Virus record (IMG/VR): IMGVR_UViG_3300049793_000366
Coordinates: 372,001 to 436,000 of that record
Direction: 5' to 3' (one strand)
DNA length: 64,000 bases
Part shown: one piece after another, positions 1-64,000 of the stretch
Numbering within the stretch: the stretch's first letter is position 1
How the letters are laid out: each line of letters opens with the position of its first letter
Program-made: the position numbers and the translations under genes
The notes under the pieces: model-generated
What the model saw: only the letters and a program-made list of their open reading frames with translations
Told to the model about the DNA's origin: nothing
The model's database searches: none

Positions 1-1578
1 CACAATCGGTGTTTCAGCTTTGAATACCATTTTGTGTTCAAATAATTCTGGCCAATATTTATATAAGAAATTAACTAATAGAGCTACGATTGAATAACCA
101 TCATAATCCTGGTCACAATAGAATAAAATTCTACCATACCTTAGCGTACCTGGTATAACCTTCTGTCCTAATTTTAATCCCAACGCACCCATTAAGTTTA
201 CAACTTCATTATTAGCAACAAGCTTAACGTTAGTCATCTCTGTTGCGTTTACGAATTTACCGCGTAAAGAAAAGGCACCTTGGTATTGTGGGTCTCTGTA
301 TTTTCTAAATGCTGATGATGCTGAATCACCCTCGAATAAAGCTAAACTACATTTCCATCTATCTTTAGCTTTAGCATCAATTAACTTATCTACTTTTATT
401 TTAGATAAATTTTTATTAAGTTCTCTTGCCAATTTATTATCATCAGCCGCTTTCTTTTGTTGAATCCAATCTAAAATTAAATCTACAATTTCGGATTTTA
501 AAATATCCTTAATCATTTTATCAGTAACTTCGAATTGATATCCGAAATCTTTTATCTCTGTGATTAATTTCTCTTTAGTCTGTGAAGAGAATGCCGGGTT
601 GACAACCGTAGCATTTAAGAAAATAAATAAATGGTTCTTCAATTCAGATGGCTTAACATCAACTTTATGTTTCTTCTGAAAGTATTCTCTTAGCTTGGTT
701 AATATTTGGTTTAAAACATAATCAGTATGTGTACCACCGTCATATGTATCAGTAGAGTTAACAAAACTTATTTGTCTGAATCCATCATCAGATGGAGCAA
801 CCGCTAAAGACCATGATTTATCTTTTGTTGTTTCAAAGAAATACTTTGGTGTGTAATACTTAACGTAATCCTCAAATGTTTTAATCTGAATTAATTTATC
901 ATTGAAATATACTTTTATACTTGGATTACAACCAGCGATATCAAGTACACGCTTATGCAACAAACGCATATGTGATTCATCTATACCATTCATACCGAAT
1001 TTTTCATAATCAGGTGTGTATGATATTTGTGTGAAATTCTTAGTTGCCTTTTTAACCTTAGGTTGAGTCCTGTCTCTCATATTATTAGAGAACGCCTGAC
1101 TGTACTGGTTCTCACCATCACAGGTATCAATGATGAATTGTTTAGAATAGATATTAGTTAATGTAGAACCTACACCATTTGTACCAGCACCAGTCCTAGA
1201 TTCATCATCATTAAAGTTTGAACCAGCTTTCAGATTTGAAAATATCATTTCTGGAATCCACTCTTTATGTTCTTTATGTTTTACTACTGGTATACCACCA
1301 TTATCCCAAATAACAATAGTACCATTATTTATTGATACTTTAATTGTATTCAATTTTGAACCAGAACGTTTGTGTTCATCGACTGAGTTTGTAATAATTT
1401 CGTCGAATACTTTTAAAAATCCTGGATTATAAGTAATTGTAGTTAGCTCCATTTTACTTTCCTTGTTAGGAAGGTATTTGTTAGCCGTGTGTGGCTTAAT
1501 AGACCCGATATACATTCCTGGTCTCTTCAATACGTGTTCTATATCATCTAACTTCTTAAATTTGCTCTCAATGCTCAT
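1..1578 (-). CDS. DNA topoisomerase II large (ATPase/TOPRIM) subunit, T4 gp39+60/GyrB-like; runs off the window edge, so absent from the ORF track
   Basis: Manual translation of the minus strand from ATG at 1578 gives MSIESKFKKLDDIEHVLKRPGMYIGS (GHKL start) and later LFEGDSASSAFRK...FSLRGKFVNA (TOPRIM). Confidence 0.93.
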   Translation of the reverse strand, partial: MSIESKFKKLDDIEHVLKRPGMYIGSIKPHTANKYLPNKESKMELTTITYNPGFLKVFDEIITNSVDEHKRSGSKLNTIKVSINNGTIVIWDNGGIPVVKHKEHKEWIPEMIFSNLKAGSNFNDDESRTGAGTNGVGSTLTNIYSKQFIIDTCDGENQYSQAFSNNMRDRTQPKVKKATKNFTQISYTPDYEKFGMNGIDESHMRLLHKRVLDIAGCNPSIKVYFNDKLIQIKTFEDYVKYYTPKYFFETTKDKSWSLAVAPSDDGFRQISFVNSTDTYDGGTHTDYVLNQILTKLREYFQKKHKVDVKPSELKNHLFIFLNATVVNPAFSSQTKEKLITEIKDFGYQFEVTDKMIKDILKSEIVDLILDWIQQKKAADDNKLARELNKNLSKIKVDKLIDAKAKDRWKCSLALFEGDSASSAFRKYRDPQYQGAFSLRGKFVNATEMTNVKLVANNEVVNLMGALGLKLGQKVIPGTLRYGRILFYCDQDYDGYSIVALLVNFLYKYWPELFEHKMVFKAETPIV

Positions 1579-1697
1579 ATAATTGGTGAAGTGTCTTTTT
1601 TATTATATATGCCATTACGCATTTTACCTTTCTAAACTTTTGTCGGGAAAGGGAATAAAAGTGTAAAAGTTATATTTTTAAAAAATAAAAAGTTTGA

Positions 1698-3047
1698 ATG
1701 TTAGAATCCAAGAGTATTTCACAGTTTTTAGCGGATGAGTATAAAGAGTTTTCTCTCTACACAATAGAATCGAGAGCTATTCCATCAGTAATTGATGGAT
1801 TTAAACCAACGCAAAGAAAAATCATACACGTATCAAGTGGTATATGGAAAACCGGATCTGAGAAGACCCTTAAAGTGTTTCAATTAGCCGGTAAAGTAGC
1901 CTCAGATGCATTCTATCATCACGGTAATGCTTCACTTGAGAGTTCAATAATAACAATGGCTCAGAAGTTTAAAAACAATATGCCATTATTAGAAGAAGAC
2001 GGACAGTTTGGTTCTCTTCGCGCCCCTGAGCCTGGTGCGCCACGTTATATTGGTACTAAATTAAATAAAAACTTCCGATTACTTTATAAGGATTTCGAAT
2101 TACTTAAATTCAAAGAAGAAGAGGGTGAAGTAATTGAACCAAGATATTTCTTACCAATTATTCCAACCGTTTTATTAAATGGTTCTTCTGGAATTGCGGT
2201 AGGGTTTTCATCAAACGTATTGAATAGAAATCCTAAGGACATCATCGAAGCTTGTCAAAATGTATTGAGAGATAAAAAAGTAGGTAGTATAAAACCATTT
2301 ATACCTGACTTCAAAGGAACATACATACAAGATACTGATAACCCGAAGCGTTGGATTATCAGAGGTATTTACGAAATTGTTAATACATCAACGGTTAAAA
2401 TATCAGAACTTCCACCATCAATGACATATGAAAAGTATGAAGAGATATTGGATGAATTAGTTGAGAAGAAAGCAATTGCTGGTTACGATGATAACAGTAA
2501 AGATAAAGTTGATTACACTATTAAGTTCAACAGAGAATCTTTAGCTAAATATCTTGAAGAAGATAGACTATGGAAATTACTAAGATTAGAAGAAGCAGAA
2601 ACAGAAATCTACACAACATTGGATGAGTTTGGTAAATTAAAAATATTTGACTCACCTGACCAAATAGTAAAATACTTTGTTGACTTTAGATTAATATACT
2701 ATCACAAGAGAAAGAAATTTATGTTGGATAAATTACAACATGAAGTAAATGTTTTATCGAATAGAGGTAAATTTATAAAAGCAATTTTAGATGGTAAGTT
2801 AGAAATAAAGAATAGAAAGAAGGAAGAACTTATTAATGATATTGCTAGTTTAGAATTAGCAAAGATTGATGATTCATTTGATTACCTTTTACGTATGCCA
2901 CTTTGGTCTTTAACTAAAGAGTTATTTGATAAATTAAGAGAAGACTTCAAGATAAAGAAGGAAGAAATTAATGAATTAAAGGCAACGGATCCGAAGGATA
3001 TGTACAACTTAGACCTATCTGAATTGAAGAAGAAAGTCGTAGGATAG
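1698..3047 (+). CDS. DNA topoisomerase II breakage-reunion subunit, T4 gp52/GyrA-like
   Basis: RAIPSVIDGFKPTQRK, YHHGNASL, GQFGSL...PRYI (catalytic Tyr), IPTVLLNGSSGIAVGFSS. Confidence 0.93.
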   Translation: MLESKSISQFLADEYKEFSLYTIESRAIPSVIDGFKPTQRKIIHVSSGIWKTGSEKTLKVFQLAGKVASDAFYHHGNASLESSIITMAQKFKNNMPLLEEDGQFGSLRAPEPGAPRYIGTKLNKNFRLLYKDFELLKFKEEEGEVIEPRYFLPIIPTVLLNGSSGIAVGFSSNVLNRNPKDIIEACQNVLRDKKVGSIKPFIPDFKGTYIQDTDNPKRWIIRGIYEIVNTSTVKISELPPSMTYEKYEEILDELVEKKAIAGYDDNSKDKVDYTIKFNRESLAKYLEEDRLWKLLRLEEAETEIYTTLDEFGKLKIFDSPDQIVKYFVDFRLIYYHKRKKFMLDKLQHEVNVLSNRGKFIKAILDGKLEIKNRKKEELINDIASLELAKIDDSFDYLLRMPLWSLTKELFDKLREDFKIKKEEINELKATDPKDMYNLDLSELKKKVVG

Positions 3048-3065
3048 TAAATATTTTAATATATA

Positions 3066-3097
3066 TTTGGATATTGTCCGGAAATTAATTATATTTG
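3066..3097 (+). promoter_or_regulatory. Bacteroidota-type housekeeping promoter
   Basis: TTTG at 3066-3069 and TATATTTG at 3090-3097, 20 nt apart, just before the RNA ligase ATG. Confidence 0.75.
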
Positions 3098-3102
3098 TAT
3101 AA

Positions 3103-4446
3103 ATGAAGTGGCTTAAAGAAAGAGATAAATTTAGTATGAACGAATCAGTCGTGGTAAAACACAACATACCAACATATGATGAGTGCGTTGAAATGTGCGC
3201 TCAGGAATCACCATGTTTCTATGAGACTAAGCTGGTTTTAGATGGATATAATATATCTGTCTTTAACTATCGTCTTGCTATGTATAGCGATTTCGTTAAA
3301 CCAATCGCAGATAAGCCACAAATCAAAGCATATGAAATGAGAGGATTAACTTTCGTCTTCAATGAAGATGGAACAATCTTTAATCGTTTCCTTTTACTTG
3401 AGAAGTTCTTTAACTTAAATCAAGTTCCAGAGTCTATGTATTCTATTGTTAAGAACTACAAAATAAAGTATGTTAATAACAAAGAAGATGGTTCTATTGC
3501 TTCATTTATCAAATTACCGAATGGTAAAATATACGGTAAGTCAAAGATGTCATTTGATAATGACCAAGCTGATGGTATCAACAGAGTTTACAAAACTAAT
3601 AAGCAAATCAAATCACTTGTTGATTGGTGCTTAGATAACGATATCGCGCCTATTTTTGAATATGTTGCACCACATAATAGAATAGTTCTTAGATACACAA
3701 CTGAGGACTTAATATTATTGCGTCTAAGAGACAATAAGACTGGTAGGCACATTGACTTAAAGGATCATTTAGATAAGATTGGTGAGATTAAAATCGCACC
3801 ATTTGAAGATGATTTCGATGGTCTTGACCACCTAATTGAATTAGTTGCAAAGCAAACTGATAAAGAGGGTTGTATTGTACAAGCTGTTGACGAAAATGGT
3901 CACGACTTCTTATTTAAGCTTAAAACACCATGGTATTGTGAGAGACACGGTTTATTGACTGAGGACTTATACCGTGAGCATATTATTATTGGTTATATCT
4001 TACAAGACAAAATTGATGATATTCTTGGACAAATCCCAGAAGAAGAGAAAGAGGCGCACGAAAGAATCAATAAAATCATCAAGATAGCCAAAAAAGCTAT
4101 TGCTGATAAAGAAGCTGAAATACTTGGTTTCTATCAAGTTTATTTAGATATGAATGATAGAAAAGCATTTGCATTAAAGTATCACAGACACCCGTTATTT
4201 GCTATGACTATGGCTTATGTTAAAGGTGTATATATGAAAACTCTTTCAAAAGAAGAGATTGCTGAAATGTACGAAGGTGACTTTGACCGTTTCGCTATGA
4301 TTCTTAATCAGTGCGAATCATATGAAATAGCTAAAGAATGGCTTAGAGAACAAACTAAGTGGTTGATGATGGCAAGAGATTGGCTTCAAGACAAAGACCC
4401 TACTTTATTTTTCATAGATCCTATCGAAAGTGATGAAGATAACTAA
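3103..4446 (+). CDS. RNA ligase, T4 Rnl1-like
   Basis: Motif I KEDGS, FEYVAPHNRIV, EGCIV, FKLKTPWY. Confidence 0.85.
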   Translation: MKWLKERDKFSMNESVVVKHNIPTYDECVEMCAQESPCFYETKLVLDGYNISVFNYRLAMYSDFVKPIADKPQIKAYEMRGLTFVFNEDGTIFNRFLLLEKFFNLNQVPESMYSIVKNYKIKYVNNKEDGSIASFIKLPNGKIYGKSKMSFDNDQADGINRVYKTNKQIKSLVDWCLDNDIAPIFEYVAPHNRIVLRYTTEDLILLRLRDNKTGRHIDLKDHLDKIGEIKIAPFEDDFDGLDHLIELVAKQTDKEGCIVQAVDENGHDFLFKLKTPWYCERHGLLTEDLYREHIIIGYILQDKIDDILGQIPEEEKEAHERINKIIKIAKKAIADKEAEILGFYQVYLDMNDRKAFALKYHRHPLFAMTMAYVKGVYMKTLSKEEIAEMYEGDFDRFAMILNQCESYEIAKEWLREQTKWLMMARDWLQDKDPTLFFIDPIESDEDN

Positions 4447-4473
4447 CCCTGAACTAAAGTTCAGGGTTTTTTA
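4446..4473 (+). terminator. Intrinsic terminator
   Basis: aaccctgaac-taaa-gttcagggtt followed by a T tract. Confidence 0.8.
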
Positions 4474-4513
4474 TTTTGGCTTTTTAATATATAATAAAAA
4501 GCAAATAATTCAT

Positions 4514-5680
4514 ATGTCATGTTGTGGTGGTAGTAATAGACTTCTTGGTAATAACAATAACGTAATCAAGTATTATGGCTCAGACCTAATAGCGGTTGAG
4601 GGTTCAAACACTGTTGCGAAATTGCCATTGGGATTCATCAGAATACCATATAAACAAGTATTAACAAGTCGTATCATATTAAAACCTGGTCAATCAAACT
4701 ACTTACTTAACTTTTTAGGTATGGGTGACAATGCTAATTTACTATGTCTTACTGCTAAATATGAACTTAAAGCTAAAATAGAAACAGAAAACTACGTTCA
4801 GTACAATTATTTTGATGATTTCTCAAGAATGTATGCTTTCAATACTGTTTTAACTCTTTCTGGTAACTCTACAAACAGAGTTAAACAGATATACTTACAC
4901 AATCCAAATCAAGACTATTCAGTTACGATAGAAGTTATGTGTGCTGTTATTGATGAGACTTATTCATTCTTTAACTCTACGAGTGGTCAGGATATGGCTT
5001 TCTCTGGATTAGCATATACAGACATCGTTACATGGGTTCCGGGTGAATCTATTGCGATTTTAAATAGTACAAACGCAGTTCCACCATTAGGTGGTGTGCC
5101 GATGGCATATATTCAATTACAGAATATTTCTTCTATTGAGAGAGTTGGTAAGATTTTAATTATCGATGATACATCTTTAGGTTATATCTACCTTGATTTT
5201 ACTGACGAATTTAATGCTGAACAAGCACAATCATTAATATCATGGGCTACTGAAGGTACTGATAGAGTTATTCAAGACCTTGACCCAAGAGCCGATTTAT
5301 TGGATCCTATAATTTATTTTACATCGGATATCACATTGGTTGGTGCTACTGTTGCTGGTCCTTATAACTCAGACCAAGGTGACTACTTTGACTCTGCTAC
5401 TATATCACTTGGTACATACAGTGGTGCTATCACTAAGCTTGATATCATCAACTACACAATTGATTATGTATATGATAACAGAGGTGGTCTTACTGGTAGT
5501 ACAGCAGGTGATGGTTTAATCACACTTACAGCATCAAACATTATTGTTACTGGAACTGCAAATACACCACTTACTTATATCACAGTACCAGGAACATATT
5601 CTGTTACGTTTGATATTACCGACATTGCTGCTAACACAGTTGACCTTACTAACTATGTTATATTAAATGTAACGTCTTAA
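4514..5680 (+). CDS. Probable virion structural protein (start moved to ATG 4514)
   Basis: Thr/Ser/Gly/Asp-rich beta-type sequence, preceded by the AATATATA motif, next to other virion-like genes. Confidence 0.5.
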   Translation: MSCCGGSNRLLGNNNNVIKYYGSDLIAVEGSNTVAKLPLGFIRIPYKQVLTSRIILKPGQSNYLLNFLGMGDNANLLCLTAKYELKAKIETENYVQYNYFDDFSRMYAFNTVLTLSGNSTNRVKQIYLHNPNQDYSVTIEVMCAVIDETYSFFNSTSGQDMAFSGLAYTDIVTWVPGESIAILNSTNAVPPLGGVPMAYIQLQNISSIERVGKILIIDDTSLGYIYLDFTDEFNAEQAQSLISWATEGTDRVIQDLDPRADLLDPIIYFTSDITLVGATVAGPYNSDQGDYFDSATISLGTYSGAITKLDIINYTIDYVYDNRGGLTGSTAGDGLITLTASNIIVTGTANTPLTYITVPGTYSVTFDITDIAANTVDLTNYVILNVTS

Positions 5681-5682
5681 CA

Positions 5683-6192
5683 ATGGCTAACTTTATAAGA
5701 ACAAACTTCCTTGTACAACCATCAACTGGTGATACTGCTGTTTTCTTCAAAGATAAAAACGGTAATATTGTTCATGAGATTTTTGTTAAAACTATAACAG
5801 CTATATGGCACGATGGTCCAACTGTTAAGATTAAAAAGGACTCATCATCAAAGCCAACCATATTAGATTTCTCAACGTCACAAGAAGCATCAGTAGCTCT
5901 ACAAATAGCTAATAAAGCTATTGAAGATATTAAAGCTACATTACCATCTGGTGATATAAATCAGGATATTATAGATTATATTGATTTGAGATTTTCACAA
6001 TCATCTTTTCAGTATCATCAATTAACACCAATAACAAATTGGTTGATAACACATAACTTAGATAAGTTTCCAAGCGTAACAGTAACAGATAACTCATTAT
6101 ACGAAATAGAAGGATTAGTTAGATATTTAGATTCTAACACTGTTATGGTTTTATTTAACCAGGCTGTTGAGGGTTGGGTTTATATCAATTAA
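5683..6192 (+). CDS. Probable virion protein
   Basis: C-terminal W.I.HNL..FPSV.V.D...G.V.Y.D.N...V.F pattern, typical of phage tail/virion protein termini. Confidence 0.55.
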   Translation: MANFIRTNFLVQPSTGDTAVFFKDKNGNIVHEIFVKTITAIWHDGPTVKIKKDSSSKPTILDFSTSQEASVALQIANKAIEDIKATLPSGDINQDIIDYIDLRFSQSSFQYHQLTPITNWLITHNLDKFPSVTVTDNSLYEIEGLVRYLDSNTVMVLFNQAVEGWVYIN

Positions 6193-6762
6193 TTATTTAC
6201 CAGCTAAATAAACTCTTAACTTAGCTAATAACAATTCAGTTATTAAATCACTTGGATTCAAATGGTCTCTATATTTAATATCAACCTTAACTGACTTACT
6301 GATACTTTCATTTTTAGTACCATCACCTCTCGCGATTACTTCGTGGTAGTCATTTTCAGTAAGAGGCACTAAACAATAATAAAATTGTGATGTAGTTGTT
6401 TTACAAGCAAACACGGGTCTTTCAAATTCAAATTGATATCCTTCTCTAAGAACAATACCAGCTTCTTCTTCAAGTTCTCTTTTCAAAGCTTGCTCAGGAG
6501 ATTCACCAGTTTCAATTCTACCAGCAACAACAGTTAGGAAATAGTCATTACCTTCTACTTTTTTGAAAGTAGGTATATATTCTTGTCTAACAATAATTTG
6601 ATTCTCTTCAATTAAATATGGTAAACAAGCAACAACATTAGGTTCTTCTACCACTACCCAATCCTCAAAGTTAGTTACTTTTAAAAAGTCATTCTCAAAT
6701 ATAACTGGTTCGTCAGTTGGTGACGCTGGTTTTTTCTTTATAATTTTGCTGAATTTGTCCAT
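6193..6762 (-). CDS. NUDIX hydrolase
   Basis: Nudix box GRIETGESPEQALKRELEEEAG. Confidence 0.9.
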   Translation of the reverse strand: MDKFSKIIKKKPASPTDEPVIFENDFLKVTNFEDWVVVEEPNVVACLPYLIEENQIIVRQEYIPTFKKVEGNDYFLTVVAGRIETGESPEQALKRELEEEAGIVLREGYQFEFERPVFACKTTTSQFYYCLVPLTENDYHEVIARGDGTKNESISKSVKVDIKYRDHLNPSDLITELLLAKLRVYLAGK

Positions 6763-6779
6763 AGTTTATATATTAAAAT

Positions 6780-9041
6780 TTATATGTCGAATGACGGAAG
6801 AATTAAAGTTGAGTTTGCATTATCTCCGAATATCAACGCTGATGAGTCTCTTATGATTGTTTGATTCAATACTTTGTTATGAGTATCTTCTGCTATAACA
6901 TCATTGAATAATCTAATGTTGGTCATATTAGAATCAGAACCTAACACTGACATTTCAACATTTTCCAATGCGAATTCAAACGGTGTGATATCTGCTTCAT
7001 ATGTACTAACTAATAACAACTTAGATGAACCAAGATTACCAGCATCACTTTCTATTGATACATTACGTTTGTATATGTAATGAGTTATTTTACCTTGTCT
7101 TTGGTCAAGATTTAATAGGTAGCAATACCAAACATCTTCGCTTAATTCCGTAGCGGTTGATGCAGTAGAACCAGATAAGTTATATTGCGATACAGTACCA
7201 TTGTAAGTAAAGTTAATGTTATCAGCTTCTAAATCTATTCTATAACCAACCTCATTCACATCATCATAATTATTGATGAAATTATATTTCTCATTGATAA
7301 CATAGTTATTCAATTTAAACCATAACATAAACGCTCTGTTATCACCCTTCTGTAATAAAGAATCAGCAGATGTGTATGTAACAGCAGGAGTATCATAAGT
7401 AACTGAATTCATATCATAGTTTGATTTGCTTAATACAAGAGTTGAGTTCTCAATAAGTTCTTTATTTATCTTAGCTAAAACTTTATGTCTTACAACATCT
7501 CTTGTAAGAGTTCTATATTGGTCTTTGTTAGCAACATCTTTTAAATCATTAGTTGCTTCTAATCCAAATAATTCATCAATAGTTGAATTCTTAGTAAGTT
7601 CTTTAACCTTATTAGAAATTTCAACATCAGTGATTTGAACATTCGCAAGCTGGCTCCATTTCTTAAGCATTACTTTATAGTAAATAGATGCATTATTAAA
7701 CTGTCTGAATGGTTGTGCGTGTTCAACTCTAAACATTCTACTTATTTCCGGAAAATATAAGAAGTCATCTTTGTGTGGTCTACGTTGAACACCGAAGATA
7801 CTCTTAAAGTTTTCTTTAGTAATATGTATTTCAAATGTATCGAATAATGATAAATCAAATTGATTCATTACTATCTGATTATCAGGGAAGTTATTCTGGT
7901 CAACAGAAACTTTAACTACACCATCACAAGCAACATTTAATAATTGATACTCGTGGAACGTGTGGTCAATACCATTTGAATCAGCATCAGTAGCAAAGTA
8001 CACAACATCGAATCCAAGAATACTTGTTGCTTGATTTGCTAATACGTTTAACAAATCAGTTGCTTGATTCAAAGCATATGGTTTAAATAATTGACTCTTC
8101 TGTGCATCATTCAACGGCTTTATTAAATCTGTTAAAGGCCCACAATATTTAGACACGTCTAAAAATCCACCATCAGACGGTGGTAAATCACTATCATTCG
8201 CTGTGTTTGAGAATGATGCAATTATACTCTGAGCATTATCTCTTATTCCAAATAAATTAGATTTTAAATAATCCAATGAAACATTTTGAAAGTCACCGAT
8301 GATATTGAAATCATAAATATAAACATCACTTGTTGTTTTGTTTGTAAATTGATATTCAACCTCAAAGAATCTTATTGGATTAATACGTGCGCTAATAGCA
8401 TTATCTTTATTAAGTGGTTCCCACTTCGTCCAGTTTCTTTTATTATCTTGTGTATATCTCCATTCAGTTTTAATTGAATCGTTATTTGATGATAGTAATT
8501 CTATATCATCTATTCTAAATACTTTATAAACATAAGGTGGTGAGTAAATAACAGACTGTGTTGCTGATAACTTAATAGTAGGTTCAGTTGTCTCAAGTCT
8601 TTCTATATCACCTTCGATACTATATTCTTTTATTGAAATGATTCCAGATAATGAAATACCTTTTCTAACCCATTTTATTTGAATAGCTGATGTAGCAGAA
8701 GGGTCAAGATTAGGAAAATCGCTTATATCAAAGTAATTCTTCTTATATACAATTGAAGTAGTTGCTCCTGTAACAGTTTCTTCACTTTTCTTAGTGGTAA
8801 TTTGATACCATTCAGAATAGTTCACACCGTTATCAACGGATGCTCTCCACCATCTCTCTAAATATCGATTTTCTGTCTCATTGGTGGTCATATCATACAA
8901 TTCACAGAATTTAATCACATCAGTTAGTCCACTACCGGACACTATCTGTTGTTGATTAACGAGTGAAAAATCAAGGGTAGTACTGAACTGATCCTCAATG
9001 ATTACTGTACCATTCTGGGTATTGTAGTTAATTTCTTGCAT
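6780..9041 (-). CDS. Virion protein with a central T4 gp14-like neck domain
   Basis: FDLSLFDTFEIHITKENF...PHKDDFLYFPEISRMFRVEH resembles gp14 (EGDLIYFP..LFEI..VE), with long N- and C-terminal extensions. Confidence 0.55.
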   Translation of the reverse strand: MQEINYNTQNGTVIIEDQFSTTLDFSLVNQQQIVSGSGLTDVIKFCELYDMTTNETENRYLERWWRASVDNGVNYSEWYQITTKKSEETVTGATTSIVYKKNYFDISDFPNLDPSATSAIQIKWVRKGISLSGIISIKEYSIEGDIERLETTEPTIKLSATQSVIYSPPYVYKVFRIDDIELLSSNNDSIKTEWRYTQDNKRNWTKWEPLNKDNAISARINPIRFFEVEYQFTNKTTSDVYIYDFNIIGDFQNVSLDYLKSNLFGIRDNAQSIIASFSNTANDSDLPPSDGGFLDVSKYCGPLTDLIKPLNDAQKSQLFKPYALNQATDLLNVLANQATSILGFDVVYFATDADSNGIDHTFHEYQLLNVACDGVVKVSVDQNNFPDNQIVMNQFDLSLFDTFEIHITKENFKSIFGVQRRPHKDDFLYFPEISRMFRVEHAQPFRQFNNASIYYKVMLKKWSQLANVQITDVEISNKVKELTKNSTIDELFGLEATNDLKDVANKDQYRTLTRDVVRHKVLAKINKELIENSTLVLSKSNYDMNSVTYDTPAVTYTSADSLLQKGDNRAFMLWFKLNNYVINEKYNFINNYDDVNEVGYRIDLEADNINFTYNGTVSQYNLSGSTASTATELSEDVWYCYLLNLDQRQGKITHYIYKRNVSIESDAGNLGSSKLLLVSTYEADITPFEFALENVEMSVLGSDSNMTNIRLFNDVIAEDTHNKVLNQTIIRDSSALIFGDNANSTLILPSFDI

Positions 9042-9100
9042 ATGACTTATATATTAAAATTATAGCGTTGGAATTCAGATTTAACATTTATAGATAAATG

Positions 9101-9132
9101 TTTGGTTATTGTATAGAATGTCCTTATATTTG
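9101..9132 (+). promoter_or_regulatory. Bacteroidota-type promoter
   Basis: TTTG 9101-9104, TATATTTG 9125-9132. Confidence 0.7.
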
Positions 9133-9163
9133 TGTAGGATTTATAAAAATATCCAGTTGAAAG

Positions 9164-10321
9164 ATGAACATTAAACAAACATTCCTTAAACTGACAAGTC
9201 ACACTTACCCACATGGGACTGAGAGTGCGGTGTTGCCACTACTACCTAAGGAATTGAATACGGATGAATTTGGTAATCTTTACATAGAGATTGGAACTAC
9301 AACAACAATGTTCGCTTCTCATTTAGATACAGCCACTAAGGCTGATTGCCCTGTAAAACACGTATTTGATAATAATATTATCAAAACTGATGGTACTTCT
9401 ATTCTTGGTGCTGACGATAAAGCTGGTGTAACCATCATGCTTCATATGATTGAGAAGAAAATACCTGGTTTATACTATTTTTTCTTAGGTGAAGAAGTCG
9501 GTTGTGTCGGCTCTAAAAAATTAGCAGAAAAGCTAAAAACAACAAACATTTACCCACATATCAAAAAATGTATATCATTCGATAGACGCGGTACTAAATC
9601 GGTAATTAGCTTTCAATTCGGCACTCGATGCTGTTCTGATAACTTCGCTAAAGACCTTTCTTCTAAGATAAACTCAGTTAGTACATTAAAGCTTGAACCA
9701 GACCCAACTGGTCTTTATACTGACTCAGCACAATTTATTAAAATATTTCCTGAGTGTACAAATATCTCAGTTGGTTACCAAAATGAGCATACATTCAATG
9801 AGCTTCAAGATATTGTATACCTTGAACAACTTGCTGATGCCGTTATTAAAATTGACTGGGAAAAGCTTGTTGTAGAAAGAGATCCATCTGTTACTGAATA
9901 CGACTATAACGATGATTACTACGGTACTCAGTATGGTCAATACAGGAACAATTATAAGTCTTGGAACTATGGTAATAGAAACTACAACAATAGTGGTTTC
10001 TATGGTAGTGGTAGCAAAACAAAGGAAAAACCAGTAACTAAGAAGCAACACTTCTATGATGAAAAGTGGGAACACGTTACTACCATTGAGTCTGAGCTTG
10101 GTGAGATTACTAAAATAAATCTTCACCCAGAGAGATTGAAAGCAGAGTCTAACCTAATTCAGGATTTGTTTGACATACTTGAGATTAAAGCAGAGACTTA
10201 TACATGGGATGGGCTTGAATTGGTTGTAAATTACAGAAATAATGGTAAGACTGTATTCACTCGAAAGAAGTTAATGGATTTCTTACCTGAGATAGATTAC
10301 ACAGACTTCGTTGCAAAATGA
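9164..10321 (+). CDS. M28/M20-clan metallopeptidase with Tyr/Gly/Asn-rich linker
   Basis: ASHLDT, LGADDKAG, GEEVGCVGS, SFDRRG zinc-binding motifs. Confidence 0.8.
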   Translation: MNIKQTFLKLTSHTYPHGTESAVLPLLPKELNTDEFGNLYIEIGTTTTMFASHLDTATKADCPVKHVFDNNIIKTDGTSILGADDKAGVTIMLHMIEKKIPGLYYFFLGEEVGCVGSKKLAEKLKTTNIYPHIKKCISFDRRGTKSVISFQFGTRCCSDNFAKDLSSKINSVSTLKLEPDPTGLYTDSAQFIKIFPECTNISVGYQNEHTFNELQDIVYLEQLADAVIKIDWEKLVVERDPSVTEYDYNDDYYGTQYGQYRNNYKSWNYGNRNYNNSGFYGSGSKTKEKPVTKKQHFYDEKWEHVTTIESELGEITKINLHPERLKAESNLIQDLFDILEIKAETYTWDGLELVVNYRNNGKTVFTRKKLMDFLPEIDYTDFVAK

Positions 10322-10411
10322 AATTAGTAGACTTTGAATATTACGCGATACTCACCGTAGCAGGCTGTGCCTTTCTATATTGGGTTTTCACTAAACTAAA
10401 GAAACGATAAT

Positions 10412-10906
10412 ATGAAAACAATTGCTATTTACCCAGGTTCATTTAATCCATTTCATATTGGACATTTGAATATACTTGAAAAAGCAGAAAGAATGTTTGA
10501 TGAAGTTATAGTGGCTGTTGGGCAAAACCCAACCAAACCACAAACAGAAACGTATATCTCGCTTAGTGGTGTGGTTACAATCGTGAGCGATAAACCAAGA
10601 CATGAAGTTTTATCTTCTGTTTTAAATCGTAAAGTAGAGAGCTATGTTGGTTATCTAAGTGAATACATTAAGAATAAGATTGATAAAGACACCAGAATCG
10701 TTTTGGTGCGTGGTTTACGCAATGGTGATGATTTGGACTACGAGATTAACCAATTGCGTGTAATCGAGGATTTGATGGGTAAGGATAGGCTTAATGTTGT
10801 ATTCATTGCTTGTGATAAAGAATATGAACACATATCATCTACTGTGTGCCGTCAAATGGAAGTAATTGAGAAAAATTCAAGTTTAATATATTATCCTAAA
10901 ATCTAA
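10412..10906 (+). CDS. coaD: Phosphopantetheine adenylyltransferase-like nucleotidyltransferase
   Basis: YPGSFNPFHIGH, VRGLR..DLDYE, HISST. Confidence 0.8.
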   Translation: MKTIAIYPGSFNPFHIGHLNILEKAERMFDEVIVAVGQNPTKPQTETYISLSGVVTIVSDKPRHEVLSSVLNRKVESYVGYLSEYIKNKIDKDTRIVLVRGLRNGDDLDYEINQLRVIEDLMGKDRLNVVFIACDKEYEHISSTVCRQMEVIEKNSSLIYYPKI

Positions 10907-11367
10907 TGGACTTAAAAGAAGCTAAAAAGAATGTTGCATTTTTGAGAAGGCAACTTATATCATCAATAAAAAATGATGCGTGGTCTATGTCATTCGAAAG
11001 ATATAGTAATTCATCTGACGAGAGTAAAGGTAAGCGTTTTTGGGAGAACGAGAAATTCAAAATTTGCTTTGATACATCGTATAAAGAAAGCGGTGAATAT
11101 GAAATAAAAGCACATATTAAATCTCAGAACAATAACAGACCGAGTCTAAGCACTGTTGACTGGGAGGTATTAGATATATCCAGATTCAGAATGTGGTTCC
11201 TTAGAAGATTCTACCTAATGGTTAAGGGTACAACCTTTGAAGAAGAAAAAAGAAGAAAGAATTTTGAATCACGTATAATATCGGTTGCACATGAAGCACA
11301 AGCATTTATGAATACACATAAAGGTGTTGTTCGTGATGAAAAAATAAACGACCTTTTACAAAAGTGA
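10906..11367 (+). CDS. Hypothetical protein
   Basis: Coupled ORF with C-terminal RDEKINDLL motif. Confidence 0.6.
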   Translation: MDLKEAKKNVAFLRRQLISSIKNDAWSMSFERYSNSSDESKGKRFWENEKFKICFDTSYKESGEYEIKAHIKSQNNNRPSLSTVDWEVLDISRFRMWFLRRFYLMVKGTTFEEEKRRKNFESRIISVAHEAQAFMNTHKGVVRDEKINDLLQK

Positions 11368-11555
11368 GAGTACTCTGTGTAAATCAAGTAGACATCTATA
11401 AGTTAAAACAGTTCAATTGGTATACATCTACCAAAACTGTGAATGATTTATATGATATACAAGGCATTGGTTTAGTACCGTGTAGCAAGTTCATCACAGA
11501 AGAAGAGTATACCGAAAGGAAAAGACAAGAAAAGATAGAATTGGTTCTTAGTTAA
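11364..11555 (+). CDS. Small hypothetical protein
   Basis: Overlapping start/stop; C-terminal RQEKIELVL motif. Confidence 0.5.
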   Translation: MRVLCVNQVDIYKLKQFNWYTSTKTVNDLYDIQGIGLVPCSKFITEEEYTERKRQEKIELVLS

Positions 11556-13407
11556 TTCTATAAATGAAATAATAAGTACCATCGTAGTTTATTTCATTCT
11601 CGGTACCATCATATCCTGACAACATATGCCCTCTACCATCAGTATCTATACAATCTTCGATATAGGCATCTTTGTCAATAAATTCCAATAGTTTCTTACC
11701 ACCATTTTCATCAGCAATTCTACCGTTCTTATCGAATGATATAAGTCCCATTTCTTCTAACTTATCTAAAGGATCATCTTTTATATCCTGATTAAGTTCT
11801 TCTACTTTAGAGTTGATATCATCATCGGAATATTCCCAATAGTAATCATTATCTTCATCTTCAATCTGAGATATGATTTCTTCTAATTCTTCTATCTTCG
11901 CAAGAGTTTCTTTGTATAGCTTAGTACCTTTCTTCAAAGTTTCTAACTTCTCATATAGAGTATCTTTATCTGCGGTAACAGTATCTAATTTTTCCTGGGC
12001 GCCTTCTTTCATTGACTTCTCAATTCCCCAATTATCTGGTTCTTCTGCAATATAATCATAGTCGTAACCATAATAATCAGCAACCTTATCACCATCTATA
12101 TGTTTACCAATTAACCATCTATCACCACCAATCCCAATATCATCTAATAGATTATCCAAATCTTCCTTAGCTGCTTCAGTTGCTTCATCATCATTACCAA
12201 TAGCCCATTCTTTACCATCATCACCAACACTGAATATTCTTAAACCATAGTGTGTGTGGTCTTGCTCTTCTAATACATAAACAGACTCACCCTCTTCTAA
12301 TTCACCCTGTTCGATTAAGAATTCCTTCATAGCATTTGGATATGGATCATCATCCCATTCACCATCTTCTTGACGTTCAGCCGCTCTGTGCGCCCTTATC
12401 TTTGCTTTCTCTGCTTTTAATTTAGCTTCGAATTCTGCCAATTTTCTTTCTCTTTCTGCTTTCTGAACTTCTTTCTCTTTTAATTCTTTCTTATTAAGAG
12501 GTCTGAATACCTTACTTGGTATTTTACAAGTTTTAATAAAATCTTCAAATATTTCTGGTCTGTTTTGTGAGTCTTGGCATTCTCTTACTGTACCATCCTT
12601 TTTGATAGTAACACCCACAATATGTAGAGATTCATGTTTTTCGTAATTTAAGTTCCAAGCGAAGTATTGAGCATTGTTTTCATTCTCAACATAGTTATTC
12701 CATTGTGACATACCAGTTTCGTTACTGATACACCATTTAAAACTACCTAATTTATAAGAGTCAACGTAGTCAGCGATTCTAGCAACAATAACTTTATTCT
12801 TCTCATTTTTATATACCACTTTACTATTATCAGTCTCTTCGATTTTGCTAATAAGCTTTTCAAAAGATTCTTTATCTTTCATCTTATTAACAAATAATTG
12901 CATATCCACCATTAAATCATCAAGGTCTTTAACTCTACTTAATGATGATGTAAATACTTTAACATCAGCTTCAGTGAATTCATTCATAATTCGCGATGCT
13001 AAGTCAATATATGGTTTTTGCTTATCTTTATCCAATTCAAATAATTCACGTCTGATATCACCCTTAATTTCATTTAAAAGCTTCTTGGCTTTTCTTTCAT
13101 ATTCAAGCTCTTCAACATCATCATTTAACTCATTAAAGTCACTATATTCGTGAACAGCTTTAGGTAGTTTATTTAATATATCCTTATTGACTTTTAATAG
13201 GCGTAGAAGTCTTCTAATATCATCAATTGATATATTATCTTCTACTAAGAATTTAGTGAACATACCCAATAGGTTTGGTGTACGACTCATTAAGTTCTTA
13301 AGTTCAATATATTCTGGGCTATTTGCATCATAGTTAGAGTCGATGATAATTTTCTTAGCTAACTGTGCGTTTTCGTTTATGTCTTTAAAACTGATTAAGT
13401 GCTTCAT
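11548..13407 (-). CDS. Hypothetical protein, possibly capsid-internal
   Basis: 619 aa; N-terminal MKHLISFKDINEN; AATATATA upstream; LGSFKWCI segment and acidic C-terminal half. Confidence 0.65.
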   Translation of the reverse strand: MKHLISFKDINENAQLAKKIIIDSNYDANSPEYIELKNLMSRTPNLLGMFTKFLVEDNISIDDIRRLLRLLKVNKDILNKLPKAVHEYSDFNELNDDVEELEYERKAKKLLNEIKGDIRRELFELDKDKQKPYIDLASRIMNEFTEADVKVFTSSLSRVKDLDDLMVDMQLFVNKMKDKESFEKLISKIEETDNSKVVYKNEKNKVIVARIADYVDSYKLGSFKWCISNETGMSQWNNYVENENNAQYFAWNLNYEKHESLHIVGVTIKKDGTVRECQDSQNRPEIFEDFIKTCKIPSKVFRPLNKKELKEKEVQKAERERKLAEFEAKLKAEKAKIRAHRAAERQEDGEWDDDPYPNAMKEFLIEQGELEEGESVYVLEEQDHTHYGLRIFSVGDDGKEWAIGNDDEATEAAKEDLDNLLDDIGIGGDRWLIGKHIDGDKVADYYGYDYDYIAEEPDNWGIEKSMKEGAQEKLDTVTADKDTLYEKLETLKKGTKLYKETLAKIEELEEIISQIEDEDNDYYWEYSDDDINSKVEELNQDIKDDPLDKLEEMGLISFDKNGRIADENGGKKLLEFIDKDAYIEDCIDTDGRGHMLSGYDGTENEINYDGTYYFIYRIN

Positions 13408-13448
13408 ATTCTATATATATTAATAAAACTTGGCTTAAAAACCAGAAA

Positions 13449-13480
13449 TTTGGATTATATGAATTTAATCCGTATATTTG
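13449..13480 (+). promoter_or_regulatory. Bacteroidota-type promoter for the RNase P RNA
   Basis: TTTG 13449-13452, TATATTTG 13473-13480. Confidence 0.75.
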
Positions 13481-13493
13481 TTATGTTAAATTA

Positions 13494-13692
13494 TGATAGA
13501 CCGAAGGACGCATAGCACTACGGTGAGGAAGTTCAACACACCGACCTTCATGTAGGAGACCTAATCAGTCGCTTTGACTACACGGTGAAACTCAAAACAG
13601 GTTAGCGCAAGACAGGTCGCAATGATACCGAGGTGGAGGACAATAGACAAATTATGTGATAAAACAAAAAGTTGACTACACTTGGTTTATCA
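13494..13692 (+). ncRNA. rnpB: Minimal RNase P RNA (about 200 nt)
   Basis: P1 TGATAGACCGAAG/CTTGGTTTATCA; CR-I-like GAGGAAGTTCAAC; CR-V-like ACAAAAAGTTGACTAC. These form P4 AGU[U]CAAC/GUUGACU with the bulged U. CACGGTGAAACTC and GCAAGAC also resemble conserved regions. Confidence 0.8.
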
Positions 13693-13722
13693 GATTTAAC
13701 TTAACATTTAAAACAAAAAAGA

Positions 13723-14136
13723 ATGACATTAAAAGAGAAAATTGCCCAGGACTACATCGTTGCTTTTAAAGCAAGAGAGCCAAAGAAGAATACTTTAGGC
13801 TTCATTAAATCGGCTATCGATACTGCTGAGAAAAATGGTGGTAAATCAACAGATGAAGAAGTACTTGAAATCTTAATTAAGATGGAGAAAAACTTGAAAG
13901 ATGTTTTAGTGAATGAAGCTAAAGCTGGTGTATCATCTGATGCTACAAATGCTGAGATTGAAGTAATTCAATCTTATTTGCCTAAGAAATTATCAGAAGA
14001 TGAAATCAAGGCAGAAATTCAAAATGCTATCAATGGTGGTGCTAATAACATTGGTGCTATTATGGCTTTGTTTAAAGACAAACCAGTAGATAGAAAAGTA
14101 GTTTCAACTATTGCTAATTCAATGCTTGCTAAATAA
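13723..14136 (+). CDS. GatB/YqeY domain protein
   Basis: LKEKIAQDYIVAFKARE...EIEVIQSYLPKKLSEDEI...IGAIM. Confidence 0.85.
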   Translation: MTLKEKIAQDYIVAFKAREPKKNTLGFIKSAIDTAEKNGGKSTDEEVLEILIKMEKNLKDVLVNEAKAGVSSDATNAEIEVIQSYLPKKLSEDEIKAEIQNAINGGANNIGAIMALFKDKPVDRKVVSTIANSMLAK

Positions 14137-14144
14137 ATTATATC

Positions 14145-14519
14145 ATGGAGCTAACAACAGATAATGTTTCAAAGATTCTAAAAGATTCTTTATTCAAAGA
14201 TGGTGTGGACACCACTAACGCAGTAATTGTTGAGGGTGTGAGAGGTAAATTTGGATTTGACCCTACCCAATTAGAGAAAAATAAGCAACACATTGTAGAT
14301 ATGCTTTCCCAGCTACCAAATGAGTTTAAATCAACTGGTGGTGGCGGTTGGAGCTTTCTACAAGCTTGTATGCGAAGTGATGATGTACAGTGGGGAGACC
14401 ACACCAGCATTGATGAATTGATATGTTTAGGACTTGCAGTTGGTGAGGTATCTTTCTTAATGCCTCGTGATATGTGGTCTATGTTTCCTGGTGGAATGCC
14501 CTATTTTGCGATTAAATAA
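14145..14519 (+). CDS. Conserved-looking hypothetical protein
   Basis: GGGWSFLQAC...QWG...WSMFPGGMPY. Confidence 0.6.
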   Translation: MELTTDNVSKILKDSLFKDGVDTTNAVIVEGVRGKFGFDPTQLEKNKQHIVDMLSQLPNEFKSTGGGGWSFLQACMRSDDVQWGDHTSIDELICLGLAVGEVSFLMPRDMWSMFPGGMPYFAIK

Positions 14520-14847
14520 TGCTTTGGACTGATTATTGTTTATCAATATAAAATTGGTCACAGACGATAATCCAGCCCAAAAAGAGAATAAAATCTCAAG
14601 AATTAAGCAATTTTGAATAAAATAAATGTTAAATTAATCAATATGGTAATTATGTAACATTCAGTGGACGCGAGAGATAGAAAGGCTTCCAAGTATTTTT
14701 AGTCCAGTTTTAAACAACTATATGTTGAAAACTTAAAAAAATCCTTGATTATTGTAAAATTAGCCGTATCTTTACATCCAAGAATTTACAAATCGTAAAA
14801 GGAGAAGGTTGATGCCTATAAGTTTAACCAGAATTAAAAAAAAGAAA

Positions 14848-15783
14848 ATGAGTAAAGTAAAAGAGTCGCCAGATAAAAATGGCAACGGAAAACACGGTAA
14901 CGACAACGCTAACGGGCATCATAAAGCCGAAGGCCACTCGACTGCTGAAGCATCATCTTCATCATCAAAAACCGAAAAAGAAAAGTCACCCGCAAAACAA
15001 CATAGGAAAACAGAGGTGACTTCGAAGCTTAAAGAGCGTAAGCCAAGCTCTGATAAGTTAGGCAGTTTTTCCGTTAAGGATTTAGAATCCATGACACCAC
15101 AGCAAAGATGGCATCTTAGAAAACGTCTTGAAGCTCTAACGGGTAGCAAGAAGTCAACAAGCAAAGCCAAGGCTACAACCGGAAACGGTAAAAGAGGTCG
15201 CCCTGCTATCGGTGATGGTATGACACCACAACAAAGATGGCACCTGAAAAAGAAACAGGAAAAGGTAGCACTTCAAAAGAAGACAGGTCAGCCTGCTCCT
15301 AAAAGAGGTCGTCCTGCCGCTCCAATCAAAAGTGCCGCTGACTTAACACGTCAGAAAAGATGGCATCTTAAGCAGAAGCTTGAGAAATTGGAGAAAATGA
15401 AGAAAAAAGGCGCAATCTCTAAAGAAGTCAGAGCCGACATTCGCAACATCCGCGCATTACTTGACGAAAGCTACAAATCAGCTAAGACAGTAAAGGCTAA
15501 CAAAGCTAACAAAAGGATCTCTAATAAAGACCTTGCTTCAATGACACCTCAGAAACGTTGGTATCACAAGCACAAAGCTGACTTAGCTAAGACCAGAAAA
15601 ACAGGTAAGAAAACTACCAAAGTTCACAAGGTAACTGCTAAAGTTGCTTCTGGTAAGCGAATCTCAAACAGTGACTTAAAAACTGTTACTACTAAAAAAG
15701 TTAAAACAACTAAGAAACCAACAGCAAGGCTTTCCAACAAACAGTTGAAAAACATGAGCAAATTGGACAAAGTTTTATCTTAA
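14848..15783 (+). CDS. Highly basic nucleoid-like protein with AT-hook-like motifs and MTPQQRWH repeats (start moved to ATG 14848)
   Basis: Lys-rich; two KRGRPA motifs; four (M/L)T(P/R)Q(Q/K)RW(H/Y) repeats. Confidence 0.65.
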   Translation: MSKVKESPDKNGNGKHGNDNANGHHKAEGHSTAEASSSSSKTEKEKSPAKQHRKTEVTSKLKERKPSSDKLGSFSVKDLESMTPQQRWHLRKRLEALTGSKKSTSKAKATTGNGKRGRPAIGDGMTPQQRWHLKKKQEKVALQKKTGQPAPKRGRPAAPIKSAADLTRQKRWHLKQKLEKLEKMKKKGAISKEVRADIRNIRALLDESYKSAKTVKANKANKRISNKDLASMTPQKRWYHKHKADLAKTRKTGKKTTKVHKVTAKVASGKRISNSDLKTVTTKKVKTTKKPTARLSNKQLKNMSKLDKVLS

Positions 15784-15802
15784 TGGTAGAAACATCCATC
15801 AT

Positions 15803-15838
15803 AAAAAGAGCTATCATAATCATGGTAGCTCTTTTTTA
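15803..15838 (+). terminator. Intrinsic terminator
   Basis: aaaaagagctatca...tggtagctctttttt. Confidence 0.75.
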
Positions 15839-15848
15839 TTAAAACAAA

Positions 15849-15880
15849 TTTGGATATTAACGTATAATGTATTACATTTG
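15849..15880 (+). promoter_or_regulatory. Bacteroidota-type promoter
   Basis: TTTG 15849-15852, TACATTTG 15873-15880. Confidence 0.75.
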
Positions 15881-15911
15881 TATCAAACAATTATAAACAA
15901 ACAAAACAATT

Positions 15912-16103
15912 ATGAAAAACGGAGTAGTAAAATTCTTCAATGAAACTAAAGGTTTCGGCTTTATTAAAGCAGAAGATGGTCAAGAAATTTTTGTTCACGT
16001 AAGTGGATGTAAAGAAGAAATACAAGAAAACGACAATGTAGTTTTCGATGTACAAGAAGGAAAAAAAGGATTAAATGCGGTTAACGTAAAGTTAGCTGAC
16101 TAA
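15912..16103 (+). CDS. cspA: Cold-shock protein
   Basis: GVVKFFNETKGFGFI, IFVHVS, GKKGLNAVNV. Confidence 0.95.
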   Translation: MKNGVVKFFNETKGFGFIKAEDGQEIFVHVSGCKEEIQENDNVVFDVQEGKKGLNAVNVKLAD

Positions 16104-16116
16104 TATATACCTACCT

Positions 16117-16179
16117 ATGACTATTAAAAGAATTAAATTAGCTGATGATTGCCTAACCTGTCTAACTGTGACGGATTAG
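16117..16179 (+). CDS. Asp leader peptide MTIKRIKLADDCLTCLTVTD
   Basis: Short ORF after AATATATA, tandem GAT GAT codons, directly before a terminator and aspS. Confidence 0.75.
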   Translation: MTIKRIKLADDCLTCLTVTD

Positions 16180-16236
16180 TAATCTATTGACTATATAATT
16201 CGAAACCCAGTTAGACACGTTCTAACTGGGTTTTTT
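16159..16236 (+). promoter_or_regulatory. Attenuator (antiterminator/terminator) of aspS
   Basis: Terminator aaacccagttaga/tctaactgggttt + T tract (16203-16236); leader tgtctaactg (16159-16168) is the exact complement of cagttagaca (16208-16217). Confidence 0.8.
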
Positions 16237-16278
16237 ATTTGCACTAAAAATTATAAACTAAAAACAAAAACAATTATT

Positions 16279-17556
16279 ATGAAAAGAACAAACATCAATG
16301 AACTGAATGCCCATGTAGGTGAGACAGTTCTAATTAAAGGTTGGGTATCACAATTTAGAAAATTAAGTAAGATATCCTTTATTATTCTACGCGAGAGAAC
16401 AGGATATTGTCAAGTGATAGTACCAAAAGAAGTATTTTTCGAAACAATACATTCTGAATCAGTAGTAGAAATAGTTGGTACGGTTAAAGCTGAACCACAA
16501 TCTAAGTATAACGGTCTTGAGATTGTAGTAGAGAAGATAACTATTGTATCAAGCGCAGAAGTATTACCATTCCCAATCAGTAGAGAAGAAGGTGTACCAT
16601 TCAATACACTAAACACTTATCGACCATTGACACTGAGAAAAGAACAAGAGCGATGTATATTTAAAATACAGTCTGAAATTATTTGGGCATATAGAGAATA
16701 TCTTCGTTCACAAGGCTTCACTGAAATACAATCTACAAAACTATCTGCCGCTGGTTTAGAAGGTGGTTCAGAAATGTTTGAGATAAACTATTTTGGAGAG
16801 AAGATGTATCTAACACAAAGCCCGCAGTTCTATAAACAGATGATGGTTGGTGTATATGAACGAGTGTTTGAAGTTGGTAAAGTTTACAGAGCAGAAGGTT
16901 CTAATACAAACAAGCACTTAACAGAATTTGTTGGGTTTGAATTTGAAATGGGATTCATTGAATCAGTTGAAGAAGTAATGCAAATGGAAGAGAATGTACT
17001 TGAACACATATTCAATCATTTGAATGTAGTTTGTAAGTCTGAGCTATCACATTTATCAATTGAGTTGAAGTTTAATCCAATACCAAGAGTTACTTATTCA
17101 GAAGCTATTGAAATAATTAAACGTGAACATGGTATCACTTATGAGAAAGTAGGACTGAGTACCGAAGCTGAGAGATTGATTGGTGAATATATTCTGAAGA
17201 CACAAGGTTCAGAGTTTGTATTCATCACTAAATATCCATTATCAGAAAGACCATTCTATGCGATGCCATCACCAGAAGAAGGTATGTCTGAAACATTTGA
17301 ATTGCTTTATAAGGGGATGGAAATTACTTCTGGTGGTCAGCGCATTCATAACTATGAACAATTAGTTAAATCAATAGAAGCTAAGGGATTAAACCCAGAA
17401 GCATTTGAGAGCTACCTAATGGCATTTAAGTATGGTATGCCTACTCACGGAGGTATGGGTATCGGTGTAGAGCGAGTGCTTAAGCAAATGCTAAATTTGA
17501 ATACCGCAGAGGAAGCATCATTGATACCAAGAACTAAAGAGAGATACAGTCATTAA
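16279..17556 (+). CDS. aspS: Aspartyl-tRNA synthetase, short archaeal-type
   Basis: OB-fold N-terminus, QSPQFYKQ, YRAE, EITSGGQRIH, GMPTHGGMGIGVER. QSPQ favours AspRS over AsnRS. Confidence 0.88.
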   Translation: MKRTNINELNAHVGETVLIKGWVSQFRKLSKISFIILRERTGYCQVIVPKEVFFETIHSESVVEIVGTVKAEPQSKYNGLEIVVEKITIVSSAEVLPFPISREEGVPFNTLNTYRPLTLRKEQERCIFKIQSEIIWAYREYLRSQGFTEIQSTKLSAAGLEGGSEMFEINYFGEKMYLTQSPQFYKQMMVGVYERVFEVGKVYRAEGSNTNKHLTEFVGFEFEMGFIESVEEVMQMEENVLEHIFNHLNVVCKSELSHLSIELKFNPIPRVTYSEAIEIIKREHGITYEKVGLSTEAERLIGEYILKTQGSEFVFITKYPLSERPFYAMPSPEEGMSETFELLYKGMEITSGGQRIHNYEQLVKSIEAKGLNPEAFESYLMAFKYGMPTHGGMGIGVERVLKQMLNLNTAEEASLIPRTKERYSH

Positions 17557-17591
17557 TTGCAAATTAGGATTTTATTCCGTATATTTGGACA

Positions 17592-17984
17592 ATGACTGTA
17601 TCTGATTGTAATTTAATTGTACATCCTATTGGTGAGAGTTTCAGAATGTTTAAAAGAAACTCTCACCTTAATATAGATGATGTCGTGTTTTACTTAGATG
17701 GTTCACCAATTGGTGAATATCGAATGGTTGGTCCTTATAGAGTCGTAAAACATCACTCTGACTTAACAGATGCGAAAACTGGATATAAAATAACAAAGTT
17801 TGAATGTTACGATATAGAAAGAGGTGGGTTTGATTATTTAAATGTAGATAAAACATTCACTATGGGTCCAGAGATACCCAAAACTCACATTTATAAAAAA
17901 TATACATTCGCTTACAAACCATCTATTGATTTAGTAAGATGGTATAAGCTACATGAACTAACTGAGAATGGATCTGATTTATAA
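17592..17984 (+). CDS. Hypothetical protein
   Basis: Follows a TATATTTG promoter; first of a coupled gene run. Confidence 0.55.
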   Translation: MTVSDCNLIVHPIGESFRMFKRNSHLNIDDVVFYLDGSPIGEYRMVGPYRVVKHHSDLTDAKTGYKITKFECYDIERGGFDYLNVDKTFTMGPEIPKTHIYKKYTFAYKPSIDLVRWYKLHELTENGSDL

Positions 17985-18357
17985 AATAGAAGATTGGTAT
18001 ATTTATGATAATATGTTTAACCTAAAGTGTAGGTTTGTAGCTTCTATTGTACCAAAAGATTTTAGAATAACAGATTTATATCACATTATAAAATATAACG
18101 AGTCTATTGTTATTGATGATGTTAATACGAATGATTTGATATATGAACTTTTAGAAGGTACACATCAACCAAATTATAATGCTTATTCTATGAAGTGGAA
18201 TGAGACTAAGTTTGGTATTGATTTGACTAAATACAATACATTCTACATACAACCAATAGGTGAAGATGGTAAACTACAAGCTTATACATCATTCAATATT
18301 TGTAAGGTGAGTAGAGCTAAGGCTATGCGTGAGTATCAATTAAATAAATTAGTATGA
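17968..18357 (+). CDS. Hypothetical protein
   Basis: Coupled ORF; C-terminal REYQLNKLV. Confidence 0.55.
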   Translation: MDLIYKIEDWYIYDNMFNLKCRFVASIVPKDFRITDLYHIIKYNESIVIDDVNTNDLIYELLEGTHQPNYNAYSMKWNETKFGIDLTKYNTFYIQPIGEDGKLQAYTSFNICKVSRAKAMREYQLNKLV

Positions 18358-18605
18358 TATCATTGAAGGAAAATATAGATAAGGCAAAGAATCTTATCAA
18401 CGCAATTGATAGTTTGACAAATCCTGATGTGTATTTAAACACACGTACACGATATGCAAATGAGAAACAGCTTAGAAAAACTATGAAGAATTTTAGACGT
18501 TTATCTGTTGTTATTGATAAGCAAGTCAAAGAGGGTTCTCGTAATAAGTTTAAGGAATCTACTAGTCAAACACGCAGTAGAAAATTAAATACAATCTTTA
18601 AATAA
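18354..18605 (+). CDS. Hypothetical protein
   Basis: ATGA overlap with the upstream gene. Confidence 0.5.
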   Translation: MISLKENIDKAKNLINAIDSLTNPDVYLNTRTRYANEKQLRKTMKNFRRLSVVIDKQVKEGSRNKFKESTSQTRSRKLNTIFK

Positions 18606-18904
18606 TGTACGTATATAGTAAACGAACCATAGAGTATGTATTTAACGAGCGCAATGCACCAAAAGATGTTTGGTGTAATCTTAAGGGTACACTGAGACCT
18701 TTTGTAAATTTTAGTGTTCTACATAATGTTAGGTTCTACGGATATTTTGACCTGACAGAATATCAAATTACAGTTGACTACACTGAATATAATGAACGCA
18801 AATCAATTAGTGACTCAAAAGATACCTATGGTATCATTAAGACTATCACACCATGTATAAAACACATGGAGAGAGAAACTAATATAAATAACATCTTGAA
18901 ATGA
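18605..18904 (+). CDS. Hypothetical protein
   Basis: Coupled ORF; C-terminal RETNINNIL. Confidence 0.55.
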   Translation: MYVYSKRTIEYVFNERNAPKDVWCNLKGTLRPFVNFSVLHNVRFYGYFDLTEYQITVDYTEYNERKSISDSKDTYGIIKTITPCIKHMERETNINNILK

Positions 18905-19185
18905 ATATAATAAATCACACAACCACTGTATCTACGGAAGATATGCTTGATATAATATCAGACATCGATAAGAGAATTGGTGTTGAATTTTATGTTAGAA
19001 AAATAACTTCAATTGAATATGTTGAAAAGGCTGATTCGGGTATAACTACCTGGAAAAAACCAGAACATTTATTAGTTTCATATACTTGGTATAGTGATAA
19101 GATTAAAGATGGTAATGGTCACTGTGAAGTATATGAACCATTTACGAGAATAAGAGAAATAAAATTAAAGGCTATTACTCAATGA
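18901..19185 (+). CDS. Hypothetical protein
   Basis: Coupled ORF; C-terminal REIKLKAI. Confidence 0.55.
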   Translation: MNIINHTTTVSTEDMLDIISDIDKRIGVEFYVRKITSIEYVEKADSGITTWKKPEHLLVSYTWYSDKIKDGNGHCEVYEPFTRIREIKLKAITQ

Positions 19186-19517
19186 ACGTTTTATTTGTCT
19201 GTTCTGCTAATAAGCAAAGGTCAAGAACTGCTGAAGACCACTTCACATCTAAGTATAGTGATATAAAATTTCTCAGTGCTGGTACTAATATAAAAATTTG
19301 TAATCAAGAAGGAACTACACCACTCACAGAAGATTTATTAGAATGGGCTGATGTAGTTTACGTGATGGAAAACAAACATCTGAATCAAATAAAACAACAC
19401 ACTGGTTCGAAGTATAATAAGAAGATTAAGGTATTAAATATACCGGATATTTATAAGTACGGTGAAACTAAACTCATTGATATACTGGAAGATAAGATAA
19501 ATTTTGAAAATAATTGA
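19182..19517 (+). CDS. Low-molecular-weight protein tyrosine phosphatase family protein
   Basis: VLFVCSANKQRSRTAE P-loop; LNIPDIY. Confidence 0.88.
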   Translation: MNVLFVCSANKQRSRTAEDHFTSKYSDIKFLSAGTNIKICNQEGTTPLTEDLLEWADVVYVMENKHLNQIKQHTGSKYNKKIKVLNIPDIYKYGETKLIDILEDKINFENN

Positions 19518-19524
19518 AAATAAA

Positions 19525-19607
19525 TTTGCAAATTGAAAACTTTCACCTTACATTTGTATAAAATTAATAAGAAAAATAAAAAGGGAGCGAAAGCTTTATA
19601 ATATATA
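19525..19607 (+). promoter_or_regulatory. Dual promoter cassette (host-type promoter plus AATATATA)
   Basis: TTTG 19525, TACATTTG 19549-19556, AATATATA 19600-19607; near-identical copy at 47332-47414. Confidence 0.75.
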
Positions 19608-19612
19608 ACAAC

Positions 19613-19690
19613 ATGAAAACATTAATAAACATACAAGTTCAACCCGATCCGCAAGTGTCGTCTGCTGGCTGTATGTTTCATATGAGTTGA
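19613..19690 (+). CDS. Gln/Val/Pro/Asp leader peptide MKTLINIQVQPDPQVSSAGCMFHMS
   Basis: Short ORF between promoter and terminator; core QVQPDPQV. Confidence 0.75.
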   Translation: MKTLINIQVQPDPQVSSAGCMFHMS

Positions 19691-19714
19691 AAATAACTAT
19701 TTCAAATAATATCG

Positions 19715-19749
19715 AAAACCCTCAGTTAGCAATGACTGAGGGTTTTTTT
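19715..19749 (+). terminator. Attenuator terminator before the Asp/Pro tRNA-proS operon
   Basis: aaaaccctcagt/actgagggtttt + T tract; leader tgctggctg can pair with cagttagca. Confidence 0.8.
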
Positions 19750-19759
19750 ATGCCTAAAC

Positions 19760-19832
19760 GGAGCCATGGTTGAATGGTTACAATGCCACCCTGTCACGGT
19801 GAGCGATGCCGGTTCGAATCCGGTTGGTTCCG
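19760..19832 (+). tRNA. tRNA-Asp(GUC)
   Basis: Cloverleaf GGAGCCA/TGGTTCC, loop CTGTCAC, G73. Confidence 0.92.
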
Positions 19833-19910
19833 CAAAGTATCATAATCCAATCAAGAGTGTGGAGGATGAAGAGACCAATGCTTCTGTGGTTCTTATGATA
19901 CTAAAAATAC

Positions 19911-19984
19911 GACTCTGTAGCTCAGTTGGTTAGAGTGCCTGTTTGTCAAGCAGGAGGTCGCCGGTTCGAACCCGGTCATTGTCG
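19911..19984 (+). tRNA. tRNA-Asp(GUC), atypical body with two acceptor mismatches
   Basis: GACTCTG/CATTGTC, anticodon arm CCTGT-TTGTCAA-GCAGG. Confidence 0.75.
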
Positions 19985-19989
19985 CAAAA

Positions 19990-20063
19990 GGATCGTTAGT
20001 AGAGTTGGTTACAATGTCGCCCTGTCACGGCGAAGGTCACGGGTTCGAGTCCCGTACGGTCCG
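19990..20063 (+). tRNA. tRNA-Asp(GUC)
   Basis: GGATCGT/ACGGTCC, TCGCC-CTGTCAC-GGCGA. Confidence 0.92.
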
Positions 20064-20068
20064 CAAAT

Positions 20069-20139
20069 GTTTCGGTAGTTTAACTGGCTAGAATGGCCCC
20101 ATTCGGGGGTTGGTAGAGGTTCGAATCCTCTCTGAAACG
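20069..20139 (+). tRNA. tRNA-like RNA with a 5-nt anticodon loop (ATTCG); identity unassigned
   Basis: Intact acceptor GTTTCGG/CTGAAAC and T arm AGAGG-TTCGAAT-CCTCT; anticodon arm GCCCC-ATTCG-GGGGT. Confidence 0.55.
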
Positions 20140-20142
20140 CAA

Positions 20143-20393
20143 GAAAGTAGATGAGGTCATAGTGAGAGTGTACACTACTGTTATCTGGATGATAGCACTT
20201 CTGTATTAAAAAGACTCCGCTCTGAGTGGTTAGGTACCGTGTAGTATCTTCGCGTGTTCTCTGCTCGACAAAAGCAATGCCCAGTTGAAAGACTGTAAAA
20301 AAGCTGAGTCAGTGTATAAAGGGGAACGGGATATTAAAAGGTGTTAAACCTAAACTAAGTGGCTACACCGCACGGCTCAGCTCTCTACACTTC
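20143..20393 (+). ncRNA. Unidentified structured RNA, about 250 nt, between tRNAs
   Basis: Terminal pairing GAAAGTAGATGAG/CTCTCTACACTTC; GCTGAGTC/GGCTCAGC; several local hairpins; no ORF. Confidence 0.55.
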
Positions 20394-20466
20394 GGGATAT
20401 AGCGTAGTCCGGTATCGCGCCTGCTTTGGGAGCAGGAGGTCGTCAGTTCGAATCTGGCTATCCCGA
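20393..20466 (+). tRNA. tRNA-Pro(UGG)
   Basis: CGGGATA/TATCCCG, CCTGC-TTTGGGA-GCAGG. Confidence 0.92.
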
Positions 20467-20516
20467 CTGGAGCTTAGTTGTCAGTAGACTCGCGTTGGAA
20501 AGAGGAATTGTCAAAA

Positions 20517-20590
20517 CGAGATATAGCGTAGCCCGGTATCGCGCTTGCTTTGGGAGCAAGAGGCCGCAGGTTCGAATCCTGCTATCTCGA
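20517..20590 (+). tRNA. tRNA-Pro(UGG)
   Basis: CGAGATA/TATCTCG, CTTGC-TTTGGGA-GCAAG. Confidence 0.92.
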
Positions 20591-20594
20591 CAAA

Positions 20595-20813
20595 ATGAAA
20601 GTAGTTTGTGTAAATAATGGAAAAGAAACTAGAAGCGTCAATAATGACGTTACGGTTAATGATGTGTATGATGTTATATATGAACACACATCAGATTATT
20701 ACTTAACTAATGATAATAAAAAGAGACTCATGTACCCCAAAGATATGTTTATTACTTTGGATGAATTTAAAAAAGAAATTAGAAATAAAAAATTATTAAA
20801 TATAGGGTTATGA
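20595..20813 (+). CDS. Small hypothetical protein (true start ATG 20595; the ORF-track start lies in tRNA-Pro)
   Basis: MKVVCVNN...RNKKLLNIGL. Confidence 0.55.
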   Translation: MKVVCVNNGKETRSVNNDVTVNDVYDVIYEHTSDYYLTNDNKKRLMYPKDMFITLDEFKKEIRNKKLLNIGL

Positions 20814-21916
20814 GATTATCAGAAACAAAAATTTATAATATGTCAAGAGTTGGGAAAGATATTCTCTCAACATCTGAGTTGCTTGAGAAAGCAGGCTACA
20901 TTAAACAAGTTCAATCAGGATTATTTGTTCAGATGAATTTAATGAAACGTGTAGTGAACAACATTGAACGAATTGTAAAAGAAGAACTTGAAAAAATAAG
21001 TTGCTTAGAGATTGGATTAAACCAATTACAGAGCGCAGAAATTTGGAAACAAACAGGAAGATACGAAACATACGGATCTGAAATGTTTAAGTTGAAAGAC
21101 CGTTCAGATAAAGAAATGGTATTCACTGGTACGAATGAAGAGCTTGTAACCTTAGTGGCTAAGAATTATGTGAAGTCATATAGAGATTTATCTTTTACAT
21201 TCTATCAGATAAATAATAAGTTCCGTGATGAGATTAGATGCAACACTGGATTGATTAGATGTAAAGAGTTCTCAATGATGGATGCGTATTCATTTCACGA
21301 ATCAAAAGAACACTTACAAGCTTACTATGATAAGATGAGAGAATGTTACGTTAGAATCTTTGACAGACTTGGTTTGAAATACAGAATAGAATCTACTGAC
21401 TCAGGTGAGATTGGTGGTTCAGTATCAGAAGAGTTTGTAGTAACAACAAGTGATGGTGAAATAGAAGTTGGTCACATCTTCCAATTAGATACAAAGTATT
21501 CATCTAAGATGGAAGCAAGATTTGATGATAGAGAAGGTAAGAGTCAAGACATTGTTATGGGTTGTTACGGAATAGGTATCACTCGATTAGCACAAGTGTT
21601 AGCTGATGTTGGTAGAAGTGGTAACAACTTTAACTTTAGTGATGAAGTATCTGCTTATAAGTATGGTGTTGTAATCGCGAATGTTAATGACGAGAAACAA
21701 AAAGAAATTGGAGAAAAGATATACAAAAATTTGGTAGCTCAAGGATTATCCGTATATTTGGATGACCGAAACATAAGAATAGGTGAAAAGCTAAATGAAA
21801 TAGATGCTCTCGGTATTGCGAATAAAATATTAGTAGGTAAAAACATTGAAGAAAATATTTACGAAAAGAAAAAACTTTCCAGTGAGAATTGGATAAAAGA
21901 AGAAATAACATTATAA
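20810..21916 (+). CDS. proS: Prolyl-tRNA synthetase lacking the INS editing domain
   Basis: FRDEIR..GLIRCKEF.MMDAYSF; GEIGGSVSEEF joins IEVGHIFQL almost directly; MGCYGIGITR; C-terminal anticodon-binding domain. Confidence 0.92.
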   Translation: MRLSETKIYNMSRVGKDILSTSELLEKAGYIKQVQSGLFVQMNLMKRVVNNIERIVKEELEKISCLEIGLNQLQSAEIWKQTGRYETYGSEMFKLKDRSDKEMVFTGTNEELVTLVAKNYVKSYRDLSFTFYQINNKFRDEIRCNTGLIRCKEFSMMDAYSFHESKEHLQAYYDKMRECYVRIFDRLGLKYRIESTDSGEIGGSVSEEFVVTTSDGEIEVGHIFQLDTKYSSKMEARFDDREGKSQDIVMGCYGIGITRLAQVLADVGRSGNNFNFSDEVSAYKYGVVIANVNDEKQKEIGEKIYKNLVAQGLSVYLDDRNIRIGEKLNEIDALGIANKILVGKNIEENIYEKKKLSSENWIKEEITL

Positions 21917-21927
21917 TATATACAGCT

Positions 21928-21999
21928 ATGAACAATTTAGTACAACAAGTCCAGCAACAACAAATCAATCTGATGATTGACTGGACTCGTATTGGCTAA
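21928..21999 (+). CDS. Gln leader peptide MNNLVQQVQQQQINLMIDWTRIG
   Basis: Six Gln codons (5 CAA, 1 CAG) ahead of a terminator, four tRNA-Gln genes and glnS. Confidence 0.88.
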   Translation: MNNLVQQVQQQQINLMIDWTRIG

Positions 22000-22022
22000 A
22001 ATGTAATTAGTTCCAAATTTCG

Positions 22023-22057
22023 AAAACCCGTTAATCTGTGTGATTAACGGGTTTTTT
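22023..22057 (+). terminator. Attenuator terminator of the Gln operon
   Basis: aaaacccgttaatc/gattaacgggtttt + T tract; leader gattgac pairs with gttaatc. Confidence 0.85.
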
Positions 22058-22070
22058 GTTTGCCTAAAAT

Positions 22071-22151
22071 TGTCTGGTGGTGAAATGGCAGCCACATCCG
22101 CCTTTGAAGCGGATGCCGAAAGGCGTGTAGGTTCGACCCCTACCCAGACAG
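22071..22151 (+). tRNA. tRNA-Gln(UUG) with a long variable arm (type II body)
   Basis: TGTCTGG/CCAGACA, G73, TCCGC-CTTTGAA-GCGGA, variable arm GCC-GAAA-GGC. Confidence 0.8.
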
Positions 22152-22157
22152 CAACAT

Positions 22158-22230
22158 TGCGGAATCGTCTAACGGTTAGGATAACACCCTCTGAAGGTGT
22201 CTGGTGTGGGTTCGAATCCTACTTCCGCAA
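22158..22230 (+). tRNA. tRNA-Gln(CUG)
   Basis: TGCGGAA/TTCCGCA, ACACC-CTCTGAA-GGTGT. Confidence 0.88.
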
Positions 22231-22235
22231 CAAAT

Positions 22236-22309
22236 TGTTCTATGGTGTAACTGGTTAACACGTCCGACTTTGACTCGGAAGACTCTAGGTTCGAATCCTA
22301 GTAGAACAG
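22236..22309 (+). tRNA. tRNA-Gln(UUG)
   Basis: TGTTCTA/TAGAACA, TCCGA-CTTTGAC-TCGGA. Confidence 0.9.
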
Positions 22310-22318
22310 CTAAAATAT

Positions 22319-22389
22319 TCCTCTTTGGTCTAATGGTATGACGTTGGGTTTTGGTCCCAAAGGTGGTGGTTCGATTCCATCAAGAGGGA
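22319..22389 (+). tRNA. tRNA-Gln(UUG)
   Basis: TCCTCTT/AAGAGGG, TTGGG-TTTTGGT-CCCAA. Confidence 0.88.
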
Positions 22390-22420
22390 CAACAAATAGT
22401 AATAATTAAATACAAACAAT

Positions 22421-24040
22421 ATGAATTTCATTGAAGACAAAATAACAGAAAGGGGAATAATTGAAAGTTTTAAACTTCGTTTTCCACCAGAAAATAATGG
22501 CTTTTTACATATCGGTCATGCGAAATCTATATGCCTTAACTTTGGTTTAGCTGAAAAATATAACAGACCATGTAATTTAAGATTCGATGATACTAATCCA
22601 TCAAATGAATCAAATGAATTCACAGAGGCTATTAAGAGAGACATAGCATGGTTGGGTTATAGACCAGCTAATATTCATCACACATCAGACTACTTCGCAT
22701 TCCTATATGATTGTGCTAAGACATTAATCAGAAAAGGATTAGCATACGTTGATGATTCAACATCAGAAGAGATTGCGGCACTTAAAGGTACAACAACTTT
22801 AGCTGGTAGACCATCGCCTTATTACTCAAGAACAATCGAAGAGAATCTTGATTTGTTCGAGAGAATGAAGAACGGTGAATTCAATGAAGGTTCTAAAATA
22901 TTAAGAGCTAAGATTGACATGGCTTCTCCTAATATGATTTTGAGAGATCCTGTTTTATATCGTATCATCAACAAGACACACCACCACGTTGGTGATGCTT
23001 GGAAGATTTATCCAATGTATGACTTCGCTCACCCATTGTCTGACTTCATTGAAGGTATCACTGATTCACTTTGCACTTTAGAGTTCGAAGTACACAGACC
23101 ATTATATATGTGGGTACTTGAGAATTGTGATTTGAATGGTACATTACCAGAAGAAACAGAGTTCGCTCGTTTGAACATTGACTACACAGTTATGTCAAAG
23201 AGAAAGCTTAAGAGATTAGTTGAAGAGGGATTTGTTTCTGGTTGGGATGATCCAAGACTTCCAACAATTTCAGGTTTGAGAAGAAGAGGATATACACCAG
23301 CATCTATTAAAGATTTCTGTGATAGAATTGGTGTTACTCGTAAAGAGTCTGTTGTATCACACTTGTTACTTGAAGAGTGTTTAAGAAATGATTTAAACAA
23401 AGTAGCTAATCGTGTGATGGGTATAATGGATCCTGTTAAGTTAGTTATTACCAATTGGGATAACGGTACTGAAATGGTTGAGATTGAAAACAACCCAGAA
23501 GATGAAAGTGCTGGTAAGAGAATGGTTCCATTCAGTGGTGAAATATACATTGAACGTGAAGACTTCAGAGAAGAAGCTGATAACAAGTTTTTCCGATTGA
23601 AGCCAGGTTGTGAAGTAAGATTGAAGGGTGCTTGTGTAATCATGGCTAATGAAATTATCAAAGATTCAAATGGTAACATCATTGAAATCAGATGTACTTA
23701 TGACCCTAACAGTCGGTCAGGTATGACACTTGATAGAAAAGTTAAGGGTACTATTCACTGGGTATCAGTTGAACACGCTATTAAAGGAGAAGTTAAAGAG
23801 TACAGTAACTTATTCAATGTGGCTAATCCTGATGAGTTAGAAGACTTCGTAGAAGGATTGAACAAAGAGTCATTGATAGTTAATACGAATGCTTACTTTG
23901 AACCAGAAGCTTTGAATTGTTCAATCGATAAGCCAGTTCAAATGGTAAGAAAAGGTTACTATGTGATGGATAAAGATTCAACAACTAATTGCTTGATTTT
24001 CAATAAAACAGTTAATTTAAAAGAAGACCGTAATAAATGA
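22421..24040 (+). CDS. glnS: Glutaminyl-tRNA synthetase
   Basis: RFPPENNGFLHIGHAK, RFDDTNP, VMSKRKL, VKGTIHWVS. Confidence 0.95.
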   Translation: MNFIEDKITERGIIESFKLRFPPENNGFLHIGHAKSICLNFGLAEKYNRPCNLRFDDTNPSNESNEFTEAIKRDIAWLGYRPANIHHTSDYFAFLYDCAKTLIRKGLAYVDDSTSEEIAALKGTTTLAGRPSPYYSRTIEENLDLFERMKNGEFNEGSKILRAKIDMASPNMILRDPVLYRIINKTHHHVGDAWKIYPMYDFAHPLSDFIEGITDSLCTLEFEVHRPLYMWVLENCDLNGTLPEETEFARLNIDYTVMSKRKLKRLVEEGFVSGWDDPRLPTISGLRRRGYTPASIKDFCDRIGVTRKESVVSHLLLEECLRNDLNKVANRVMGIMDPVKLVITNWDNGTEMVEIENNPEDESAGKRMVPFSGEIYIEREDFREEADNKFFRLKPGCEVRLKGACVIMANEIIKDSNGNIIEIRCTYDPNSRSGMTLDRKVKGTIHWVSVEHAIKGEVKEYSNLFNVANPDELEDFVEGLNKESLIVNTNAYFEPEALNCSIDKPVQMVRKGYYVMDKDSTTNCLIFNKTVNLKEDRNK

Positions 24041-24543
24041 GTAATATATTAGATAAAATGTTTGATATGAATTTATCAGACTGTTTAGCAGCGTTAGTTA
24101 TCATAATAACATTCCTTACATTTATTATTAAAAAAACAAGGATAGGTTTTTTAAATTTTTGTTTATTTCTTTATAGAAAGGTTAAGTCTGTAATAGTTTT
24201 TATTCGTAGAAGTATAATATTATTTAGACTTCATAGGCTATTATCAAATTTGGATATTAATAGTGAATTTATAATTGATAAGGTTAAAATTAAAAAACAA
24301 ACACTCACAATATATAATGGTAAAAACAACATTGATATACATATTTCTAATAGTGACTTAGAAATGTTTTCTAAATATAAATTAAGTAAGTGGAAAAAAT
24401 CACTTCCACTTAGTATTTCACTATATATAGTAGATGGTATATTATTTAGAAATGAAGATGTATCTAAATTTACCAGAGAACATAGGCTATCTAAATATTT
24501 ACATGATTATATAAATGGAATAAAAACACCAAGTATTAATTAG
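24037..24543 (+). CDS. Hypothetical protein with N-terminal hydrophobic segment
   Basis: ATGA overlap with glnS. Confidence 0.5.
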   Translation: MSNILDKMFDMNLSDCLAALVIIITFLTFIIKKTRIGFLNFCLFLYRKVKSVIVFIRRSIILFRLHRLLSNLDINSEFIIDKVKIKKQTLTIYNGKNNIDIHISNSDLEMFSKYKLSKWKKSLPLSISLYIVDGILFRNEDVSKFTREHRLSKYLHDYINGIKTPSIN

Positions 24544-24544
24544 A

Positions 24545-24601
24545 ATGAAACACATTAACTCAAATAACGTAGTCGTAGTCAACAGGAATCCCGTCTGTTA
24601 G
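24545..24601 (+). CDS. Val leader peptide MKHINSNNVVVVNRNPVC
   Basis: Four consecutive Val codons (GTA GTC GTA GTC) ahead of a terminator and valS. Confidence 0.88.
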   Translation: MKHINSNNVVVVNRNPVC

Positions 24602-24623
24602 GCTACGCTATATCTATTATACT

Positions 24624-24655
24624 AACCCATCAGACAATCTCTGATGGGTTTTTTT
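24624..24655 (+). terminator. Attenuator terminator of valS
   Basis: aacccatcag/ctgatgggtt + T tract; leader gtctg pairs with cagac. Confidence 0.82.
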
Positions 24656-24694
24656 ATACCAAAAAATTACTAAAAAATTAAAACTAAAAATATT

Positions 24695-26224
24695 ATGAAA
24701 ACGAAATACACACCCGAAATTGAAAATGAAATCAACCAAGAATGGTTAGAAAATAAAACATACAAATCAACACCTGATGAGAGAGAAGCATTCACTATCA
24801 TCATGCCACCACCAAACATCACTGGTATACTTCACCTTGGACACATCTTGAATAACACAATACAAGATATTTTCATTAGAAGAAAGAAACAACTTGGTTA
24901 CAACACTTGTTGGATTCCTGGTATCGACCATGCTTCAATCGCAACAGAAGCTAAAATCATTCACTGGTTGAAAGAACAGAACATCGAGAAGAATGATCTG
25001 ACTAAAGAACAATTTCTTGAGTATGCTTGGCAATGGAAAGATAAATATGGTAACATAATCATCGACCAACTTAAACGATGTGGCTTTGCTTGTGATTGGG
25101 ATAGACTTACATTCACAATGGATAAACATCACTCTGATAGAATCTATGAAATGTATGACAGACTTAAAGCTGGCAACATCATATATCGCGGTACTAAAAC
25201 AATGGCTTATGACCCATTAGCTAAAACATACTTATCAGACTCGGAAACGTTTGAGAAGAATGGTAAACTATTCTCTGAGAGAACAGGCGCTAAGATTGAA
25301 ATGAAAGACACTGAGCAGATATTTATCGATATGAATAAGATTGCTCAACCCGCACTTGATAGTATCGGAGAACGCATTAAAATGATTCCTGATACAGCAT
25401 TCCCATCTTATAAGAATTGGTTTGATAACTTACAAGATTGGTGTATCTCAAGACAGTTAACATGGGGTCACTCTATACCAGATGATGAAGGAACTTTTGA
25501 TACTTGGTTCTCTTCTTGGTTATGTGCTATCACAGCATTTAAATCACAAGAAGAAATAGATTACTATATGCCATCAGACTTCATCATTACTGGTCAAGAC
25601 ATCGCTTTCTTTTGGATTGCTAAGATGATAATGGCGAATGATTACTGGGATAAATCTATACCGTTTCATAACATCTACTTCACTGGTATTATGAGAGATA
25701 AAGACGGTAAGAAGTTTGCGAAGCAGTTTAATAATTCACCAGACATTATGAATTTGATGGAAGAGCATGGCGCTGACTCATTGCGATTCTCAACTATCAT
25801 TAACCATCACGCTGGTATGGATTCTAAATGGACTATGGATCAATTGTTACAGGGTAAAAGATTCTGTAATAAGATTTGGAATATCAACAAGCTAATGTCT
25901 TCGTGGCAACCATCTGATATAGAAATGTCAGACAAACAAAGAGAATCATTGAATACTTGGAAGATGCAGTTTGCTTCTGCTAAGAATAGCTACAAGCAAC
26001 TATTTGATGATGAGCTTAGATTCTCAGAAGCTTTGATATTAACCTACAATCTTATTTGGGAAGACTTTTCATCTGGGTTACTTGAAGCCATAAAGCCTGA
26101 ACAGGGCATTTGGCCAAATTTAAACCGTGAGCTGTATGATTGTTTAATGAGTGATTTCAGAGAATTGATGCTAATGTTGGAGCCATTTATGCCATTCATA
26201 AGCAATTATATGTTGAATAAGTAA
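24695..26224 (+). CDS. valS: Valyl-tRNA synthetase, 509 aa, CP1 editing domain deleted
   Basis: PPPNITGILHLGH, PGIDHASIAT, DWCISRQLTWGH, FDTWFSS; KMSKS equivalent is KFAKQ. Confidence 0.9.
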   Translation: MKTKYTPEIENEINQEWLENKTYKSTPDEREAFTIIMPPPNITGILHLGHILNNTIQDIFIRRKKQLGYNTCWIPGIDHASIATEAKIIHWLKEQNIEKNDLTKEQFLEYAWQWKDKYGNIIIDQLKRCGFACDWDRLTFTMDKHHSDRIYEMYDRLKAGNIIYRGTKTMAYDPLAKTYLSDSETFEKNGKLFSERTGAKIEMKDTEQIFIDMNKIAQPALDSIGERIKMIPDTAFPSYKNWFDNLQDWCISRQLTWGHSIPDDEGTFDTWFSSWLCAITAFKSQEEIDYYMPSDFIITGQDIAFFWIAKMIMANDYWDKSIPFHNIYFTGIMRDKDGKKFAKQFNNSPDIMNLMEEHGADSLRFSTIINHHAGMDSKWTMDQLLQGKRFCNKIWNINKLMSSWQPSDIEMSDKQRESLNTWKMQFASAKNSYKQLFDDELRFSEALILTYNLIWEDFSSGLLEAIKPEQGIWPNLNRELYDCLMSDFRELMLMLEPFMPFISNYMLNK

Positions 26225-26234
26225 TATATAGAGT

Positions 26235-26615
26235 ATGAAACATCTTAAGAAGTTTAACGAGAATATATTCTCTGATAGAGGCGAATACATAAGAGCTACA
26301 TTAACTGAGCTTGTAGATGATATTGATGCTGAATTAACTTACTCTGATAAGGGTAGTGATGAGTATTATAAGGTTACTTATAAGATACCAACTGATGGGA
26401 TAAACTTCACAGGTAGTATGCTTGTTCCAGATATAAACAAGATTATTGAGTTTAATAATCTAAACAATAGAATAGCTATTGCTTTTAAGAAAGCATTATT
26501 GAAATTAAATGCTGATAATATTTTAGGGTTATTTGATATTACTCATCATCATACACATTATGAATATGATTTATGTGCTTATGTTAAAGTAAAAGAAGAA
26601 AATGAAGTATCTTAG
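26235..26615 (+). CDS. Hypothetical protein, MKHLKKFNE N-terminus
   Basis: AATATATA upstream. Confidence 0.6.
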   Translation: MKHLKKFNENIFSDRGEYIRATLTELVDDIDAELTYSDKGSDEYYKVTYKIPTDGINFTGSMLVPDINKIIEFNNLNNRIAIAFKKALLKLNADNILGLFDITHHHTHYEYDLCAYVKVKEENEVS

Positions 26616-27471
26616 ATTATACGAAGCATCACATAGAGACGCTAAATTACAAGAGCTTATAAGTGCTTTTGAGTATAACCGTAATTGGGAACCAGTAAGT
26701 GGTGCCGAATATCCAGATACCGTAAAAGCATTCGTTCATAAGTTAAATAGTAATTTCATAGTAAAGGTTTTATTCAGAAAGAGTAGTCAGGATTTAACAA
26801 CGGTGAATTGTTATTTATATGATGTGAAGGATGATTCTATGTCGTACTTGGATAATGTTGAAGACCCACATATCACAGCAAATAGATATCTAAGAGGTAT
26901 TGGTAATTCATATGGTAGAGAATCTTATAATCCTCTTGAAATACCAGATTGGTGCGTCAAGATAGCTGAGAAGCAAATGGAATACTATAAAGTATTAAAT
27001 AAGTTTCCATCAGAAGAAGAGATGAATAGCTTCATTGAAGAGCTTATTGATTTTAGATTTGCTAAACCATTAAATGAGTTTGATTTGATTGACTTGAAGT
27101 TTGGTTATATTGATTATAGTTTTCCTAAAGATATATGGGATGATAATGTTTATTATCACAAAGACAATAAATCAACAAGAGAGCCGCTTTATGTCGCTTA
27201 TTTGGAATCAAGTACAGCCGCGTATGATATCTATGTGAAATACAGAGATGAGTTTAAATCTGGTAAAGACTATTGTGATAAAGTGAAGCAGTGCTTAACT
27301 GAATGCTTTGAAATTGCTAAGAAGAAAATATCTGCTATTTATGGGTTTGAAGCCAATATATTTACATCAACTGATTTTGATGAGCATAATCTTGAACAGC
27401 TACAAAGATTAATGGATAGTGGTGAGTATGGTAGAAATTACAGAATAATTATTACATTCAAATTAAAATAA
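26602..27471 (+). CDS. Hypothetical protein, MKYLRLYEA N-terminus
   Basis: 289 aa coupled ORF. Confidence 0.6.
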   Translation: MKYLRLYEASHRDAKLQELISAFEYNRNWEPVSGAEYPDTVKAFVHKLNSNFIVKVLFRKSSQDLTTVNCYLYDVKDDSMSYLDNVEDPHITANRYLRGIGNSYGRESYNPLEIPDWCVKIAEKQMEYYKVLNKFPSEEEMNSFIEELIDFRFAKPLNEFDLIDLKFGYIDYSFPKDIWDDNVYYHKDNKSTREPLYVAYLESSTAAYDIYVKYRDEFKSGKDYCDKVKQCLTECFEIAKKKISAIYGFEANIFTSTDFDEHNLEQLQRLMDSGEYGRNYRIIITFKLK

Positions 27472-27499
27472 AAAGAGCGAGATAATTCTCGCTCTTTTA
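27471..27499. terminator. Bidirectional intrinsic terminator
   Basis: aaaaagagcgaga-taat-tctcgctctttt between convergent genes. Confidence 0.8.
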
Positions 27500-27877
27500 C
27501 TATCTTGGAAAACCAATTCCTCTATTACCAGTTGATATTTTAAAATTACCTGGTTTGAATAGTTCTAAGATATACTTCTGACACAATTCGGTATCAAAAG
27601 GTTTACAGGAGAACACGTCAATGAAAGTCCAACCCTTATCTTCAAATGAATGTACAGAAATATGGCTCTCTGCGATGATAACTATACCAGTTATCCCTTT
27701 GTCTTCTGGAACTAACCCAGCATACGGAAACACATAAGGTTGTGTGATTGGTGTCATACCAATCATCTCAGGCATCTCTTTTAGAAATTTAAAGTGCAAA
27801 TCATAGTTTGCTAAGACTTCCTTAGGGCAATCCCATAGGTCAATCATAATGTGAGGTCCAAATACTTCTTCGTTCAT
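27500..27877 (-). CDS. speD: S-adenosylmethionine decarboxylase proenzyme
   Basis: GPHIMIDLWDC; IIAESHISVH (E-S autocleavage site); IDVFSCKPFD. Confidence 0.9.
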   Translation of the reverse strand: MNEEVFGPHIMIDLWDCPKEVLANYDLHFKFLKEMPEMIGMTPITQPYVFPYAGLVPEDKGITGIVIIAESHISVHSFEDKGWTFIDVFSCKPFDTELCQKYILELFKPGNFKISTGNRGIGFPR

Positions 27878-27947
27878 TATTTTGATTATTTTTGAGATTA
27901 TATATAAAATAAGGTACTCGGTATTGAAAATTAATATATACTTTTAT

Positions 27948-28367
27948 ATGAAGTATTTAATTCTATTCGAAGCATATGTCAGTACGACAGTAAATCCGGT
28001 TACTAAGCTATTAAGAAGCTATAATAACTGGACTGTTAAATGGAATCATAATACAACATATAACCACGATATCTTAGCCAGGATTCAAAAGAGAACTGGT
28101 CTCAGCATTGATGAGATAAATGAGAAGCTTAAGAAAGTAATCGACAGGATTGAAGTATTGGTATATTCCGGACATATTAAGGAAGATGGTGATTATGCGT
28201 TCAAAATGAAGAATTCTGACTTTACCTTCCTAATTAACATCGATACTTATGATACAGCTAACTCACTGTATATCAGAACTATACTGGATAAAGGGATGAA
28301 GATTTACTCGACAGAGGGTGAATTTACCCTGTTTGAAGGAAAAAAGTACGAAAATATCGAATTTTAA
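27948..28367 (+). CDS. Hypothetical protein, MKYLILFEA N-terminus (start moved to 27948)
   Basis: AATATATA just upstream of ATG 27948. Confidence 0.6.
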   Translation: MKYLILFEAYVSTTVNPVTKLLRSYNNWTVKWNHNTTYNHDILARIQKRTGLSIDEINEKLKKVIDRIEVLVYSGHIKEDGDYAFKMKNSDFTFLINIDTYDTANSLYIRTILDKGMKIYSTEGEFTLFEGKKYENIEF

Positions 28368-28428
28368 CATAATTTTCGGACGAAATTATTTGCAAATCCG
28401 GATCATTTGCCTTATATTTGTATTATAA

Positions 28429-28671
28429 ATGACAGATATGACAAACACAACTAACATAAAGAAAAAGTTCACTCAAGTATTATTTCAAAATGATGCTAAC
28501 GTTTGGATGATAGATCCAGTTATGTTAGAGAAAATCACTAATAGATTTCCTGAGTTAAATTCTGCTGAAAATCAGAAGTTTCTTAATGAGTTTGTTGATT
28601 TCTTAAACTTAAGTCAAATCAATGAAGATTTCGAAAAGACTTTCGAAATTTTTGAAACTATCTACGGTTAG
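28429..28671 (+). CDS. Hypothetical protein
   Basis: Preceded by TTTG/TATATTTG promoter. Confidence 0.5.
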   Translation: MTDMTNTTNIKKKFTQVLFQNDANVWMIDPVMLEKITNRFPELNSAENQKFLNEFVDFLNLSQINEDFEKTFEIFETIYG

Positions 28672-29501
28672 TCTTCAAGAACTACCTTCGTATCAAAGTC
28701 AACTATAATTTCAAATCCCGGAACTTTGTGGGAGTATTCACCCTCTGGTTTCACGATAGCATAACCAAAGTGGTTTAGTTTCTTACAAAGCTTTTCAATT
28801 AGTTGATTTACTTCCTCAGCCATTGGTCTATCACTTACAACAGATATAACATCACGTAGACTAAGTTTACCATCTTGAATTGCTTTCTTTACTTCTCTTT
28901 TATCATCAATGGTGAACATTTTTCTAACAACTAATTCATCTTTGTCGTGTGACTTACCAGCCATAACAATTAGATGGTCAAAGTGACGTTCAGCGTGTAT
29001 TATCTTACGAGATAAGCTGATATGAACATCATGTTCCATTAGTTCATTTAATAGATAATTGTACTCATCAATTGTAATTGGATATTGAAGTGCTATCTTA
29101 GAATTAAGAGCATCCACACCAAGAAAAGATTCGTGTAATTTACTTGCGTCATAGATAATGAAATTGTCTTCGTTTCTATGTGCTTTATATTTATGACCAT
29201 CAATGCCTAATCCAAGTAAGAACTCAGATGCTTTGCTATCACCACCTAATTTAGTAGATAGTAATCTATATGTAGTCGAAAACTTATTTGAATGTAATTC
29301 TGGTTCAATCTTAGACAATAAAGAATTTGATGGTTTCTCATCCCAATCTTCAAGCTTTAAATGTGATAACAATGTTGAATCGTGTACCCATTTATTTAAA
29401 CCAGATGTATAGTACTTAGCCAACTCAGTATTTGATTTAAGATGTAAACCCCAACCATAAGTATTATGTGTAAATTCTTCGAATAGTCTTAAGTGTTTCA
29501 T
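28668..29501 (-). CDS. Putative ADP-ribosyltransferase-like (ART-PolyVal-type) protein, MKHLRLFEE N-terminus
   Basis: YGWGLHL...AKYY and ASEFLLGLGIDGHKY...NFIIYD resemble ART-PolyVal-type motifs (recalled, not searched). Confidence 0.5.
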   Translation of the reverse strand: MKHLRLFEEFTHNTYGWGLHLKSNTELAKYYTSGLNKWVHDSTLLSHLKLEDWDEKPSNSLLSKIEPELHSNKFSTTYRLLSTKLGGDSKASEFLLGLGIDGHKYKAHRNEDNFIIYDASKLHESFLGVDALNSKIALQYPITIDEYNYLLNELMEHDVHISLSRKIIHAERHFDHLIVMAGKSHDKDELVVRKMFTIDDKREVKKAIQDGKLSLRDVISVVSDRPMAEEVNQLIEKLCKKLNHFGYAIVKPEGEYSHKVPGFEIIVDFDTKVVLED

Positions 29502-30052
29502 TCCCAAATAAAATATGTTTTCTTATCATCTTGTTCTTCAATATAACCATCTGGTTTAAATTGTTCATCAGGCATATTGTATGTATATAACGCAGTTGAA
29601 TATGTAGCTTTCAATCCAGGATAAGACATAGACATCTTAGTTTTCTCATGTGTCTTCTCGAATATTAATTTTGATGTGTCTACCACATCTAATCCCAATT
29701 CTTCTTCTAAACATCTAATTGCTGATTGTTCTGATGTTTCACCAGCAATACATTTCTCACCACATCTTTTAGTACCTCTTCTTCTAACTCTACCATCATT
29801 AAATTCTTGTCTATCTTCAACCAATCGCTTACCGTTATTCTCAACGGCTACTGCTACAACACTAACAAATCTAATTAATTCACCATCTATTTCTTTAAGT
29901 ACGGTTTCTTTATCATCAATTTCTTTTTGTAGATGTTTAATATTTTTAGCGGATCCTTTACCCCACTCAGATAATGGAATACCAAAACTTAAAAGCTTTT
30001 CTTCAAGCGATTGTTCTTGGTTGAAATTCTCATAAATCTTTAAATATCTCAT
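29498..30052 (-). CDS. NUDIX-like protein, MRYLKIYEN N-terminus
   Basis: Degenerate Nudix box GEKCIAGETSEQSAIRCLEEELG. Confidence 0.7.
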   Translation of the reverse strand: MRYLKIYENFNQEQSLEEKLLSFGIPLSEWGKGSAKNIKHLQKEIDDKETVLKEIDGELIRFVSVVAVAVENNGKRLVEDRQEFNDGRVRRRGTKRCGEKCIAGETSEQSAIRCLEEELGLDVVDTSKLIFEKTHEKTKMSMSYPGLKATYSTALYTYNMPDEQFKPDGYIEEQDDKKTYFIWE

Positions 30053-30630
30053 CTGTGTACTTTATATTTTTCGGTATCAGTGTTTAAAACTTTATCAAGT
30101 GTTAAAGCACCATTGCTTTGATAAGTATCAAACATGAGTTTTATTACATCAAGTGGTACACCGTGTGTATTTCTTTGAGCTAGTTCTTCTGGACTTAATC
30201 CTGATGTACCAACATCTTCGAAATGTATATTTTCATCAGCATAACCTATTGATAAGGCATAGAGAATATATTCTCTAGGGTCAGAGACTCTTATATTTGT
30301 GTTATCAATAATTACTGGTGAAATACCAGCATTCATCGATTCTTTAGCATTTTCTAAATTCTTCTTGTGAAAATTTGATAATTGACTGAAATCATTCTCA
30401 GCTTTCATTTTATCAAAAAAATCTCTATAATTACCAGTTTCATCAATTAATGAATCGGTAGAGTGAATAACACCATTCTCAATAAGTGATTTAGCTCTGG
30501 TTGATTTACCAGAACCAGGTAACCCACGCATGATTATTAATACATCATTTGGTCTTGTTACGGGTACACCCAAAGCATTATTCGGTACTTCAATGTTTTC
30601 GAAATTTTCATAAAGCTTTATATACTTCAT
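30049..30630 (-). CDS. P-loop kinase of the polynucleotide kinase/AAA_33 type, MKYIKLYEN N-terminus
   Basis: LIIMRGLPGSGKST, VIIDNTN, RNTHGVP. Confidence 0.85.
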   Translation of the reverse strand: MKYIKLYENFENIEVPNNALGVPVTRPNDVLIIMRGLPGSGKSTRAKSLIENGVIHSTDSLIDETGNYRDFFDKMKAENDFSQLSNFHKKNLENAKESMNAGISPVIIDNTNIRVSDPREYILYALSIGYADENIHFEDVGTSGLSPEELAQRNTHGVPLDVIKLMFDTYQSNGALTLDKVLNTDTEKYKVHR

Positions 30631-30631
30631 A

Positions 30632-31108
30632 TTAGATATAGAATGTTCTTGATGAAAGTTTTAATTGAGCAGGCGTTAAATTCATCTCACCTAACATACC
30701 AACGAAATTTGGTTGATAGCTACCCAATATTCTAAGAATTGTAAGGAAATTGTTTACTGATTTTCTATCAGCAAATTTATTATAATCTCTCCAAGAAATA
30801 GTACCATCTTGTGCTATTGTTGCACAAACTCTATGAGCATTATTAGGCTCAGAGTGGAAATTACAAACAATTGAATATGCTGTCTTTTCTCTTAATATAT
30901 CCAATGATTTAAATGTAGCATCGCTGAATGTTCTAACTTCACCAACAAGTATATTAAATTTATACTCATCTATCTTTTTGCGTTCCATTTCAGCACCGTG
31001 TTCACGTACTTTTTTGGCTCTCTCCTTCTGCCCTAAATCTTGAAATTTATTAGCTGCTGATGTGTAAGTATCATAGTCCAATTCTTCAAATTTTTTAAGA
31101 TGTTTCAT
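30632..31108 (-). CDS. Hypothetical protein, MKHLKKFEE N-terminus
   Basis: First gene of a three-to-four gene minus-strand run after AATATATA. Confidence 0.6.
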   Translation of the reverse strand: MKHLKKFEELDYDTYTSAANKFQDLGQKERAKKVREHGAEMERKKIDEYKFNILVGEVRTFSDATFKSLDILREKTAYSIVCNFHSEPNNAHRVCATIAQDGTISWRDYNKFADRKSVNNFLTILRILGSYQPNFVGMLGEMNLTPAQLKLSSRTFYI

Positions 31109-31158
31109 TTAATCAAGTGGTATTTTTTAATATATATTAAAAACACAATCTCAATATA

Positions 31159-31617
31159 ATGAAGCGTATCTGGAGATTTGACTTTAAGGTAAACACAGAA
31201 AAGCTCAATCGTGCATATGAGCAGATTACAAACGACGATAAGGATTATTTAGCAACAGCTAGTATCTATGGTTCGTTTGATATTGAGTTGAAGAATAAAT
31301 GCCAATCCTTCCTAATTGCCGCGATAAGTGACATCGAAATCTACAAAGAGATGTTCAATAAATACAAAATAAAGTGTAAAATCGCTGATATTACACCAGA
31401 TTGTATAGATGGTAAGTTAGACATAGAAATGGATATCATTGATTTTATGGGTGTCAGAAACGATTTGAGTGACTATTTCATAGAGCAAGTTGAGATAATT
31501 GTCTATGAGAACTTAACTATGGATAGGGTATTGGATAAGATATCTATGTCCGGAATAAAGTCTCTTGGTAGAATTGAGCGTAAATTTATGGACGACCTGA
31601 GCCATACTATCGAATAA
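31159..31617 (+). CDS. Hypothetical protein with C-terminal DUF6576-like helix pair
   Basis: LTMDRVLDKISMSGIKSLGRIERKFMDDLS. Confidence 0.55.
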   Translation: MKRIWRFDFKVNTEKLNRAYEQITNDDKDYLATASIYGSFDIELKNKCQSFLIAAISDIEIYKEMFNKYKIKCKIADITPDCIDGKLDIEMDIIDFMGVRNDLSDYFIEQVEIIVYENLTMDRVLDKISMSGIKSLGRIERKFMDDLSHTIE

Positions 31618-31665
31618 GTTCAAACTTTACTTGTTTTTTACGAATAATATCCTTACTTTTGTACT

Positions 31666-32091
31666 ATGTGGTTATATTTAGACGATAAGCGTAAGGATCC
31701 TACCGTTTCTCATAATGATGAGAGAGGTCTTGGTTTACCAATTGGTAAGTCCAGAGAGTGGATTATTGCCCGAAATTATCAAGAATTCGTTGATTTACTA
31801 ACCGCTAACTTCGAAATAATCGAGTTTATAAGCTTTGACCACGATATTTCATCTTATGATATTGATGAAAATGAATTGACTGGTAAGGATGCCGCAGACT
31901 TTCTAATCAATATGTGCTTGGATAACAACAGAACATTACCAGATTGGTTTGTTCATTCTGATAACACTGGTGGTAACAAAAATATTAGACAGCTACTTGC
32001 TAATTATATGTTCAGAGTTGAGGGAAGAGTTGATAGAATGATACTAGATGCTTACGGATTTTACAAAGATAAATTTTATTATAGACCATGA
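31666..32091 (+). CDS. Receiver-fold protein of the predicted cyclic-phosphate-processing type
   Basis: LYLDDKR, ISFDHDI, TGKDAADFL, VHSDN. Confidence 0.7.
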   Translation: MWLYLDDKRKDPTVSHNDERGLGLPIGKSREWIIARNYQEFVDLLTANFEIIEFISFDHDISSYDIDENELTGKDAADFLINMCLDNNRTLPDWFVHSDNTGGNKNIRQLLANYMFRVEGRVDRMILDAYGFYKDKFYYRP

Positions 32092-32759
32092 ACTATCACG
32101 CATTAACAGTACAAAGAGGTAAAGGATTCGGTAAGTCTGTATTGGGATTCCCAACAGCTAATGCTACTGCTTATATTGGAAACAATGTATCAAATGATTT
32201 AGTTGGTGCATGGGTGGTTATTGTTTCTGTTCATGGTCTTAACGGTGAATTTAAAGGATTCGCTGGTGTTTCTAAAACAGGTTCTAGTAAAAGTACCAAT
32301 CTGGTATTTGAGACGCATATATTAGACTTCTCTGCTGATTTATATGATAAGAAAATAAATATCACACTTATTAAAAAAATAAGGGATGCTATCACTTTTA
32401 AATCACTTGAAGAGTCGAAAGAACAAATTAAAAAAGACTTTGAGGTTGCTTCTAATTGGGATTTAAAAAGAACTTGTGATAACTGTAAATTCTTCGTTAA
32501 AAAAGACTATGGGTACTCAAACTATACTGTTGAGGGTACTGATGGTTATTGCTCAGTAAAGAAGCATCCAATTGATTCATTTGAGGTTAGTAGTGGTCAT
32601 ATGCAAGAGTATGAACAAGCTAAAGAATGCTCATACTTTTATGAAGGTGAATGTTGGAGTTGTGATGTTGATGGTGATGAACCTTATCCAACAGACGAGT
32701 GGATTAAATCAGAATTACGAGATTTTACGATTAAATATATTACCGATGATAAAATATAG
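32088..32759 (+). CDS. Riboflavin kinase domain with a Cys-rich C-terminal extension
   Basis: RGKGFGKSVLGFPTAN, FETHILDFSADLYDKKI, F.SLEE.KEQI..D. Confidence 0.8.
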   Translation: MNYHALTVQRGKGFGKSVLGFPTANATAYIGNNVSNDLVGAWVVIVSVHGLNGEFKGFAGVSKTGSSKSTNLVFETHILDFSADLYDKKINITLIKKIRDAITFKSLEESKEQIKKDFEVASNWDLKRTCDNCKFFVKKDYGYSNYTVEGTDGYCSVKKHPIDSFEVSSGHMQEYEQAKECSYFYEGECWSCDVDGDEPYPTDEWIKSELRDFTIKYITDDKI

Positions 32760-33078
32760 ATTATCCGAATATGGAAAACATACCGACTTCACCGAACTAA
32801 GCGAAGCTGTTAAACACTGTGAGAGTAAAAACATTACTGATGGTGAGCATGGTCGTCTTTGGTTAATGGTTAAGAATAGAGGCGCTGGCTATGAGTGGTT
32901 AAAAGCAAACAGAGAATTATACATAGATAAATATATGATTCTTTCATATACACGTAGAGGAAATATCTATATCTGGGATGAAGATTCTAATAACTGGTAC
33001 GAGTCTGAAATGTACTGGGAACTGTGTAGAAGAATGGGTGAGATATTGACTGAAGTAGCAAACAATATAGAAATATGA
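32746..33078 (+). CDS. Hypothetical protein (start moved to 32746)
   Basis: In-frame ATG overlapping the upstream stop. Confidence 0.5.
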   Translation: MIKYRLSEYGKHTDFTELSEAVKHCESKNITDGEHGRLWLMVKNRGAGYEWLKANRELYIDKYMILSYTRRGNIYIWDEDSNNWYESEMYWELCRRMGEILTEVANNIEI

Positions 33079-33644
33079 ATCCATATTTAATATTAGATAA
33101 TTTTCTTTCTAAAGAAAAATGTGACGAGTTAGTTAACCTATCTGAGTCTATCGGATATAGTGAAGCTGATTTATCATTACCGGGTGGTCCAAAGATGATT
33201 AAGAATTATAGAAACAATTCTCGCGTCTTATATCGTAGTGAAGAATTACGAAAAGAATTAGAATATATGATTCTACCATTCGCACCAAAAACACTCACCT
33301 TCATAAAAGAAGGTGGTATATTAGAATATAAAGAATTTCTCAAATTATCTGGCAATTTCAGATTTTATAAATATCAACCAGGTGAAGAATTCAAAATGCA
33401 CAGAGACGGCAATAACCTTGAAGAAGGTGGTGTTTCGTTAGTGACAATACTTCTGTATTTAAATGATGCTGAGTTGGGTGGTGAGACAAATCTGTGTGAT
33501 AATTTTCTATTGGAAGAACCAATATTAGTCAAGCCCGAAACTGGTAAGCTACTTATGTTTGAGCATACCGTTATGCACTCAGGTCTGAAATTAGAAGCTG
33601 GTGTTAAATACATTCTTAGAACAGATTTAATATACAATGCTTGA
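33075..33644 (+). CDS. 2OG-Fe(II) oxygenase, prolyl-4-hydroxylase-like
   Basis: FRFYKY, HRD, LYLND..GGET, HSG, KYILR. Confidence 0.88.
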   Translation: MNPYLILDNFLSKEKCDELVNLSESIGYSEADLSLPGGPKMIKNYRNNSRVLYRSEELRKELEYMILPFAPKTLTFIKEGGILEYKEFLKLSGNFRFYKYQPGEEFKMHRDGNNLEEGGVSLVTILLYLNDAELGGETNLCDNFLLEEPILVKPETGKLLMFEHTVMHSGLKLEAGVKYILRTDLIYNA

Positions 33645-34116
33645 TAAGATACACAACATAATTATCTACGCTCATTTCGCGTGTAATCATTTTAGAAATA
33701 AAAGTTTAGGGTTTGTAACGAAAGATATTGACTTCAATAAACTATTAGAACACGAACACGAGTATCTACAAGAGAAGGTAGATAAATATCTCAGTAAAGA
33801 AATTTCGGTAACTGAGTTAAATCACAATGAAATTGTTATAATGTGGTTTAACAAACCAAGTGTTAATTCATTGGGTGCATTGATTGAATATTTTATGCCA
33901 CTCATTGATAAAATAAAAACAACAACTAATTTACTACCCAAAACCGAACTGATAGATAGTAGTGGTAGCCTAACGGGTATCACCGACCAATTTTTCACAG
34001 TACATGGTGCCGACTACTCAGTTATACGCGAAATAGAATCTTATATGCACTCTTATAGCGAAGAAGTTTGGGAAGAAGTCATAAGAGATTCTAAAATTCA
34101 AAACATTATACAGTAA
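33637..34116 (+). CDS. Hypothetical protein
   Basis: C-terminal RDSKIQNII. Confidence 0.55.
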   Translation: MLDKIHNIIIYAHFACNHFRNKSLGFVTKDIDFNKLLEHEHEYLQEKVDKYLSKEISVTELNHNEIVIMWFNKPSVNSLGALIEYFMPLIDKIKTTTNLLPKTELIDSSGSLTGITDQFFTVHGADYSVIREIESYMHSYSEEVWEEVIRDSKIQNIIQ

Positions 34117-34132
34117 TACGCATACAATAGGT

Positions 34133-34603
34133 ATGAAATCTGATTTATTGAAAACAATAGATGAAACATACCTGTTAACATATTTTGGTAGCAGAGTTTT
34201 AGTCGCTACATTCTGTGGTCTTGTAATAGGCTGGGAGCGTGAGTTAAAGAGTAAAATAGCAGGCATTAGAACAAATGTACTTGTTTGTGTTGGTGCTTGT
34301 TTAATGACCAGTATGTCCTTTCTGGTAGCTGATTACTACACAGACTTAGATCCAATGAGAGTAGTTGGTCAAATCGTCACTGGTGTTGGTTTTCTTGGCG
34401 CTGGTGTAATCTTCAAATCAAATGATAACAAAGTCACTGGTGTAACGACTGCCGCCTTTATATGGGTAATGTGTGCGCTTGGGATATTATCTGGTTGTGG
34501 GTTTGTTTTACTACCAATAATATTAACAGTGGGTTTATTAGTGATATCGTTTATCTTCAAGCATCTTGAAGACAGAATTGATAAGTATAAGAAAGAAAAC
34601 TAA
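34133..34603 (+). CDS. MgtC/SapB family membrane protein
   Basis: GLVIGWERE...AGIRTN.LV, QIVTGVGFLGAGVI, G.TTAA.IW. Confidence 0.9.
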   Translation: MKSDLLKTIDETYLLTYFGSRVLVATFCGLVIGWERELKSKIAGIRTNVLVCVGACLMTSMSFLVADYYTDLDPMRVVGQIVTGVGFLGAGVIFKSNDNKVTGVTTAAFIWVMCALGILSGCGFVLLPIILTVGLLVISFIFKHLEDRIDKYKKEN

Positions 34604-34624
34604 TATATAACTAAAATTAGTAAC

Positions 34625-34825
34625 ATGAATATGAAATGTGAAAGATGTTTTGTCCCAGGTAATGTATCAAAGATGTCAATCTTCAATACACAAATGATTT
34701 GCCCTGAGTGTCAAAAGAAAGAAGAAGCTCATCCAGAATATAACACAGCGAAGGAAGCTGAGTTAAATGCTGTTCAAAATGGTGACTATAATTTCCCAGG
34801 CATAGGTTTACCAAGTGATTTATAA
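34625..34825 (+). CDS. Small Cys-pair (zinc-finger-like) protein
   Basis: CERC...ICPEC. Confidence 0.6.
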   Translation: MNMKCERCFVPGNVSKMSIFNTQMICPECQKKEEAHPEYNTAKEAELNAVQNGDYNFPGIGLPSDL

Positions 34826-34836
34826 AAAACTATATT

Positions 34837-35094
34837 ATGAAATTTACAACTGTTACATTCGATGGTGATGAAGAAAGTGTTATGGCTCTCTATATAGATG
34901 GTGAACTACACGATTACGGTGATTGGTACCATGATAAGATAAATGTGAAGATATCCTCATTTATAGATGGTGTACGGTTCTCAATGGTTGATGTCGATGA
35001 AGAAAAGATTGAGTGTAAGAATAAAGAACTAATAACACAAACTACTGAGTTAGGTTATAGTCCACCAATGAAATTAAGCGATATTACCGATTAG
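34837..35094 (+). CDS. Hypothetical protein
   Basis: 85 aa acidic ORF. Confidence 0.5.
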   Translation: MKFTTVTFDGDEESVMALYIDGELHDYGDWYHDKINVKISSFIDGVRFSMVDVDEEKIECKNKELITQTTELGYSPPMKLSDITD

Positions 35095-35169
35095 TGAGGA
35101 TTTAATTTAAACTTTAATAGTCTGATATAGAGTAAATTAAGAGAAAATTTGAAAATAATTGAAAATAAA

Positions 35170-35252
35170 TTTGGAAATTGAAAACTTTTAACCTTATCTT
35201 TGTATAAATAATAATCAAATACTCAAAAGAGAGAAAACAATTTTAATATATA
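35170..35252 (+). promoter_or_regulatory. Dual promoter cassette
   Basis: TTTG 35170, TATCTTTG 35195-35202, AATATATA 35245-35252. Confidence 0.75.
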
Positions 35253-35256
35253 AGTC

Positions 35257-35361
35257 ATGTTAGTTATCAGTTCACATAAACATTTTAGTAAATCTAATAA
35301 GTGGTTTAGCCACTCTGGTTCGTGCTATGGCGTTTGTGTAAACTCTACTACAATGATGTAA
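35257..35361 (+). CDS. His/Lys/Phe/Trp/Ser leader peptide MLVISSHKHFSKSNKWFSHSGSCYGVCVNSTTMM
   Basis: Core HKHFSKSNKWFSHS ahead of a terminator and the His/Lys/Trp/Phe/Ser tRNA array. Confidence 0.8.
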   Translation: MLVISSHKHFSKSNKWFSHSGSCYGVCVNSTTMM

Positions 35362-35383
35362 AGAATTTAAATCACAATACTCG

Positions 35384-35416
35384 AAGCTCGAACCGTAAAA
35401 AGTTCGAGCTTTTTTT
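35384..35416 (+). terminator. Attenuator terminator
   Basis: aagctcgaac/gttcgagctt + T tract; leader tggttcgtgct pairs with agctcgaaccg. Confidence 0.82.
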
Positions 35417-35441
35417 GTGCCTAAATTTTAAAAATTTATAT

Positions 35442-35514
35442 GGTGATTATCGTCCAATGGTTAGGACATACGTTTGTGAAGCGTAGGATATGGGTTCGAG
35501 TCCCATTAGTCACA
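35442..35514 (+). tRNA. tRNA-His(GUG)
   Basis: G-1, GTGATTA/TAGTCAC, TACGT-TTGTGAA-GCGTA; A73 rather than C73. Confidence 0.85.
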
Positions 35515-35527
35515 CAAGAAATAAAAT

Positions 35528-35615
35528 GCATCTGTATCCGTAGTTGGCCGAACGGTCCTGACTCTTAATCAGATGAACGAAAGTTCCACCACAGGTTCGA
35601 ATCCTGTCAGATGCA
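35528..35615 (+). tRNA. tRNA-Lys(CUU) with a long variable arm (type II body)
   Basis: GCATCTG/CAGATGC, CTGA-CTCTTAA-TCAG, variable arm GAAC-GAAA-GTTC. Confidence 0.78.
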
Positions 35616-35619
35616 CAAA

Positions 35620-35690
35620 GGGGGTTTAGCTCAATGGGAGCAGACGTATTATTAATATACGTAAGGAGAAGTTCGAATCTTAAGCCTCCG
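35620..35690 (+). pseudogene. Degenerate tRNA-like element
   Basis: Acceptor GGGGGTT/AGCCTCC and D arm present; T stem only 3 bp; extended anticodon arm with loop TATTAAT. Confidence 0.45.
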
Positions 35691-35697
35691 CAATATT

Positions 35698-35771
35698 TGA
35701 GGGGTAGCTCAGTGGTAAGAGCGCCGGGACGGAAAACCCGGAGGTCGTTGGTTCGAATCTAACCCCCTCTA
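35698..35771 (+). tRNA. Initiator-like tRNA body with an 8-nt anticodon loop ACGGAAAA
   Basis: U1-U72 mismatch, GAGGGG/CCCCTC, CCGGG/CCCGG stem, AGGTC variable loop. Confidence 0.6.
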
Positions 35772-35779
35772 CAAAGAAT

Positions 35780-35851
35780 ACATCTGTGGTGTAACTGGCA
35801 ACATGACGGTCTCCAAAACCGTTGTTATAGGTTCGAATCCTATCAGATGTG
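35780..35851 (+). tRNA. tRNA-Trp(CCA)
   Basis: ACATCTG/CAGATGT, ACGGT-CTCCAAA-ACCGT. Confidence 0.92.
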
Positions 35852-35856
35852 CAAAT

Positions 35857-35929
<73 letters not shown>

Positions 35930-35934
35930 CAAAT

Positions 35935-36007
35935 GGTGATTGTAGCTCAGTGGTAGAGCGTTGGTTTGTGGAACCAAATGTCGCGGGTTCGATACCCGTC
36001 TTTCACC
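35935..36007 (+). tRNA. tRNA-His(GUG)
   Basis: G-1:C73, TTGGT-TTGTGGA-ACCAA; two U-U mismatches in the acceptor. Confidence 0.82.
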
Positions 36008-36014
36008 CAAATAT

Positions 36015-36087
36015 GGAGCCTAAGCTAACTAGGTAGAAGCGCAAGACTGAAAATCTTGAGGATCCGGTTCGATACCGGAAGGCTCCA
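36015..36087 (+). tRNA. tRNA-Phe(GAA)
   Basis: GGAGCCT/AGGCTCC, CAAGA-CTGAAAA-TCTTG. Confidence 0.9.
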
Positions 36088-36131
36088 CAATATTTCGAAT
36101 CTTTTTTAGATGTTTCGAACTTAATATATAA

Positions 36132-36698
36132 ATGAAACGCATTTTATATATGAAAGAGGAAATATTAAAACTAAGGAGCGAAGGCAAAACATTCAATGAG
36201 ATTAAAACAATATTGAACTGTTCAAAATCTACAATATCATATTATTGTAGTGATGGACAAAAAGAAAAAACTATAAAAAGAACAAAAAAAAGAAGAGAAA
36301 ATTTAATACTTAGTAAACTTGAAAAATTCAAAAGCAGAAAAATAAAAAATACTAAAGAATCTGTTAGAAAATTTCAAAAAAGAGATAATGATATAAAGAA
36401 GAGAGGTAAAGTAAATAACAATTTAAATACTACATTTAGCTGGACTGACGTTATTGAAAAATTTGGTGAAAATACTAATTGTTATTTATCTGGTGAGAAA
36501 ATAAATTTATATGAAAAAGGTTATAGCTTTGACCATATAATACCAGTAAGCTTGGGTGGAGATAATAGCTTAGATAACCTTGGTGTATCAAACGAAAAGG
36601 TTAATAGAATGAAAACTGATATGATACCAGATGAATTTATAAACTGGTGTAGAAAAATATTAGAATTCAATGGATATAAAGTTGAAAAATTCAATTAA
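36132..36698 (+). mobile_element. Free-standing HNH homing endonuclease with N-terminal HTH
   Basis: CYLSGE...SFDHIIPVSLGGDNSLDNL...N.MK; inserted in a tRNA array. Confidence 0.82.
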
Positions 36699-36699
36699 A

Positions 36700-36738
36700 A
36701 TGAAAACAATGAAAACTGAAATAAAACGAAAACGATAG
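36700..36738 (+). CDS. Lys-rich mini-ORF MKTMKTEIKRKR
   Basis: ATG..TAG directly abutting a hairpin before tRNA-Lys. Confidence 0.5.
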   Translation: MKTMKTEIKRKR

Positions 36739-36767
36739 TTCCGTAGTTGAATGCTACGGACGAATAT

Positions 36768-36840
36768 AATTCCGTAGCTCAATTGGTGGAGCGTCTGACT
36801 TTTAATCAGAAGGTTGTGGGTTCAAGTCCCATCGGGATTA
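36768..36840 (+). tRNA. tRNA-Lys(UUU)
   Basis: AATTCCG/CGGGATT, TCTGA-CTTTTAA-TCAGA. Confidence 0.9.
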
Positions 36841-36870
36841 CAAAAAAATAAAATATTAAAAATAAAAACG

Positions 36871-36903
36871 ATGAAAACTATAAAACGAAAATATAAACGG
36901 TAA
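36871..36903 (+). CDS. Lys-rich mini-ORF MKTIKRKYKR
   Basis: ATG..TAA directly abutting a hairpin before tRNA-Lys. Confidence 0.5.
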   Translation: MKTIKRKYKR

Positions 36904-36937
36904 GACGTGGTTCGCCTTGAGCTACGTCACCGAAAAT

Positions 36938-37012
36938 GACTCTGTAGCTTAATGGCGAAGCACTCGGCTTTTAACCGAGGGATTGTGGGTTCGAGTCCCA
37001 CCAGGGTCACCA
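36938..37012 (+). tRNA. tRNA-Lys(UUU), CCA encoded
   Basis: GACTCTG/CAGGGTC, CTCGG-CTTTTAA-CCGAG. Confidence 0.92.
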
Positions 37013-37014
37013 AA

Positions 37015-37098
37015 GCGTCTGTCGCTCAGTGGCCGAGAGCATCAGTCTTTTAAACTGAAGGAGCAATCCCATCGTTGGTTCGAATCCAACCAGACGCA
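37015..37098 (+). tRNA. tRNA-Lys(UUU) with a long variable arm (type II body)
   Basis: GCGTCTG/CAGACGC, TCAGT-CTTTTAA-ACTGA, variable arm GGA-GCAA-TCC. Confidence 0.8.
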
Positions 37099-37121
37099 CT
37101 AAACTAAAAAAGAAAGTGCAA

Positions 37122-38324
37122 ATGGAAACAGTAAATTGTAGAATACTAAACAGAAGACTTCACGGAAAGTCTGCGTTCTTAGATGTGTTAGCGAATGGTC
37201 AACATTTACAAACATATCTTAACATAAATGAAGTTGAGAACTTCACTGAGTTGACAGAATTACCAATAGGTTCTTTCATTAGAATTAACGGGGAATACTT
37301 CACAACCAGAACTGGTCACTACACGTTGAGAATAGATAATGCTCATGTATTATTTATACCTAACAGAATACTACCAGTAGTTCAAGACGATGGTGAGAAT
37401 AGATTCAATGAAGTAACAAACGTTGAATCTATTAGAAGAAGAAGATACCTTCAAACGATATTGAATGCTGAGGAAAGGCAAACATTCGTTACAAGGTCAA
37501 GAGTTATAAATACAATAAGGAATTTCTTTATACAAAGAGATTACTTAGAAGTAGAAACTCCAATCTTACAACCAGTTTACGGTGGTGCTGAAGCTACACC
37601 ATTCGTAACAAGATTCGAATCACTTGATTCAGACTTCTATCTAAGGATAGCACCTGAATTATATTTGAGAAGAATGATAATTGGTGGGTATGATAGGGTG
37701 TTTGAGATTGGTAGAAACTTTAGAAATGAAGGACTATCTAACAGACATAACCCGGAGTTTACTTTCATTGAGGTGTATACCGCATTTGAAAATTATAACT
37801 TTAGTATGGATGTAGTAACTGAATTGTTTACAGAAATATTCAATCAGTTCGGTGAAGTTGAGTATCAGGGTAACAGAATTAATTTCTCTAACATAGAGAG
37901 AAGAAGTTACACTGAGTTAGTAGCTCAACACTGTAATGTTGATACCACAACATTAACAGATAATGAATTGGTAGCGTTGTTTGAAAATGAAGTTGAAGGT
38001 AATTTAATTAACCCAACTATTGTATATGATTACCCAGCTAGTGTAAGTCCTTTAGCGCAAGTTAGAGAAGATAACCCAAGCATAGCTGAACGTTTTGAAA
38101 TATATGTTGGTGGAATGGAAATTGGAAATGCATACTCTGAGTTGAACGATGTGAATAGACACATCGAGAACATTGGAACAGAAGATGCAGACTTCGTAGA
38201 GGCACTCGAATATGGAATGCCACCTACAACAGGAATAGGACTCGGTATAGATAGAATTGTAATGATTCTTACAAACCGAGCAATAAGAGACGTTATATTC
38301 TTCCCAGCGATGAGAAGAGCATAA
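37122..38324 (+). CDS. lysS: Lysyl-tRNA synthetase class II, shortened
   Basis: YGGAEATPF, YLRIAPELYL, FRNEG..RHNPEF, RFEIYVGGMEIGNAYSELND, YGMPPTTGIGLGIDR. Confidence 0.93.
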   Translation: METVNCRILNRRLHGKSAFLDVLANGQHLQTYLNINEVENFTELTELPIGSFIRINGEYFTTRTGHYTLRIDNAHVLFIPNRILPVVQDDGENRFNEVTNVESIRRRRYLQTILNAEERQTFVTRSRVINTIRNFFIQRDYLEVETPILQPVYGGAEATPFVTRFESLDSDFYLRIAPELYLRRMIIGGYDRVFEIGRNFRNEGLSNRHNPEFTFIEVYTAFENYNFSMDVVTELFTEIFNQFGEVEYQGNRINFSNIERRSYTELVAQHCNVDTTTLTDNELVALFENEVEGNLINPTIVYDYPASVSPLAQVREDNPSIAERFEIYVGGMEIGNAYSELNDVNRHIENIGTEDADFVEALEYGMPPTTGIGLGIDRIVMILTNRAIRDVIFFPAMRRA

Positions 38325-38331
38325 CAAAGAT

Positions 38332-38413
38332 ACATTCGCTCATTGGCGTGACCAGCCGGCTCCAACCCGGTAATGCGTAAGCGTGGTTGAGGGTTCGAAT
38401 CCCTACGAGTGTA
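38332..38413 (+). tRNA. tRNA-Trp(CCA)-like with long variable arm and reduced D arm
   Basis: ACATTCG/CGAGTGT, GCCGG-CTCCAAC-CCGGT, variable arm ATGC-GTAA-GCGT. Confidence 0.6.
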
Positions 38414-38493
38414 CAAAACCCGGAAACACAGGTTCGAATCCTGGGGCTTCATTGAAAGATGCGGCATAGTATAGTGGTAGTGCGCCGGGACTT
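38414..38493 (+). other. tRNA 3' half followed by a tRNA 5' half (permuted-tRNA-like)
   Basis: AAAACCCGG-AAAC-ACAGG-TTCGAAT-CCTG first, then TA-GTAT-AGTGGTA-GTGC-G-CCGGG-ACTT. Confidence 0.4.
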
Positions 38494-38578
38494 GGAAGAT
38501 TGGCAGAGTGGTTTATCGTCTTTGTTTGCTAAACAAATGGGTGTAACAGCCCCACAGGTTCGAATCCTGTATCTTCCG
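38494..38578 (+). tRNA. tRNA-Ser(GCU)
   Basis: GGAAGAT/ATCTTCC, G73, TTTGT-TTGCTAA-ACAAA, long variable arm. Confidence 0.9.
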
Positions 38579-38642
38579 CAAGCAATCAGTGTGGTAACGT
38601 ACTGATATAATTTTTATATATACTATAAAATGTATTATAAAA

Positions 38643-39383
38643 ATGGAATGTAATGTGTGTAGTAAATCTTTTAAAACCGAAAGTGGTTTTAAGAGCCATA
38701 CTAAGAAGTCATGTGATAAACATATAAATAAATGTAGAAATAAAAATTGCCCAAAGTGTGGTTTTAAGATAGCAAATAAAATAGAAAGTCACATAAACAT
38801 ATGTGATGGGTCTGGACCAAGAAGATTAAAAAAAAGAAGAGAAGGTGGGCATCAGTGGGCGAAGGGTAAAACATATGAAGAGCTTTTTGGAAAAGAGAAA
38901 GCACAAGAACGTATAGAAGAGCTTAAATTAAATTATAAAGAAAACCCAATCATTATAGATGATGATGTGGAACAAGAGAGAAGGAATAAGATAAGAATAA
39001 AGATAATTGAACGCTATGCTAATGGTTGGGAATCTACTGCTGGTCGATGTAAGAAGATTTCATATTTTAGTAATGTAGCAGGTAACATTAAAGTAGATGG
39101 TACTTGGGAATTATCAGTAGCAAAATACTTAGATAGCTTAGGTGTAAATTGGATTAGAAATAAAAAACGATTTAAATATTTCAACTCTATTAAAAATAGA
39201 ACATCAACTTATTGTCCTGATTTTTATGTAGAAGAATGGGGTTGTTTTATAGAAGTGAAGGGATATAAAACAGAACTCGATGATATAAAATGGGCAAACT
39301 TTAAAGACAAATTGGAAATTTGGGATAAAGATAAGTTAACGAGTTTAGGAATAGATATAAGATATAAAAAGAAAAGAGTATGA
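38643..39383 (+). mobile_element. Putative homing endonuclease, PD-(D/E)xK type with zinc-finger N-terminus
   Basis: YCPDFYV..WGCFIEVKGY; KGKTYEELFG repeat-like segment. Confidence 0.72.
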
Positions 39384-40102
39384 AAAAGTATTTAATAGGA
39401 ATTCAACCAACAGGAAAGATACATATTGGTAATTATCTTGGTTGCTTGAAGAAAGGGCTTGAGTTACAAGAGAAAGGTAACGATGTAACTTTTCTTATAG
39501 CTAACTATCATTCACTAACGACTGATAGCTATACTGATGAAACTGAGAAGGAATTGGTAAGACTTGGTTGTAAAAATGTGAAAAGACAAACACCTGAGTA
39601 CACTGAATTGTTTTTCAAACTATGTTGTAATATGAACTTAGGTACTCTTACTAAGATGCCTCAGTACAAAGACAAGAAAGAAACAGCTAAGTATGACATG
39701 GGTATATTACTATATCCAGTTCTTATGACGGCAGATATTATGATGAATGATCCTGACGTTGTAATTGTTGGTAAAGACCAAGTACCACATTTAGAATTGT
39801 GTAATGATATTTCTAAAAGAGTAGGTGGTAGAGAATATGCTTATGAGTTTGGTGATGTAGATAAGATTATGTCACTATCAGATCCAACTAAGAAGATGTC
39901 AAAATCTTTGGGTGATAATCATGTGATGTATGTATTCGATGATGATTACGAAAAGAAAATGAAGAAAGCCAATGCTAATGAAGATGGCTTAAATAATCTT
40001 AGAAAAATAGCTACGTGCCTTGATTTACCAGTAGATTCATACATAATGAACATTGATTTGAAAATGGCAATTGCTGATAAAATGAAAAAATTATTTAATT
40101 AA
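39380..40102 (+). CDS. trpS: Tryptophanyl-tRNA synthetase, 240 aa
   Basis: GIQPTGKIHIGNYLG, YPVLMTADI, VGKDQVPHLE, KMSKS. Confidence 0.92.
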   Translation: MKKYLIGIQPTGKIHIGNYLGCLKKGLELQEKGNDVTFLIANYHSLTTDSYTDETEKELVRLGCKNVKRQTPEYTELFFKLCCNMNLGTLTKMPQYKDKKETAKYDMGILLYPVLMTADIMMNDPDVVIVGKDQVPHLELCNDISKRVGGREYAYEFGDVDKIMSLSDPTKKMSKSLGDNHVMYVFDDDYEKKMKKANANEDGLNNLRKIATCLDLPVDSYIMNIDLKMAIADKMKKLFN

Positions 40103-40145
40103 TTTGCATAATAGACAAAACATAACTATATTTGCTTAATATATA
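40103..40145 (+). promoter_or_regulatory. Dual promoter
   Basis: TTTG 40103, TATATTTG 40127-40134, AATATATA 40138-40145. Confidence 0.75.
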
Positions 40146-40150
40146 ACAAT

Positions 40151-40219
40151 ATGAAAACAACAATGACAATAACAATTTCTCGCTCGCGTTCATCGCGTTC
40201 ACTACCTCTGGTGGTCTGA
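40151..40219 (+). CDS. Ser/Arg leader peptide MKTTMTITISRSRSSRSLPLVV
   Basis: SRSRSSRS core; all Ser codons TCN, all Arg codons CGY. Confidence 0.85.
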   Translation: MKTTMTITISRSRSSRSLPLVV

Positions 40220-40246
40220 GATTGTATTGTCTAATAAATAATACTT

Positions 40247-40278
40247 AACCCTTGGACTTCACTGTTCAAGGGTTTTTT
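40247..40278 (+). terminator. Attenuator terminator
   Basis: aacccttgga/ttcaagggtt + T tract; leader-end ggtctgag pairs with cttggact. Confidence 0.8.
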
Positions 40279-40292
40279 GTTATGTGTAAATT

Positions 40293-40379
40293 GGAAGAGT
40301 AAAGCGTAATTGGTATCGCCCCAGTCTTGAAAACTGGTATCGGGAAACTGGTGTGCAGGTTCGAGTCCTGTCTCTTCCG
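40293..40379 (+). tRNA. tRNA-Ser(UGA)
   Basis: GGAAGAG/CTCTTCC, CCAGT-CTTGAAA-ACTGG, long variable arm. Confidence 0.92.
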
Positions 40380-40384
40380 CAAAT

Positions 40385-40456
40385 GGTCGCATCGTCCAAC
40401 GGATAGGATAACATCTTGCGAAGGTGTTGATGAAGGTTCGAATCCTTCTGCGACTA
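40385..40456 (+). tRNA. tRNA-Arg(GCG)
   Basis: GGTCGCA/TGCGACT, ACATC-TTGCGAA-GGTGT. Confidence 0.85.
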
Positions 40457-40462
40457 CAATAA

Positions 40463-40552
40463 GAGTGGGTGACTGAGATAGGTTTAAGGTGACCGGGCAT
40501 GAAACCCCGGTGTCCCGTGAAGGGACCGTAGGTTCGAATCCTACTCCACTTT
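40463..40552 (+). tRNA. Ser-like type II tRNA with an 8-nt anticodon loop CATGAAAC
   Basis: GAGTGGG/TCCACTT, ACCGGG/CCCGGT stem, variable arm GTCCC-GTGAA-GGGAC. Confidence 0.6.
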
Positions 40553-40561
40553 TATTAATTA

Positions 40562-40646
40562 GGAAGTTTGGTAGAGTGGCCGATTGCGGTAGTCTTGAAA
40601 ACTACTGAGGGTAATACCTCCGAGAGTTCGAATCTCTCAGCTTCCT
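40562..40646 (+). tRNA. tRNA-Ser(UGA)
   Basis: GGAAGTT/AGCTTCC, GTAGT-CTTGAAA-ACTAC; U73. Confidence 0.88.
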
Positions 40647-40651
40647 CAAAT

Positions 40652-40725
40652 GCACACGTAGCTCAACTGGATAGAGTATCTGACTACGAATCAGAAGGTT
40701 GTAGGTTCGAATCCTACCGAGTGTA
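40652..40725 (+). tRNA. tRNA-Arg(ACG)
   Basis: TCTGA-CTACGAA-TCAGA. Confidence 0.9.
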
Positions 40726-40730
40726 CTAAT

Positions 40731-40807
40731 GCCTTAGTAATGGCCACCGCTTCGAACGGTGAGACGCATAACGGATGAAAATGCAGGTTCGAATCCTGTC
40801 TAAGGCT
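40731..40807 (+). tRNA. D-armless tRNA-Arg(UCG)-like RNA with long variable region
   Basis: Perfect GCCTTAG/CTAAGGC, only TA-ATGGC before CACCG-CTTCGAA-CGGTG, canonical T arm. Confidence 0.6.
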
Positions 40808-40812
40808 CAACT

Positions 40813-40898
40813 GGAAAGGTACCCAAGTGGACTAAGGGGACTGCTTGGAAAGCAGTTAGGATGTAACAGTCGCAAGAGTTCGAATCTCTTTCTTTCCG
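40813..40898 (+). tRNA. tRNA-Ser(GGA)
   Basis: GGAAAGG/TCTTTCC, ACTGC-TTGGAAA-GCAGT, long variable arm. Confidence 0.9.
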
Positions 40899-41010
40899 CA
40901 CTGGGCGCAAGCGGGTTCAAACACCGCCTTTGGAGATAGCTACCAATGAAGCATTTGTGGTGATGCGGCTCAATTTATTTATTATTTAAAATTTATCCGT
41001 ATATTTAACT

Positions 41011-42282
41011 ATGCTACAACTAAACTACATTCGAGAAAATAAAGACGAAGTTATTAAACGTCTTGCTATTAAAAATTTAATAGATGCTGATGTCACAATC
41101 AATACACTTATTGATAAAGACAATGAGCGAAAAAGAATTAAGAAGGAAGGTGATGATACCAGAGGTGAACTTAATGCAATCACTGATACTATTCGTGATT
41201 TAGTAAAAGCTGGTAGGAAAGATGAAATAGCAAATGAGAAAGAGAAGACCACTAAGCTTAAACTAAAATTAGAAATGCTTGATGAAGCATTTAAGTTAAT
41301 AGATAGTGATATCTATGAAACACTAATTCGCCTACCAAACATTGCACACGAAAGTGTACCGAAAGGAAAAACACCAGAGGATAATGATATTATTTATGAG
41401 TATGGTGAAAAGCCAACTCTATACGATGGTGCTAAACCACATTGGGATTTAACTACAAAGTATAATCTGATTGACTTCGAATTAGGTGTTAAGATAGCTG
41501 GTGCTGGATTCCCTGTTTATAAAGACAAAGGAGCAAAATTACAAAGAGCTTTGATAAATTATTTTCTTGATAAAGCAACAGAGAATGGTTACATCGAAGT
41601 ACAACCACCAATTGTAGTAAATGAACAAAGTGGTTTTGGTACTGGTCAACTACCAGACAAAGAAGGTCAGATGTATCACATTGGTGAAGATAAGTTATAT
41701 TTAATACCAACTGCTGAAGTTCCTATTACAAATATCTATCGCGATGTTATATTAAACGAAGATGAATTACCAATTAAGAATTGTGGTTATACACCATGTT
41801 TCAGAAGAGAAGCGGGTAGTTATGGTAAAGATGTAAGAGGGTTAAATCGTTTACATCAATTTGATAAAGTAGAAATTGTACAAGTAGTTAAGCCAGAAAA
41901 TAGCTATCTTGCACTAGAAGAAATGCGCGAGTATGTAGCTCAGTTATTGAGAGAATTAGAACTACCATTTAGAACATTGAAATTATGTGGTGGTGACATG
42001 AGCTTCGCGAGTGCATTGACATATGATATGGAAGTATGGAGTGCGGCACAAGAAAAATGGTTAGAAGTAAGTAGTGTGAGTAACTTTGAAACATTTCAAA
42101 CAAATAGATTGAAGTGTAGATATAGAACAACAGATGGTAATAAATTACCACATACGTTAAATGGTAGTGCGTTAGCCTTACCAAGAATCGTAGCCGCTAT
42201 ACTTGAGAATAACCAAACAGAAGCGGGTATAAAAGTACCCAAAGTGCTAATACCATATACCAGATTTGAACTTATAAACTAA
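41011..42282 (+). CDS. serS: Seryl-tRNA synthetase, Bacteroidota-like
   Basis: GTGQLPDKEGQMY, LIPTAEVP, CFRREAGS, HQFDKVE, EVSSVSN, HTLNGSALALPR. Confidence 0.96.
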   Translation: MLQLNYIRENKDEVIKRLAIKNLIDADVTINTLIDKDNERKRIKKEGDDTRGELNAITDTIRDLVKAGRKDEIANEKEKTTKLKLKLEMLDEAFKLIDSDIYETLIRLPNIAHESVPKGKTPEDNDIIYEYGEKPTLYDGAKPHWDLTTKYNLIDFELGVKIAGAGFPVYKDKGAKLQRALINYFLDKATENGYIEVQPPIVVNEQSGFGTGQLPDKEGQMYHIGEDKLYLIPTAEVPITNIYRDVILNEDELPIKNCGYTPCFRREAGSYGKDVRGLNRLHQFDKVEIVQVVKPENSYLALEEMREYVAQLLRELELPFRTLKLCGGDMSFASALTYDMEVWSAAQEKWLEVSSVSNFETFQTNRLKCRYRTTDGNKLPHTLNGSALALPRIVAAILENNQTEAGIKVPKVLIPYTRFELIN

Positions 42283-42308
42283 GGTATAAACTTTGTATTA
42301 TTTTTAAA

Positions 42309-42770
42309 ATGGATATAGTAACTGATAATCTTTTACTGGTTGATGATAGTGAATCAGACCAAGAGCTAATAAGAAGGGCTTTTGAAACGCTGGAAATTTC
42401 AAATGAACTTATCATAATAGGTAATGCTCCTGATGCGCTAAAATATCTAAGAAGAACAAGTGTTCAACCAATGTTAATAATATGTGACATGGATATGCCA
42501 GGTATGTCTGGTTTAGACTTAAAGAGAGAAATACACAATGACTTAGAATTAAGAAAGAAGTGTATACCATTTATATTTATAACTGGTGGTGAGTCAGAAG
42601 AAACTATTAATAATGCCTTCTTTGAGTACTGTGTTCAGGGATATTTTCCAAAGTGTAATAATTTCGAAGACACTGTTAAAATGTTAGAGCTTATTATAAA
42701 TTATTGGTCAGCCTGTAGATTCCCACATAATACTTTCAATTTGATTAAGAGGGGAAAACAACATAGGTAG
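42309..42770 (+). CDS. Stand-alone response regulator receiver
   Basis: LLVDDSE, IICDMDMPGMSG (phospho-Asp), FIT, conserved Lys in YFPK. Confidence 0.88.
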   Translation: MDIVTDNLLLVDDSESDQELIRRAFETLEISNELIIIGNAPDALKYLRRTSVQPMLIICDMDMPGMSGLDLKREIHNDLELRKKCIPFIFITGGESEETINNAFFEYCVQGYFPKCNNFEDTVKMLELIINYWSACRFPHNTFNLIKRGKQHR

Positions 42771-42787
42771 TTTTATATATAACCTAT

Positions 42788-43015
42788 ATGAAAACATTTA
42801 CAGATAAGCTAAACGAATCTATATCACTACCAGAGAAAAATGGTTGGTATTGGGTATTAATAAATGGGTATGAACAACCAACACCTTGTTGGTATTCACA
42901 TGATGAAGATGGTGGTTACTTTCTTCCTGGTGGAATGGGTGACTCAAGTAGTATGGGCTTATTTGTTGATGATATAGCTAAAGTTGGTCCAGAGATAATC
43001 GTACCTGAATTTTAA
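42788..43015 (+). CDS. Small hypothetical protein, MKTFTDKLNES N-terminus
   Basis: TATATA upstream. Confidence 0.55.
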   Translation: MKTFTDKLNESISLPEKNGWYWVLINGYEQPTPCWYSHDEDGGYFLPGGMGDSSSMGLFVDDIAKVGPEIIVPEF

Positions 43016-43019
43016 ACTA

Positions 43020-43051
43020 TTTGCAAATTAGAAATATAATCCGTATCATTG
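43020..43051 (+). promoter_or_regulatory. Bacteroidota-type promoter
   Basis: TTTG 43020-43023, TATCATTG 43044-43051. Confidence 0.6.
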
Positions 43052-43055
43052 CACT

Positions 43056-43124
43056 ATGAAAACATTAAACATCAATACTCATTTTCACTTTCACTTCGAA
43101 AACCTCGAACTGGGAGTCCATTGA
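43056..43124 (+). CDS. His/Phe leader peptide MKTLNINTHFHFHFENLELGVH
   Basis: HFHFHF directly before a terminator, hisS and pheS. Confidence 0.9.
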   Translation: MKTLNINTHFHFHFENLELGVH

Positions 43125-43151
43125 TATTGATATAACTATATAATCATTATG

Positions 43152-43179
43152 AAGCCCAGACGAGAATCTGGGCTTTTTT
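43152..43179 (+). terminator. Attenuator terminator of hisS-pheS
   Basis: aagcccaga/tctgggctt + T tract; leader ctcgaactggg pairs with cccagacgag. Confidence 0.85.
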
Positions 43180-43216
43180 ATTTGCAAAAATTTAAACAAA
43201 ATAAAACAAAGAAATC

Positions 43217-43852
43217 ATGGAAATTAAATTAGAATCAACTTACAAAGGAACAAGAATACTATTCGCTGAAACTGCGAAAACAAAAAGAACAATCATTAAC
43301 AAGATGATTGAAATACTTGAATCATATGGCTATCAAGAAATGATGATACCAATTATTCAAAAGCAAGATACTTTTAAATCTAAAGTAGGTGCTGAAAACC
43401 AAAAGATGATGTACACCTTCAAAGATATGGGTGACAGAGATTTGTGTTTAGCACCAGAGTATACCGCGGTTATTCAACAACTTGCTAAAGAAAAGTTTAA
43501 ATTCAACAAAGATGTTAAGCTATTTTATGTAGCTGAGTGTTTCAGAGGTGAGAACACACAAGCTGGTCGATTTAGACAGTTCACTCAATTTGGTGTTGAG
43601 GTGATAAACCCAAGAGAAGACTACTCTGATGAAATGTTAGAGATAGCAAAAAAGTTAATTGAAATATGTACTGATAACTATGAAGTGAATACTGACGCGA
43701 CCAGAGGCTTAGACTACTATAAAGGTGGTAAGGGCTTCGAGATTGGTTGCCCAGAGTTGGGATCCTCTAAGCAAGTATGTGGTGGTGGTTCTTATGAAGG
43801 TGGTATCGGATTCGCTATCGGTGTTGACCGAATACTAATACTTAAAAAATAA
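43217..43852 (+). CDS. hisS: Histidyl-tRNA synthetase, catalytic domain only (211 aa)
   Basis: LCLAPEYT, FRGENTQAGRFRQFTQFGVE, RGLDYY, GGGSY, GFAIGVDR, then stop. Confidence 0.88.
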   Translation: MEIKLESTYKGTRILFAETAKTKRTIINKMIEILESYGYQEMMIPIIQKQDTFKSKVGAENQKMMYTFKDMGDRDLCLAPEYTAVIQQLAKEKFKFNKDVKLFYVAECFRGENTQAGRFRQFTQFGVEVINPREDYSDEMLEIAKKLIEICTDNYEVNTDATRGLDYYKGGKGFEIGCPELGSSKQVCGGGSYEGGIGFAIGVDRILILKK

Positions 43853-43860
43853 AACAGTTT

Positions 43861-44961
43861 ATGAAATATTTAAATAAAGAAGAAATAGAAAAAACTCTTT
43901 CTCTTAAAGACTTAACAGAAGATACACATCACGCCATCGGTATGATGGTAAGTGAAATAAAAAATGCTTTAGAATCCAAATATGGATTAGAAGCTAATGA
44001 AATAAGAACATCACCTATTGTTGATGTTAAAGATAACTATGATAGATTGTATTATCCACAAGACACGATTACCAAATCAAGTAGGTATACTCGTTGGATT
44101 GATGATAATACAATTCTACGTACACAAATGACTGCTTGTATACCAAATGCTTTGAGTAAGTTAAATACAAATGATTCTCTCATGTTGTGTCCTGGTATGG
44201 TATATCGTCGTGATGTTGTAGATAAAACTCACGTTGGTGAACCGCATCAAATGGATGTATGGCGAGTAACAAAAGACAAAGTGTATAACAGGCAGGATCT
44301 ACTTGAATTGGTAGAAACTATTATAAATGTTGTATTACCTGGTGTTCAGTGGCGCTATAATGAAACTTCGCACTACTACACCAAAGATGGTATTGAAGTA
44401 GAAGTTTATGTAAATGATAACTGGTTAGAGATTCTTGAGTGTGGTTTAGCTCTACCTGAGCTTTTAAGCGACTCTGGGTTAAATCCTGATACTTGGTCAG
44501 GCTTAGCGTTAGGAATTGGCTTAGATAGAGCTGTAATGCTTAGAAAGGGTATAGCTGATATTCGGATATTAAGAAGTGATAATCCGAAAATATCTAAGCA
44601 AATGTCCACATTATTAAATTATATTTCCGTATCTTCACAACCACAAATAAAAAGAGACTTATCGATTGCGGTTGATAGTGATGTTAATAATGAAGATTTG
44701 GGTGATATTATACGAAATTTGATGGGTGATGAAGTAAAAATCATCGAACAAGTGGTTATTATATCTGAAACCAAATATGAAGATTTATTAGAACACGTAA
44801 GAGAAAGACTTGGTATGACTGACAATATGAAAAATATACTACTTAGAGTTATAATATGCCCTCTCGATAAAGCTATGACTAAGACTGAAGCTAATGAGAT
44901 TTATACTCATTTATATAGTAAATTACATCAGGGAAATATTGGGTACACAATTAATATATAG
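43861..44961 (+). CDS. pheS: Monomeric phenylalanyl-tRNA synthetase (alpha catalytic domain fused to anticodon-binding FDX-ACB domain)
   Basis: LRTQMT, YRRDVVDKTH...HQMD, WLEILECG, ALGIGLDRAVML..GIADIR; C-terminal RDLSIAV. Confidence 0.88.
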   Translation: MKYLNKEEIEKTLSLKDLTEDTHHAIGMMVSEIKNALESKYGLEANEIRTSPIVDVKDNYDRLYYPQDTITKSSRYTRWIDDNTILRTQMTACIPNALSKLNTNDSLMLCPGMVYRRDVVDKTHVGEPHQMDVWRVTKDKVYNRQDLLELVETIINVVLPGVQWRYNETSHYYTKDGIEVEVYVNDNWLEILECGLALPELLSDSGLNPDTWSGLALGIGLDRAVMLRKGIADIRILRSDNPKISKQMSTLLNYISVSSQPQIKRDLSIAVDSDVNNEDLGDIIRNLMGDEVKIIEQVVIISETKYEDLLEHVRERLGMTDNMKNILLRVIICPLDKAMTKTEANEIYTHLYSKLHQGNIGYTINI

Positions 44962-44964
44962 TAA

Positions 44965-45828
44965 ATGAAACATCTTAAGAAATTTGAAGCACATCAGAGA
45001 AAGTATGATACAATACAAGGTAAAGACATCGCTGAATGTTTTTATGAATTTATAGAAGATTTCGGTGGTTCAATAGACACAAGAAGGAGTGATCCTTTCG
45101 GTGATACTGGTTACTTCGATAACGCATCTATATATGGTGCTAAAAATTGTCAAATAGATATTAATAAAACATGGTTTGCTAACACCTACTGCTATCATTT
45201 TTCATATAGAAATTCTGGTAGTAGTTATAGAGGTGATTTACCTAATGGCTATTATAAAAATTTTGATGGTGTTAATGGTGAATATAAAACAGCTCTTGAG
45301 AAAGGTACAAAAAGAGCAATGTCACTACTTGATATCGATGCATCAAGAGTACATATCGGTTCATTCTCAGCACATGGTGGACAGTTAGATATAATGTTCT
45401 TCCCAAATGAAAGCAATCCATCATTCAAAGAATACAAAGATGTTGAATTATACGGATGTAATGCTATTGTTGAGTTAGATAAGCTGGGATATTATTTACA
45501 GTGTAATCTTATTAGACACAATAATATGTTCCAGGTTTATAATTTAAATCATCAGATACAATCTATGCCATGTATCATTGGTTATATTGATTGTTATTAT
45601 GCTTACTTCAATTCACTGTTTGCTTTTGATGATGAAGAGAAATTAGCAAGTAAGAAACCATTTGAGAAATGGATGATGAAATTATGGGAAGATGTTTGTA
45701 AGAAGGTTGGTATTACTAAGAATTTTCAAAGGATATTTAAACACTACAAAATAACAACGCCACAATTTATGCGTTATATAGCAGACCATCAAGATACATT
45801 TGATGCTAAACAATTTTCAGGCAAATAA
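44965..45828 (+). CDS. Hypothetical protein, MKHLKKFEA N-terminus
   Basis: AATATATA upstream. Confidence 0.6.
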   Translation: MKHLKKFEAHQRKYDTIQGKDIAECFYEFIEDFGGSIDTRRSDPFGDTGYFDNASIYGAKNCQIDINKTWFANTYCYHFSYRNSGSSYRGDLPNGYYKNFDGVNGEYKTALEKGTKRAMSLLDIDASRVHIGSFSAHGGQLDIMFFPNESNPSFKEYKDVELYGCNAIVELDKLGYYLQCNLIRHNNMFQVYNLNHQIQSMPCIIGYIDCYYAYFNSLFAFDDEEKLASKKPFEKWMMKLWEDVCKKVGITKNFQRIFKHYKITTPQFMRYIADHQDTFDAKQFSGK

Positions 45829-46201
45829 ACTTAATAGTTACTTTACTGTTTTGAATTGTTGTTTTGAAATATTTTAGTAATTCAGTTAGCGAAACACCTA
45901 TTTCGGATGGCTTACCAGATAAATCTGGGTAATGTATATAAACTGTATCAGATGAATCCTTTTCAAAGGCTAATGCATTACCATTCCACTTAACCACATT
46001 TAGTCCATGTCCACACGCTAATACTTTTTTAATAGATGATTCAATTTCAGCTATAACATCAGAATCAATTGTTAGTTCACCTTCATAGAATAATCTACCT
46101 TCTTCTTCCCAGAATGAAAATCCGATATCAACTAGATTCTGAATCGATGATTCGATATCAGTATTACTTTCAAACTTTTCAAACTTCTTTAAATATTTCA
46201 T
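45806..46201 (-). CDS. Hypothetical protein, MKYLKKFEK N-terminus
   Basis: 131 aa. Confidence 0.6.
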   Translation of the reverse strand: MKYLKKFEKFESNTDIESSIQNLVDIGFSFWEEEGRLFYEGELTIDSDVIAEIESSIKKVLACGHGLNVVKWNGNALAFEKDSSDTVYIHYPDLSGKPSEIGVSLTELLKYFKTTIQNSKVTIKFICLKIV

Positions 46202-46207
46202 TAAATA

Positions 46208-47221
46208 TTATGTGTAAAATTCTATTTCAACTACAGTATCTACTAATAATGAATCTTGTGTATTTCCTGTCATTGCTGAACCAGTGTAAATCTCAGCAAC
46301 ACCATCATTTCTAAAATTCAAATGAAAGGATTGGTCCGGATGATTTGAATTTGGTGTAATTCTATAAACTATTTTAGTATATGGAAACCCCAACGATGAA
46401 AAATCACATTTATAATATCCTTGTGAATCTCTAGACCAGTTAAAATTACCAGCATTATTTGAAACATCAGTTTTGCTAGGATTACCAGTACCAGATTGGC
46501 TTATTAATACTCTATACCATTTTGTTGGTAGACCAAAGTCTGATGCTGTTGGTATAACAGGTGGAGTTGGTGCAGTACTCATCGTAGAACCATCAGGGAA
46601 ATGTATTAAACCATCACCAGTAAATATTATAGGAGTTCTATAATAAGAAAATGAACCACCACTACCACTTTGCCAAGAAGTGAATGCTATTTTATAATAT
46701 TTATCGTTAGTTGTATCGTGCATTATAAGAACCTCACCAGGTAGTGATAAGAAATCACCAATTTCATTCAATACTGTGTTTCTTAATGTATCATATGTTC
46801 TACTTTTAGCAGTAGAGAAATCATCACCTTCACTACTATATGCCCATTCAGTATTTGTTGGATATGGGTCAGTGCCACTAGCACTACTTTCGAATAATGG
46901 ATTATATAAAAACCCACTATTATTTCTTGTAATTTGAACATCGGTATCAATTATATCAACTATCGTATTACCTGAACCTGCGGTGTGATTAAATGAAATC
47001 GTAGAACCCATAGAGAAAAACGATAGATTTAGTGAGCTGAATGTTGGACTAGTTGGTAGTTCAGGTATTTCCGGTGACACAATAGTTAATACACCTAAGT
47101 AATCCATTTTTTTAAAAAGCCCATCTGCGATATCAATTCCTATTATATAAGATCCTGATTCTGGATATTGTTCAGATGTTATTGTAGAAAAATTTAATGG
47201 TCCTGTTATGATTTTTGACAT
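46208..47221 (-). CDS. Probable virion/fibre-associated protein
   Basis: Ser/Thr/Gly/Pro-rich; AATATATA upstream. Confidence 0.5.
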   Translation of the reverse strand: MSKIITGPLNFSTITSEQYPESGSYIIGIDIADGLFKKMDYLGVLTIVSPEIPELPTSPTFSSLNLSFFSMGSTISFNHTAGSGNTIVDIIDTDVQITRNNSGFLYNPLFESSASGTDPYPTNTEWAYSSEGDDFSTAKSRTYDTLRNTVLNEIGDFLSLPGEVLIMHDTTNDKYYKIAFTSWQSGSGGSFSYYRTPIIFTGDGLIHFPDGSTMSTAPTPPVIPTASDFGLPTKWYRVLISQSGTGNPSKTDVSNNAGNFNWSRDSQGYYKCDFSSLGFPYTKIVYRITPNSNHPDQSFHLNFRNDGVAEIYTGSAMTGNTQDSLLVDTVVEIEFYT

Positions 47222-47331
47222 ACGTTTTTAGTTTTTTATTATTATTCTATATATTAAAATGATAAATAATAATTTTAATAGTCTGAAAGGTAGGTAGTTA
47301 CTGCGTTTTTGAAAAATATTTTAATATTATA

Positions 47332-47414
47332 CTTGCAAATCGAAAACTTTCACCTTACATTTGTATAAAATTAATCAGAAATAGAAAAAGGGAGCATTAG
47401 CTTCTTAATATATA
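47332..47414 (+). promoter_or_regulatory. Dual promoter cassette
   Basis: TACATTTG 47356-47363, AATATATA 47407-47414; near copy of 19525-19607. Confidence 0.75.
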
Positions 47415-47436
47415 AAAAAGATAAAAAACTAAAACA

Positions 47437-47532
47437 ATGAACACTTTAATCTACATAGGGTATATAGCGGAAGGCGGTTATGAAGCGGGGAGCTTCGTGA
47501 ATGGCTTGGTTTTACCTATGCGTAAAGTGTGA
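47437..47532 (+). CDS. Tyr/Ile/Gly/Ala/Glu leader peptide MNTLIYIGYIAEGGYEAGSFVNGLVLPMRKV
   Basis: Core YIGYIAEGGYEAG with two ATA codons. Confidence 0.85.
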   Translation: MNTLIYIGYIAEGGYEAGSFVNGLVLPMRKV

Positions 47533-47558
47533 TGATATAAACATACTTAACAAATTCG

Positions 47559-47590
47559 AAACCCAGTCATTCAAATGACTGGGTTTTTTT
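47559..47590 (+). terminator. Attenuator terminator
   Basis: aaacccagtcatt/aatgactgggttt + T tract; leader tgaatggcttggttt (47498-47512) pairs with aaacccagtcattca. Confidence 0.85.
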
Positions 47591-47600
47591 ATGCCTTAAT

Positions 47601-47673
47601 GGTCCTATCGGCAAGTTGGTTAAGCCGCCACCCTTTCAAGGTGGAGTCACGGGTTCAAGTCCCGTTGGGACTA
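47601..47673 (+). tRNA. tRNA-Glu(UUC)
   Basis: CCACC-CTTTCAA-GGTGG. Confidence 0.92.
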
Positions 47674-47688
47674 CAAAAGATAATAGAT

Positions 47689-47762
47689 GGTCCGTTCGTC
47701 TATGCGGTCTAGGACATCGCCCTTTCACGGCGAGAACACGGGTTCGAATCCCGTACGGATCA
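47689..47762 (+). tRNA. tRNA-Glu(UUC)
   Basis: TCGCC-CTTTCAC-GGCGA. Confidence 0.92.
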
Positions 47763-47830
47763 CGAAGCAATTAAGCGCGGGAGGTTGCGCCTCCGATGAT
47801 AGAGATATCAGGGTTTTCTACCGCGTATAT

Positions 47831-47902
47831 GTTCTTATCGACTAAGGGTTAGGTCACCATCCTCTCAAGATGGAGATACGGGTTCGAATCCCGTTGAGAA
47901 TA
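47831..47902 (+). tRNA. tRNA-Glu(CUC)
   Basis: CCATC-CTCTCAA-GATGG. Confidence 0.88.
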
Positions 47903-47907
47903 CAAAT

Positions 47908-47989
47908 GGGTCAGTCGTCTAGCGGCAATGGCTGGAGACTGTAAATCTCCTCTCTTCGGAGTTCGTAGGTTCGAGTCCTACCTGGCCCA
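47908..47989 (+). tRNA. tRNA-Tyr(GUA)
   Basis: GGAGA-CTGTAAA-TCTCC, variable arm. Confidence 0.92.
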
Positions 47990-48001
47990 CACGAATAAAA
48001 T

Positions 48002-48083
48002 GGATCGTTAGCAAAGCGGCAAAGTCGGGAGACTGTAAATCTCCTCCCTTCGGGGTTCGTAGGTTCGAGTCCTACACGGTCCA
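48002..48083 (+). tRNA. tRNA-Tyr(GUA)
   Basis: GGAGA-CTGTAAA-TCTCC, variable arm. Confidence 0.9.
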
Positions 48084-48088
48084 CAAAA

Positions 48089-48170
48089 GCGAGTATAGTA
48101 TAATGGATGCTATGCTGGATTATACCGCACTTCCAATGCGGTGATGAGAGTTCGATTCTCTCTACTCGCT
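48089..48170 (+). tRNA. tRNA-Gly(UCC) with a 12-nt D-loop insertion
   Basis: GCGAGTA/TACTCGC, U73, CCGCA-CTTCCAA-TGCGG; extra TGCTATGCTGGA. Confidence 0.75.
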
Positions 48171-48403
48171 CTAAAAAATAAAATTAAAATGAACAATTGA
48201 ATTAATTGAATAGGTTAGCTGATATACAAAGTGTTAATTGTATTCTCAGTAATGTATGCCTTACAAAACAAAAACATGAAATGTCGTATCTACGAAGATG
48301 ATTATGAAACATCGGTATATGACTTCAACAACAACATACGAAGAAGAAGTATGTTGACAAACATAACAAACTATTACTCAAACGTAGATGAGTAATAGTA
48401 GAT

Positions 48404-48476
48404 GCGAAAGTAGCTCAGTTGGTAGAGCGTAACCTTGCCAAGGTTAAGGTCGCGGGTTCGAGACCCGTCTTTCGCT
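48404..48476 (+). tRNA. tRNA-Gly(GCC)
   Basis: GCGAAAG/CTTTCGC, TAACC-TTGCCAA-GGTTA. Confidence 0.93.
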
Positions 48477-48572
48477 CAAATGCCGAGTTGAAAGGGAACG
48501 CACAGTCGGCGGACTGCCCCTCGGCTCCAACTTGATGGAAAACAATAAACCCGTCCAACCAGACGTAAAATC

Positions 48573-48645
48573 GCGAAAGTAGCTCAACTGGTAGAGCGAT
48601 AGCCTTCCAAGCTATAGGTTGCGGGTTCGAAACCCGTCTTTCGCT
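48573..48645 (+). tRNA. tRNA-Gly(UCC)
   Basis: GCGAAAG/CTTTCGC, ATAGC-CTTCCAA-GCTAT. Confidence 0.93.
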
Positions 48646-48766
48646 CACTGAAAGGTATAAAGGTTGCAAACTTTATATTGAGTAGTAGCGTTGCTGACCG
48701 CTTAATAAAGAATGGCAATTGTTTCAATAACGTTTATGAAATAATTGTTTAGTTCAGCGAACATTT

Positions 48767-48859
48767 GCGAAGATAACAGCACTGGCACGTTCAGCCAGCC
48801 CACGTAAAAATATGCTGTATTGGATAGTGGTGAGTATGGTTCGAATCCTACTCTTCGCA
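48767..48859 (+). ncRNA. tRNA-like RNA with intact acceptor and T arm but remodelled core
   Basis: GCGAAGA/TCTTCGC, T arm GTA[T]GG-TTCGAAT-CCTAC; ACAGC/GCTGT encloses CTGGC-ACGTTCA-GCCAG. Confidence 0.5.
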
Positions 48860-48870
48860 CAAAATAAAAT

Positions 48871-48943
48871 GCTGGTGTAGCTCAATGGTCAGAGCAGGAC
48901 GCTTATATCGTCAAGGTTGTGGGTTCGAGTCCCGCCATCAGTA
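48871..48943 (+). tRNA. tRNA-Ile(UAU)
   Basis: GCTGGTG/CATCAGT, GACG-CTTATAT-CGTC. Confidence 0.85.
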
Positions 48944-48964
48944 CAAAAAATAAAAAAGAATTAA

Positions 48965-49153
48965 ATGAGTTCTAATACATTAACATCACACCACGGTGAA
49001 AGTAATGCTTCACGAGCGGATAAAATGTCTGGTTGGATTTCTCGCTATAAAAAAGAAACTAAAGCAAGAGGTAAAATGAGCATAGCGAAGAAATTGGCGG
49101 CCAGAAAAAGAAGAATGTTTTTAAAGAATCCTAAATTTTGGGATAAGATATAA
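48965..49153 (+). CDS. Small basic hypothetical protein inside the tRNA array
   Basis: 62 aa, Lys/Arg-rich, A-rich translation initiation region. Confidence 0.5.
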   Translation: MSSNTLTSHHGESNASRADKMSGWISRYKKETKARGKMSIAKKLAARKRRMFLKNPKFWDKI

Positions 49154-49161
49154 AACGACAA

Positions 49162-49235
49162 GGGGAATTAGCTCAGTTGGCTAGAGCGTCTGTCTTGCAC
49201 ACAGAAGGCCATCGGTTCGAATCCGATATTCTCCA
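49162..49235 (+). tRNA. tRNA-Ala(UGC)
   Basis: G3-U70, TCTGT-CTTGCAC-ACAGA. Confidence 0.93.
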
Positions 49236-49239
49236 CAAT

Positions 49240-49313
49240 GGGCGATTGGTGAAACTGGCTATCACACCTGATTTGCACTCAGGAATTACGGACTCGGATT
49301 CCGTATCTGTCCA
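49240..49313 (+). tRNA. tRNA-Ala(UGC), degenerate
   Basis: CCTGA-TTTGCAC-TCAGG; bulged acceptor; atypical T loop CTCGGAT. Confidence 0.55.
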
Positions 49314-49367
49314 CAGTTCAATATGTAAACACTCCACTTTTATATATACTATAAAAGGTAATATAAA

Positions 49368-50144
49368 ATGGATTGCAAAAACATAGAATGTGAAAATAAA
49401 GTAATTGATAATAGAAAATACTGCTCATTAAAATGTAGGAATGTTTATGTCAATAAGTATTTAAGAAATTATAATAAACTAGCAACTACTTTAAAGGTAA
49501 AAGGTAATAAGAGAAAAGAAGAATATAATCATAATCCTAAAAAATGTAAAAACTGTGATTCTATTATTACTTTTGAAAAAAGAAGAAATGAATATTGTGG
49601 GCATTCATGTCATGCAACAAAGAGTAATAGTGAGAGAGAATTTAATTGGGGTGATAAAATAAGTAGTGGTATAAGAGAGTACTTAGTTAGCAATGGTAAA
49701 CCATATAAAGCTGAATATACATTAAGCTGTAAGTATTGTAGTAATGTTTTTATAAACAAGCGAAAGGAAATTAAATATTGCTCAATTGAATGTAGAAAAA
49801 GTAAAAGAAGAGAAAATATGAATGAGCTTCAAAAGTATAAACAAAATGCATCGTTTAAGTTTAATTTAAAAACCTACTCTGATGAATTTGATTTTACTTT
49901 GATAGAAAAATACGGATGGTACTCACCATCAAATAAATCTAATAATTTGGATGGCGTGAGTAGAGACCACATGATTTCAATTGTAGAAGGATTCGAAATG
50001 GGAGTTGATCCAAGTATAATTGCTCATCCAGCCAATTGTAGGCTTATGAGACACAGTGAGAATATCGGTAAAAATAAAACCTCATCTATTACATTAGATG
50101 AATTGCTTGAAAGAATTAAAATGTTTAACGAAAAATACAATTAA
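49368..50144 (+). mobile_element. Putative homing endonuclease with zinc-finger repeats and an HNH-like C-terminus
   Basis: Three C..C...(K/E)YC...C repeats; SRDHMISI..G...HPANC. Confidence 0.7.
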
Positions 50145-50145
50145 A

Positions 50146-50898
50146 ATGGAAAATAGTTTATATAGTATAAATAGTTTGGTATTCTGGACTGAAAAGGAAT
50201 TACGAATACGTAGATTTATAGAGCAAACTTTCTGTGAAGAAATTAAAACAATTCTTCTTAAAGAAAATCAAGCTTGGAAATTTACACAAATCGAAGCACC
50301 GTGTCTAATACCACACGAGTTAGTTAATCAGAATTATACAAAAGAAGATATCTTCTTTATTGAGAAGACATCAGCGGATGAACCACAGATGGTTTTGAAG
50401 CCAGAGACAACACCGAGTTCATATGTGTATGCTCAGTATCTTTTGAATAATCATATGGTACAACCACCATTTGTTATCTGGCAAACCTCAAAGTCATTCA
50501 GACGAGAGCAAGACCAAGTAATAAAGAATATGAGGTTGAAAGAGTTTTATCAACAAGAGTTTCAATGTATCTATACAAAAGAAACACTTAATGATTATCA
50601 AGAAAAAGTATTGGAACCAATAAGGAAAATGTTTCAAGACTTGATAGCTCTACCAACAAGAATAGTAGAAAGTGATAGACTTCCTTCATATAGTATGAGA
50701 ACTATGGACATAGAAGTTTATAATGAAGATAAATGGATGGAAGTTTGTTCAATATCAAAGAGAACAGATTTTCCTGACAAAGCAAAATTCACTGTTAAGA
50801 ATAACGTAGTAGAAAAAGAACTTATCGTACTTGAAATAGCAATCGGTGTTGATAGATGTCTTTACAACTATGTTAAGAGAACAGAATTAGAAAAATAA
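50146..50898 (+). CDS. glyS: Glycyl-tRNA synthetase, dimeric (eukaryote/archaeal) type, catalytic core only (start moved to 50146)
   Basis: LKPETT, WQTSKSFRRE...RLKEFYQQEFQ, WMEVCSIS.RTDF, EIAIGVDR, then stop. Confidence 0.8.
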   Translation: MENSLYSINSLVFWTEKELRIRRFIEQTFCEEIKTILLKENQAWKFTQIEAPCLIPHELVNQNYTKEDIFFIEKTSADEPQMVLKPETTPSSYVYAQYLLNNHMVQPPFVIWQTSKSFRREQDQVIKNMRLKEFYQQEFQCIYTKETLNDYQEKVLEPIRKMFQDLIALPTRIVESDRLPSYSMRTMDIEVYNEDKWMEVCSISKRTDFPDKAKFTVKNNVVEKELIVLEIAIGVDRCLYNYVKRTELEK

Positions 50899-50937
50899 AA
50901 ATACAGAAAAAAGGAGGACCCAGGCTGTGGACGCAAT

Positions 50938-51768
50938 TTAATAATAAACGAATACGAATCTTTTTGTAAGAGTAGAGGAATACACTTTCAATTAGACGAT
51001 AAAGTTAACCCTTATGACGAAACAACTTTATTTTGTCCTGCTGGAATGCAGCAGTTCAAATCTAAGTTTAAGGGTGATGAGATTGGAACATTAAGTAATG
51101 TACAATCTTGTATTAGACTTAATGATATTGATGAGATTGGTGATGGAACTCACCTCTTATATTTTAATATGATTGGTCTATTTTCGTTTAGAGAGCTTAC
51201 AGTTAAACAATCAATTGATTTTTGGCTTGAGTTTTTAAACAGACTGGGACTTAAACCAGATTACATCACGATTCATCCCGATAAAATGGATGAATGGTCA
51301 ATCTTCTATAAAGAGTATGATGTAGAGATTAAACCTGATACTGAATGTATTTGGAGTGATGGTGAGATTGGTGGTTACTGTACTGAATTCTACATAGACG
51401 GTGTTGAGATTGGTAACATAGTTAATCCTCTCGGTACTTGTATAGATGTTGGATTTGGATTAGAACGATTACAGATGTTCACTGAACAAAGAACACACGA
51501 CAACAAGGATAGTATTTTAATAGAAACAATTAACAAAATAATTCAAAGTGGATATGAACCATCAAATATTAAACAAGGGTATGTATTACGTAAGTTATTG
51601 AGGCAGTTATATAAGAACGGTGGCTCAATGGAGCATACCTTCTATGAACAAGAGGTCAAGAGACAACAAAAGATTCTTGAACGATACAATAAACTTAAAG
51701 ATAAACATAAAGATAAACCCAAAGACTGGTGGTGGGAAACAATGGGCATTGACTTAGATTTACTTTAG
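50938..51768 (+). CDS. alaS: Alanyl-tRNA synthetase, aminoacylation domain only; no in-frame ATG at the expected N-terminus
   Basis: Upstream of track ATG 51046 the frame continues LIINEYESFCKSRGIH...PYDETTLFCPAG, matching the AlaRS start. Also QSCIR, IDVGFGLER, GYVLRKLLR. Confidence 0.85.
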   Translation, partial: LIINEYESFCKSRGIHFQLDDKVNPYDETTLFCPAGMQQFKSKFKGDEIGTLSNVQSCIRLNDIDEIGDGTHLLYFNMIGLFSFRELTVKQSIDFWLEFLNRLGLKPDYITIHPDKMDEWSIFYKEYDVEIKPDTECIWSDGEIGGYCTEFYIDGVEIGNIVNPLGTCIDVGFGLERLQMFTEQRTHDNKDSILIETINKIIQSGYEPSNIKQGYVLRKLLRQLYKNGGSMEHTFYEQEVKRQQKILERYNKLKDKHKDKPKDWWWETMGIDLDLL

Positions 51769-51805
51769 GTGGTAAATCACACATGGAGATTCTAATATAT
51801 AGGAT

Positions 51806-52426
51806 ATGTGTAAAGTTAAAATAGACCTTAATTCTAAAAGTTTTTGTTATTATTTAGGATTTTTGTGGGCAGATGGGTATATCTCAAAAGATAAGCACTA
51901 TAAAATTTATCTAACTCTTAAAGAGGAAGATGGTAGAGCTATTGAGAAGTATATAAAATCAGTTGGTGATATTAAAATGAAGTATAAAAAGTCAACTGGT
52001 CAAATATCGCATTATATAGGTGATAAGGAATTACACTCATTTTTGAAAAGCAATGGATATTATACTAAATCAACTGATAGTCCATCAACTTTACTAAATA
52101 TTATACCAGATAATATGAAGCCATATTTCTTCTTAGGGTTAATAGATGGTGATGGTGGATTCTACTTCTACAAAAAGGGATATTTAAGAAATTTTACAGT
52201 AACATCATCAGAACACCAAGATTGGTCTCATATGATTAAGCTGTCTGAATATTTGGATATTAATAAGTATGATATTATCAAGAGAAATACTGGAAAGGGA
52301 ATGAACTCTGTTTATAGAATAAACAACAAAAAGGACATAGAAAAAATACACAACTATATTTATAGTGATATTAATTTTATACCTTTGACTAGAAAATATT
52401 TAATTAGTACTGAAATCATTAAATGA
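51806..52426 (+). mobile_element. LAGLIDADG homing endonuclease
   Basis: YYLGFLWADG and FFLGLIDGDG. Confidence 0.85.
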
Positions 52427-52432
52427 TAAATT

Positions 52433-53512
52433 ATGAAATTTGAAAAATTCCCACATACATTTACACTAACCAACGATAGAAAGTTACGTGTGAAATTCGG
52501 TATAGATCCTACATCAGATAAACTGCACTTAGGACATTTAATTCCTTTACAGCTCGTGAAAGAGTTCAAAGATGATGGTCACCAAATAGATATCATCTTA
52601 GGAACTTTCACGGCTCAAATGGGAGACCCGTCTGGTAAAGATACCATGCGACCTATACTAACACCAGAACAAACAAAAGCCAATGCTGAGTCAATCATTT
52701 CACAGTTGAGTAGAATATTAGGCGAAGGATTTAACATACACTTTAATCACACATGGTTTGAGTCTATGTCAATGCCACAAATGATGTCTATCATTTCTAA
52801 ATTCTCTGTTGGTAATTTACTAAGTCGAGATTCATTTCAGAATAGAATGGAAAATAATAACCCAATTGGTATGCACGAACTAATCGTACCTATCTTACAG
52901 GGATTTGATTCAGTTCAATTAAATTCTGATGTAGAGATTGGTGGCTCTGACCAACTATTCAATTTCAAAGTGAGTAGACAAATGCAAGAAGTATCTGGTC
53001 AAGCACCTGAGAATTGTTTTCTTATGCCAATTATAAATGGTACTGATGGTCGTAAGATGTCTAAGTCATTCAATAATTGTATATTCATAAACGATTCACC
53101 AGAAGATGTTTTTGGTAAAGCTATGTCTATATCAGATTCAACTATGTTTGAATGGTTGCCATTATTCTTTGAGACTATTGAGAAGCAACATCCGTTGAAG
53201 TTAAAAAAGATGTTAGCATTTAAGATAACAGAACTTATTTGGGGTAGTGAATCAGCAGAGAAGGGTAGAGAACACTTCGAATCTGTTATACAAGGTGATT
53301 CAATTCCGGATGATATTACAGAGATAAACAATAAGTTAATACTAGAAGTAGTACAAACTATGCGTAAGTCTTCTCGTTCTGAGGCACGTAGATTACTATT
53401 AGCAAATGCGGTTAAGGTAAATGGTCAAGTTGTTAATAGTGAAGAAACACAATTGAACACTGGTGATATTGTTAAAGTTGGTAAGAGAGATTTTGCTAAG
53501 ATTGCTTCGTAA
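52433..53512 (+). CDS. tyrS: Tyrosyl-tRNA synthetase
   Basis: GIDPTSDKLHLGH, LQGFDS, EIGGSDQLFN, KMSKS, C-terminal S4-like domain. Confidence 0.94.
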   Translation: MKFEKFPHTFTLTNDRKLRVKFGIDPTSDKLHLGHLIPLQLVKEFKDDGHQIDIILGTFTAQMGDPSGKDTMRPILTPEQTKANAESIISQLSRILGEGFNIHFNHTWFESMSMPQMMSIISKFSVGNLLSRDSFQNRMENNNPIGMHELIVPILQGFDSVQLNSDVEIGGSDQLFNFKVSRQMQEVSGQAPENCFLMPIINGTDGRKMSKSFNNCIFINDSPEDVFGKAMSISDSTMFEWLPLFFETIEKQHPLKLKKMLAFKITELIWGSESAEKGREHFESVIQGDSIPDDITEINNKLILEVVQTMRKSSRSEARRLLLANAVKVNGQVVNSEETQLNTGDIVKVGKRDFAKIAS

Positions 53513-53897
53513 AGTTTGACACTTGTTGTTTATATCTCTCCTTAAGTTTGTTTAATCTTGGTAGAAATATAGACTTACCTTCATCTGTAAGATACTTATC
53601 GAGTCTTGGTTCTATGTATATTAAACTCTCACGAATATAGTTTAGTAATTTACTTATTACTTCCGGATTTCTTACTTGTGATAGGTTATTACTAATATAA
53701 TCCGAATATTTCTGACCAAATATCTTAGGGCTTCTGAATTCTTTTAGAATATTACTAAGTTCTGTGCTTGAATCTGATGAGTTACCATATGATGCTAACT
53801 TACTTATATTCAATGTTATAAAGAACCCAAAGTCTGATAGGAAGTCTTCCCAATCACTTATTTTATTGTTTTCATTGAAGCTCTTAATAAATCTCAT
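53496..53897 (-). CDS. Hypothetical protein, MRFIKSFNEN N-terminus
   Basis: AATATATA upstream on the minus strand. Confidence 0.6.
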   Translation of the reverse strand: MRFIKSFNENNKISDWEDFLSDFGFFITLNISKLASYGNSSDSSTELSNILKEFRSPKIFGQKYSDYISNNLSQVRNPEVISKLLNYIRESLIYIEPRLDKYLTDEGKSIFLPRLNKLKERYKQQVSNFTKQS

Positions 53898-53963
53898 TAG
53901 TTATATATTAAAATATTTGGATAGAAGCAGAAAAATCCATATATTTGGACGAAATTAACCCGG

Positions 53964-54392
53964 ATGTATCAGATAACTAAAAGTAGTAATTCAGGCTCAA
54001 CAAAGGTGGTAGATAGAATCTATTTTGAGATATCTTCATCAAAGACGCTGGCATCGTACATTCGGTTAAAAGAAGACCTGAGGATGCAGGATGAAGACTT
54101 TCTACTGGTGTACGGTGAATCATTGAAGCGCATACAGTTTAGTAGAGATTATTTAACCAAGAGGAAAGAAGAATGTGGGTCACTAACGTGTACATATTGT
54201 CAGGCTGAGAATTTAGTGATAGAGTACGAGGGAATGAGAGTGTCTAATAAAATTAAAGCTACGATAGACCATGTTTTAGCTTTATCGAAGGGTGGTGATA
54301 TGTATGATTTGAAGAATATAGTTGTTGCTTGTGGTAAGTGCAATAGTAAGAAATCAGATAAATCAGTGGAGGAATTTTTATGTATTGGATAA
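53964..54392 (+). CDS. HNH endonuclease
   Basis: CTYC...TIDHVLALSKGG...ACGKCNSKK. Confidence 0.85.
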   Translation: MYQITKSSNSGSTKVVDRIYFEISSSKTLASYIRLKEDLRMQDEDFLLVYGESLKRIQFSRDYLTKRKEECGSLTCTYCQAENLVIEYEGMRVSNKIKATIDHVLALSKGGDMYDLKNIVVACGKCNSKKSDKSVEEFLCIG

Positions 54393-54700
54393 ATTCAAAT
54401 AACGGAGATTATGTAAGTCTTGATAGAGTACCACAAGGTACACCACAGACATATACGCTTCATTTGATTGATAGAACGTGTGATGGTGTCAGGTTACTTT
54501 ATGAGAAGCATACATTGAATGAAAAGGAGTTTAAACTATTGAAAGGATTCTTACCAATTAAAGCTAAGAAGTTTCACAATAGAGATACCACTAAGTATAA
54601 AACCTTTGGTAAAGGTGGTGTTATAACTGACTCTAAAAGAACAGATGTACCGAATATGCGTGATATAAGAAATGAAATTTTAGATGGACTATTGAAATAA
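54380..54700 (+). CDS. Hypothetical protein
   Basis: C-terminal RNEILDGLL. Confidence 0.55.
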   Translation: MYWINSNNGDYVSLDRVPQGTPQTYTLHLIDRTCDGVRLLYEKHTLNEKEFKLLKGFLPIKAKKFHNRDTTKYKTFGKGGVITDSKRTDVPNMRDIRNEILDGLLK

Positions 54701-55353
54701 TGTTTAGAAAGTATTATCATATAAAAATCAATCTTCAACTTGACAAGCTGAAAGAAATTGGTATTGAATACACTAAGCAAGAGCTTGATGGAAATTTAGC
54801 ACCTGATAAATTATTTGAATTGTATATTACTTTCTTTCCACGCGGTGACGATAGAATATTAGCCAATGAGGAATTACGCGATAAAGGAGTGTTTAAGATA
54901 GAGAAAACATTCTCGACATCAAACTCAGCTTTGAGAAGTGTTGGAAATGTTTACACACCATATTGTATGCTTGAGGATATAATGCTTAAGACATTAGAGC
55001 GTTTAAAGTTTTTAATTGATGCTGGTATGTTAAGCTATACAACGAGTGATGAACCATTGTATCTATGTTCTATTTCATTATCGAATAAGATAACTGGTTC
55101 TAAATTAGAATTAGTTAAATTCATTAAAGATGCTACTGGTCTTGGTTTAAAAGAATCAAAAGATATAGTTGATGCCGCAATAGATATAGAAACAAAAACG
55201 AATAAGAGTGTGATTAATTTTAATTTAACTGAGAGTGAGATTGTAAACTTCAATCAAGTAGTTATTGATAGGAATGTTTCACCACTTAATTTTCATTTTG
55301 ATGGTCACTTAGTTTTAAGAAATAACAAATTAGAAAAATTATTAAATGATTAA
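54700..55353 (+). CDS. Protein containing a ribosomal protein bL12 C-terminal-like domain
   Basis: KLELVKFIKDATGLGLKESKDIVD. Confidence 0.7.
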   Translation: MFRKYYHIKINLQLDKLKEIGIEYTKQELDGNLAPDKLFELYITFFPRGDDRILANEELRDKGVFKIEKTFSTSNSALRSVGNVYTPYCMLEDIMLKTLERLKFLIDAGMLSYTTSDEPLYLCSISLSNKITGSKLELVKFIKDATGLGLKESKDIVDAAIDIETKTNKSVINFNLTESEIVNFNQVVIDRNVSPLNFHFDGHLVLRNNKLEKLLND

Positions 55354-55726
55354 TTCCTGCGAAGAAATAAAACTTGAAGTAGTTAACACTAACCGCTATC
55401 GTGATGGTGGAACTGTCGGTATTGACGTGATGATGGTTGATAGAGAAGTATCTGGTGATTTAATGATATCACCAGATTACCGAGTGCTATTCATTTCAGA
55501 ACGAATTGAGTTCAGATTACCTTACTCATTTAGTAAAGGTAGAGAAGAAGGTGTTTATATAAACTATCAAGGAAGACAACAACCTGGTAGGTTTTATAAT
55601 GTAACCATACTTAGACTATTGTTACAAGCAGTTACCGAAATGTCTGATGTTCATATCAGAGACTTATTTATGAACGAGATTAAAAAGGAATTAAGAGAGC
55701 AAGGAATAAACGAATTAACAAAGTGA
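55346..55726 (+). CDS. Hypothetical protein
   Basis: C-terminal REQGINEL. Confidence 0.55.
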   Translation: MINSCEEIKLEVVNTNRYRDGGTVGIDVMMVDREVSGDLMISPDYRVLFISERIEFRLPYSFSKGREEGVYINYQGRQQPGRFYNVTILRLLLQAVTEMSDVHIRDLFMNEIKKELREQGINELTK

Positions 55727-56328
55727 TAGACTACAACGACATATTAAAAAGAGCTGGGTTATCAGACAATGATGTGATAAGTGCATATCAGTATGGATCT
55801 CGTGTATATGGAAATTTCACAAACGCATCTGATTGGGATTTTATATTCATTGTTAAGAATAAAGTGAATGAACAATTTTCTGATAACAAGATTAATATAA
55901 ACTTTTTTGATGAAGTTGGTCACAAGACACGTATTCTAAACCATGAGATATCAGCATTAGAAACATTATACCTTGATGATGAATTCATATTGAAGGAATC
56001 GTATAAAGTACCGTTTAAACTTGATTTAAGTATGCTTAGACACTCTTTATCAAGTAAGTCTTCTAACTCATGGGTTAAAGCAAAGAAGAAGCTTACAATC
56101 AAAGAGGACTATGATTTAGATGTTGGACGTAAATCATTGTGGCACTCTATAAGAATTATAGACTTTGGTATTCAGATAGCAACAACTGGTAAGATTTATA
56201 ACTACGGTTCTTGTAACTCAATGTACAGAGATATAATTCAATCTTATGATTGGACTACTCTATTCGAAAGATATAAAGATGATTACAATAAGATATTAAC
56301 TGAATTTAGAAAGGTAGCACCGAAATGA
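55723..56328 (+). CDS. Pol-beta superfamily nucleotidyltransferase
   Basis: YGSRVYG...SDWDF. Confidence 0.8.
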   Translation: MIDYNDILKRAGLSDNDVISAYQYGSRVYGNFTNASDWDFIFIVKNKVNEQFSDNKININFFDEVGHKTRILNHEISALETLYLDDEFILKESYKVPFKLDLSMLRHSLSSKSSNSWVKAKKKLTIKEDYDLDVGRKSLWHSIRIIDFGIQIATTGKIYNYGSCNSMYRDIIQSYDWTTLFERYKDDYNKILTEFRKVAPK

Positions 56329-56705
56329 TGGACTTACGATTGTTTCAAAATATAATCTATTCAGTATTCAGAGGTAAAGAGTTGAGTATCTATCCTATAA
56401 ATCCAAATACGAATAAGGGAGCCGCTGCTATTGATAGACACAGCCTTAAGGGTGAGACACCAATACCATTTCAACTTGCTAGGTTATTAATAGATAGAAA
56501 TATAATGATTGAAGAGTCTGGTAACTTTGAAACACGCGAGAGACATTTTGTTTTAGATATGGATGTATTCAAAGAGAAGTCTATTGAATTACATAGCTTC
56601 ATGTCAACATTTGGTGATTGGTCGCATTTTGAACCATTAGTTACAATATATCGTGATAATAAAATTAATAAAATATTAGATGGAGGAAAAAAAACTAACA
56701 TATAA
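56325..56705 (+). CDS. Hypothetical protein
   Basis: C-terminal RDNKINKIL. Confidence 0.55.
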   Translation: MMDLRLFQNIIYSVFRGKELSIYPINPNTNKGAAAIDRHSLKGETPIPFQLARLLIDRNIMIEESGNFETRERHFVLDMDVFKEKSIELHSFMSTFGDWSHFEPLVTIYRDNKINKILDGGKKTNI

Positions 56706-56958
56706 AGATTTTGACATAGGACAATATGTTGTGTGTGTTTCTATTTTCGAAAAAGAGAAACCACATATGGATTTTTGGGAACAACACCTGACTGTTGGTA
56801 AGTCATATAGGATTGAAGACCTTGAGTGGCGATTTGGTGATAAGATTTGTGTGAAGTCTGACAATGGTAAGACATCTATGTTCGTACCAATTGAGTTGTT
56901 TGATGATAAACAAGTATTGCGAGATTTGAAAATCGACAAAATAATAAATGAAGAATAA
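56680..56958 (+). CDS. Hypothetical protein
   Basis: C-terminal RDLKIDKII. Confidence 0.55.
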   Translation: MEEKKLTYKDFDIGQYVVCVSIFEKEKPHMDFWEQHLTVGKSYRIEDLEWRFGDKICVKSDNGKTSMFVPIELFDDKQVLRDLKIDKIINEE

Positions 56959-57280
56959 AAGAGACATACGCAAGAATTTTAAAATATCCGTTCTTAAGAG
57001 AGACAGGTATACTTGTCGCGTATGTGATACTGTGTACAAAGTAGGTGAAGCAGATGATATGCTTGATGCACATCATATCACAGATAGGAATGAAATGCCT
57101 AATGGTGGTTATGTAGTTGAGAATGGTATATCAGTATGTAAGAAAGACTGTCATTTTAAAGTAGAGAAGTTTCACATCTTTGAAGGTAAAGATTGGGAAC
57201 CAGGTTTACATCCTACTGACTTATATAAAATGATTGGTTCATCAAAAGAGAAAGCAATATTAGCCAGTGAGAAGTTATGA
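56948..57280 (+). CDS. HNH endonuclease
   Basis: VLKRDRYTCRVC...LDAHHI...N.ISVC..CH. Confidence 0.8.
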   Translation: MKNKRDIRKNFKISVLKRDRYTCRVCDTVYKVGEADDMLDAHHITDRNEMPNGGYVVENGISVCKKDCHFKVEKFHIFEGKDWEPGLHPTDLYKMIGSSKEKAILASEKL

Positions 57281-57624
57281 GTTATATAGATCCAAATAGT
57301 AAAAGTAGTGAGATACAACCCACATCGATGGTTTATGTGAGTATTAACCCAATGAGTGGTGGTAAGCACATGAAATATGAATCAACAATCGTGATGAAGC
57401 TTGGTGGTATTGATAATGCTACCAACCTAAGTGAAATGGTTGATGAATACATATCAGTTTGTGAAATACAAAATGGGTTCTATGAAGACTATCATCGCAA
57501 TAGTTTAAGTGAACTACATAAAGCTTATGTTGCTAATAGCACAAGCAGAGCAATCGCACTAGAGAAGATGCGAGTTTTTTTAAAGGAACAAATAAGAAGA
57601 GAACAACTAAGAAAAATATTATGA
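57277..57624 (+). CDS. Hypothetical protein
   Basis: C-terminal RREQLRKIL. Confidence 0.55.
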   Translation: MSYIDPNSKSSEIQPTSMVYVSINPMSGGKHMKYESTIVMKLGGIDNATNLSEMVDEYISVCEIQNGFYEDYHRNSLSELHKAYVANSTSRAIALEKMRVFLKEQIRREQLRKIL

Positions 57625-58328
57625 AAACATTAAATAACTGGAGAGTAGCTCCTGATTATCCAAGAATACCACATCTATCTAAAGACATTTCAAATATGTC
57701 GAATGATGATATTGTGTTAGATACTGCTACATTTCCATTCACAGCAGACTATCAAGAAAAAGTAGATGGTGCCAACTTAGGTATCTCTTGGAACAATGAT
57801 GGTCCCGTTGTACGAAATAGAAACTTCGTATTGAATAAAGGCTATACTAAAACCAAAACACCATCTAAAAGACAATTCGTTAATACATGGCAGTGGATTC
57901 ACAAACACGAAGATGATATCAAAGAAGTCATTGATAGATGGATGGCACCACTGACAATCTATGGTGAGTGGATGTGGGCTAAACATTCGATAGAATATAA
58001 TAAGCTACCAGACTTATTCTTAGCTTATGATATTTGGTCTCCATTAGATAATAAATTCGTATCTGTTAGTAAGATGGAAGAATTGCTTGATGGTACAAAC
58101 ATTAGGTATATCCCATCAATCAGAAAAGAGTTTAAAACTATTAGCGATGTTAAGCAAACATCAGAGTTGAAGTCTAAATATACGGATGATTATGCAGAGG
58201 GTATAGTAATCAAAATTTGCTCAGAAAGATGGGTTGAGAAAACATACAAGGTTGTCAATCAGTTCTACAACAGAAGAGACGATTTCAATGATGTAGATAT
58301 TATCCGGAATAAGGTGCTTGATATTTAA
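57621..58328 (+). CDS. Second ATP-dependent RNA ligase (Rnl2/Rnl3-like nucleotidyltransferase domain)
   Basis: YPRIPHL, QEKVDGANLGI, YGEW, AYDI, EGIVIK, YKVV. Confidence 0.82.
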   Translation: MKTLNNWRVAPDYPRIPHLSKDISNMSNDDIVLDTATFPFTADYQEKVDGANLGISWNNDGPVVRNRNFVLNKGYTKTKTPSKRQFVNTWQWIHKHEDDIKEVIDRWMAPLTIYGEWMWAKHSIEYNKLPDLFLAYDIWSPLDNKFVSVSKMEELLDGTNIRYIPSIRKEFKTISDVKQTSELKSKYTDDYAEGIVIKICSERWVEKTYKVVNQFYNRRDDFNDVDIIRNKVLDI

Positions 58329-58384
58329 TACAACTATTTGCTTTTTTGATATAAAATTAAAAAATAGTATTATATCAAATCAGC

Positions 58385-58909
58385 ATGAGAAAGCAGAAAC
58401 AGCAACTACATAGACTCAACAATCAAATCACACACGAAACAGTGAGAGTGATATCTGATGAGAATGGACAGAGGTTATCAACTGTAATGTCAATAAATGA
58501 GGCACTGCAATTAGCAGATAGTCTTGCTGTTGATTTAGTAGAGGTAACACCTAATGCTAACCCACCTATTTGTAGAGTTGTGGAGTATGGTAAATTCCTT
58601 TATGAGTTAAAGAAAAAGGAAAAAGAAAACTCTAAGAAATCTCAACAACAAGAAGTTAAAGAGTTAAGACTAACCCCTCACACTGATGAACATGACTTCG
58701 AGTTTAAGCTAAAACACGCAGAGGCTTGGCTTAAGAAAGGAGATAAAGTAAAAGCTACTGTCTTCTTCAAAGGAAGAGAAATAGTTTACCAGGATCAAGG
58801 TAGAGTACTTTTGCTTAAATTAGCTGATACATTAAAGGATATTTCAAAGGCTGAGAGTTTACCTATTCTGATGGGTAAACGAATGTCGATAACGATATCA
58901 CCTAAATAA
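58385..58909 (+). CDS. infC: Translation initiation factor IF-3
   Basis: DLVEVTPNANPPICRVVEYGKFLYE, KELRL, GDKVK, GRE. Confidence 0.95.
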   Translation: MRKQKQQLHRLNNQITHETVRVISDENGQRLSTVMSINEALQLADSLAVDLVEVTPNANPPICRVVEYGKFLYELKKKEKENSKKSQQQEVKELRLTPHTDEHDFEFKLKHAEAWLKKGDKVKATVFFKGREIVYQDQGRVLLLKLADTLKDISKAESLPILMGKRMSITISPK

Positions 58910-58978
58910 ATATTATTATGAACACATTATATACACCGCGCCCAGTAGTCTTTTAAGTTAAAAATAACTTAAACTACT

Positions 58979-59272
58979 ATGAATAATAAGATTTACAACT
59001 TCACTCCAAAACAGCGGAAGAAAGATTTACGTTTCTATAAATTAAGTCTCTATGATGAATCACCACTTCAATTTCTATTAGAAGATGAAGAATGGTGTCA
59101 TATATCCAAGTGGTATAGCTGGACTAGTCATGCTCCTGCTTGGTACAGAAGACAAAAGAATAAAAAACTAAAAGCTAAAGCTAAACAGGCTTTGTATAAA
59201 CAATTAACGTATGGTATAGATGATATTAACTATCCGTTATTCACTAAAAATGCTGGCTATGATTGGTGGTAA
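58979..59272 (+). CDS. Hypothetical basic protein
   Basis: 97 aa. Confidence 0.5.
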   Translation: MNNKIYNFTPKQRKKDLRFYKLSLYDESPLQFLLEDEEWCHISKWYSWTSHAPAWYRRQKNKKLKAKAKQALYKQLTYGIDDINYPLFTKNAGYDWW

Positions 59273-59301
59273 AAAATATTTTAAAAAAAATTAAAAATAA
59301 A

Positions 59302-59332
59302 TTTGCAATATCAAAAAATGTCCATATTTTTG
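59302..59332 (+). promoter_or_regulatory. Bacteroidota-type promoter of the HU/ncRNA operon
   Basis: TTTG 59302-59305, TATTTTTG 59325-59332. Confidence 0.65.
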
Positions 59333-59414
59333 TGACATAAATAAGAAGAATAAATTTTAACAAAAAATATTTAGTTAGAATGTAAACTTTTTAAAACATC
59401 AACATTATAACATC

Positions 59415-59441
59415 TCACTTCGGTGAAAACGTTCTTTAAAA
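59415..59441 (+). promoter_or_regulatory. Putative boxB-boxA antitermination element
   Basis: Hairpin TCAC-TTCG-GTGA followed by GTTCTTTAAAA. Confidence 0.5.
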
Positions 59442-59476
59442 TATTTCATTTTTGTTTTTTAAATACTGAGCTAAAT

Positions 59477-59549
59477 GGCGCTGTCGTCTACTGGAAGGAC
59501 GCTACTTTGTTCAAAGTGGAAACATACGGTTCGAATCCTATCGGCGCTA
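59477..59549 (+). tRNA. Glu-like tRNA-like RNA with extended anticodon arm and bulged T stem
   Basis: GGCGCTG/CGGCGCT; CTACTTT-GTTC-AAAGTGG; ATA[C]GG/CCTAT. Confidence 0.55.
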
Positions 59550-59665
59550 CAAATGTTAAAAGTTAGAAAAATATTTAAACTTCTCTAAACTTTTAAAAAC
59601 TCAAAGATTATAACATATAACTTTGTACAACATAACAAGCAAAGTAAATAAAAAACAAAAGAAAA

Positions 59666-59938
59666 ATGAATAAAGCTGAATTAATTGATGTTATTGCGAA
59701 AGAAGCAAACTTAACAAAAACATCCGCTACACAAGCGTTAGACGCAACTCTTGCTGCTATCACTAGCTCTTTGAGCAATGGCGACAAGGTAACACTTGTA
59801 GGTTTTGGTACATTTTCAGTTTCTAAGAGAGCAGCCCGCAAAGGTCGCAATCCAAAAACTGGTGAAGTAATCCAAATCTCTGCAAAGAATGTTGCAAAGT
59901 TCAAAGCTGGTTCTGAGTTATCTTCTTCAGTGAAGTAA
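59666..59938 (+). CDS. hup: HU family DNA-binding protein
   Basis: [34 protein letters not shown]. Confidence 0.96.
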
Positions 59939-59986
59939 TTTAAAATCACGCGAGAGTTGATTCCAAAAGAGTAAACTCTCGTACAT

Positions 59987-60060
59987 GGCGCAATCGTCTA
60001 CCGGAAGGACGCTACCCCATTTCAGGGTAGAAACGTATGGTTCGAATCCTGCTTGCGCTA
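59987..60060 (+). tRNA. Glu-like tRNA-like RNA with 6-bp anticodon stem and bulged T stem
   Basis: GGCGCAA/TTGCGCT; CTACCC-CATTTCA-GGGTAG; GTA[T]GG/CCTGC. Confidence 0.6.
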
Positions 60061-60069
60061 CAATGTGCC

Positions 60070-60460
60070 AATCTCGGTTGGCTTCTCAGTGAGGTGAACA
60101 CTGTGCTATATATGAGAAGTTGTTGTCAACTTTTATAACTAAAAAACACATTGCGTTCATTTTAATACGGCAAATTTTCACTGGTTAAAAACCGAGCGTA
60201 AATGTCTTGTAACGTAAGAGCTTAATAAATTGGGTGGAAGATACGCCGCCAAGTATTGAGTTAAACACATTAAGTTGTGTGAGTCGATGCGAACAAAAAG
60301 GTCCAGTAGTTAGACTGCCTTTAAGGTTTATGATTCATAATAGAATTATATTCTTTACTGAAAATGAATACACAACTAGGCCTGTGGTTGAGGAAGTTGA
60401 ACATCGATTAGATGTGAGAGTCTCCGAAATGTATTCAACAGTTCAAAAAGCTCTTACTTA
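60070..60460 (+). ncRNA. Unidentified structured RNA, about 400 nt
   Basis: Long-range pairs CTCGGTT/AACCGAG, GTAAGAGCTT/AAGCTCTTAC, GAATAC/GTATTC, GCTTCTCA/TGAGAAGT, plus many hairpins. Confidence 0.55.
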
Positions 60461-60490
60461 GCTTGTTTATAAGTAAAATTATTATAAGTT

Positions 60491-60500
60491 CGTTCTTTGA
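60491..60500 (+). promoter_or_regulatory. Putative boxA
   Basis: CGTTCTTTGA just before the large ncRNA. Confidence 0.45.
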
Positions 60501-60518
60501 TTTAAAAATTTAAAAATA

Positions 60519-61272
60519 TTGGGCAGTATAGTGTCCTACACAAATCTTCGGGTTTGTGTGAAAATAAAGCTGGTAACAGTCTATAAAGCAAACGTAGAGT
60601 TTGCGACTTCTTCACGGGAGTTTAACTATAAAATACTTAGTATGTCTTTGATGGACGAATGTTCAATGAGATATCATCATCCAACTATGGTGATTGCGTC
60701 AGAAATGATTACAAGAAAGGTAGGGTATTATGTGCGAAATGTCCAAACATTAGTGCGTGTGCTATCTGATTAAGTTATACAACGTATAGTTTATATTCGC
60801 AAGGGTATTTATTATACATGGGCGACTGAAGCAGACGTGAGCTGGAAACTCACAGAAGGGCGTTTAGTATTTTGTTCTCAAAAGGAACGAAGCTATACCA
60901 CACAGGCGTCCTTCATACAAATAGTTGTTATCTAACATGATTTTGAAATATCAAAAAAGCAAAATCTGTGTGGCGCTGGAGTCGAAAGGTCTCTAATTCC
61001 ATCCGTTGCGAAACGAAGATGGAGTCTAATATCCCGCAAGGATATGGATTTAGCTAAGAAAAATCTAGTGGGCGCAACCCTTAGTCAGTTCGCAAGACTG
61101 AATAGACAGAGTAGCAGTTGAGTAGACAAACTGGTCAAACAGTTCTAGCGATACGAGTGATTACCGTAAGGAATCGAGACTGACAGAATACTTATCGCAA
61201 GGTGAGTGGATAATGAGAGAACCAATAATGCTCAGAAAGATTTGTCGACCAAAGCTATAATCTCAAGCTTTT
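60519..61272 (+). ncRNA. Large ornate ncRNA, GOLLD-like (about 750 nt)
   Basis: Five CGCAA-loop hairpins, UUCG/GCGA/GAAA loops, long-range helices (GAAGGGCG/CGTCCTTC, CACACAG/CTGTGTG); tRNA-flanked phage context; family call is from memory. Confidence 0.6.
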
Positions 61273-61276
61273 TTAC

Positions 61277-61350
61277 GGCGTGTTCGTCTATCGGAAGGAC
61301 GCTACCCCATTTCAGGGTAGAAACGTATGGTTCGAATCCTGCACACGCTA
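61277..61350 (+). tRNA. Glu-like tRNA-like RNA, near copy of 59987-60060
   Basis: Identical from GGAAGGAC through the T arm; acceptor GGCGTGT/ACACGCT co-varies. Confidence 0.6.
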
Positions 61351-61368
61351 CTGAGTAAAATAAAATAT

Positions 61369-61481
61369 GGCGAGTTCTTCTAGCGGACTAAGCTGAACAA
61401 CGCACTTCTACTGTGTTATTCGCTTAAAGGATGCCGTTCTTTTCAGAATGGAGACAGCAGGTTCGAATCCTCTACTCGCTA
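61369..61481 (+). tRNA. tRNA-like RNA of the same family with a hairpin inserted in the D loop
   Basis: GGCGAGT/ACTCGCT; CCGTTCT-TTTC-AGAATGG; AG[C]AGG/CCTCT; about 35-nt D-loop insert. Confidence 0.5.
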
Positions 61482-61530
61482 CAAACAGTAATGCCAAGTT
61501 TTCCAGACTCTTTTATTGTTTACCATGAAG

Positions 61531-61562
61531 AAGCCGATGTGATTTATCATATCGGTTTTTTT
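61531..61562 (+). terminator. Intrinsic terminator ending the ncRNA operon
   Basis: aagccgatgtga-tt-tatcatatcggtt + T tract. Confidence 0.75.
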
Positions 61563-61563
61563 A

Positions 61564-61595
61564 TTTGGTCATGTCCGGAATTATGATTATATTTG
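61564..61595 (+). promoter_or_regulatory. Bacteroidota-type promoter
   Basis: TTTG 61564-61567, TATATTTG 61588-61595. Confidence 0.72.
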
Positions 61596-61635
61596 TAACT
61601 GAATAATTTTTTTCACTTAAAACCAAAAAACAAAC

Positions 61636-63402
61636 ATGAAAGTATTTGCAATTATCTTATCACTAATCCTTGGTTGGTTATGTTATTATTTCGGAATGCC
61701 AACATTATCATTCGGCTTCATTGGATGGCCATCAACATTAATGGTAATGTCTATTCCACTTATTCTACTTGATGTAGAAGAACGAGAAGGTATGTTTAAA
61801 ACAGGAGTGGGTATAGCAGTCTTTGGTTTGTTTTTCTTAACCATTGTACCGATGCTTACAAGTTGGTCACTATTTCGCTCTGACGCATATAAATCATTAC
61901 TTGGTACAGTAAACGAAAAGAGTATAAACTCCACAATTGAACCTATCAATCCTGAGAATATTGTAATAATTGATGAACAAACAGCACATCGATTAGCTGA
62001 TAAATGCTTAAATGAATATCCGGATGCTCGTGCTATTGGTTCAGAAGTTGAACTTGGTTCACTTACACTACAAAAAGTTGGTGATAAGATGTACTATGTT
62101 GCTCCGCTATTACACCGCTCATTCTTTAAGTGGTCTTCTAACTCACAGGGTACACCAGGTTATGTTATGATTAACACAACGAATGACAAAGATGTTAAGT
62201 TTGTACAAGAAGTAAATGGTAAAAAACTACGCATTAAATATCAAGAGGGTGCCTGCTTTGGTGATAATATAGAACGACACATTTATACATCTGGTTATAA
62301 AACAAAAGGAGTATCAGATTATTCTTTTGAAGTTGATGATAATGGTACACCTTATTACATCGCCACTATATATGAGAAACAAGTTGGATATGCTGGTGAA
62401 GATGCTACTGGTGTTATAACGGTTGATGTTGCCTCTGGTGAGATTACAGAATACTCAGTAAAAGAAACACCTACATGGATTGATAGAATTTACCCAGTTG
62501 ACTTTATTAAGACACAGGTTGATGATTGGGGTTATTTCTCACATGGTTGGTTAAATCCATCTGACAAAGATAGGTTAGAGTCAACTGATGGTATATCGTT
62601 AGTATATGGTAATGATGGTCAGTGCTACTTCTATTGTGGTTTAACATCTGTTGGTAAGGATCAATCATCTATTGGATTTTTAATGATAAACTCTCGAACT
62701 AAGGAAGTTAATTACTATCATCAAGGTGGTGCTACCGAACAAGCCGCTATGGCATCTGCTGAGGGTAAAGTACAAGAGAAAGGTTATGCCGCAAGTCACC
62801 CAAGACCATATAACATTGATGGTATATGGACATATGTTATGGCTCTGAAAGATAAAGAGGGATTAATCAAAATGGTTGCTCTGGTATCAGTTAAGAATTA
62901 TGATATCGTTGGTGTTGGTCAAGACATAAAAGACGCTATACGTCAATACAAATCAGCTTTAAACTCAAGTGGTAACGTCACTACATTTGAAGGTAAGAAG
63001 TCAGACTTTGAAGTAACTGGTAAGATAACCCGATTCTCTGTTGATAATCGAAGTGGTAACTCTTATTACTATTTTATGATTGATACTATTAAAACTAAAA
63101 TATTCGTAGCAACATCCAATATATCTGATGAAGTAGTTTTAACACAGCTTAATGATATAGCAACTGTAACGTTTGCTGATGCTAATTCATATCTTATTGA
63201 TGTAAGAACCTTTGATAATAAGGGACTGAGCTTATCTAAGAGCGAAAGTCAGAATAAAGTTGAAAAATATTTTAAAACAGTTAACGATTCAATTAGTATA
63301 AAGCAAGACGCAAATGATGCAAATGCTTTATGGGACACATTGAGTGAATCTAAAAAAGCTGAAATTTTGAAATCATATCAAAAGACAAACACTAAAAAGT
63401 AA
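61636..63402 (+). CDS. Membrane-anchored hypothetical protein
   Basis: N-terminal hydrophobic helices followed by a large soluble domain. Confidence 0.7.
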   Translation: MKVFAIILSLILGWLCYYFGMPTLSFGFIGWPSTLMVMSIPLILLDVEEREGMFKTGVGIAVFGLFFLTIVPMLTSWSLFRSDAYKSLLGTVNEKSINSTIEPINPENIVIIDEQTAHRLADKCLNEYPDARAIGSEVELGSLTLQKVGDKMYYVAPLLHRSFFKWSSNSQGTPGYVMINTTNDKDVKFVQEVNGKKLRIKYQEGACFGDNIERHIYTSGYKTKGVSDYSFEVDDNGTPYYIATIYEKQVGYAGEDATGVITVDVASGEITEYSVKETPTWIDRIYPVDFIKTQVDDWGYFSHGWLNPSDKDRLESTDGISLVYGNDGQCYFYCGLTSVGKDQSSIGFLMINSRTKEVNYYHQGGATEQAAMASAEGKVQEKGYAASHPRPYNIDGIWTYVMALKDKEGLIKMVALVSVKNYDIVGVGQDIKDAIRQYKSALNSSGNVTTFEGKKSDFEVTGKITRFSVDNRSGNSYYYFMIDTIKTKIFVATSNISDEVVLTQLNDIATVTFADANSYLIDVRTFDNKGLSLSKSESQNKVEKYFKTVNDSISIKQDANDANALWDTLSESKKAEILKSYQKTNTKK

Positions 63403-63408
63403 TATATA

Positions 63409-63915
63409 ATGGGTGATATGCCACAACATCTTGAAATTGAACGTAAGTTTTTGGTTAAAGACTTACCGAATAGAAAACCGTCATGTATAGTACAAATTGA
63501 CCAATACTATTGGAAAAATCCAAAGGGTGTCTGGGAGCGTGTGAGAACATGGCACACTAACACTGGTGAGAGACGATGGATTCACACCGTTAAAAAATAT
63601 CTCAGCAAGGGAGTCAACATCGAAGACGAGAAAGACATCACCGAATCAGAATATAAAAGCTTTATTAAGAAGTGTTCAAGTGTTGGTCAGAGTGGTAAAT
63701 TTATCTCAAAGACAAGACATATATACATTGATGCGAACAAGATGAAGTGGGAGATAGATGTGTTCAATACTGGTGCTAAGATTATTATGGCAGAGGTTGA
63801 ATTACCTAAGAAAAGCTTTAGACTTAAGATACCAAAGTTTGTAAAGGAGATAGTATTATTAGAAGTGACTGAACTAAAGAAGTTCAGCAATCGCAACTTA
63901 GCAAACGAAATATAA
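63409..63915 (+). CDS. CYTH (triphosphate tunnel) domain protein
   Basis: EIERKFLV, ERVR, KTRH, WEIDVF, AEVEL. Confidence 0.88.
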   Translation: MGDMPQHLEIERKFLVKDLPNRKPSCIVQIDQYYWKNPKGVWERVRTWHTNTGERRWIHTVKKYLSKGVNIEDEKDITESEYKSFIKKCSSVGQSGKFISKTRHIYIDANKMKWEIDVFNTGAKIIMAEVELPKKSFRLKIPKFVKEIVLLEVTELKKFSNRNLANEI

Positions 63916-64000
63916 ATGCGCTTTAAAATTATATGCAATGACAAGGAGTTCGAACACGAAGTCTCTGTTAAAAATATTACTTACTTTGGTAAACCAGGTA

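Follow-up and report, generated by a model that had tools for sequence, protein, structure and literature searches.

Few ribozymes are universal; RNase P RNA is among them, and to our knowledge its gene has so far been treated as strictly cellular or organellar. The question raised by positions 13494-13692 (+ strand) of the phage DNA analysed here is whether this short segment encodes such an RNA and, if it does, what the RNA would do. We refer to the whole 64,000-nt stretch (positions 372,001 to 436,000 of IMG/VR record IMGVR_UViG_3300049793_000366) as the window. The 199-nt gene, whose ends are closed by an 11-bp P1 helix, occupies part of the 315 nt that separate a 619-aa ORF running leftward (11548-13407) from a YqeY-like gene running rightward (13723-14136). 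The first-pass annotation had read it as an RNase P RNA of a phage, very small at about 200 nt. Its coordinates proved exact to the base, with P1 formed by 13494-13504 and 13682-13692 and our own covariance model, R1, matching 13493-13692 (177.6 bits, E 1e-40). The identification also held, with Rfam matches that are below threshold but specific and covariation in every RNase P helix, the P4 and P6 pseudoknots included.

The RNase P model check that had been set beforehand was negative at the gathering threshold and positive in E-value mode. When the whole window was searched with Rfam at curated gathering thresholds, 38 tRNAs and a GOLLD RNA were reported and no RNase P RNA. In E-value mode the RNaseP_arch model matched 13496-13690 at 29.7 bits with an E-value of 8.8e-7, which applies to the 551 nt searched and scales to about 1e-4 for the whole window; the Rfam cut-off for a match to this model is 84 bits. 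The alignment runs end to end (model positions 1-288), with approximately 117 model positions deleted at the place of the specificity domain (S-domain). The single-sequence minimum free energy fold was no better than that of shuffled sequences on either strand (z = -1.0 and +0.8), which is normal for a pseudoknotted RNA, and the support comes from comparative data. R1 scored 7.7 bits on E. coli rnpB, which is not significant, and megablast of the 4.7-kb neighbourhood against phage genomes gave zero matches.

The features of the locus are listed below, with RNA position 1 corresponding to window position 13494.

13449-13480 (+): putative Bacteroidota-type promoter, read from the sequence; TTTG (13449-13452), a 20-nt spacer and TATATTTG (13473-13480)
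13494-13692 (+): whole RNA gene, predicted miniature RNase P RNA; Rfam E-value match, R1 match at 177.6 bits, covariation
13494-13504 (+): P1 5' strand, pairing with 13682-13692 (RNA 1-11 with 189-199), 11 bp; 11/11 pairs change on both sides across the family
13509-13515 (+): P2 5' strand, pairing with 13652-13658 (RNA 16-22 with 159-165); 97.7-98.2% paired, double changes at 6/7 pairs
13516-13525 (+): minimal P3 hairpin CAC-UACG-GUG, 3 bp (RNA 23-32); 97-99% paired, CAC/GUG replaced by CUC/GAG or CUG/CAG
13525-13534 (+): CR-I, GAGGAAGUUC (RNA 32-41), E. coli GAGGAAAGUC; at least 90% conserved in the set retrieved without CR-I
13530-13537 (+): P4 5' strand, pairing with 13671-13677 as a pseudoknot with P2, bulged U13533; outside R1, 92.5-95.3% paired
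13539-13542 (+): P5 5' strand, pairing with 13584-13587 (RNA 46-49 with 91-94); 97.9-99.5% paired
13544-13547 (+): P6 5' strand, pairing with L17 bases 13614-13617 (RNA 51-54 with 121-124) as a pseudoknot; outside R1, paired in 96% (alignment A5) and 90-100% (alignment A8)
13551-13582 (+): remnant S-domain, 32 nt, consisting of P7, an asymmetric internal loop and a 3-bp P9-like stem; from the family alignments
13588-13593 (+): J5/15 (AAA) and P15 5' strand (CUC), the latter pairing with 13636-13638 (RNA 98-100 with 143-145); from comparison with E. coli and the family alignment
13600-13629 (+): P16 (13600-13602 with 13627-13629) and P17 (13605-13607 with 13618-13620), L17 holding the P6 3' strand; family covariation
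13632-13634 (+): GGU in J16/15 (L15), RNA 139-141; invariant in alignment A2, which was retrieved without the GGU block
13644-13652 (+): CR-IV, UAGACAAAU (RNA 151-159), E. coli UAGAUGAAU; conserved across the family
13664-13677 (+): CR-V (ACAAAAA, RNA 171-177) and P4 3' strand (GUUGACU); conserved across the family, E. coli CR-V being ACAGAAC
19760-61350 (+): 39 tRNA genes in several arrays, presumed substrates; 38 from Rfam and a further tRNA scan

The catalytic-domain elements that had been recognisable at first reading make up an intact catalytic domain, in which CR-I, J5/15, L15, CR-IV and CR-V have the same order and the same structural places as in E. coli M1 RNA. In the window copy P4 is formed by A37-U184, G38-C183, U39-A182, the bulged U40, and C41-G181 to C44-G178. 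Across the family this helix has double changes at 5/7 pairs and approximately 25 distinct versions, and its bulged U is invariant. P6 is found as ACCU/AGGU, CUUU/GAAG and UUGU/GCAA, while P17 joins RNA positions 112-114 to 125-127; P15 and P17 are paired in 90-98%. The P6-L17 pseudoknot is a hallmark of type A, and the GGU in L15 corresponds to the site that pairs with the 3' end of the tRNA (C74) in type-A RNase P. The window copy has no P18, P8 or P10-P14, two P4 positions within its CR-I (the equivalents of A67 and G68) do not follow the bacterial consensus, and the copy departs from its own family in J5/15 (GAAA for the usual GCAA, A for C) and in CR-V (ACAAAA for ACAGAA). A drawn pair, C105-G137 (C13598-G13630), is specific to the window copy, being unpaired in 45 of 49 relatives, and lacks the support of the family. 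Judged from its sequence, the window RNA is an RNase P RNA by all the structural features compared; its S-domain and its scores set it outside type A as defined by the models, and it is not of the archaeal type T either.

More than 130 homologous loci, 185-369 nt long, were found on huge-phage and metagenome contigs. Patterns that combined CR-I with the hairpin hit 6 viral loci, 51 metagenome loci and 1 genome locus, and a scan for the hairpin alone gave 29 viral loci, approximately half of which are chance matches. The lone match among species-representative genomes in the narrow-pattern scan (L201, on an 8-kb MAG contig) is not recognised by R1 and was treated as chance; beyond what this narrow pattern covers, the family may also have members, or its origin, in cells. 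A loose pattern of CR-I plus GAGACC gave 119 viral loci; all 100 that were tested were chance matches (0 R1 matches), and these 100 loci were reused as a negative control. R1 itself was built from 10 compact members as seed (202 positions, 43 bp), using the RNase P structure without pseudoknots. It found 60 matches (70-219 bits) in the loci of the first scans and none in 0.92 Mb of unrelated viral DNA. Since the first scans had demanded the hairpin sequence, a second scan was made with the 3'-half blocks only (J5/15, L15 and CR-IV). This yielded 82 viral loci, nearly all of them new and on contigs of up to 527 kb, and R1 matched 72 of 80 new loci (26-192 bits, 185-369 nt). The median length of 91 non-redundant loci is 229 nt, with 42 of them no longer than 215 nt, and about half of the family has a P18 bearing a GNRA loop. 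In the annotated phage collection, relatives of the RNA are found only in the huge-phage genomes LR756502.1 and LR756501/3 (642-kb and 735-kb, metagenomic).

The only ribozyme models that match members of the family in Rfam E-value mode, and do so over their full length, are RNaseP_bact_a, with a best score of 56.2 bits (E 7.5e-15, L171), and RNaseP_arch, with up to 45.6 bits; further scores in this mode are 32.4 bits for L001 and 46.8 and 38.6 bits for other members. The gathering score is reached by no family member, including those of 300-369 nt. Because none of these genes passes the Rfam thresholds they are absent from current phage annotations, which exposes a blind spot in annotation.

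Covariation was measured in two separately retrieved alignments, A5 with 47 distinct sequences and A8 with 49, the latter collected by a search that used neither the hairpin nor CR-I; both contain the window copy. Standard pairs occupy 92.2% of the cells in A5 and 93.3% in A8, versus 63.6% and 63.2% in shuffles. The covariation score is 0.691 in A5 and 0.739 in A8, versus 0.183 and 0.193 in shuffles, none of the 500 shuffles of either alignment reaching the observed value, and sliding the 3' partners by 1-3 columns gave scores of 0.08-0.11 (A5) and 0.07-0.10 (A8). Both alignments have 45 of 54 pairs changed on both sides. The figures for nested helices are somewhat inflated, the alignments having been fitted to those helices; P4 and P6 are not in the model. 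These two long-range pairings are the signature of the RNase P core and of the type-A P15-17 arm. The homology of these RNAs, their architecture and purifying selection on their structure are established here.

The S-domain, most of which had been thought absent, is nearly so, with some 40 nt (about 35-40) between the P5 strands of the window RNA versus 154 nt in E. coli. The 32-nt remnant is built of P7 (13551-13555 with 13578-13582, RNA 58-62 with 85-89), an internal loop GA / G-C-U-U-U-G-A (13556-13557 and 13571-13577) and a P9-like stem of 3 bp (13558-13560 with 13568-13570) that carries the 7-nt loop CUAAUCA. In the set retrieved independently of the hairpin, conservation is 90% or more at the junction GGAG(stem)...(stem)CG-N-U-NNN-AC, while the apical stem, which co-varies, and its loop are variable, with many GNRA tetraloops, some long stems and a few inserts of 60-140 nt. 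The hairpin loop GGAGACCUAAnCnGUCG, a candidate for the most conserved element, turned out to be an ascertainment artefact, the hairpin-independent scan having only the flanking internal loop conserved. In this internal loop (U-N-N-Y-A) 85% of copies have U at position 1, most have a pyrimidine at position 4, and all have at position 5 the A that the parse required. Assignment as a classical T-loop was considered and is not established, position 4 being mostly a pyrimidine. By analogy with the archaeal type T model (PMC13462272), the conserved internal loop may still contact the tRNA elbow. Members of 300-369 nt have large inserts at the S-domain position (L204 3425-3793, L237 118-433 and L227 3020-3319), but these are not canonical S-domains, as such members still remain under 50 bits with models of bacterial RNase P.

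Among known RNase P RNAs, the bacterial type A (RF00010; E. coli M1 RNA, T. maritima P RNA) shares with the phage RNA P1-P5, a P4 with bulged U formed from CR-I and CR-V, CR-IV, J5/15, the P15-P16-P17 arm with its GGU loop, the L17-P6 pseudoknot and the order of all these elements. The phage RNA differs in being phage-borne, not cellular, and in its size, 199 nt versus 377 nt. It is without P8, P10-P14 and CR-II/CR-III and, in this copy, without P18, its P3 has only 3 bp and a UACG loop, and two of its P4 base pairs are off consensus. Scores of the family are 24-56 bits, whereas the RF00010 gathering score is 100.

The S-domain of archaeal type T RNAs is reduced to one stem, from which a loop bulges out between P7 and a hairpin resembling P9, and its single T-loop is modelled against the tRNA elbow (PMC13462272). 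Type T resembles the phage RNA as a natural enzyme of approximately 200 nt that has a type-A-like C-domain including P15-17/P6, a single-stem S-domain and no CR-II (PMC13462272), and both families escaped standard searches. Type T is archaeal, however, with Pop5, Rpp30, Rpp29 and L7Ae and a K-turn in P16/17, whereas the phage RNA belongs to a phage replicon with Bacteroidota-type promoters, and the Pyrobaculum UAAAA fits the T-loop consensus better than the phage U-N-N-Y-A. In Rfam clan competition the best models are RNaseP_arch or RNaseP_bact_a, not type T. Because the best scores are with bacterial or generic archaeal models and the phages have Bacteroidota-type promoters, the likeness to type T is convergence in design, not shared descent. 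Engineered bacterial RNAs consisting of the C-domain only (e.g. Eco CP RPR) cleave at the correct site without an S-domain (PMC5839562). Those are laboratory deletions of reduced efficiency, whereas the phage RNAs are natural, under selection and equipped with a conserved mini-domain.

The genes of this family are linked to tRNA genes. Thirty of the 91 RNA genes lie no more than 20 nt from a tRNA and 48 lie within 1 kb of one, all 48 on the same strand, and tRNA density is 9.5 per 10 kb at family loci versus 0.17 at the control viral loci. Only 0-8 nt separate the RNA from tRNAs in L015, L155, L161, L165, L174 and L180, so tRNA processing would make the ends of the RNA in these cases. The window copy lies 6 kb from the nearest tRNA. 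The TATATTTG element of its putative promoter ends 13 nt before P1. Of 43 family loci, 17 have TAnnTTTG no more than 60 nt upstream, versus approximately 4% expected, and in most of the 17 a TTTG precedes it by 19-20 nt; the element is common in members that have no preceding tRNA. This consensus (TAnnTTTG as -7 element, and TTTG) is that of Bacteroides promoters. A scan for sigma-70 promoters and terminators gave nothing above chance. Intrinsic terminators are present 3' of some members; the window copy has none before the YqeY-like gene (13723-14136), which begins 30 nt downstream of the RNA, and transcription may read through into that gene.

Across 43 loci the RNA has no constant protein-coding neighbour, and a YqeY-like gene adjoins it in 3 loci only; besides the window copy, the RNAs of L188 and L196 have such a neighbour. 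ORFs of the window match 64 PHROG families and include a translation island with about 12 aminoacyl-tRNA synthetase domains, IF3, Rnl1- and Rnl2-type (T4-like) RNA ligases and YqeY. The window also encodes a cyclic-phosphate-processing receiver domain and NUDIX and HNH genes. A 324-aa ORF at 14809-15783 (+) is very rich in Lys and Arg and has four repeats of MTPQ(Q/K)RWHL(K/R)K; it has no Pfam match and is not conserved beside the RNA in other loci, and from its composition the protein might bind nucleic acid. A full-length GOLLD RNA lies at 60855-61269 (232 bits, E 1e-64), and 8 nt later a tRNA gene starts (61277-61350). GOLLD (RF02032) is another large structured RNA of huge phages, and tRNAs, tmRNA and aminoacyl-tRNA synthetases occur in Mahaphage-clade genomes (PMC7162821); the setting is the same, that of huge phages with tRNA arrays and translation genes whose predicted hosts are Bacteroidetes. 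The huge-phage clade of the relatives LR756501-3 is predicted to replicate in Bacteroidetes (PMC7162821).

The tRNAs of the window are the presumed substrates. It had been suggested that loss of T-loop recognition would let the RNA process atypical tRNAs; this was not borne out, for the remnant domain keeps a conserved internal loop and canonical TTCRANN T-loops are present in 35 of the 38 tRNAs of the Rfam set, so that there is no sign that these tRNAs need an elbow-blind enzyme. CCA is encoded in only 1 of the 38, and the base at position 74 is C in all 38, mostly in a CAAA trailer. Among 841 tRNAs at family loci position 74 is C in 73%, versus 21% of only 19 tRNAs at control loci. A conserved contact between enzyme and substrate at the GGU loop would fit this pattern, but 3'-end processing or CCA addition could explain it just as well. 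Many isoacceptors in the window are duplicated, and several of the tRNAs for Lys, Gln and Gly reach an unusual length (82-88 nt). An anticodon loop of 8 nt (ARAGORN anticodon 'ggaa') marks the tRNA at 35698-35772, which could be of the frameshift-suppressor type.

A search of the window ORFs of 63-200 aa with Pfam PF00825 (RnpA) gave no match at an E-value below approximately 0.004, so the first-pass annotation's statement that the window has no rnpA holds at Pfam sensitivity, within 64 of 508 kb. In LR756501-3, tblastn with E. coli and Firmicutes-like RnpA at E-values up to 1, a weak test, found none. Since rnpA was found neither in the window (64 of 508 kb) nor in LR756501-3, use of the host protein is the simplest inference, and the RNA probably works with host RnpA. 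Matches to rnpA in 'phage' records (MG065691.1, MG065686.1, OR850986.1 and the MT83xxxx series) are 97-99% identical to E. coli or are short unverified fragments, and look like bacterial contamination or mis-binning, not phage-encoded RnpA.

We consider it highly probable that 13494-13692 (+) is a phage RNase P RNA derived from type A, with a full catalytic core and a 32-nt S-domain, that takes part in 5' maturation of pre-tRNAs, probably with host RnpA. Catalysis, substrate and protein partner are what we infer from the comparisons above, and the most likely function, as far as genes and sequences indicate it, would be 5' maturation of the phage's many tRNAs. The RNA would be made early, from its own putative Bacteroidota-type promoter or, in many relatives, as part of tRNA operons, and would fold into a catalytic core of type A, with the P4 and P6 pseudoknots lending stability. 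Pre-tRNA would be bound through J5/15 (position -1) and the GGU loop (N73 and C74), possibly also through the internal loop (elbow), and Mg2+ bound in P4 would allow the leader to be hydrolysed at +1 by the usual metal-ion mechanism, probably in a holoenzyme with host RnpA. That this is feasible without a full S-domain is indicated by the activity of isolated bacterial C-domains (PMC5839562) and by the natural type T enzymes (PMC13462272). A fuller picture, which we find plausible without quite favouring it, is that of a natural minimal RNase P ribozyme of Bacteroidota huge phages, in which a stub of approximately 30 nt, convergent with type T, would sense the elbow. Such an RNA would be co-transcribed with tRNA arrays, have its ends cut by tRNA processing, and be tuned to packed pre-tRNAs that are without CCA and keep C74. 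During infection the phage would then either not depend on host RNase P for its tRNA supply or override it, and among RNase P RNAs this one would be the first encoded by a virus and the smallest natural one of bacterial type.

The same RNA could be catalytic without host RnpA, using an unrecognised phage protein or acting essentially as RNA alone, so that tRNA maturation would be independent of the host. The unusually complete translation and tRNA toolkit of the phage would suit this, and many neighbouring ORFs are without a known family, the basic repeat protein at 14809-15783 among them; bacterial P RNAs and isolated C-domains are, moreover, ribozymes in vitro (PMC5839562). We nevertheless regard it as unlikely, because no protein is consistently found beside the RNA in the 43 loci and the regions that contact RnpA in bacteria (CR-I/IV/V and P2-P4) are its best conserved parts. 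Without protein, bacterial P RNA is active only at non-physiological salt. We give very little credence to a decoy, an RNase P RNA mimic that would titrate host RnpA or compete for pre-tRNAs and so cripple host tRNA maturation. A decoy would agree with the retention of the protein-binding core, the loss of the substrate-affinity domain and the failure to detect rnpA in the window and in LR756501-3. However, elements that serve only docking or chemistry (the bulged U, J5/15, the GGU of L15 and the P6/L17 pseudoknot) are conserved or co-vary, and the gene lies within the phage's own arrays of tRNAs, whose maturation itself calls for RNase P.

Loss of the S-domain, the part that measures the acceptor and T-arm, might instead have retargeted an RNase P-derived ribozyme to substrates other than tRNAs, such as phage mRNAs, the GOLLD RNA or tRNA-like structures. 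Model hairpins are cleaved by enzymes consisting only of a C-domain (PMC5839562), no tRNA adjoins the window copy, and the window contains a GOLLD RNA. This reading deserves scarcely any credence, as the family as a whole is juxtaposed on the same strand with canonical tRNA genes, the T-arms of the window tRNAs are canonical, and an internal loop is conserved where type T is modelled as touching the tRNA elbow (PMC13462272). Scores below all Rfam thresholds and the few departures of the window copy from the family consensus are what a functionless, decaying fragment of a captured host rnpB, or an assembly chimera, might also produce. The covariation effectively refutes such a relic, leaving it practically no probability: helices are maintained by compensatory changes at more than 130 loci. 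Some members have their own promoters and terminators, an identical copy is present in IMG/VR (L004, UViG_3300049793_000366, 507,910 bp), and homologues occur in manually curated complete huge-phage genomes.

No virus-encoded RNase P RNA is described in the full-text literature searched, which is mostly that outside subscription journals, or in the available text of the main huge- and jumbo-phage surveys, and the family of phage RNase P RNAs is apparently undescribed. If these RNAs are active, they would add 5' maturation, the last missing step, to a huge-phage translation toolkit that holds tRNAs, synthetases, initiation factors and ribosomal proteins. The family would amount to more than 130 natural experiments in shrinking bacterial RNase P RNA, down to approximately 190 nt. 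It bears on the long-standing question of what the S-domain is needed for, and its compact RNAs could serve structural and engineering work as a scaffold.

In some loci a second RNase P-like unit lies in tandem with the first. The upstream unit of L020 (3410-3540, - strand) has CR-I, the mini-domain, P15-17, CR-IV and both P2 strands, and is without CR-V and the P4 3' strand. In L162 (1692-1897 and 1912-2123, - strand) a further full-length match, weak at 44.7 bits, is separated from the first by 15 nt, and tandem second units are also present on L160, L173 and L179.

What the first reader, a model, noticed from the sequence alone, without database searches (positions are those of the whole stretch)
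16117..16236. Asp attenuator with a perfect 10-nt antiterminator
Leader MTIKRIKLADDCLTCLTVTD has only two tandem GAT codons. However, tgtctaactg (16159-16168) is the exact complement of cagttagaca (16208-16217) in the terminator before aspS. It sits directly behind cspA and uses the AATATATA motif.
Basis: partly seen in the sequence, partly recalled or inferred. Interest (0 to 1): 0.7.

Follow-up and report, generated by a model that had tools for sequence, protein, structure and literature searches.

The report
Phage aspartate-sensing attenuator before aspS
A giant soil phage appears to control its own aspartyl-tRNA synthetase gene with a classic "stalled ribosome" switch: a 20-codon mini-gene with two aspartate codons plus a terminator. 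The same design sits in front of its other synthetase genes and its tRNA gene clusters, and I found no report of this in a phage.

Summary
ORF 16117-16179 encodes MTIKRIKLADDCLTCLTVTD. Segment 16159-16168 is the exact complement of 16208-16217, which lies in a strong intrinsic terminator (16202-16236) 42 nt before a non-discriminating AspRS gene. A complement this long arises in 0.07% of shuffles.

The window comes from a 508-kb huge phage. Its relatives are the 635-642 kb "Mahaphage" genomes, whose predicted host is Bacteroidetes.

Fourteen other phages, with AspRS 60-95% identical, carry the same leader, whatever gene lies upstream. Thirteen keep tandem Asp codons. The CTRACTG segment starts 11-13 nt after them (7 in one). 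The terminator arm covaries with it.

A conserved hairpin (P1) holds the Asp codons at its base, CTRACTG near its apex and the stop codon in its 3' strand.

Folding the nascent RNA with a ribosome parked on GAT GAT gives the antiterminator in 12 of 15 sequences. Parking it on the stop codon abolishes it in most.

In the same genome, IIII, LLLL, VVVV and HFHFHF leaders precede ileS, leuS, valS and hisS. Leaders rich in the cognate residues precede six tRNA arrays.

Verdict: a genuine ribosome-mediated Asp attenuator and a new variant of a known mechanism. No expression data exist.

The parts
15912..16103 (+). Cold-shock-domain protein gene (csp). It has no terminator of its own before the leader, so in this phage it is probably co-transcribed with it.
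   Evidence: PF00313 CSD, E 5.5e-18. Relatives have unrelated genes at this position.
16102..16109 (+). AATATATA motif, 7 nt before the leader ATG. It is a genome-wide start-proximal motif, probably a promoter -10-like or start-context element.
   Evidence: 25 copies against 12.6 expected. In 11 of its 17 + strand copies an ATG follows within 0-7 nt, at ordinary genes as well as leaders.
16117..16179 (+). Leader ORF, 20 codons: MTIKRIKLADDCLTCLTVTD, stop TAG followed in frame by TAA.
   Evidence: Homologous 17-20 codon ORFs occur in 14 other phages.
16144..16149 (+). Regulatory codons GAT GAT (Asp-Asp), paired at the base of hairpin P1.
   Evidence: Tandem Asp codons in 14 of the 15 aligned phage sequences, this window included (three in L009, GAC GAT in L095).
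16130..16201 (+). Hairpin P1 (anti-antiterminator; core 16143-16189). Its 5' strand is the Asp codons plus the antiterminator segment. Its 3' strand contains the stop codon.
   Evidence: MFE fold. The consensus P1 in 15 phages has 22 pairs, 88.5% of cells paired and 6 pairs with changes on both sides.
16159..16168 (+). Antiterminator 5' strand (segment A: tgtctaactg, core CTAACTG). The core starts 12 nt after the second Asp codon and ends 8 nt before the stop codon.
   Evidence: Exact 10-nt complement of 16208-16217. The core is conserved in three different reading frames. 98.1% of cells pair with the terminator arm.
16208..16217 (+). Partner of segment A: the upper part of the terminator 5' arm plus the first two loop bases (cagttagaca).
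16202..16236 (+). Intrinsic terminator: 14-pair stem, 5-nt loop, T6 run at 16231-16236.
   Evidence: It covaries in 15 phages (97.3% of cells paired, 4 pairs with double changes, 0/500 shuffles) and is the RNAalifold consensus.
16237..16278 (+). A-rich 42-nt spacer to the aspS start. In relatives the spacer is 22-60 nt, where the aspS start is correctly called.
   Evidence: No sigma-70-like site was listed here, though that scan does not cover Bacteroidetes promoter types.
16279..17556 (+). aspS: 425-aa archaeal-type non-discriminating aspartyl-tRNA synthetase, the regulated gene.
   Evidence: NF003483, 493 bits (cutoff 353); TIGR00458, 379 bits (cutoff 368). PF00152 and PF01336.

Best explanation
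The region 16117-16236 is a ribosome-mediated (leader-peptide) transcription attenuator. It sets how many transcripts reach the phage's own AspRS gene according to how fast ribosomes decode Asp codons.

Default state. The RNA folds into hairpin P1. P1 locks the CTAACTG segment (A) against the stop-codon region, so the terminator forms and transcription ends at 16236.

Asp-tRNA plentiful. A ribosome that translates the leader without delay runs to the TAG, where it physically covers segment A. Transcription again terminates.

Asp-tRNA scarce. The ribosome stalls on GAT GAT at the base of P1 and melts its lower stem. Segment A starts 12 nt beyond the second Asp codon, just past the ribosome's leading edge, and remains exposed. 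As soon as the terminator's 5' arm emerges, A pairs with it (10 bp here, enclosing a small hairpin). The terminator cannot form and RNA polymerase reads into aspS.

Shown: the sequence elements, their conservation and covariation, and the thermodynamic preference of each state.
Inferred: translation of the leader, stalling, the kinetics, and the in vivo outcome.
For: 1. The anatomy is as described.
2. The 10-nt complement is unlikely by chance: p about 7e-4, and it is one of only two outliers among 77 terminators in the genome.
3. Fourteen other phages, with AspRS 60-95% identical, have a 17-20 codon leader in which ATG is in frame with the Asp codons. The gap from the Asp codons to CTRACTG is 11-13 nt in 14 of the 15 aligned sequences, this window included. 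The stop codon lies inside CTRACTG or at most 13 nt after it. The total length from ATG to the T run is 112-123 nt. The upstream gene differs between phages.
4. CTRACTG is read in all three frames (CTA ACT G; A CTR ACT G; GAC TAA CTG). It is therefore conserved as RNA, not as peptide.
5. The A:terminator-arm helix is 98.1% paired. One position runs A-U (8), G-U (4), G-C (3), and the terminator's 3' arm changes in step.
6. P1 plus terminator: 90.5% of cells paired, 12 pairs with double changes, and 0/500 shuffles reach the observed score.
7. Nascent-RNA partition functions. With a ribosome on Asp-Asp, the A:C pairing probability is 0.98-1.00 in 12 of 15 sequences. In the window it is 0.99, with -18.9 kcal/mol against -6.9 when the arm is kept free. 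With a ribosome on the stop codon it is 0.01 or less in 10 of 15.
8. Same genome: the IIII leader precedes IleRS, LLLL LeuRS, VVVV ValRS and HFHFHF HisRS. Each has a terminator, and each has a complementary segment 12-15 nt after the codon run. The leader/target cognate match beats all 200,000 permutations.
9. Another phage (L091) has a VVV leader before valS, directly after aspS.
10. The terminator lies 22-60 nt from the aspS ATG, which leaves little room for a separate promoter.
Against: - There are no transcript, ribosome-profiling or reporter data. Only soil-metagenome DNA runs were listed.
- At equilibrium the full-length RNA always prefers the terminator, so the switch must be kinetic.
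- Segment A pairs with the upper part of the 5' arm and leaves the CCC at the stem base free. The 3' arm could therefore nucleate there and displace A.
- In the window itself, the antiterminator is already favoured without a ribosome in the truncated RNA (0.82). P1 must win by forming first.
- Covariation specific to the A:C helix is modest: one covarying pair, and 41/500 shuffles do as well.
- Two sequences give only 0.55 in the stalled state. L096 has D-S and no A:C pairing. L003 has a different leader with a single Asp.
- The footprint size used for masking is an assumption.
- A third Asp codon directly before the stop has no clear role in the model.
Confidence: 0.8

Rival explanations
1. 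The same attenuator hardware, but sensing something other than aspartate supply. It would report codon-specific decoding capacity in the infected cell: loss of host tRNA(Asp), for example to host anticodon nucleases, or general host shut-off. Its purpose would be to top up phage tRNA and synthetase only when needed.
For: The element is phage-borne. The same design also gates six tRNA arrays, whose leaders are built from the cognate codons. That fits sensing of tRNA availability better than sensing of amino-acid pools. Three phage tRNA-Asp genes lie 3.5 kb downstream. In 9 of 15 relatives the codon before Asp-Asp is Asn (N-D-D), and the enzyme is the type that also charges tRNA(Asn).
Against: A stalled ribosome cannot tell uncharged tRNA from missing tRNA, so the sequence alone cannot separate this from the main explanation. 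The link to host defences is inference only.
Confidence: 0.3
2. A translation-independent RNA switch. The conserved leader RNA (P1 and flanks) would bind a factor such as AspRS itself, tRNA(Asp) or a phage protein, and that binding would set terminator against antiterminator. On this reading the ORF is incidental.
For: Much of the leader is conserved at the nucleotide level beyond the Asp codons, for example RCAGATTAG and GTGATAG-ATAA-CTATTAC. P1 is a well-supported structure. Autoregulation of synthetase genes by their products is known (E. coli thrS; established knowledge).
Against: ATG, reading frame and Asp codons are maintained despite in-frame length changes (7-11 codons before Asp-Asp). 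The stop codon always lies where a terminating ribosome covers segment A. Four other synthetase leaders in the same genome differ in sequence but each carries a run of its own cognate codons. No T-box or any other Rfam family matches.
Confidence: 0.07
3. An ordinary transcription-unit boundary. The hairpin simply terminates csp (and, in relatives, other upstream genes). The 20-codon ORF and the 10-nt complement have no regulatory role, and aspS has its own promoter.
For: csp has no other terminator. AT-rich phage genomes are full of short ORFs. AATATATA-type motifs could hide a promoter in the A-rich spacer.
Against: The ORF, the Asp codons, the complement and their spacing are conserved in 15 phages with different upstream genes. 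The complement is a statistical outlier. The cognate leader pattern across 11 loci has a permutation p below 5e-6. The spacer to aspS is only 22-60 nt.
Confidence: 0.04
4. The short ORF encodes a functional micropeptide (consensus M-K-x-I-x-K-L-N-D-D-x-Y-L-L-T-D-C-x-A-D) that acts in trans.
For: The N-terminal K-L-N-D-D block and the C-terminal A-D are well conserved.
Against: The C-terminal half is read in three different frames and ends at different points (17-20 aa), while the underlying nucleotides stay constant. The conserved nucleotides are explained by P1 and the antiterminator.
Confidence: 0.03

Closest known systems
E. coli pheST attenuator (pheM leader peptide)
   Same: A leader-peptide attenuator that controls an aminoacyl-tRNA synthetase gene through codons for the cognate amino acid and an intrinsic terminator just upstream of the gene (established knowledge).
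   Different: It senses Phe, not Asp, and is bacterial, not phage. There is no sequence similarity. Here the strand that becomes the antiterminator lies in the same (5') strand of the first hairpin as the regulatory codons, 12 nt downstream of them, rather than in a separate segment 2.
E. coli trp operon attenuator (trpL; Rfam Trp_leader)
   Same: It has only two tandem regulatory codons and mutually exclusive 1:2 / 2:3 / 3:4-type hairpins. A ribosome on the stop codon masks the antiterminator strand.
   Different: It controls a biosynthetic operon, not a synthetase. Rfam leader models give no hit here. The topology differs: A pairs either with the adjacent downstream strand B (apex of P1) or with the terminator arm.
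T-box riboswitch (controls aspS and hisS in Firmicutes)
   Same: The same regulatory goal: more synthetase when the cognate tRNA is poorly charged, achieved through a terminator/antiterminator choice.
   Different: T-boxes bind uncharged tRNA directly and need no translation. No T-box match was found at the gathering threshold anywhere in the window, or at E<=10 in 16050-16300. This leader is about 120 nt and contains a conserved ORF.
His leader peptides before hisS/hisZ paralogues in bacilli (Naville & Gautheret 2010, PMC2965389)
   Same: A predicted leader-peptide attenuator upstream of a synthetase gene outside the Proteobacteria, found by searching for premature terminators.
   Different: It is cellular and His-specific. 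That study does not mention phages or aspS.
Huge-phage translation gene sets (Al-Shayeb et al. 2020, PMC7162821)
   Same: The same kind of genome. The closest database relatives, LR756502 and LR745206, are 635-642 kb uncultured-phage records of that size class, with many tRNAs and up to 15 synthetases and a predicted Bacteroidetes host.
   Different: That paper describes the gene content only. Its text contains no 'attenuat' or 'leader'.

Membership tests
Ribosome-mediated (leader-peptide) transcription attenuator | A short ORF with a start codon upstream of, and close to, a terminator in the 5' region of the regulated gene | tested here: met
   20-codon ORF at 16117-16179. The terminator starts 23 nt after the stop codon. 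aspS starts 42 nt after the T run.
Ribosome-mediated (leader-peptide) transcription attenuator | The leader carries tandem or enriched codons for the amino acid tied to the regulated gene | tested here: met
   GAT GAT precedes an AspRS gene. Tandem Asp codons are conserved in 14 of the 15 aligned phage sequences. Cognate runs also precede ileS, leuS, valS and hisS in the same genome.
Ribosome-mediated (leader-peptide) transcription attenuator | An intrinsic terminator between the leader and the gene | tested here: met
   14-pair stem plus T6. It covaries in 15 sequences.
Ribosome-mediated (leader-peptide) transcription attenuator | An antiterminator helix mutually exclusive with the terminator | tested here: met
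   16159-16168 pairs with 16208-17 (10 bp). 98.1% of cells are paired across 15 sequences, with an A-U / G-U / G-C series at one pair.
Ribosome-mediated (leader-peptide) transcription attenuator | An upstream hairpin that contains the regulatory codons and sequesters the antiterminator strand (a 1:2 equivalent) | tested here: met
   P1 has 22 consensus pairs, 88.5% paired, and 6 pairs with double changes. The second GAT is at its base.
Ribosome-mediated (leader-peptide) transcription attenuator | Ribosome position decides the fold: a stall at the regulatory codons gives the antiterminator, and a ribosome at the stop codon gives the terminator | tested here: inconclusive
   Only modelled. Masked partition functions give 0.98-1.00 (stalled) in 12 of 15 sequences and 0.01 or less (at the stop) in 10 of 15. 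The footprint and the kinetics are assumed.
Ribosome-mediated (leader-peptide) transcription attenuator | The leader is translated, and read-through rises when the charged cognate tRNA is limiting | not testable with these tools
   No RNA runs were listed for this DNA.
Rfam amino-acid leader families (His_leader, Leu_leader, Thr_leader, Trp_leader and others) | A match to the family covariance model | tested here: not met
   No such hit at the gathering threshold in the window or at E<=10 in 16050-16300. The best hit there is an unrelated sRNA model at 23 bits against a cutoff of 50.
T-box riboswitch | A match to the T-box model (specifier loop, T-box sequence, antiterminator bulge) | tested here: not met
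   No T-box hit. The leader is only about 120 nt.

The most novel reading that the evidence does not exclude
The Asp leader is one module of a phage-encoded, genome-wide attenuation regulon. In this huge phage and its relatives, every translation 'spare part' is gated by its own leader peptide built from the matching codons. At least five aminoacyl-tRNA synthetase genes and six tRNA gene arrays are covered. The phage would read out, codon by codon, which decoding capacities are failing in the infected cell, and would transcribe only the tRNAs and synthetases that repair them. I found no description, in the literature I could search, of leader-peptide attenuation of tRNA genes or of any such system in a virus.
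Probability: 0.6. Interest if true: 0.9.

Novelty: new variant of a known kind. Interest (0 to 1): 0.8.

Why it matters
Huge phages carry dozens of tRNAs and up to 15 synthetases, but how and when they deploy them is unknown. This locus suggests an answer: classic ribosome-stalling attenuators, rebuilt in a phage, make each synthetase gene respond to the decoding of its own codons. The tRNA arrays appear to work the same way.

That would be:
- the first Asp-specific leader-peptide attenuator;
- the first attenuator regulon described in a virus;
- if the tRNA-array leaders work the same way, the first case of tRNA genes controlled by leader peptides.

It also provides a compact set of orthogonal codon-specific sensors (about 120 nt each). 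And it offers a handle on whether phage translation genes serve codon-usage compensation, host shut-off, or escape from tRNA-cleaving defences.

Tried and rejected
- **Expression evidence.** No RNA runs were listed. Only four soil or rhizosphere DNA runs hold the sequence.
- **Rfam.** The gathering scan of the window and an E<=10 scan of 16050-16300 returned only tRNAs, GOLLD and sub-threshold chance hits.
- **RNAalifold.** On the 15-sequence alignment it predicted only the terminator. P1 had to be derived from the single-sequence folds, so its pair counts lean towards that structure.
- **Small hairpin H2 (GTGATAG-ATAA-CTATTAC).** 87% of cells paired with weak covariation (16/500 on cells paired). 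I keep it only as the hairpin enclosed by the antiterminator.
- **A:B hairpin on its own.** 92% paired, with one covarying pair. I treat it as the apex of P1, not as a separate element.
- **DNA pattern scans for more copies.** Three scans returned only chance matches, in GC-rich or coding DNA with no terminator: two of IMG/VR (1 and 5 stretches) and one of GTDB genomes (49 stretches).
- **More distant AspRS relatives.** L004, L005, L006, L008, L010, L097 and L099 lack the leader. L003 has a different short ORF with a single Asp. L096 has D-S and has lost the complement.
- **tRNA mimicry.** I considered an anticodon-loop mimic (UGUC in the window) and a T-box-like UGGN. Neither is conserved in the relatives.
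- **Literature.** Eight full-text searches found no report of phage synthetase or tRNA attenuators. The library does not cover subscription journals.

Full report
**1. What is in the sequence.**

The window is part of a single 507,910-bp contig, at 372001-436000. It holds 39 tRNA genes and a GOLLD RNA. Its closest database relatives are uncultured phages of 642 and 635 kb, LR756502 and LR745206. Al-Shayeb et al. place all genomes above 634 kb in the Mahaphage clade, with predicted Bacteroidetes hosts (PMC7162821). The DNA is held by soil-metagenome runs.

- A 20-codon ORF (16117-16179) encodes MTIKRIKLADDCLTCLTVTD, with GAT GAT at 16144-16149.
- tgtctaactg (16159-16168) is the exact complement of cagttagaca (16208-16217).
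- That partner lies inside a 14-pair hairpin followed by T6 (16202-16236).
- Upstream is a cold-shock-domain gene (15912-16103).
- Downstream, 42 nt after the T run, is a 425-aa archaeal-type non-discriminating AspRS (NF003483, 493 bits against a cutoff of 353).

A perfect complement of 10 nt or more arose in 0.07% of 20,000 shuffles of the 98 nt upstream. Among 77 terminator-like hairpins in the genome the usual longest upstream complement is 4-5 nt. Only this site and one other exceed 7 nt.

**2. The element is conserved in related phages, independently of csp.**

I collected relatives of the AspRS gene from four sources: annotated phage records, IMG/VR, JGI metagenomes and a 5.8-billion-protein collection.

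Fourteen further contigs, with AspRS 60-95% identical, carry a homologous leader directly before aspS. The peptides are:
- MKTILKLKDDRTKLPNCVD
- MRKIIKLKDDRYLWTDCLAD
- MKRIFKLNDDCYLWTDCLAD
- MKKIFKLNDDCYLWTDCLAD
- MKKVIKLNDDSYLLTDCIAD
- MIVIKLNDDSYLLADCFAD
- MKRLKLNDDRYLLTDCKAD
- MKNIRLNDDRFLLTNCKADW
- MKMFKLNDDRCLLTNCLADW
- MREIMKLNDDRYFRLTV
- MIRIFRVDDDRCLLTNCGTD
- MKRVKLYRKPRDDWYFD
- MKKIMKLNDDTRTNCVSH
- MKRILKLVDSCYLITELSD, a degenerate copy

The gene upstream differs between contigs (YqeY-like, another synthetase, hypothetical proteins, tRNAs), so the csp neighbour is incidental.

Several features are constant across the family.
- ATG is in frame with the tandem Asp codons, despite 7-11 codons before them.
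- The CTRACTG segment starts 11-13 nt after the last Asp codon in 14 of the 15 aligned sequences, this window included (7 nt in L098).
- The stop codon lies inside CTRACTG or at most 13 nt after it.
- The length from ATG to the end of the T run is 112-123 nt.
- The terminator lies 22-60 nt before the aspS ATG.

More distant AspRS relatives (59% identity or less, plus several at 68-77%) lack the element.

**3. Evidence that the conserved parts act as RNA.**

CTRACTG is read in all three frames: CTA ACT G in the window and L007, A CTR ACT G in most, and GAC TAA CTG in L095, where it contains the stop codon. It is therefore not conserved as peptide.

It stays complementary to the terminator's 5' arm in 98.1% of cells. 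The one variable pair runs A-U (8), G-U (4), G-C (3). Where the arm has C (CCCAGTCAG), both CTGACTG upstream and the 3' arm carry the matching G. On its own this covariation is modest (41/500 shuffles do as well). The terminator itself covaries strongly (0/500).

Its 5' strand begins with the second Asp codon and ends with CTRACTG. Its 3' strand begins with RCAGATTAG, which contains the stop codon, and runs into the post-stop region. The consensus has 22 pairs, with 88.5% of cells paired and 6 pairs changed on both sides. For P1 plus terminator, no shuffle in 500 reaches the observed score, and slid controls pair at 46% or less. Because the structure was derived from these same sequences, the counts lean towards it.

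**4. How it most likely works.**

I folded the nascent RNA up to the terminator loop, before the 3' arm exists, with about 28 nt masked for a ribosome.

*Ribosome with the second Asp codon in its A site.* The probability that CTRACTG pairs with the terminator arm is 0.98-1.00 in 12 of 15 sequences. It is 0.55 in two and 0 in the degenerate L096. In the window it is 0.99, with -18.9 kcal/mol against -6.9 when the arm is kept free.

*Ribosome on the stop codon.* The probability is 0.01 or less in 10 of 15 sequences.

*No ribosome.* The probability varies from 0.00 to 1.00, and the full-length RNA always ends as P1 plus terminator.

The picture is the classical one.
- P1 sequesters the antiterminator strand.
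- A ribosome stalled on Asp-Asp melts the base of P1 and leaves that strand exposed just beyond its leading edge. The strand then captures the terminator arm, enclosing a small hairpin.
- A ribosome that reaches the stop codon covers the strand.

The topology differs from trp. The antiterminator strand lies in the same strand of P1 as the regulatory codons, and its alternative partner (B) lies between it and the terminator.

Translation, stalling and kinetics are inferred. The weak points are these:
- The antiterminator leaves the CCC base of the terminator stem free.
- In the window, P1 does not beat the antiterminator at equilibrium in the truncated RNA (0.82).
- The third Asp codon, just before the stop, has no role in the model.

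**5. Context that turns a plausible reading into a strong one.**

A blind scan of the genome for [short ORF + hairpin/T run + ORF] found four more cognate leaders. NCBIfam confirmed the downstream genes.

| Leader peptide | Codon run | Downstream gene |
|---|---|---|
| MNFNSIIIIRKSTPWYKPIG | IIII | IleRS |
| MITTMNTNLLLLADS | LLLL | LeuRS |
| MKHINSNNVVVVNRNPVC | VVVV | ValRS (window 24546-24695) |
| MKTLNINTHFHFHFENLELGVH | HFHFHF | HisRS (window 43057-43217) |

With a ribosome on the last codon of the run, each nascent RNA pairs its terminator arm with a segment that starts 12-15 nt after the run.

In another phage (L091), an M K L T Q N I S V V V A N V leader and a terminator precede valS, right after aspS.

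Six tRNA arrays are also preceded by a short ORF plus a strong terminator. Five lie in the window, and each of these also has an AATATATA motif upstream of the ORF. The ORFs are built from the amino acids of the tRNAs that follow.

| Leader core | tRNAs that follow |
|---|---|
| QQVQQQQ | four tRNA-Gln |
| SRSRSSRS | Ser, Arg, Ser, Ser, Arg, Ser |
| HKHFSKSNKWFSH | His, Lys, Trp, Phe, His, Phe |
| IYIGYIAEGGYEAG | Glu x3, Tyr x2, Gly x3, Ile, Ala x2 |
| PDP | Asp x3, Glu, Pro x2 |
| TLTVNMNLNNTMTTVVNITL | Asn, Thr, Leu, Arg, Asn, Ile, Leu, Val, Thr, Met |

Across all 11 leader/target pairs, the cognate match exceeds every one of 200,000 permutations.

**6. The AATATATA motif.**

The motif is over-represented, with 25 copies against 12.6 expected. 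In 11 of its 17 + strand copies an ATG follows within 0-7 nt, at ordinary genes as well as leaders.

In the relatives its place is taken by TATATTTG followed by 4-5 nt and then ATG. That matches the Bacteroidetes -7 box TAnnTTTG (established knowledge). By inference it is a promoter or start-context element, and the leaders may be leaderless or nearly leaderless mRNAs. It is not specific to attenuators.

**7. Comparison with what is known, and novelty.**

Functionally the closest case is the E. coli pheST attenuator, a synthetase gene controlled by cognate leader codons. In having only two regulatory codons it resembles trpL. In purpose it parallels the T-boxes that control aspS and hisS in Firmicutes.

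It is not a member of any Rfam leader family or of the T-box family. Pattern scans found no copy in the species-representative bacterial and archaeal genomes of GTDB or elsewhere in IMG/VR.

Full-text searches found no description of leader-peptide attenuators in phages, for aspS, or for tRNA genes. The huge-phage paper mentions neither attenuation nor leaders. This search covers open-access papers only.

I therefore class it as a new variant of a known kind of system. The mechanism class is textbook. What is new is the amino acid, the carrier (a virus), the helix topology and, above all, its apparent use as a genome-wide regulon that includes tRNA arrays.

**8. Verdict.**

Confidence that this is a ribosome-mediated attenuator of aspS that responds to decoding of Asp codons: about 0.8. 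Interest: 0.8. The decisive experiments are ordinary reporter, mutation and transcript-mapping tests.

Noticed in passing
window 19600-19760, 21915-22071, 35245-35443, 40138-40293, 47407-47601; genome C1 319889-320075: Six tRNA arrays are each preceded by a short ORF rich in exactly the amino acids of the tRNAs that follow (for example QQVQQQQ before four tRNA-Gln, SRSRSSRS before Ser/Arg tRNAs), then a strong terminator. In the five window arrays the ORF follows an AATATATA motif and the terminator is followed by a T-rich ...GCCTAAA/GCCTTAA or GTGTAAA-type motif. These look like leader-peptide attenuators gating tRNA genes, which I have not seen described.
   Followed up: partly
genome C1 51619-51775 and 127969-128103; window 24546-24695 and 43057-43217: Cognate leader peptides with terminators sit before four other synthetase genes: IIII before IleRS, LLLL before LeuRS, VVVV before ValRS, HFHFHF before HisRS. 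Each has a segment complementary to its terminator arm 12-15 nt after the codon run.
   Followed up: partly
window 24695-26221, 43217-43849; genome C1 128103-129365: Several phage synthetases are unusually short. ValRS is 509 aa and matches only the N- and C-terminal parts of the 860-aa model. LeuRS is 421 aa. HisRS is 211 aa and matches only the first ~146 positions. They may lack editing domains or be split genes.
   Followed up: no
window 60855-61350: A full-length GOLLD RNA (232 bits, model positions 1-416 of 416) is followed 8 nt later by a tRNA-like gene (61277-61350).
   Followed up: no
window 35698-35772; genome C1 121630-121702: ARAGORN calls a tRNA with a four-base anticodon (ggaa), which implies an 8-nt anticodon loop. 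It also calls a lone tRNA with anticodon CTA (labelled Pyl), i.e. a possible amber suppressor. Most Asp leaders end in TAG followed in frame by a second stop. No recoding was assumed here.
   Followed up: no
window 13723-14136; L002 about 2516-2915: A YqeY/GatB-like gene lies near the non-discriminating AspRS, and in LR745206 it is directly upstream of the Asp leader. In 9 of 15 leaders the codon before Asp-Asp is Asn (N-D-D). This would fit an enzyme that also charges tRNA(Asn).
   Followed up: no
window, 17 + strand copies of AATATATA (e.g. 26223, 27933, 44953, 51794, 63401): AATATATA lies 0-7 nt before the ATG of many ordinary genes. Relatives use TATATTTG (a Bacteroidetes-type -7 box) at the same place. 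This suggests promoters that give leaderless or near-leaderless mRNAs.
   Followed up: partly
L003 1375-1500 (IMGVR_UViG_3300006484_002299): A phage with 77% identical AspRS has a different leader (MKTINTQDQLYLIH, one Asp) and an unrelated terminator (CCCTGTTCAA...) directly after tRNA genes. This is either a replaced or a decaying attenuator.
   Followed up: no
L091 1917-2058: In another phage, aspS is followed by a Val leader (MKLTQNISVVVANVFRCW), a terminator and valS, and is preceded by another class I synthetase gene. This forms a cluster of attenuator-gated synthetase genes.
   Followed up: partly

Follow-up and report, generated by a model that had tools for sequence, protein, structure and literature searches.

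Layout of the locus

The window, the 64,000-nt stretch of DNA analyzed here, is part of a 508-kb phage genome that is kin to the "Mahaphage" genomes of 634 to 642 kb; its relatives LR745206.1 and LR756502.1 are uncultured phage genomes in that size range. The phage host is probably of the Bacteroidetes type. The phage genome encodes a sigma-70-family protein, and no match to the RNA polymerase beta-prime subunit was found in it, a combination that fits the use of the host core polymerase and, hence, intrinsic termination.

Positions 19613 to 26224 of the plus strand carry three ribosome-type attenuators in series, each composed of a short ORF, an antiterminator, and an intrinsic terminator (Table 1). 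The first precedes three tRNA-Asp genes, two tRNA-Pro genes, and a gene for a mini ProRS; the second precedes four tRNA-Gln genes and the GlnRS gene; the third precedes a gene for a mini ValRS. The genes are tightly packed, with spacings of -4 to +30 nt throughout the unit. As the earlier note on this DNA had described, the first leader encodes the peptide QVQPDPQV ahead of the Asp and Pro tRNA genes and proS, and the Gln and Val attenuators follow at 21928 and 24545, with a leader ORF, a terminator, and cognate genes found at each. To this inventory we add a 72-aa ORF and an aberrant tRNA gene, both missing from that note; the counterparts of the latter in relatives have anticodon loops of 6 or 8 nt.

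Each leader ORF has a start and a stop codon and lies between the promoter consensus at 19525 and its genes. The control codons are cognate to what follows: Pro and Asp codons to tRNA-Pro, tRNA-Asp, and ProRS, six Gln codons to tRNA-Gln and GlnRS, and four Val codons to ValRS. At all three attenuators, an intrinsic terminator, with a stem of 11 to 15 bp and a subsequent run of 6 to 7 T residues, separates the leader from the genes.

Table 1. Features of the unit and its flanks (positions in the window)
Feature	Position	Strand	Remarks
Bacteroidetes-type promoter (TTTG-N20-TAcaTTTG), putative	19525..19556	+	Exact consensus
TAATATATA motif	19599..19607	+	5 nt before leader 1 ATG; probably a promoter for the phage sigma factor that yields leaderless mRNA
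Leader ORF 1	19613..19690	+	25 codons (25-aa peptide); control codons QVQPDPQV at codons 8-15; orthologues in 12 relatives
Region 1	19627..19639	+	Pairs with region 2; overlaps codons N6-V9; MFE fold, duplex search
Region 2	19663..19678	+	Antiterminator strand (to region 3), 19663-19671; strand of the helix with region 1, 19666-19678
Terminator T1	19716..19751	+	Arms 19716-19726 and 19735-19745, then T run
Region 3, CAGTTAGCA	19723..19731	+	Covers T1 5' arm and loop
tRNA-Asp(GUC) x3	19760..20064	+	At 19760, 19911, and 19990
Aberrant tRNA	20069..20140	+	Called Glu-UUC; A at position 33
tRNA-Pro(UGG) x2	20393..20591	+	At 20393 and 20517
72-aa ORF	20595..20813	+	Stop overlaps proS start; weak DUF6501 match
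Mini ProRS, 368 aa	20810..21916	+	Without insertion/editing domain
Host-type promoter consensus inside proS	21730..21760	+	May be a chance match
TAATATATA motif	21914..21922	+	5 nt before Gln leader ATG
Gln leader ORF	21928..21999	+	23 codons; core QQVQQQQ; six Gln codons at positions 6-12
Terminator T2	22024..22060	+	Terminator search, MFE fold
tRNA-Gln x4 (UUG x3, CUG x1)	22071..22390	+	
GlnRS	22421..24040	+	
168-aa ORF	24037..24543	+	No family match; overlaps glnS stop; ends 1 nt before Val leader
Val leader ORF	24545..24601	+	18 codons; VVVV at 9-12; TAG stop
Terminator T3	24624..24657	+	
Mini ValRS, 509 aa	24695..26224	+	Without editing domain: match skips CP1 editing domain and C-terminal part
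TAATATATA motif	26222..26230	+	Of the next gene (26235); candidate new start point after valS

Alternative helices and simulated ribosome masking

The alternative helices and the terminators were recovered in minimum free energy (MFE) folds. In the fold of the full leader 1 (-37.1 kcal/mol, z = -4.9), AAACATACA (19627) is paired with TGTATGTTT (19670), and in the fold of a leader 1 transcript ending before the 3' arm of the terminator, TGCTGGCTG (19663) is paired with CAGTTAGCA (19723), so that both helices previously named for this leader exist. Compared with dinucleotide shuffles, the leader 1 antiterminator duplex has z-scores of -3.4 to -4.5, and the 1:2 helix is not stronger than the shuffles (z = -0.16). 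Of 12 relatives, 10 retain the AGTTAG core of region 3, regardless of differences in the stem; in L157 and L159, the core differs by 1 nt. At each attenuator, the predicted antiterminator competes with the terminator, and the position of the stop codon would let a terminating ribosome mask the 5' strand of the antiterminator. The Gln leader is less well supported, with duplex z-scores of -0.7 to -1.5, than the other leaders (-2.0 to -2.2 for the Val leader).

Ribosome-mask simulation places the antitermination window of each leader on its control codons. For leader 1, the last codon of this window is codon 15, where QVQPDPQV ends, and codons Q8 to V15 all fall inside it; for the Gln leader, it spans codons 5/6 to 13, matching the Gln run, and for the Val leader, codons 9 to 14, matching the Val run. 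In this simple simulation, the leader 1 antiterminator forms even without a ribosome. Leader 1 contains only a single Asp codon, its V15 lies at the edge of the antiterminator strand, and Q8 is partly structural, since it overlaps region 1.

Promoter-like signals along the unit

The host-type consensus at 19525 recurs at the corresponding position upstream of the Pro/Asp leaders of relatives, with a near match in L010. Exact matches to this consensus in the window are intergenic and upstream of genes in 11 of 12 cases; base composition predicts about 0.8 chance matches per strand per window. A second signal, TAATATATA, has 117 copies in the genome, compared with 23 to 49 for composition-matched 9-mers. 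Of these copies, 100 are no more than 40 nt from an ORF start (46 at a spacing of 4 to 5 nt), and the motif also occurs directly upstream of tRNA-Met genes. Because TAATATATA is thus a genome-wide gene-start signal that also stands before tRNA genes, it probably serves as a promoter recognized by the sigma factor that the phage encodes.

Our reading, which we consider probable, is that positions 19525 to 26224 form one packed plus-strand unit in which serial ribosome-mediated attenuators gate phage tRNAs and cut-down synthetases, with the Gln unit only partly nested under leader 1. The earlier note had proposed nested attenuation, with the Val leader probably dependent on read-through. For the Val leader, the sequence agrees with the proposal: a motif search of the window found no promoter-like element upstream of it, which suggests that polymerase must pass the Gln attenuator to reach valS. 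For the Gln leader, the proposal had to be qualified, since the TAATATATA copy at 21914 and the consensus at 21730 within proS imply that leader 1 probably does not have full control of the Gln unit, which may even be expressed largely independently of it.

The same signals bear on an alternative that we regard as rather unlikely, namely that three independent attenuators merely adjoin one another, each with its own start (TAATATATA or, for valS, an unrecognized promoter), and that no regulatory part is played by the leader 1 Gln and Val codons, which would be spacers or relics. Such an arrangement would account for the TAATATATA copies before leader 1 and the Gln leader, for the consensus at 21730, and for the promoter motifs that precede the Gln leaders of L156 and L007. 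It does not account for five relatives (W01, W02, G001, G003, and L004) in which the last tRNA is about 30 nt from the Gln leader and no promoter motif was found between the Pro/Asp block and that leader, nor for the Val leader, with nothing promoter-like before it.

Gln and Val codons in the Pro/Asp leader

The claim that leader 1 lists all four amino acids of the unit is supported by comparison for Gln and is not supported for Val. All 13 of the Pro/Asp leaders that were compared have Gln codons in the control window, and all are followed by a Gln unit; in about 30 further non-Gln leaders, the control window lacks such codons, the exceptions being leaders of G002. In that genome, the Gln unit has been relocated, and it is the Leu/Arg/Met/Glu/Ile leader now preceding it that carries Gln codons; single Gln codons also occur in two other G002 leaders. 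In addition, the Gln codons turn over in position while their number is kept: Q8 and Q10 of the window align to non-Gln codons of relatives, and the D-Q-D of relatives has been lost from the window's leader 1. Nested listing recurs in other leader pairs: upstream leaders contain 72% of the private amino acids of the next unit if no host-type promoter lies between them (n = 12), whereas the share falls to 35% across such a promoter (n = 11) and to 21% if the two are not adjacent (n = 152).

These Gln codons could instead be ancestral relics, as independent attenuators would have it: L156 has four Gln codons in its Pro/Asp leader despite the promoter motifs before its Gln leader, and the Pro/Asp blocks of L010 and L157 include a tRNA-Gln, suggesting an ancestral Pro/Asp/Gln block that left the codons behind. 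Against this stand the retention of codon number under shifting position, the codons that precede the relocated unit of G002, and the recurrence of nested listing. The Pro/Asp leaders are orthologues, and therefore only about two independent events underlie the Gln association. In L150 to L152, glnS follows a large multi-tRNA block whose leader has no Gln codon, so the listing of a downstream amino acid is not universal. Altogether, the Gln codons of leader 1 look meaningful on this comparison.

The Val codons differ in this respect. The Pro/Asp leaders of all relatives contain one to four of them, valS follows glnS only in the present window, and relatives without valS carry as many Val codons as the window does. 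Moreover, V9 (GTT) is an invariant alignment column and belongs to region 1 of the RNA switch. A role for the leader 1 Val codons as a valS sensor is therefore not supported; in our reading, they are inherited from relatives without valS, and V9 is structural.

The full model of the earlier note, in which one promoter serves 6.5 kb, leader 1 is the master sensor of Pro, Asp, Gln, and Val, and the downstream units are wholly dependent on it, seems improbable. It draws on the lack of a promoter motif before the Val leader, the position of Q8 to V15 within the simulated window, the tight gene packing, and two Val codons in the Gln leader (GTA and GTC) that are of the types used in the Val leader. 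These latter codons, however, sit in the 1:2 helix of the Gln leader (GTCCAG with CTGGAC), and the interrupting position is Ile, Tyr, or Phe in relatives, without matching genes downstream. The occurrence of Val codons in 13 of 13 Pro/Asp leaders, the invariant V9, and the TAATATATA motif before the Gln leader also speak against the model.

Leader codons match downstream tRNAs across the clade

In 38 leaders from six related genomes, codons cognate to downstream tRNAs make up a fraction of 0.546 of the control windows, compared with 0.182 (standard deviation, 0.029; maximum, 0.284) in 5,000 permutations of the leader-tRNA pairings. The match extends to codon and anticodon: the Ser/Arg leader uses only TCN and CGY codons, matching tRNA-Ser UGA/GGA and tRNA-Arg ACG/GCG, and ATA codons in leaders accompany tRNA-Ile UAU. 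Over 60 candidate leaders, the mean z-score of the antiterminator duplex is -2.3, and that of non-leader false positives is near 0. It is very improbable that the short ORFs are not translated sensors and that the hairpins serve simply as terminators or processing sites or are governed by a T-box-type switch that binds a protein or tRNA, since weak sub-threshold Rfam matches (PyrR-site and sRNA models included) are set against a codon match beyond every permutation, control codons that exactly fill the simulated stall window, the absence of a T-box or other riboswitch match, and terminators located between promoter and genes rather than at operon ends.

Proposed mechanism

From these features, and by analogy with the trp, his, and pheST attenuators, we infer that the leaders are translated and that a ribosome would stall at codons short of charged tRNA. 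Region 2 would then be available for pairing with the terminator's 5' arm, and RNA polymerase would read through; a ribosome reaching the end of the leader would instead cover region 2 and let the terminator form. Leader 1 would respond to Pro, to Asp, and most probably also to Gln, leader 2 to Gln, and leader 3 to Val.

The Gln codons of leader 1 make sense in our reading because the Gln unit would lie downstream in the same transcript. In most relatives, the Gln unit has no apparent promoter of its own, and a Gln shortage would therefore have to open T1 before the polymerase could reach T2. The resulting logic would be an OR at T1, followed by an AND at T2. In the window, this nesting appears partial: the Gln leader has acquired TAATATATA and could be transcribed separately, as a leaderless leader mRNA, while valS would require read-through at T2 and then at T3. 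With serial leader switches that each name their own amino acids, the phage appears to make its tRNAs and charging enzymes only under shortage at the ribosome.

Comparison with known systems

Ribosome-mediated attenuation is known from the trp, his, leu, thr, ilvGMEDA, and pheA operons of Proteobacteria, and multivalent leaders are known from thr (Thr and Ile) and ilv (Ile, Leu, and Val). The phage elements share with these a leader ORF with cognate codons, mutually exclusive 1:2, 2:3, and 3:4 helices, a terminator before the genes, and the possibility of several amino acids in one leader. They differ in that they regulate tRNA genes and aminoacyl-tRNA synthetases rather than biosynthetic enzymes, are phage-borne, list up to about 10 amino acids, and appear to include sub-attenuators nested in one unit. 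Matches to Rfam leader families were below the gathering thresholds (His_leader, 27.9 versus 49 bits; Phe_leader, 21.9 versus 55 bits).

Closer in target are Escherichia coli pheST, with its pheM leader, and the His leader before hisS paralogues of bacilli (PMC2965389), in which, as predicted here, a leader peptide controls the synthetase for the same amino acid. Those systems are cellular and respond to one amino acid each, and no tRNA genes follow their terminators, whereas in the phage the tRNA arrays come first and the synthetases are minimized, lacking editing domains. T-box riboswitches of Firmicutes serve the same goal, raising synthetase expression when cognate charging is low, and serial (tandem) arrangements of them are known. 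A T-box, however, binds uncharged tRNA directly, without translation, whereas the predicted phage sensor is a translated ORF; no T-box covariance match was obtained in 19400 to 24800, at the gathering level or at E-values up to 5.

Huge-phage genomes were described with up to 67 tRNAs and 15 synthetases each, and Bacteroidetes hosts were predicted for those larger than 634 kb (Al-Shayeb et al. 2020, PMC7162821). The words "attenuation" and "leader" do not occur in that text, and we found no description of a leader-switch layer on phage tRNA and synthetase genes in the literature searched. The window phage belongs to the same clade as the phages with these repertoires, and nearly every tRNA block and synthetase gene in the clade is preceded by a leader of the type described here.

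Leader codons match the tRNA and synthetase genes that follow

The virus record containing the window measures 507,910 bp at 33% G+C, and the named genomes closest to it are those of the uncultured phages LR745206.1 (634,780 bp) and LR756502.1 (642,428 bp), which belong to a huge-phage group with predicted Bacteroidetes hosts (Al-Shayeb et al. 2020, PMC7162821). When the whole genome and about 400 kb from five relatives were scanned, nearly all tRNA blocks and synthetase genes proved to have a leader-plus-terminator unit in front of them. In 38 leaders, codons cognate to the downstream tRNAs made up a mean fraction of 0.546 of the control window, compared with a mean of 0.182 and a maximum of 0.284 for permuted leader-block pairings (5000 permutations), which excludes chance ORFs beside terminators. 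The AGT and AGC codons of the HKHFSKSNKWF leader match the tRNA-Ser GCU 3 kb downstream; the SRSRSSRS leader uses TCN and CGY codons only, and the tRNAs behind it are tRNA-Ser UGA/GGA and tRNA-Arg ACG/GCG.

Promoter motifs, leaders, terminators and genes of the attenuated units (window coordinates unless marked genome; from the DD leader on, ranges span leader plus terminator)
Feature	Position	Strand	Remarks
Bacteroidetes-type promoter consensus TTTG-N20-TAcaTTTG	19525-19556	+	
TAATATATA motif	19599	+	first copy of unit
Leader ORF 1 (Pro/Asp leader)	19613-19690	+	
Terminator T1	19716-19751	+	
tRNA-Asp x3, aberrant tRNA, tRNA-Pro x2		+	after T1
72-aa ORF, then 368-aa ProRS	20810-21916 (ProRS)	+	after tRNA-Pro genes
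TAATATATA motif	21914	+	before Gln leader
Gln leader	21928-21999	+	
Terminator T2	22024-22060	+	
tRNA-Gln x4, GlnRS, 168-aa ORF		+	after T2
Val leader	24545-24601	+	
Terminator T3	24624-24657	+	
509-aa ValRS without editing domain	24695-26224	+	after T3
DD leader	16117-16240		before non-discriminating-type AspRS
HKHFSKSNKWF leader	35257-35420		before tRNA-His/Lys/Trp/Phe; further on LysRS and tRNA-Ser GCU
SRSRSSRS leader	40151-40280		before Ser/Arg tRNAs and SerRS
HFHFHF leader	43056-43185		before HisRS fragment and PheS-related ligase
IYIGYIAEGGYEAG leader	47437-47595		before tRNA-Glu, Tyr, Gly, Ile(UAU), Ala; Ile codon is ATA
22-codon list (Leu, Thr, Val, Asn, Met, Ile, Cys, Arg)	genome 319889		before 17-tRNA block
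IIII leader	genome 51619		counterpart in relative W01 precedes 735-aa ORF

The leaders matched neither the T-box nor any known Rfam leader family. About 55 glnS loci on bacterial-looking contigs (L166-L221; GlnRS about 55% identical) all lack a Gln-rich leader upstream; thus, the attenuator is a phage-lineage feature that did not come with the gene, and the switch was not simply taken over with a host glnS. Many of these bacterial loci have, in its place, a tRNA-Cys on the other strand. Viral contigs were also scanned with a broad AT-rich pattern, which proved unspecific, and no result rests on it.

Switch structure of the three serial leaders

All features between 19525 and 26224 lie on the + strand, with spacings of -4 to +30 nt. 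The three attenuators that the earlier note had described in 19613-26224 are present, the first with the peptide QVQPDPQV at codons 8-15, and both helices named for leader 1 appear in its folds. The AAACATACA/TGTATGTTT helix belongs to the minimum free energy (MFE) fold of the complete leader (-37.1 kcal/mol, z -4.9), and the TGCTGGCTG/CAGTTAGCA helix is the MFE pairing after removal of the terminator 3' arm. Since both use segment 19666-19671, they are mutually exclusive; the latter is also incompatible with the terminator. The modelled layout of leader 1 is that of a classical four-region attenuator. Complementarity of the leader to the terminator 5' arm is pronounced in leader 1 (z -3.4 to -4.5), intermediate in the Val leader (z about -2), and weak in the Gln leader (z -0.7 to -1.5), while the 1:2 helices are strong in the Gln (z -3.5) and Val (z -3.1) leaders.

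We used a simple simulation in which the ribosome footprint was masked at each A-site codon and the nascent RNA was folded. The terminator arm was sequestered only with the ribosome at codons 9-14 (VVVVNR) of the Val leader, and only at codons 5/6-13 of the Gln leader; in leader 1, competence extends as far as codon 15, the final residue of QVQPDPQV. According to this scheme, the leader ribosome would stall where charged tRNA is scarce, leading to antitermination and transcription of the tRNA and synthetase genes. We infer leader translation, stalling, termination, and transcript extents from the sequence. The sequencing runs containing this DNA were DNA runs only, and no RNA run was among those listed.

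The Val leader stops at a TAG (window 24599-24625), and a CUA-anticodon tRNA is encoded at genome 121630-121702. If this TAG were suppressed, translation would run 7 codons further and stop at a TAA within the terminator 5' arm, which should abolish termination. Genome-wide TAG recoding, as the tRNA-CUA might suggest, was rejected because TAG closes 36 long ORFs without long in-frame extensions.

Two probable promoter motifs would determine which units are nested

The consensus TTTG-N20-TAcaTTTG, which we take from the Bacteroides and Flavobacterium literature to be a Bacteroidetes-type promoter, has 12 exact copies on the + strand of the window, 11 of them intergenic and ahead of genes. Leader 1 has it upstream; the Gln and Val leaders do not. 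The remaining copy, within proS (21730) and about 170 nt ahead of the Gln leader, may be fortuitous given a chance expectation of about 0.8 per strand per window. A scan for sigma-70-type promoters was uninformative (65 matches vs 64 expected).

A second motif, TAATATATA, occurs 117 times in the genome, compared with 23-49 times for composition-matched controls. An ORF of at least 60 aa starts within 40 nt downstream in 100 of the 117 cases, with a spacing of 4-5 nt in 46. The motif is orientation-specific, usually stands 4-5 nt or about 19-26 nt before an ATG, and often has a AAAGGGAG-like sequence upstream, before leaders and tRNA-Met. In three genomes, it lies directly ahead of a tRNA-Met gene with no ORF, which points to a transcription signal rather than a translation signal. 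A sigma-70-family protein is encoded at genome 112839-113045, and no RNAP beta-prime match was found in the genome. TAATATATA is probably the promoter for a phage sigma factor on host core polymerase; at the 4-5 nt spacing, it would give rise to leaderless mRNAs, of which the genome would have many.

Both leader 1 and the Gln leader have the motif 5 nt ahead of their ATG, and a copy at 26222 precedes the gene after valS. As the earlier note had proposed, no promoter motif is recognizable directly before the Val leader: neither the host-type consensus nor TAATATATA, even with one mismatch in a sensible position, occurs there. The hierarchical logic proposed alongside is plausible for Gln but incomplete, since this second promoter type had been overlooked. 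On transcripts from the host-type promoter, the Gln unit would be nested behind leader 1; with the phage-type promoter active, it would be autonomous. The Gln unit of the window is therefore probably nested or autonomous depending on promoter type, and valS expression would always need read-through of T2, then T3.

Gln codons in upstream leaders follow the position of the Gln unit

The control windows of 13 distinct Pro/Asp leaders (from the window and from contigs L001-L004, L007, L008, L010, L156, L157, L159, L165, and L177) hold 1-5 Q codons each, and at least three in 12 of the 13. Behind each of these leaders come a Gln leader, tRNA-Gln genes, and glnS. Among the other non-Gln leaders, Q occurs in the control window of the Leu/Arg/Met/Glu/Ile leader of the comparison genome G002, as a single codon at the edge of each of two other G002 leaders, and in none of about 30 others.

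By its gene order, G002 is a natural experiment on Gln listing. Its tRNA-Pro and tRNA-Asp genes lie in a large mixed block that the Gln genes do not follow, and the leader of this block lists Pro and Asp with a sole Q at codon 3, upstream of the Pro/Asp codons. The G002 Gln unit instead follows the Leu/Arg/Met/Glu/Ile block, whose leader holds two Q codons. The G002 Val leader (...QVVQPD...) was rejected as an orthologue of leader 1, as its CAG-CCG-GAC is the antiterminator strand and its flanks and terminator are unrelated. In five relatives (W01, W02, G001, G003, and L004), the Gln leader begins about 30 nt past the last tRNA with neither promoter motif between them, so that polymerase would reach the Gln attenuator only via T1.

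The Q codons may also descend from a simple Pro/Asp/Gln block, given that tRNA-Gln lies within the Pro/Asp block of L010 and L157, and L156 keeps four Q codons despite promoter motifs before its Gln leader. Q8 and Q10 of the window align to non-Gln codons of relatives, and the D-Q-D of the relatives is absent from the window; such turnover argues for maintenance over mere inheritance. Q8 overlaps region 1 of leader 1. An exception to the listing rule is apparent in three related metagenomic contigs in which glnS stands 13 nt after the last tRNA of a large multi-amino-acid block (L150 6906-7001, L151 3925-4020, L152 2372-2467), with no Gln leader, no tRNA-Gln, and no Q in the leader of that block. 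Overall, the Q association amounts to about two independent events.

Upstream listing is also seen elsewhere: His/Lys/Trp/Phe leaders name Ser ahead of a Ser/Arg unit, and Glu/Tyr leaders name Ile, Gly, and Ala ahead of an Ile/Gly/Ala unit. The private amino acids of the next unit appear in the upstream leader at 72% for adjacent pairs without a host-type promoter between them (n=12), 35% with one (n=11), and 21% for non-adjacent pairs (n=152), figures that are descriptive and not independent tests because leader pairs are orthologous across genomes.

Listing of Val for valS is unsupported

All Pro/Asp leaders of relatives contain 1-4 Val codons (typically PQVV[VI]DQ), and valS follows glnS in none of them; in L001, the large ORF after glnS is NrdJ, not an aminoacyl-tRNA synthetase. 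V9 (GTT) of leader 1 is an invariant alignment column that, with the preceding A, forms AGTT, mimicking the terminator arm (C)AGTTAG and pairing with region 2. V15 sits on the margin of the codon window, 8 nt upstream of the antiterminator strand. Listing of Val in leader 1 for valS is thus unsupported by the comparison. Listing by the Gln leader (GTA, GTC) was likewise rejected as unsupported, since both of its Val codons sit in the 1:2 helix (GTCCAG with CTGGAC) and the interrupting position is Ile, Tyr, or Phe in relatives, which have no matching genes downstream. Of the amino acids that a master leader had been proposed to list, Gln is supported by the comparative Q pattern, which makes the hierarchical reading plausible for Gln, but Val is not, given the Val codons in relatives without valS.

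Minimal synthetases and unusual RNAs

The ProRS of the window lacks the insertion domain, and ValRS (509 or 450 aa) and LeuRS (422 aa) lack the CP1 editing domain (window 24695-26224; L001 2237-3505; L006 896-2248); these minimized phage synthetases may therefore lack proofreading when they charge tRNAs. The HFHFHF leader precedes a 211-aa HisRS-like fragment (43217-43852), about half the normal length and not a canonical HisRS, and an SrmL-family ligase related to PheS (43861-44961), not a canonical PheRS.

The aberrant tRNA at window 20069-20140 has counterparts at L001 4770-4843 and L003 5244-5314; in all three Pro/Asp blocks examined, its positions 32-33 read CA and its anticodon loop has 6, 7, or 8 nt, and these aberrant loops rule out a tRNA-Val. 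In the 252 nt that separate the window copy from tRNA-Pro (20141-20392), no tRNA was called; they hold a degenerate piece resembling tRNA-Pro and a long hairpin (GCTGAG...CTCAGC), and Rfam gave no match at E up to 5. ARAGORN called a tRNA with a 4-base anticodon at window 35698. A full-length GOLLD RNA (232 bits) lies at 60855-61269, directly followed by a tRNA-like element (61277-61350) called by Rfam and not by ARAGORN.

Discussion

We lean toward the reading that this phage clade carries a demand-driven translation-supply regulon, in which leaders list the downstream tRNAs and synthetases by codon, and in which the arrangement is hierarchical, with upstream leaders also listing sub-attenuated units. 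The leaders name up to about ten amino acids, and one transcript appears to contain nested sub-switches. Such a regulon would explain how huge phages manage large translation gene sets, and would offer a sequence-readable map of the codons that each tRNA block is meant to serve, as well as a natural system in which to ask how many control codons each amino acid needs in a multivalent leader. It could also supply compact, composable amino-acid-specific switches for Bacteroidetes-type hosts, which, to our knowledge, lack T-boxes.

In the literature searched, we found no published description of leader-peptide attenuators gating phage tRNA arrays or synthetases, and their combination with minimal synthetases is apparently a regulatory layer undescribed to date. 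If the regulon reading is true, these would be the first amino-acid-responsive attenuators in a virus, and codon-specific ribosome stalling would for the first time be seen to control the transcription of tRNA genes. tRNA genes are usually considered to be regulated globally, through growth rate and the stringent response, and not per amino acid; this virus appears to meter its own tRNAs and charging enzymes by classical attenuation, following the signals of stalled ribosomes.
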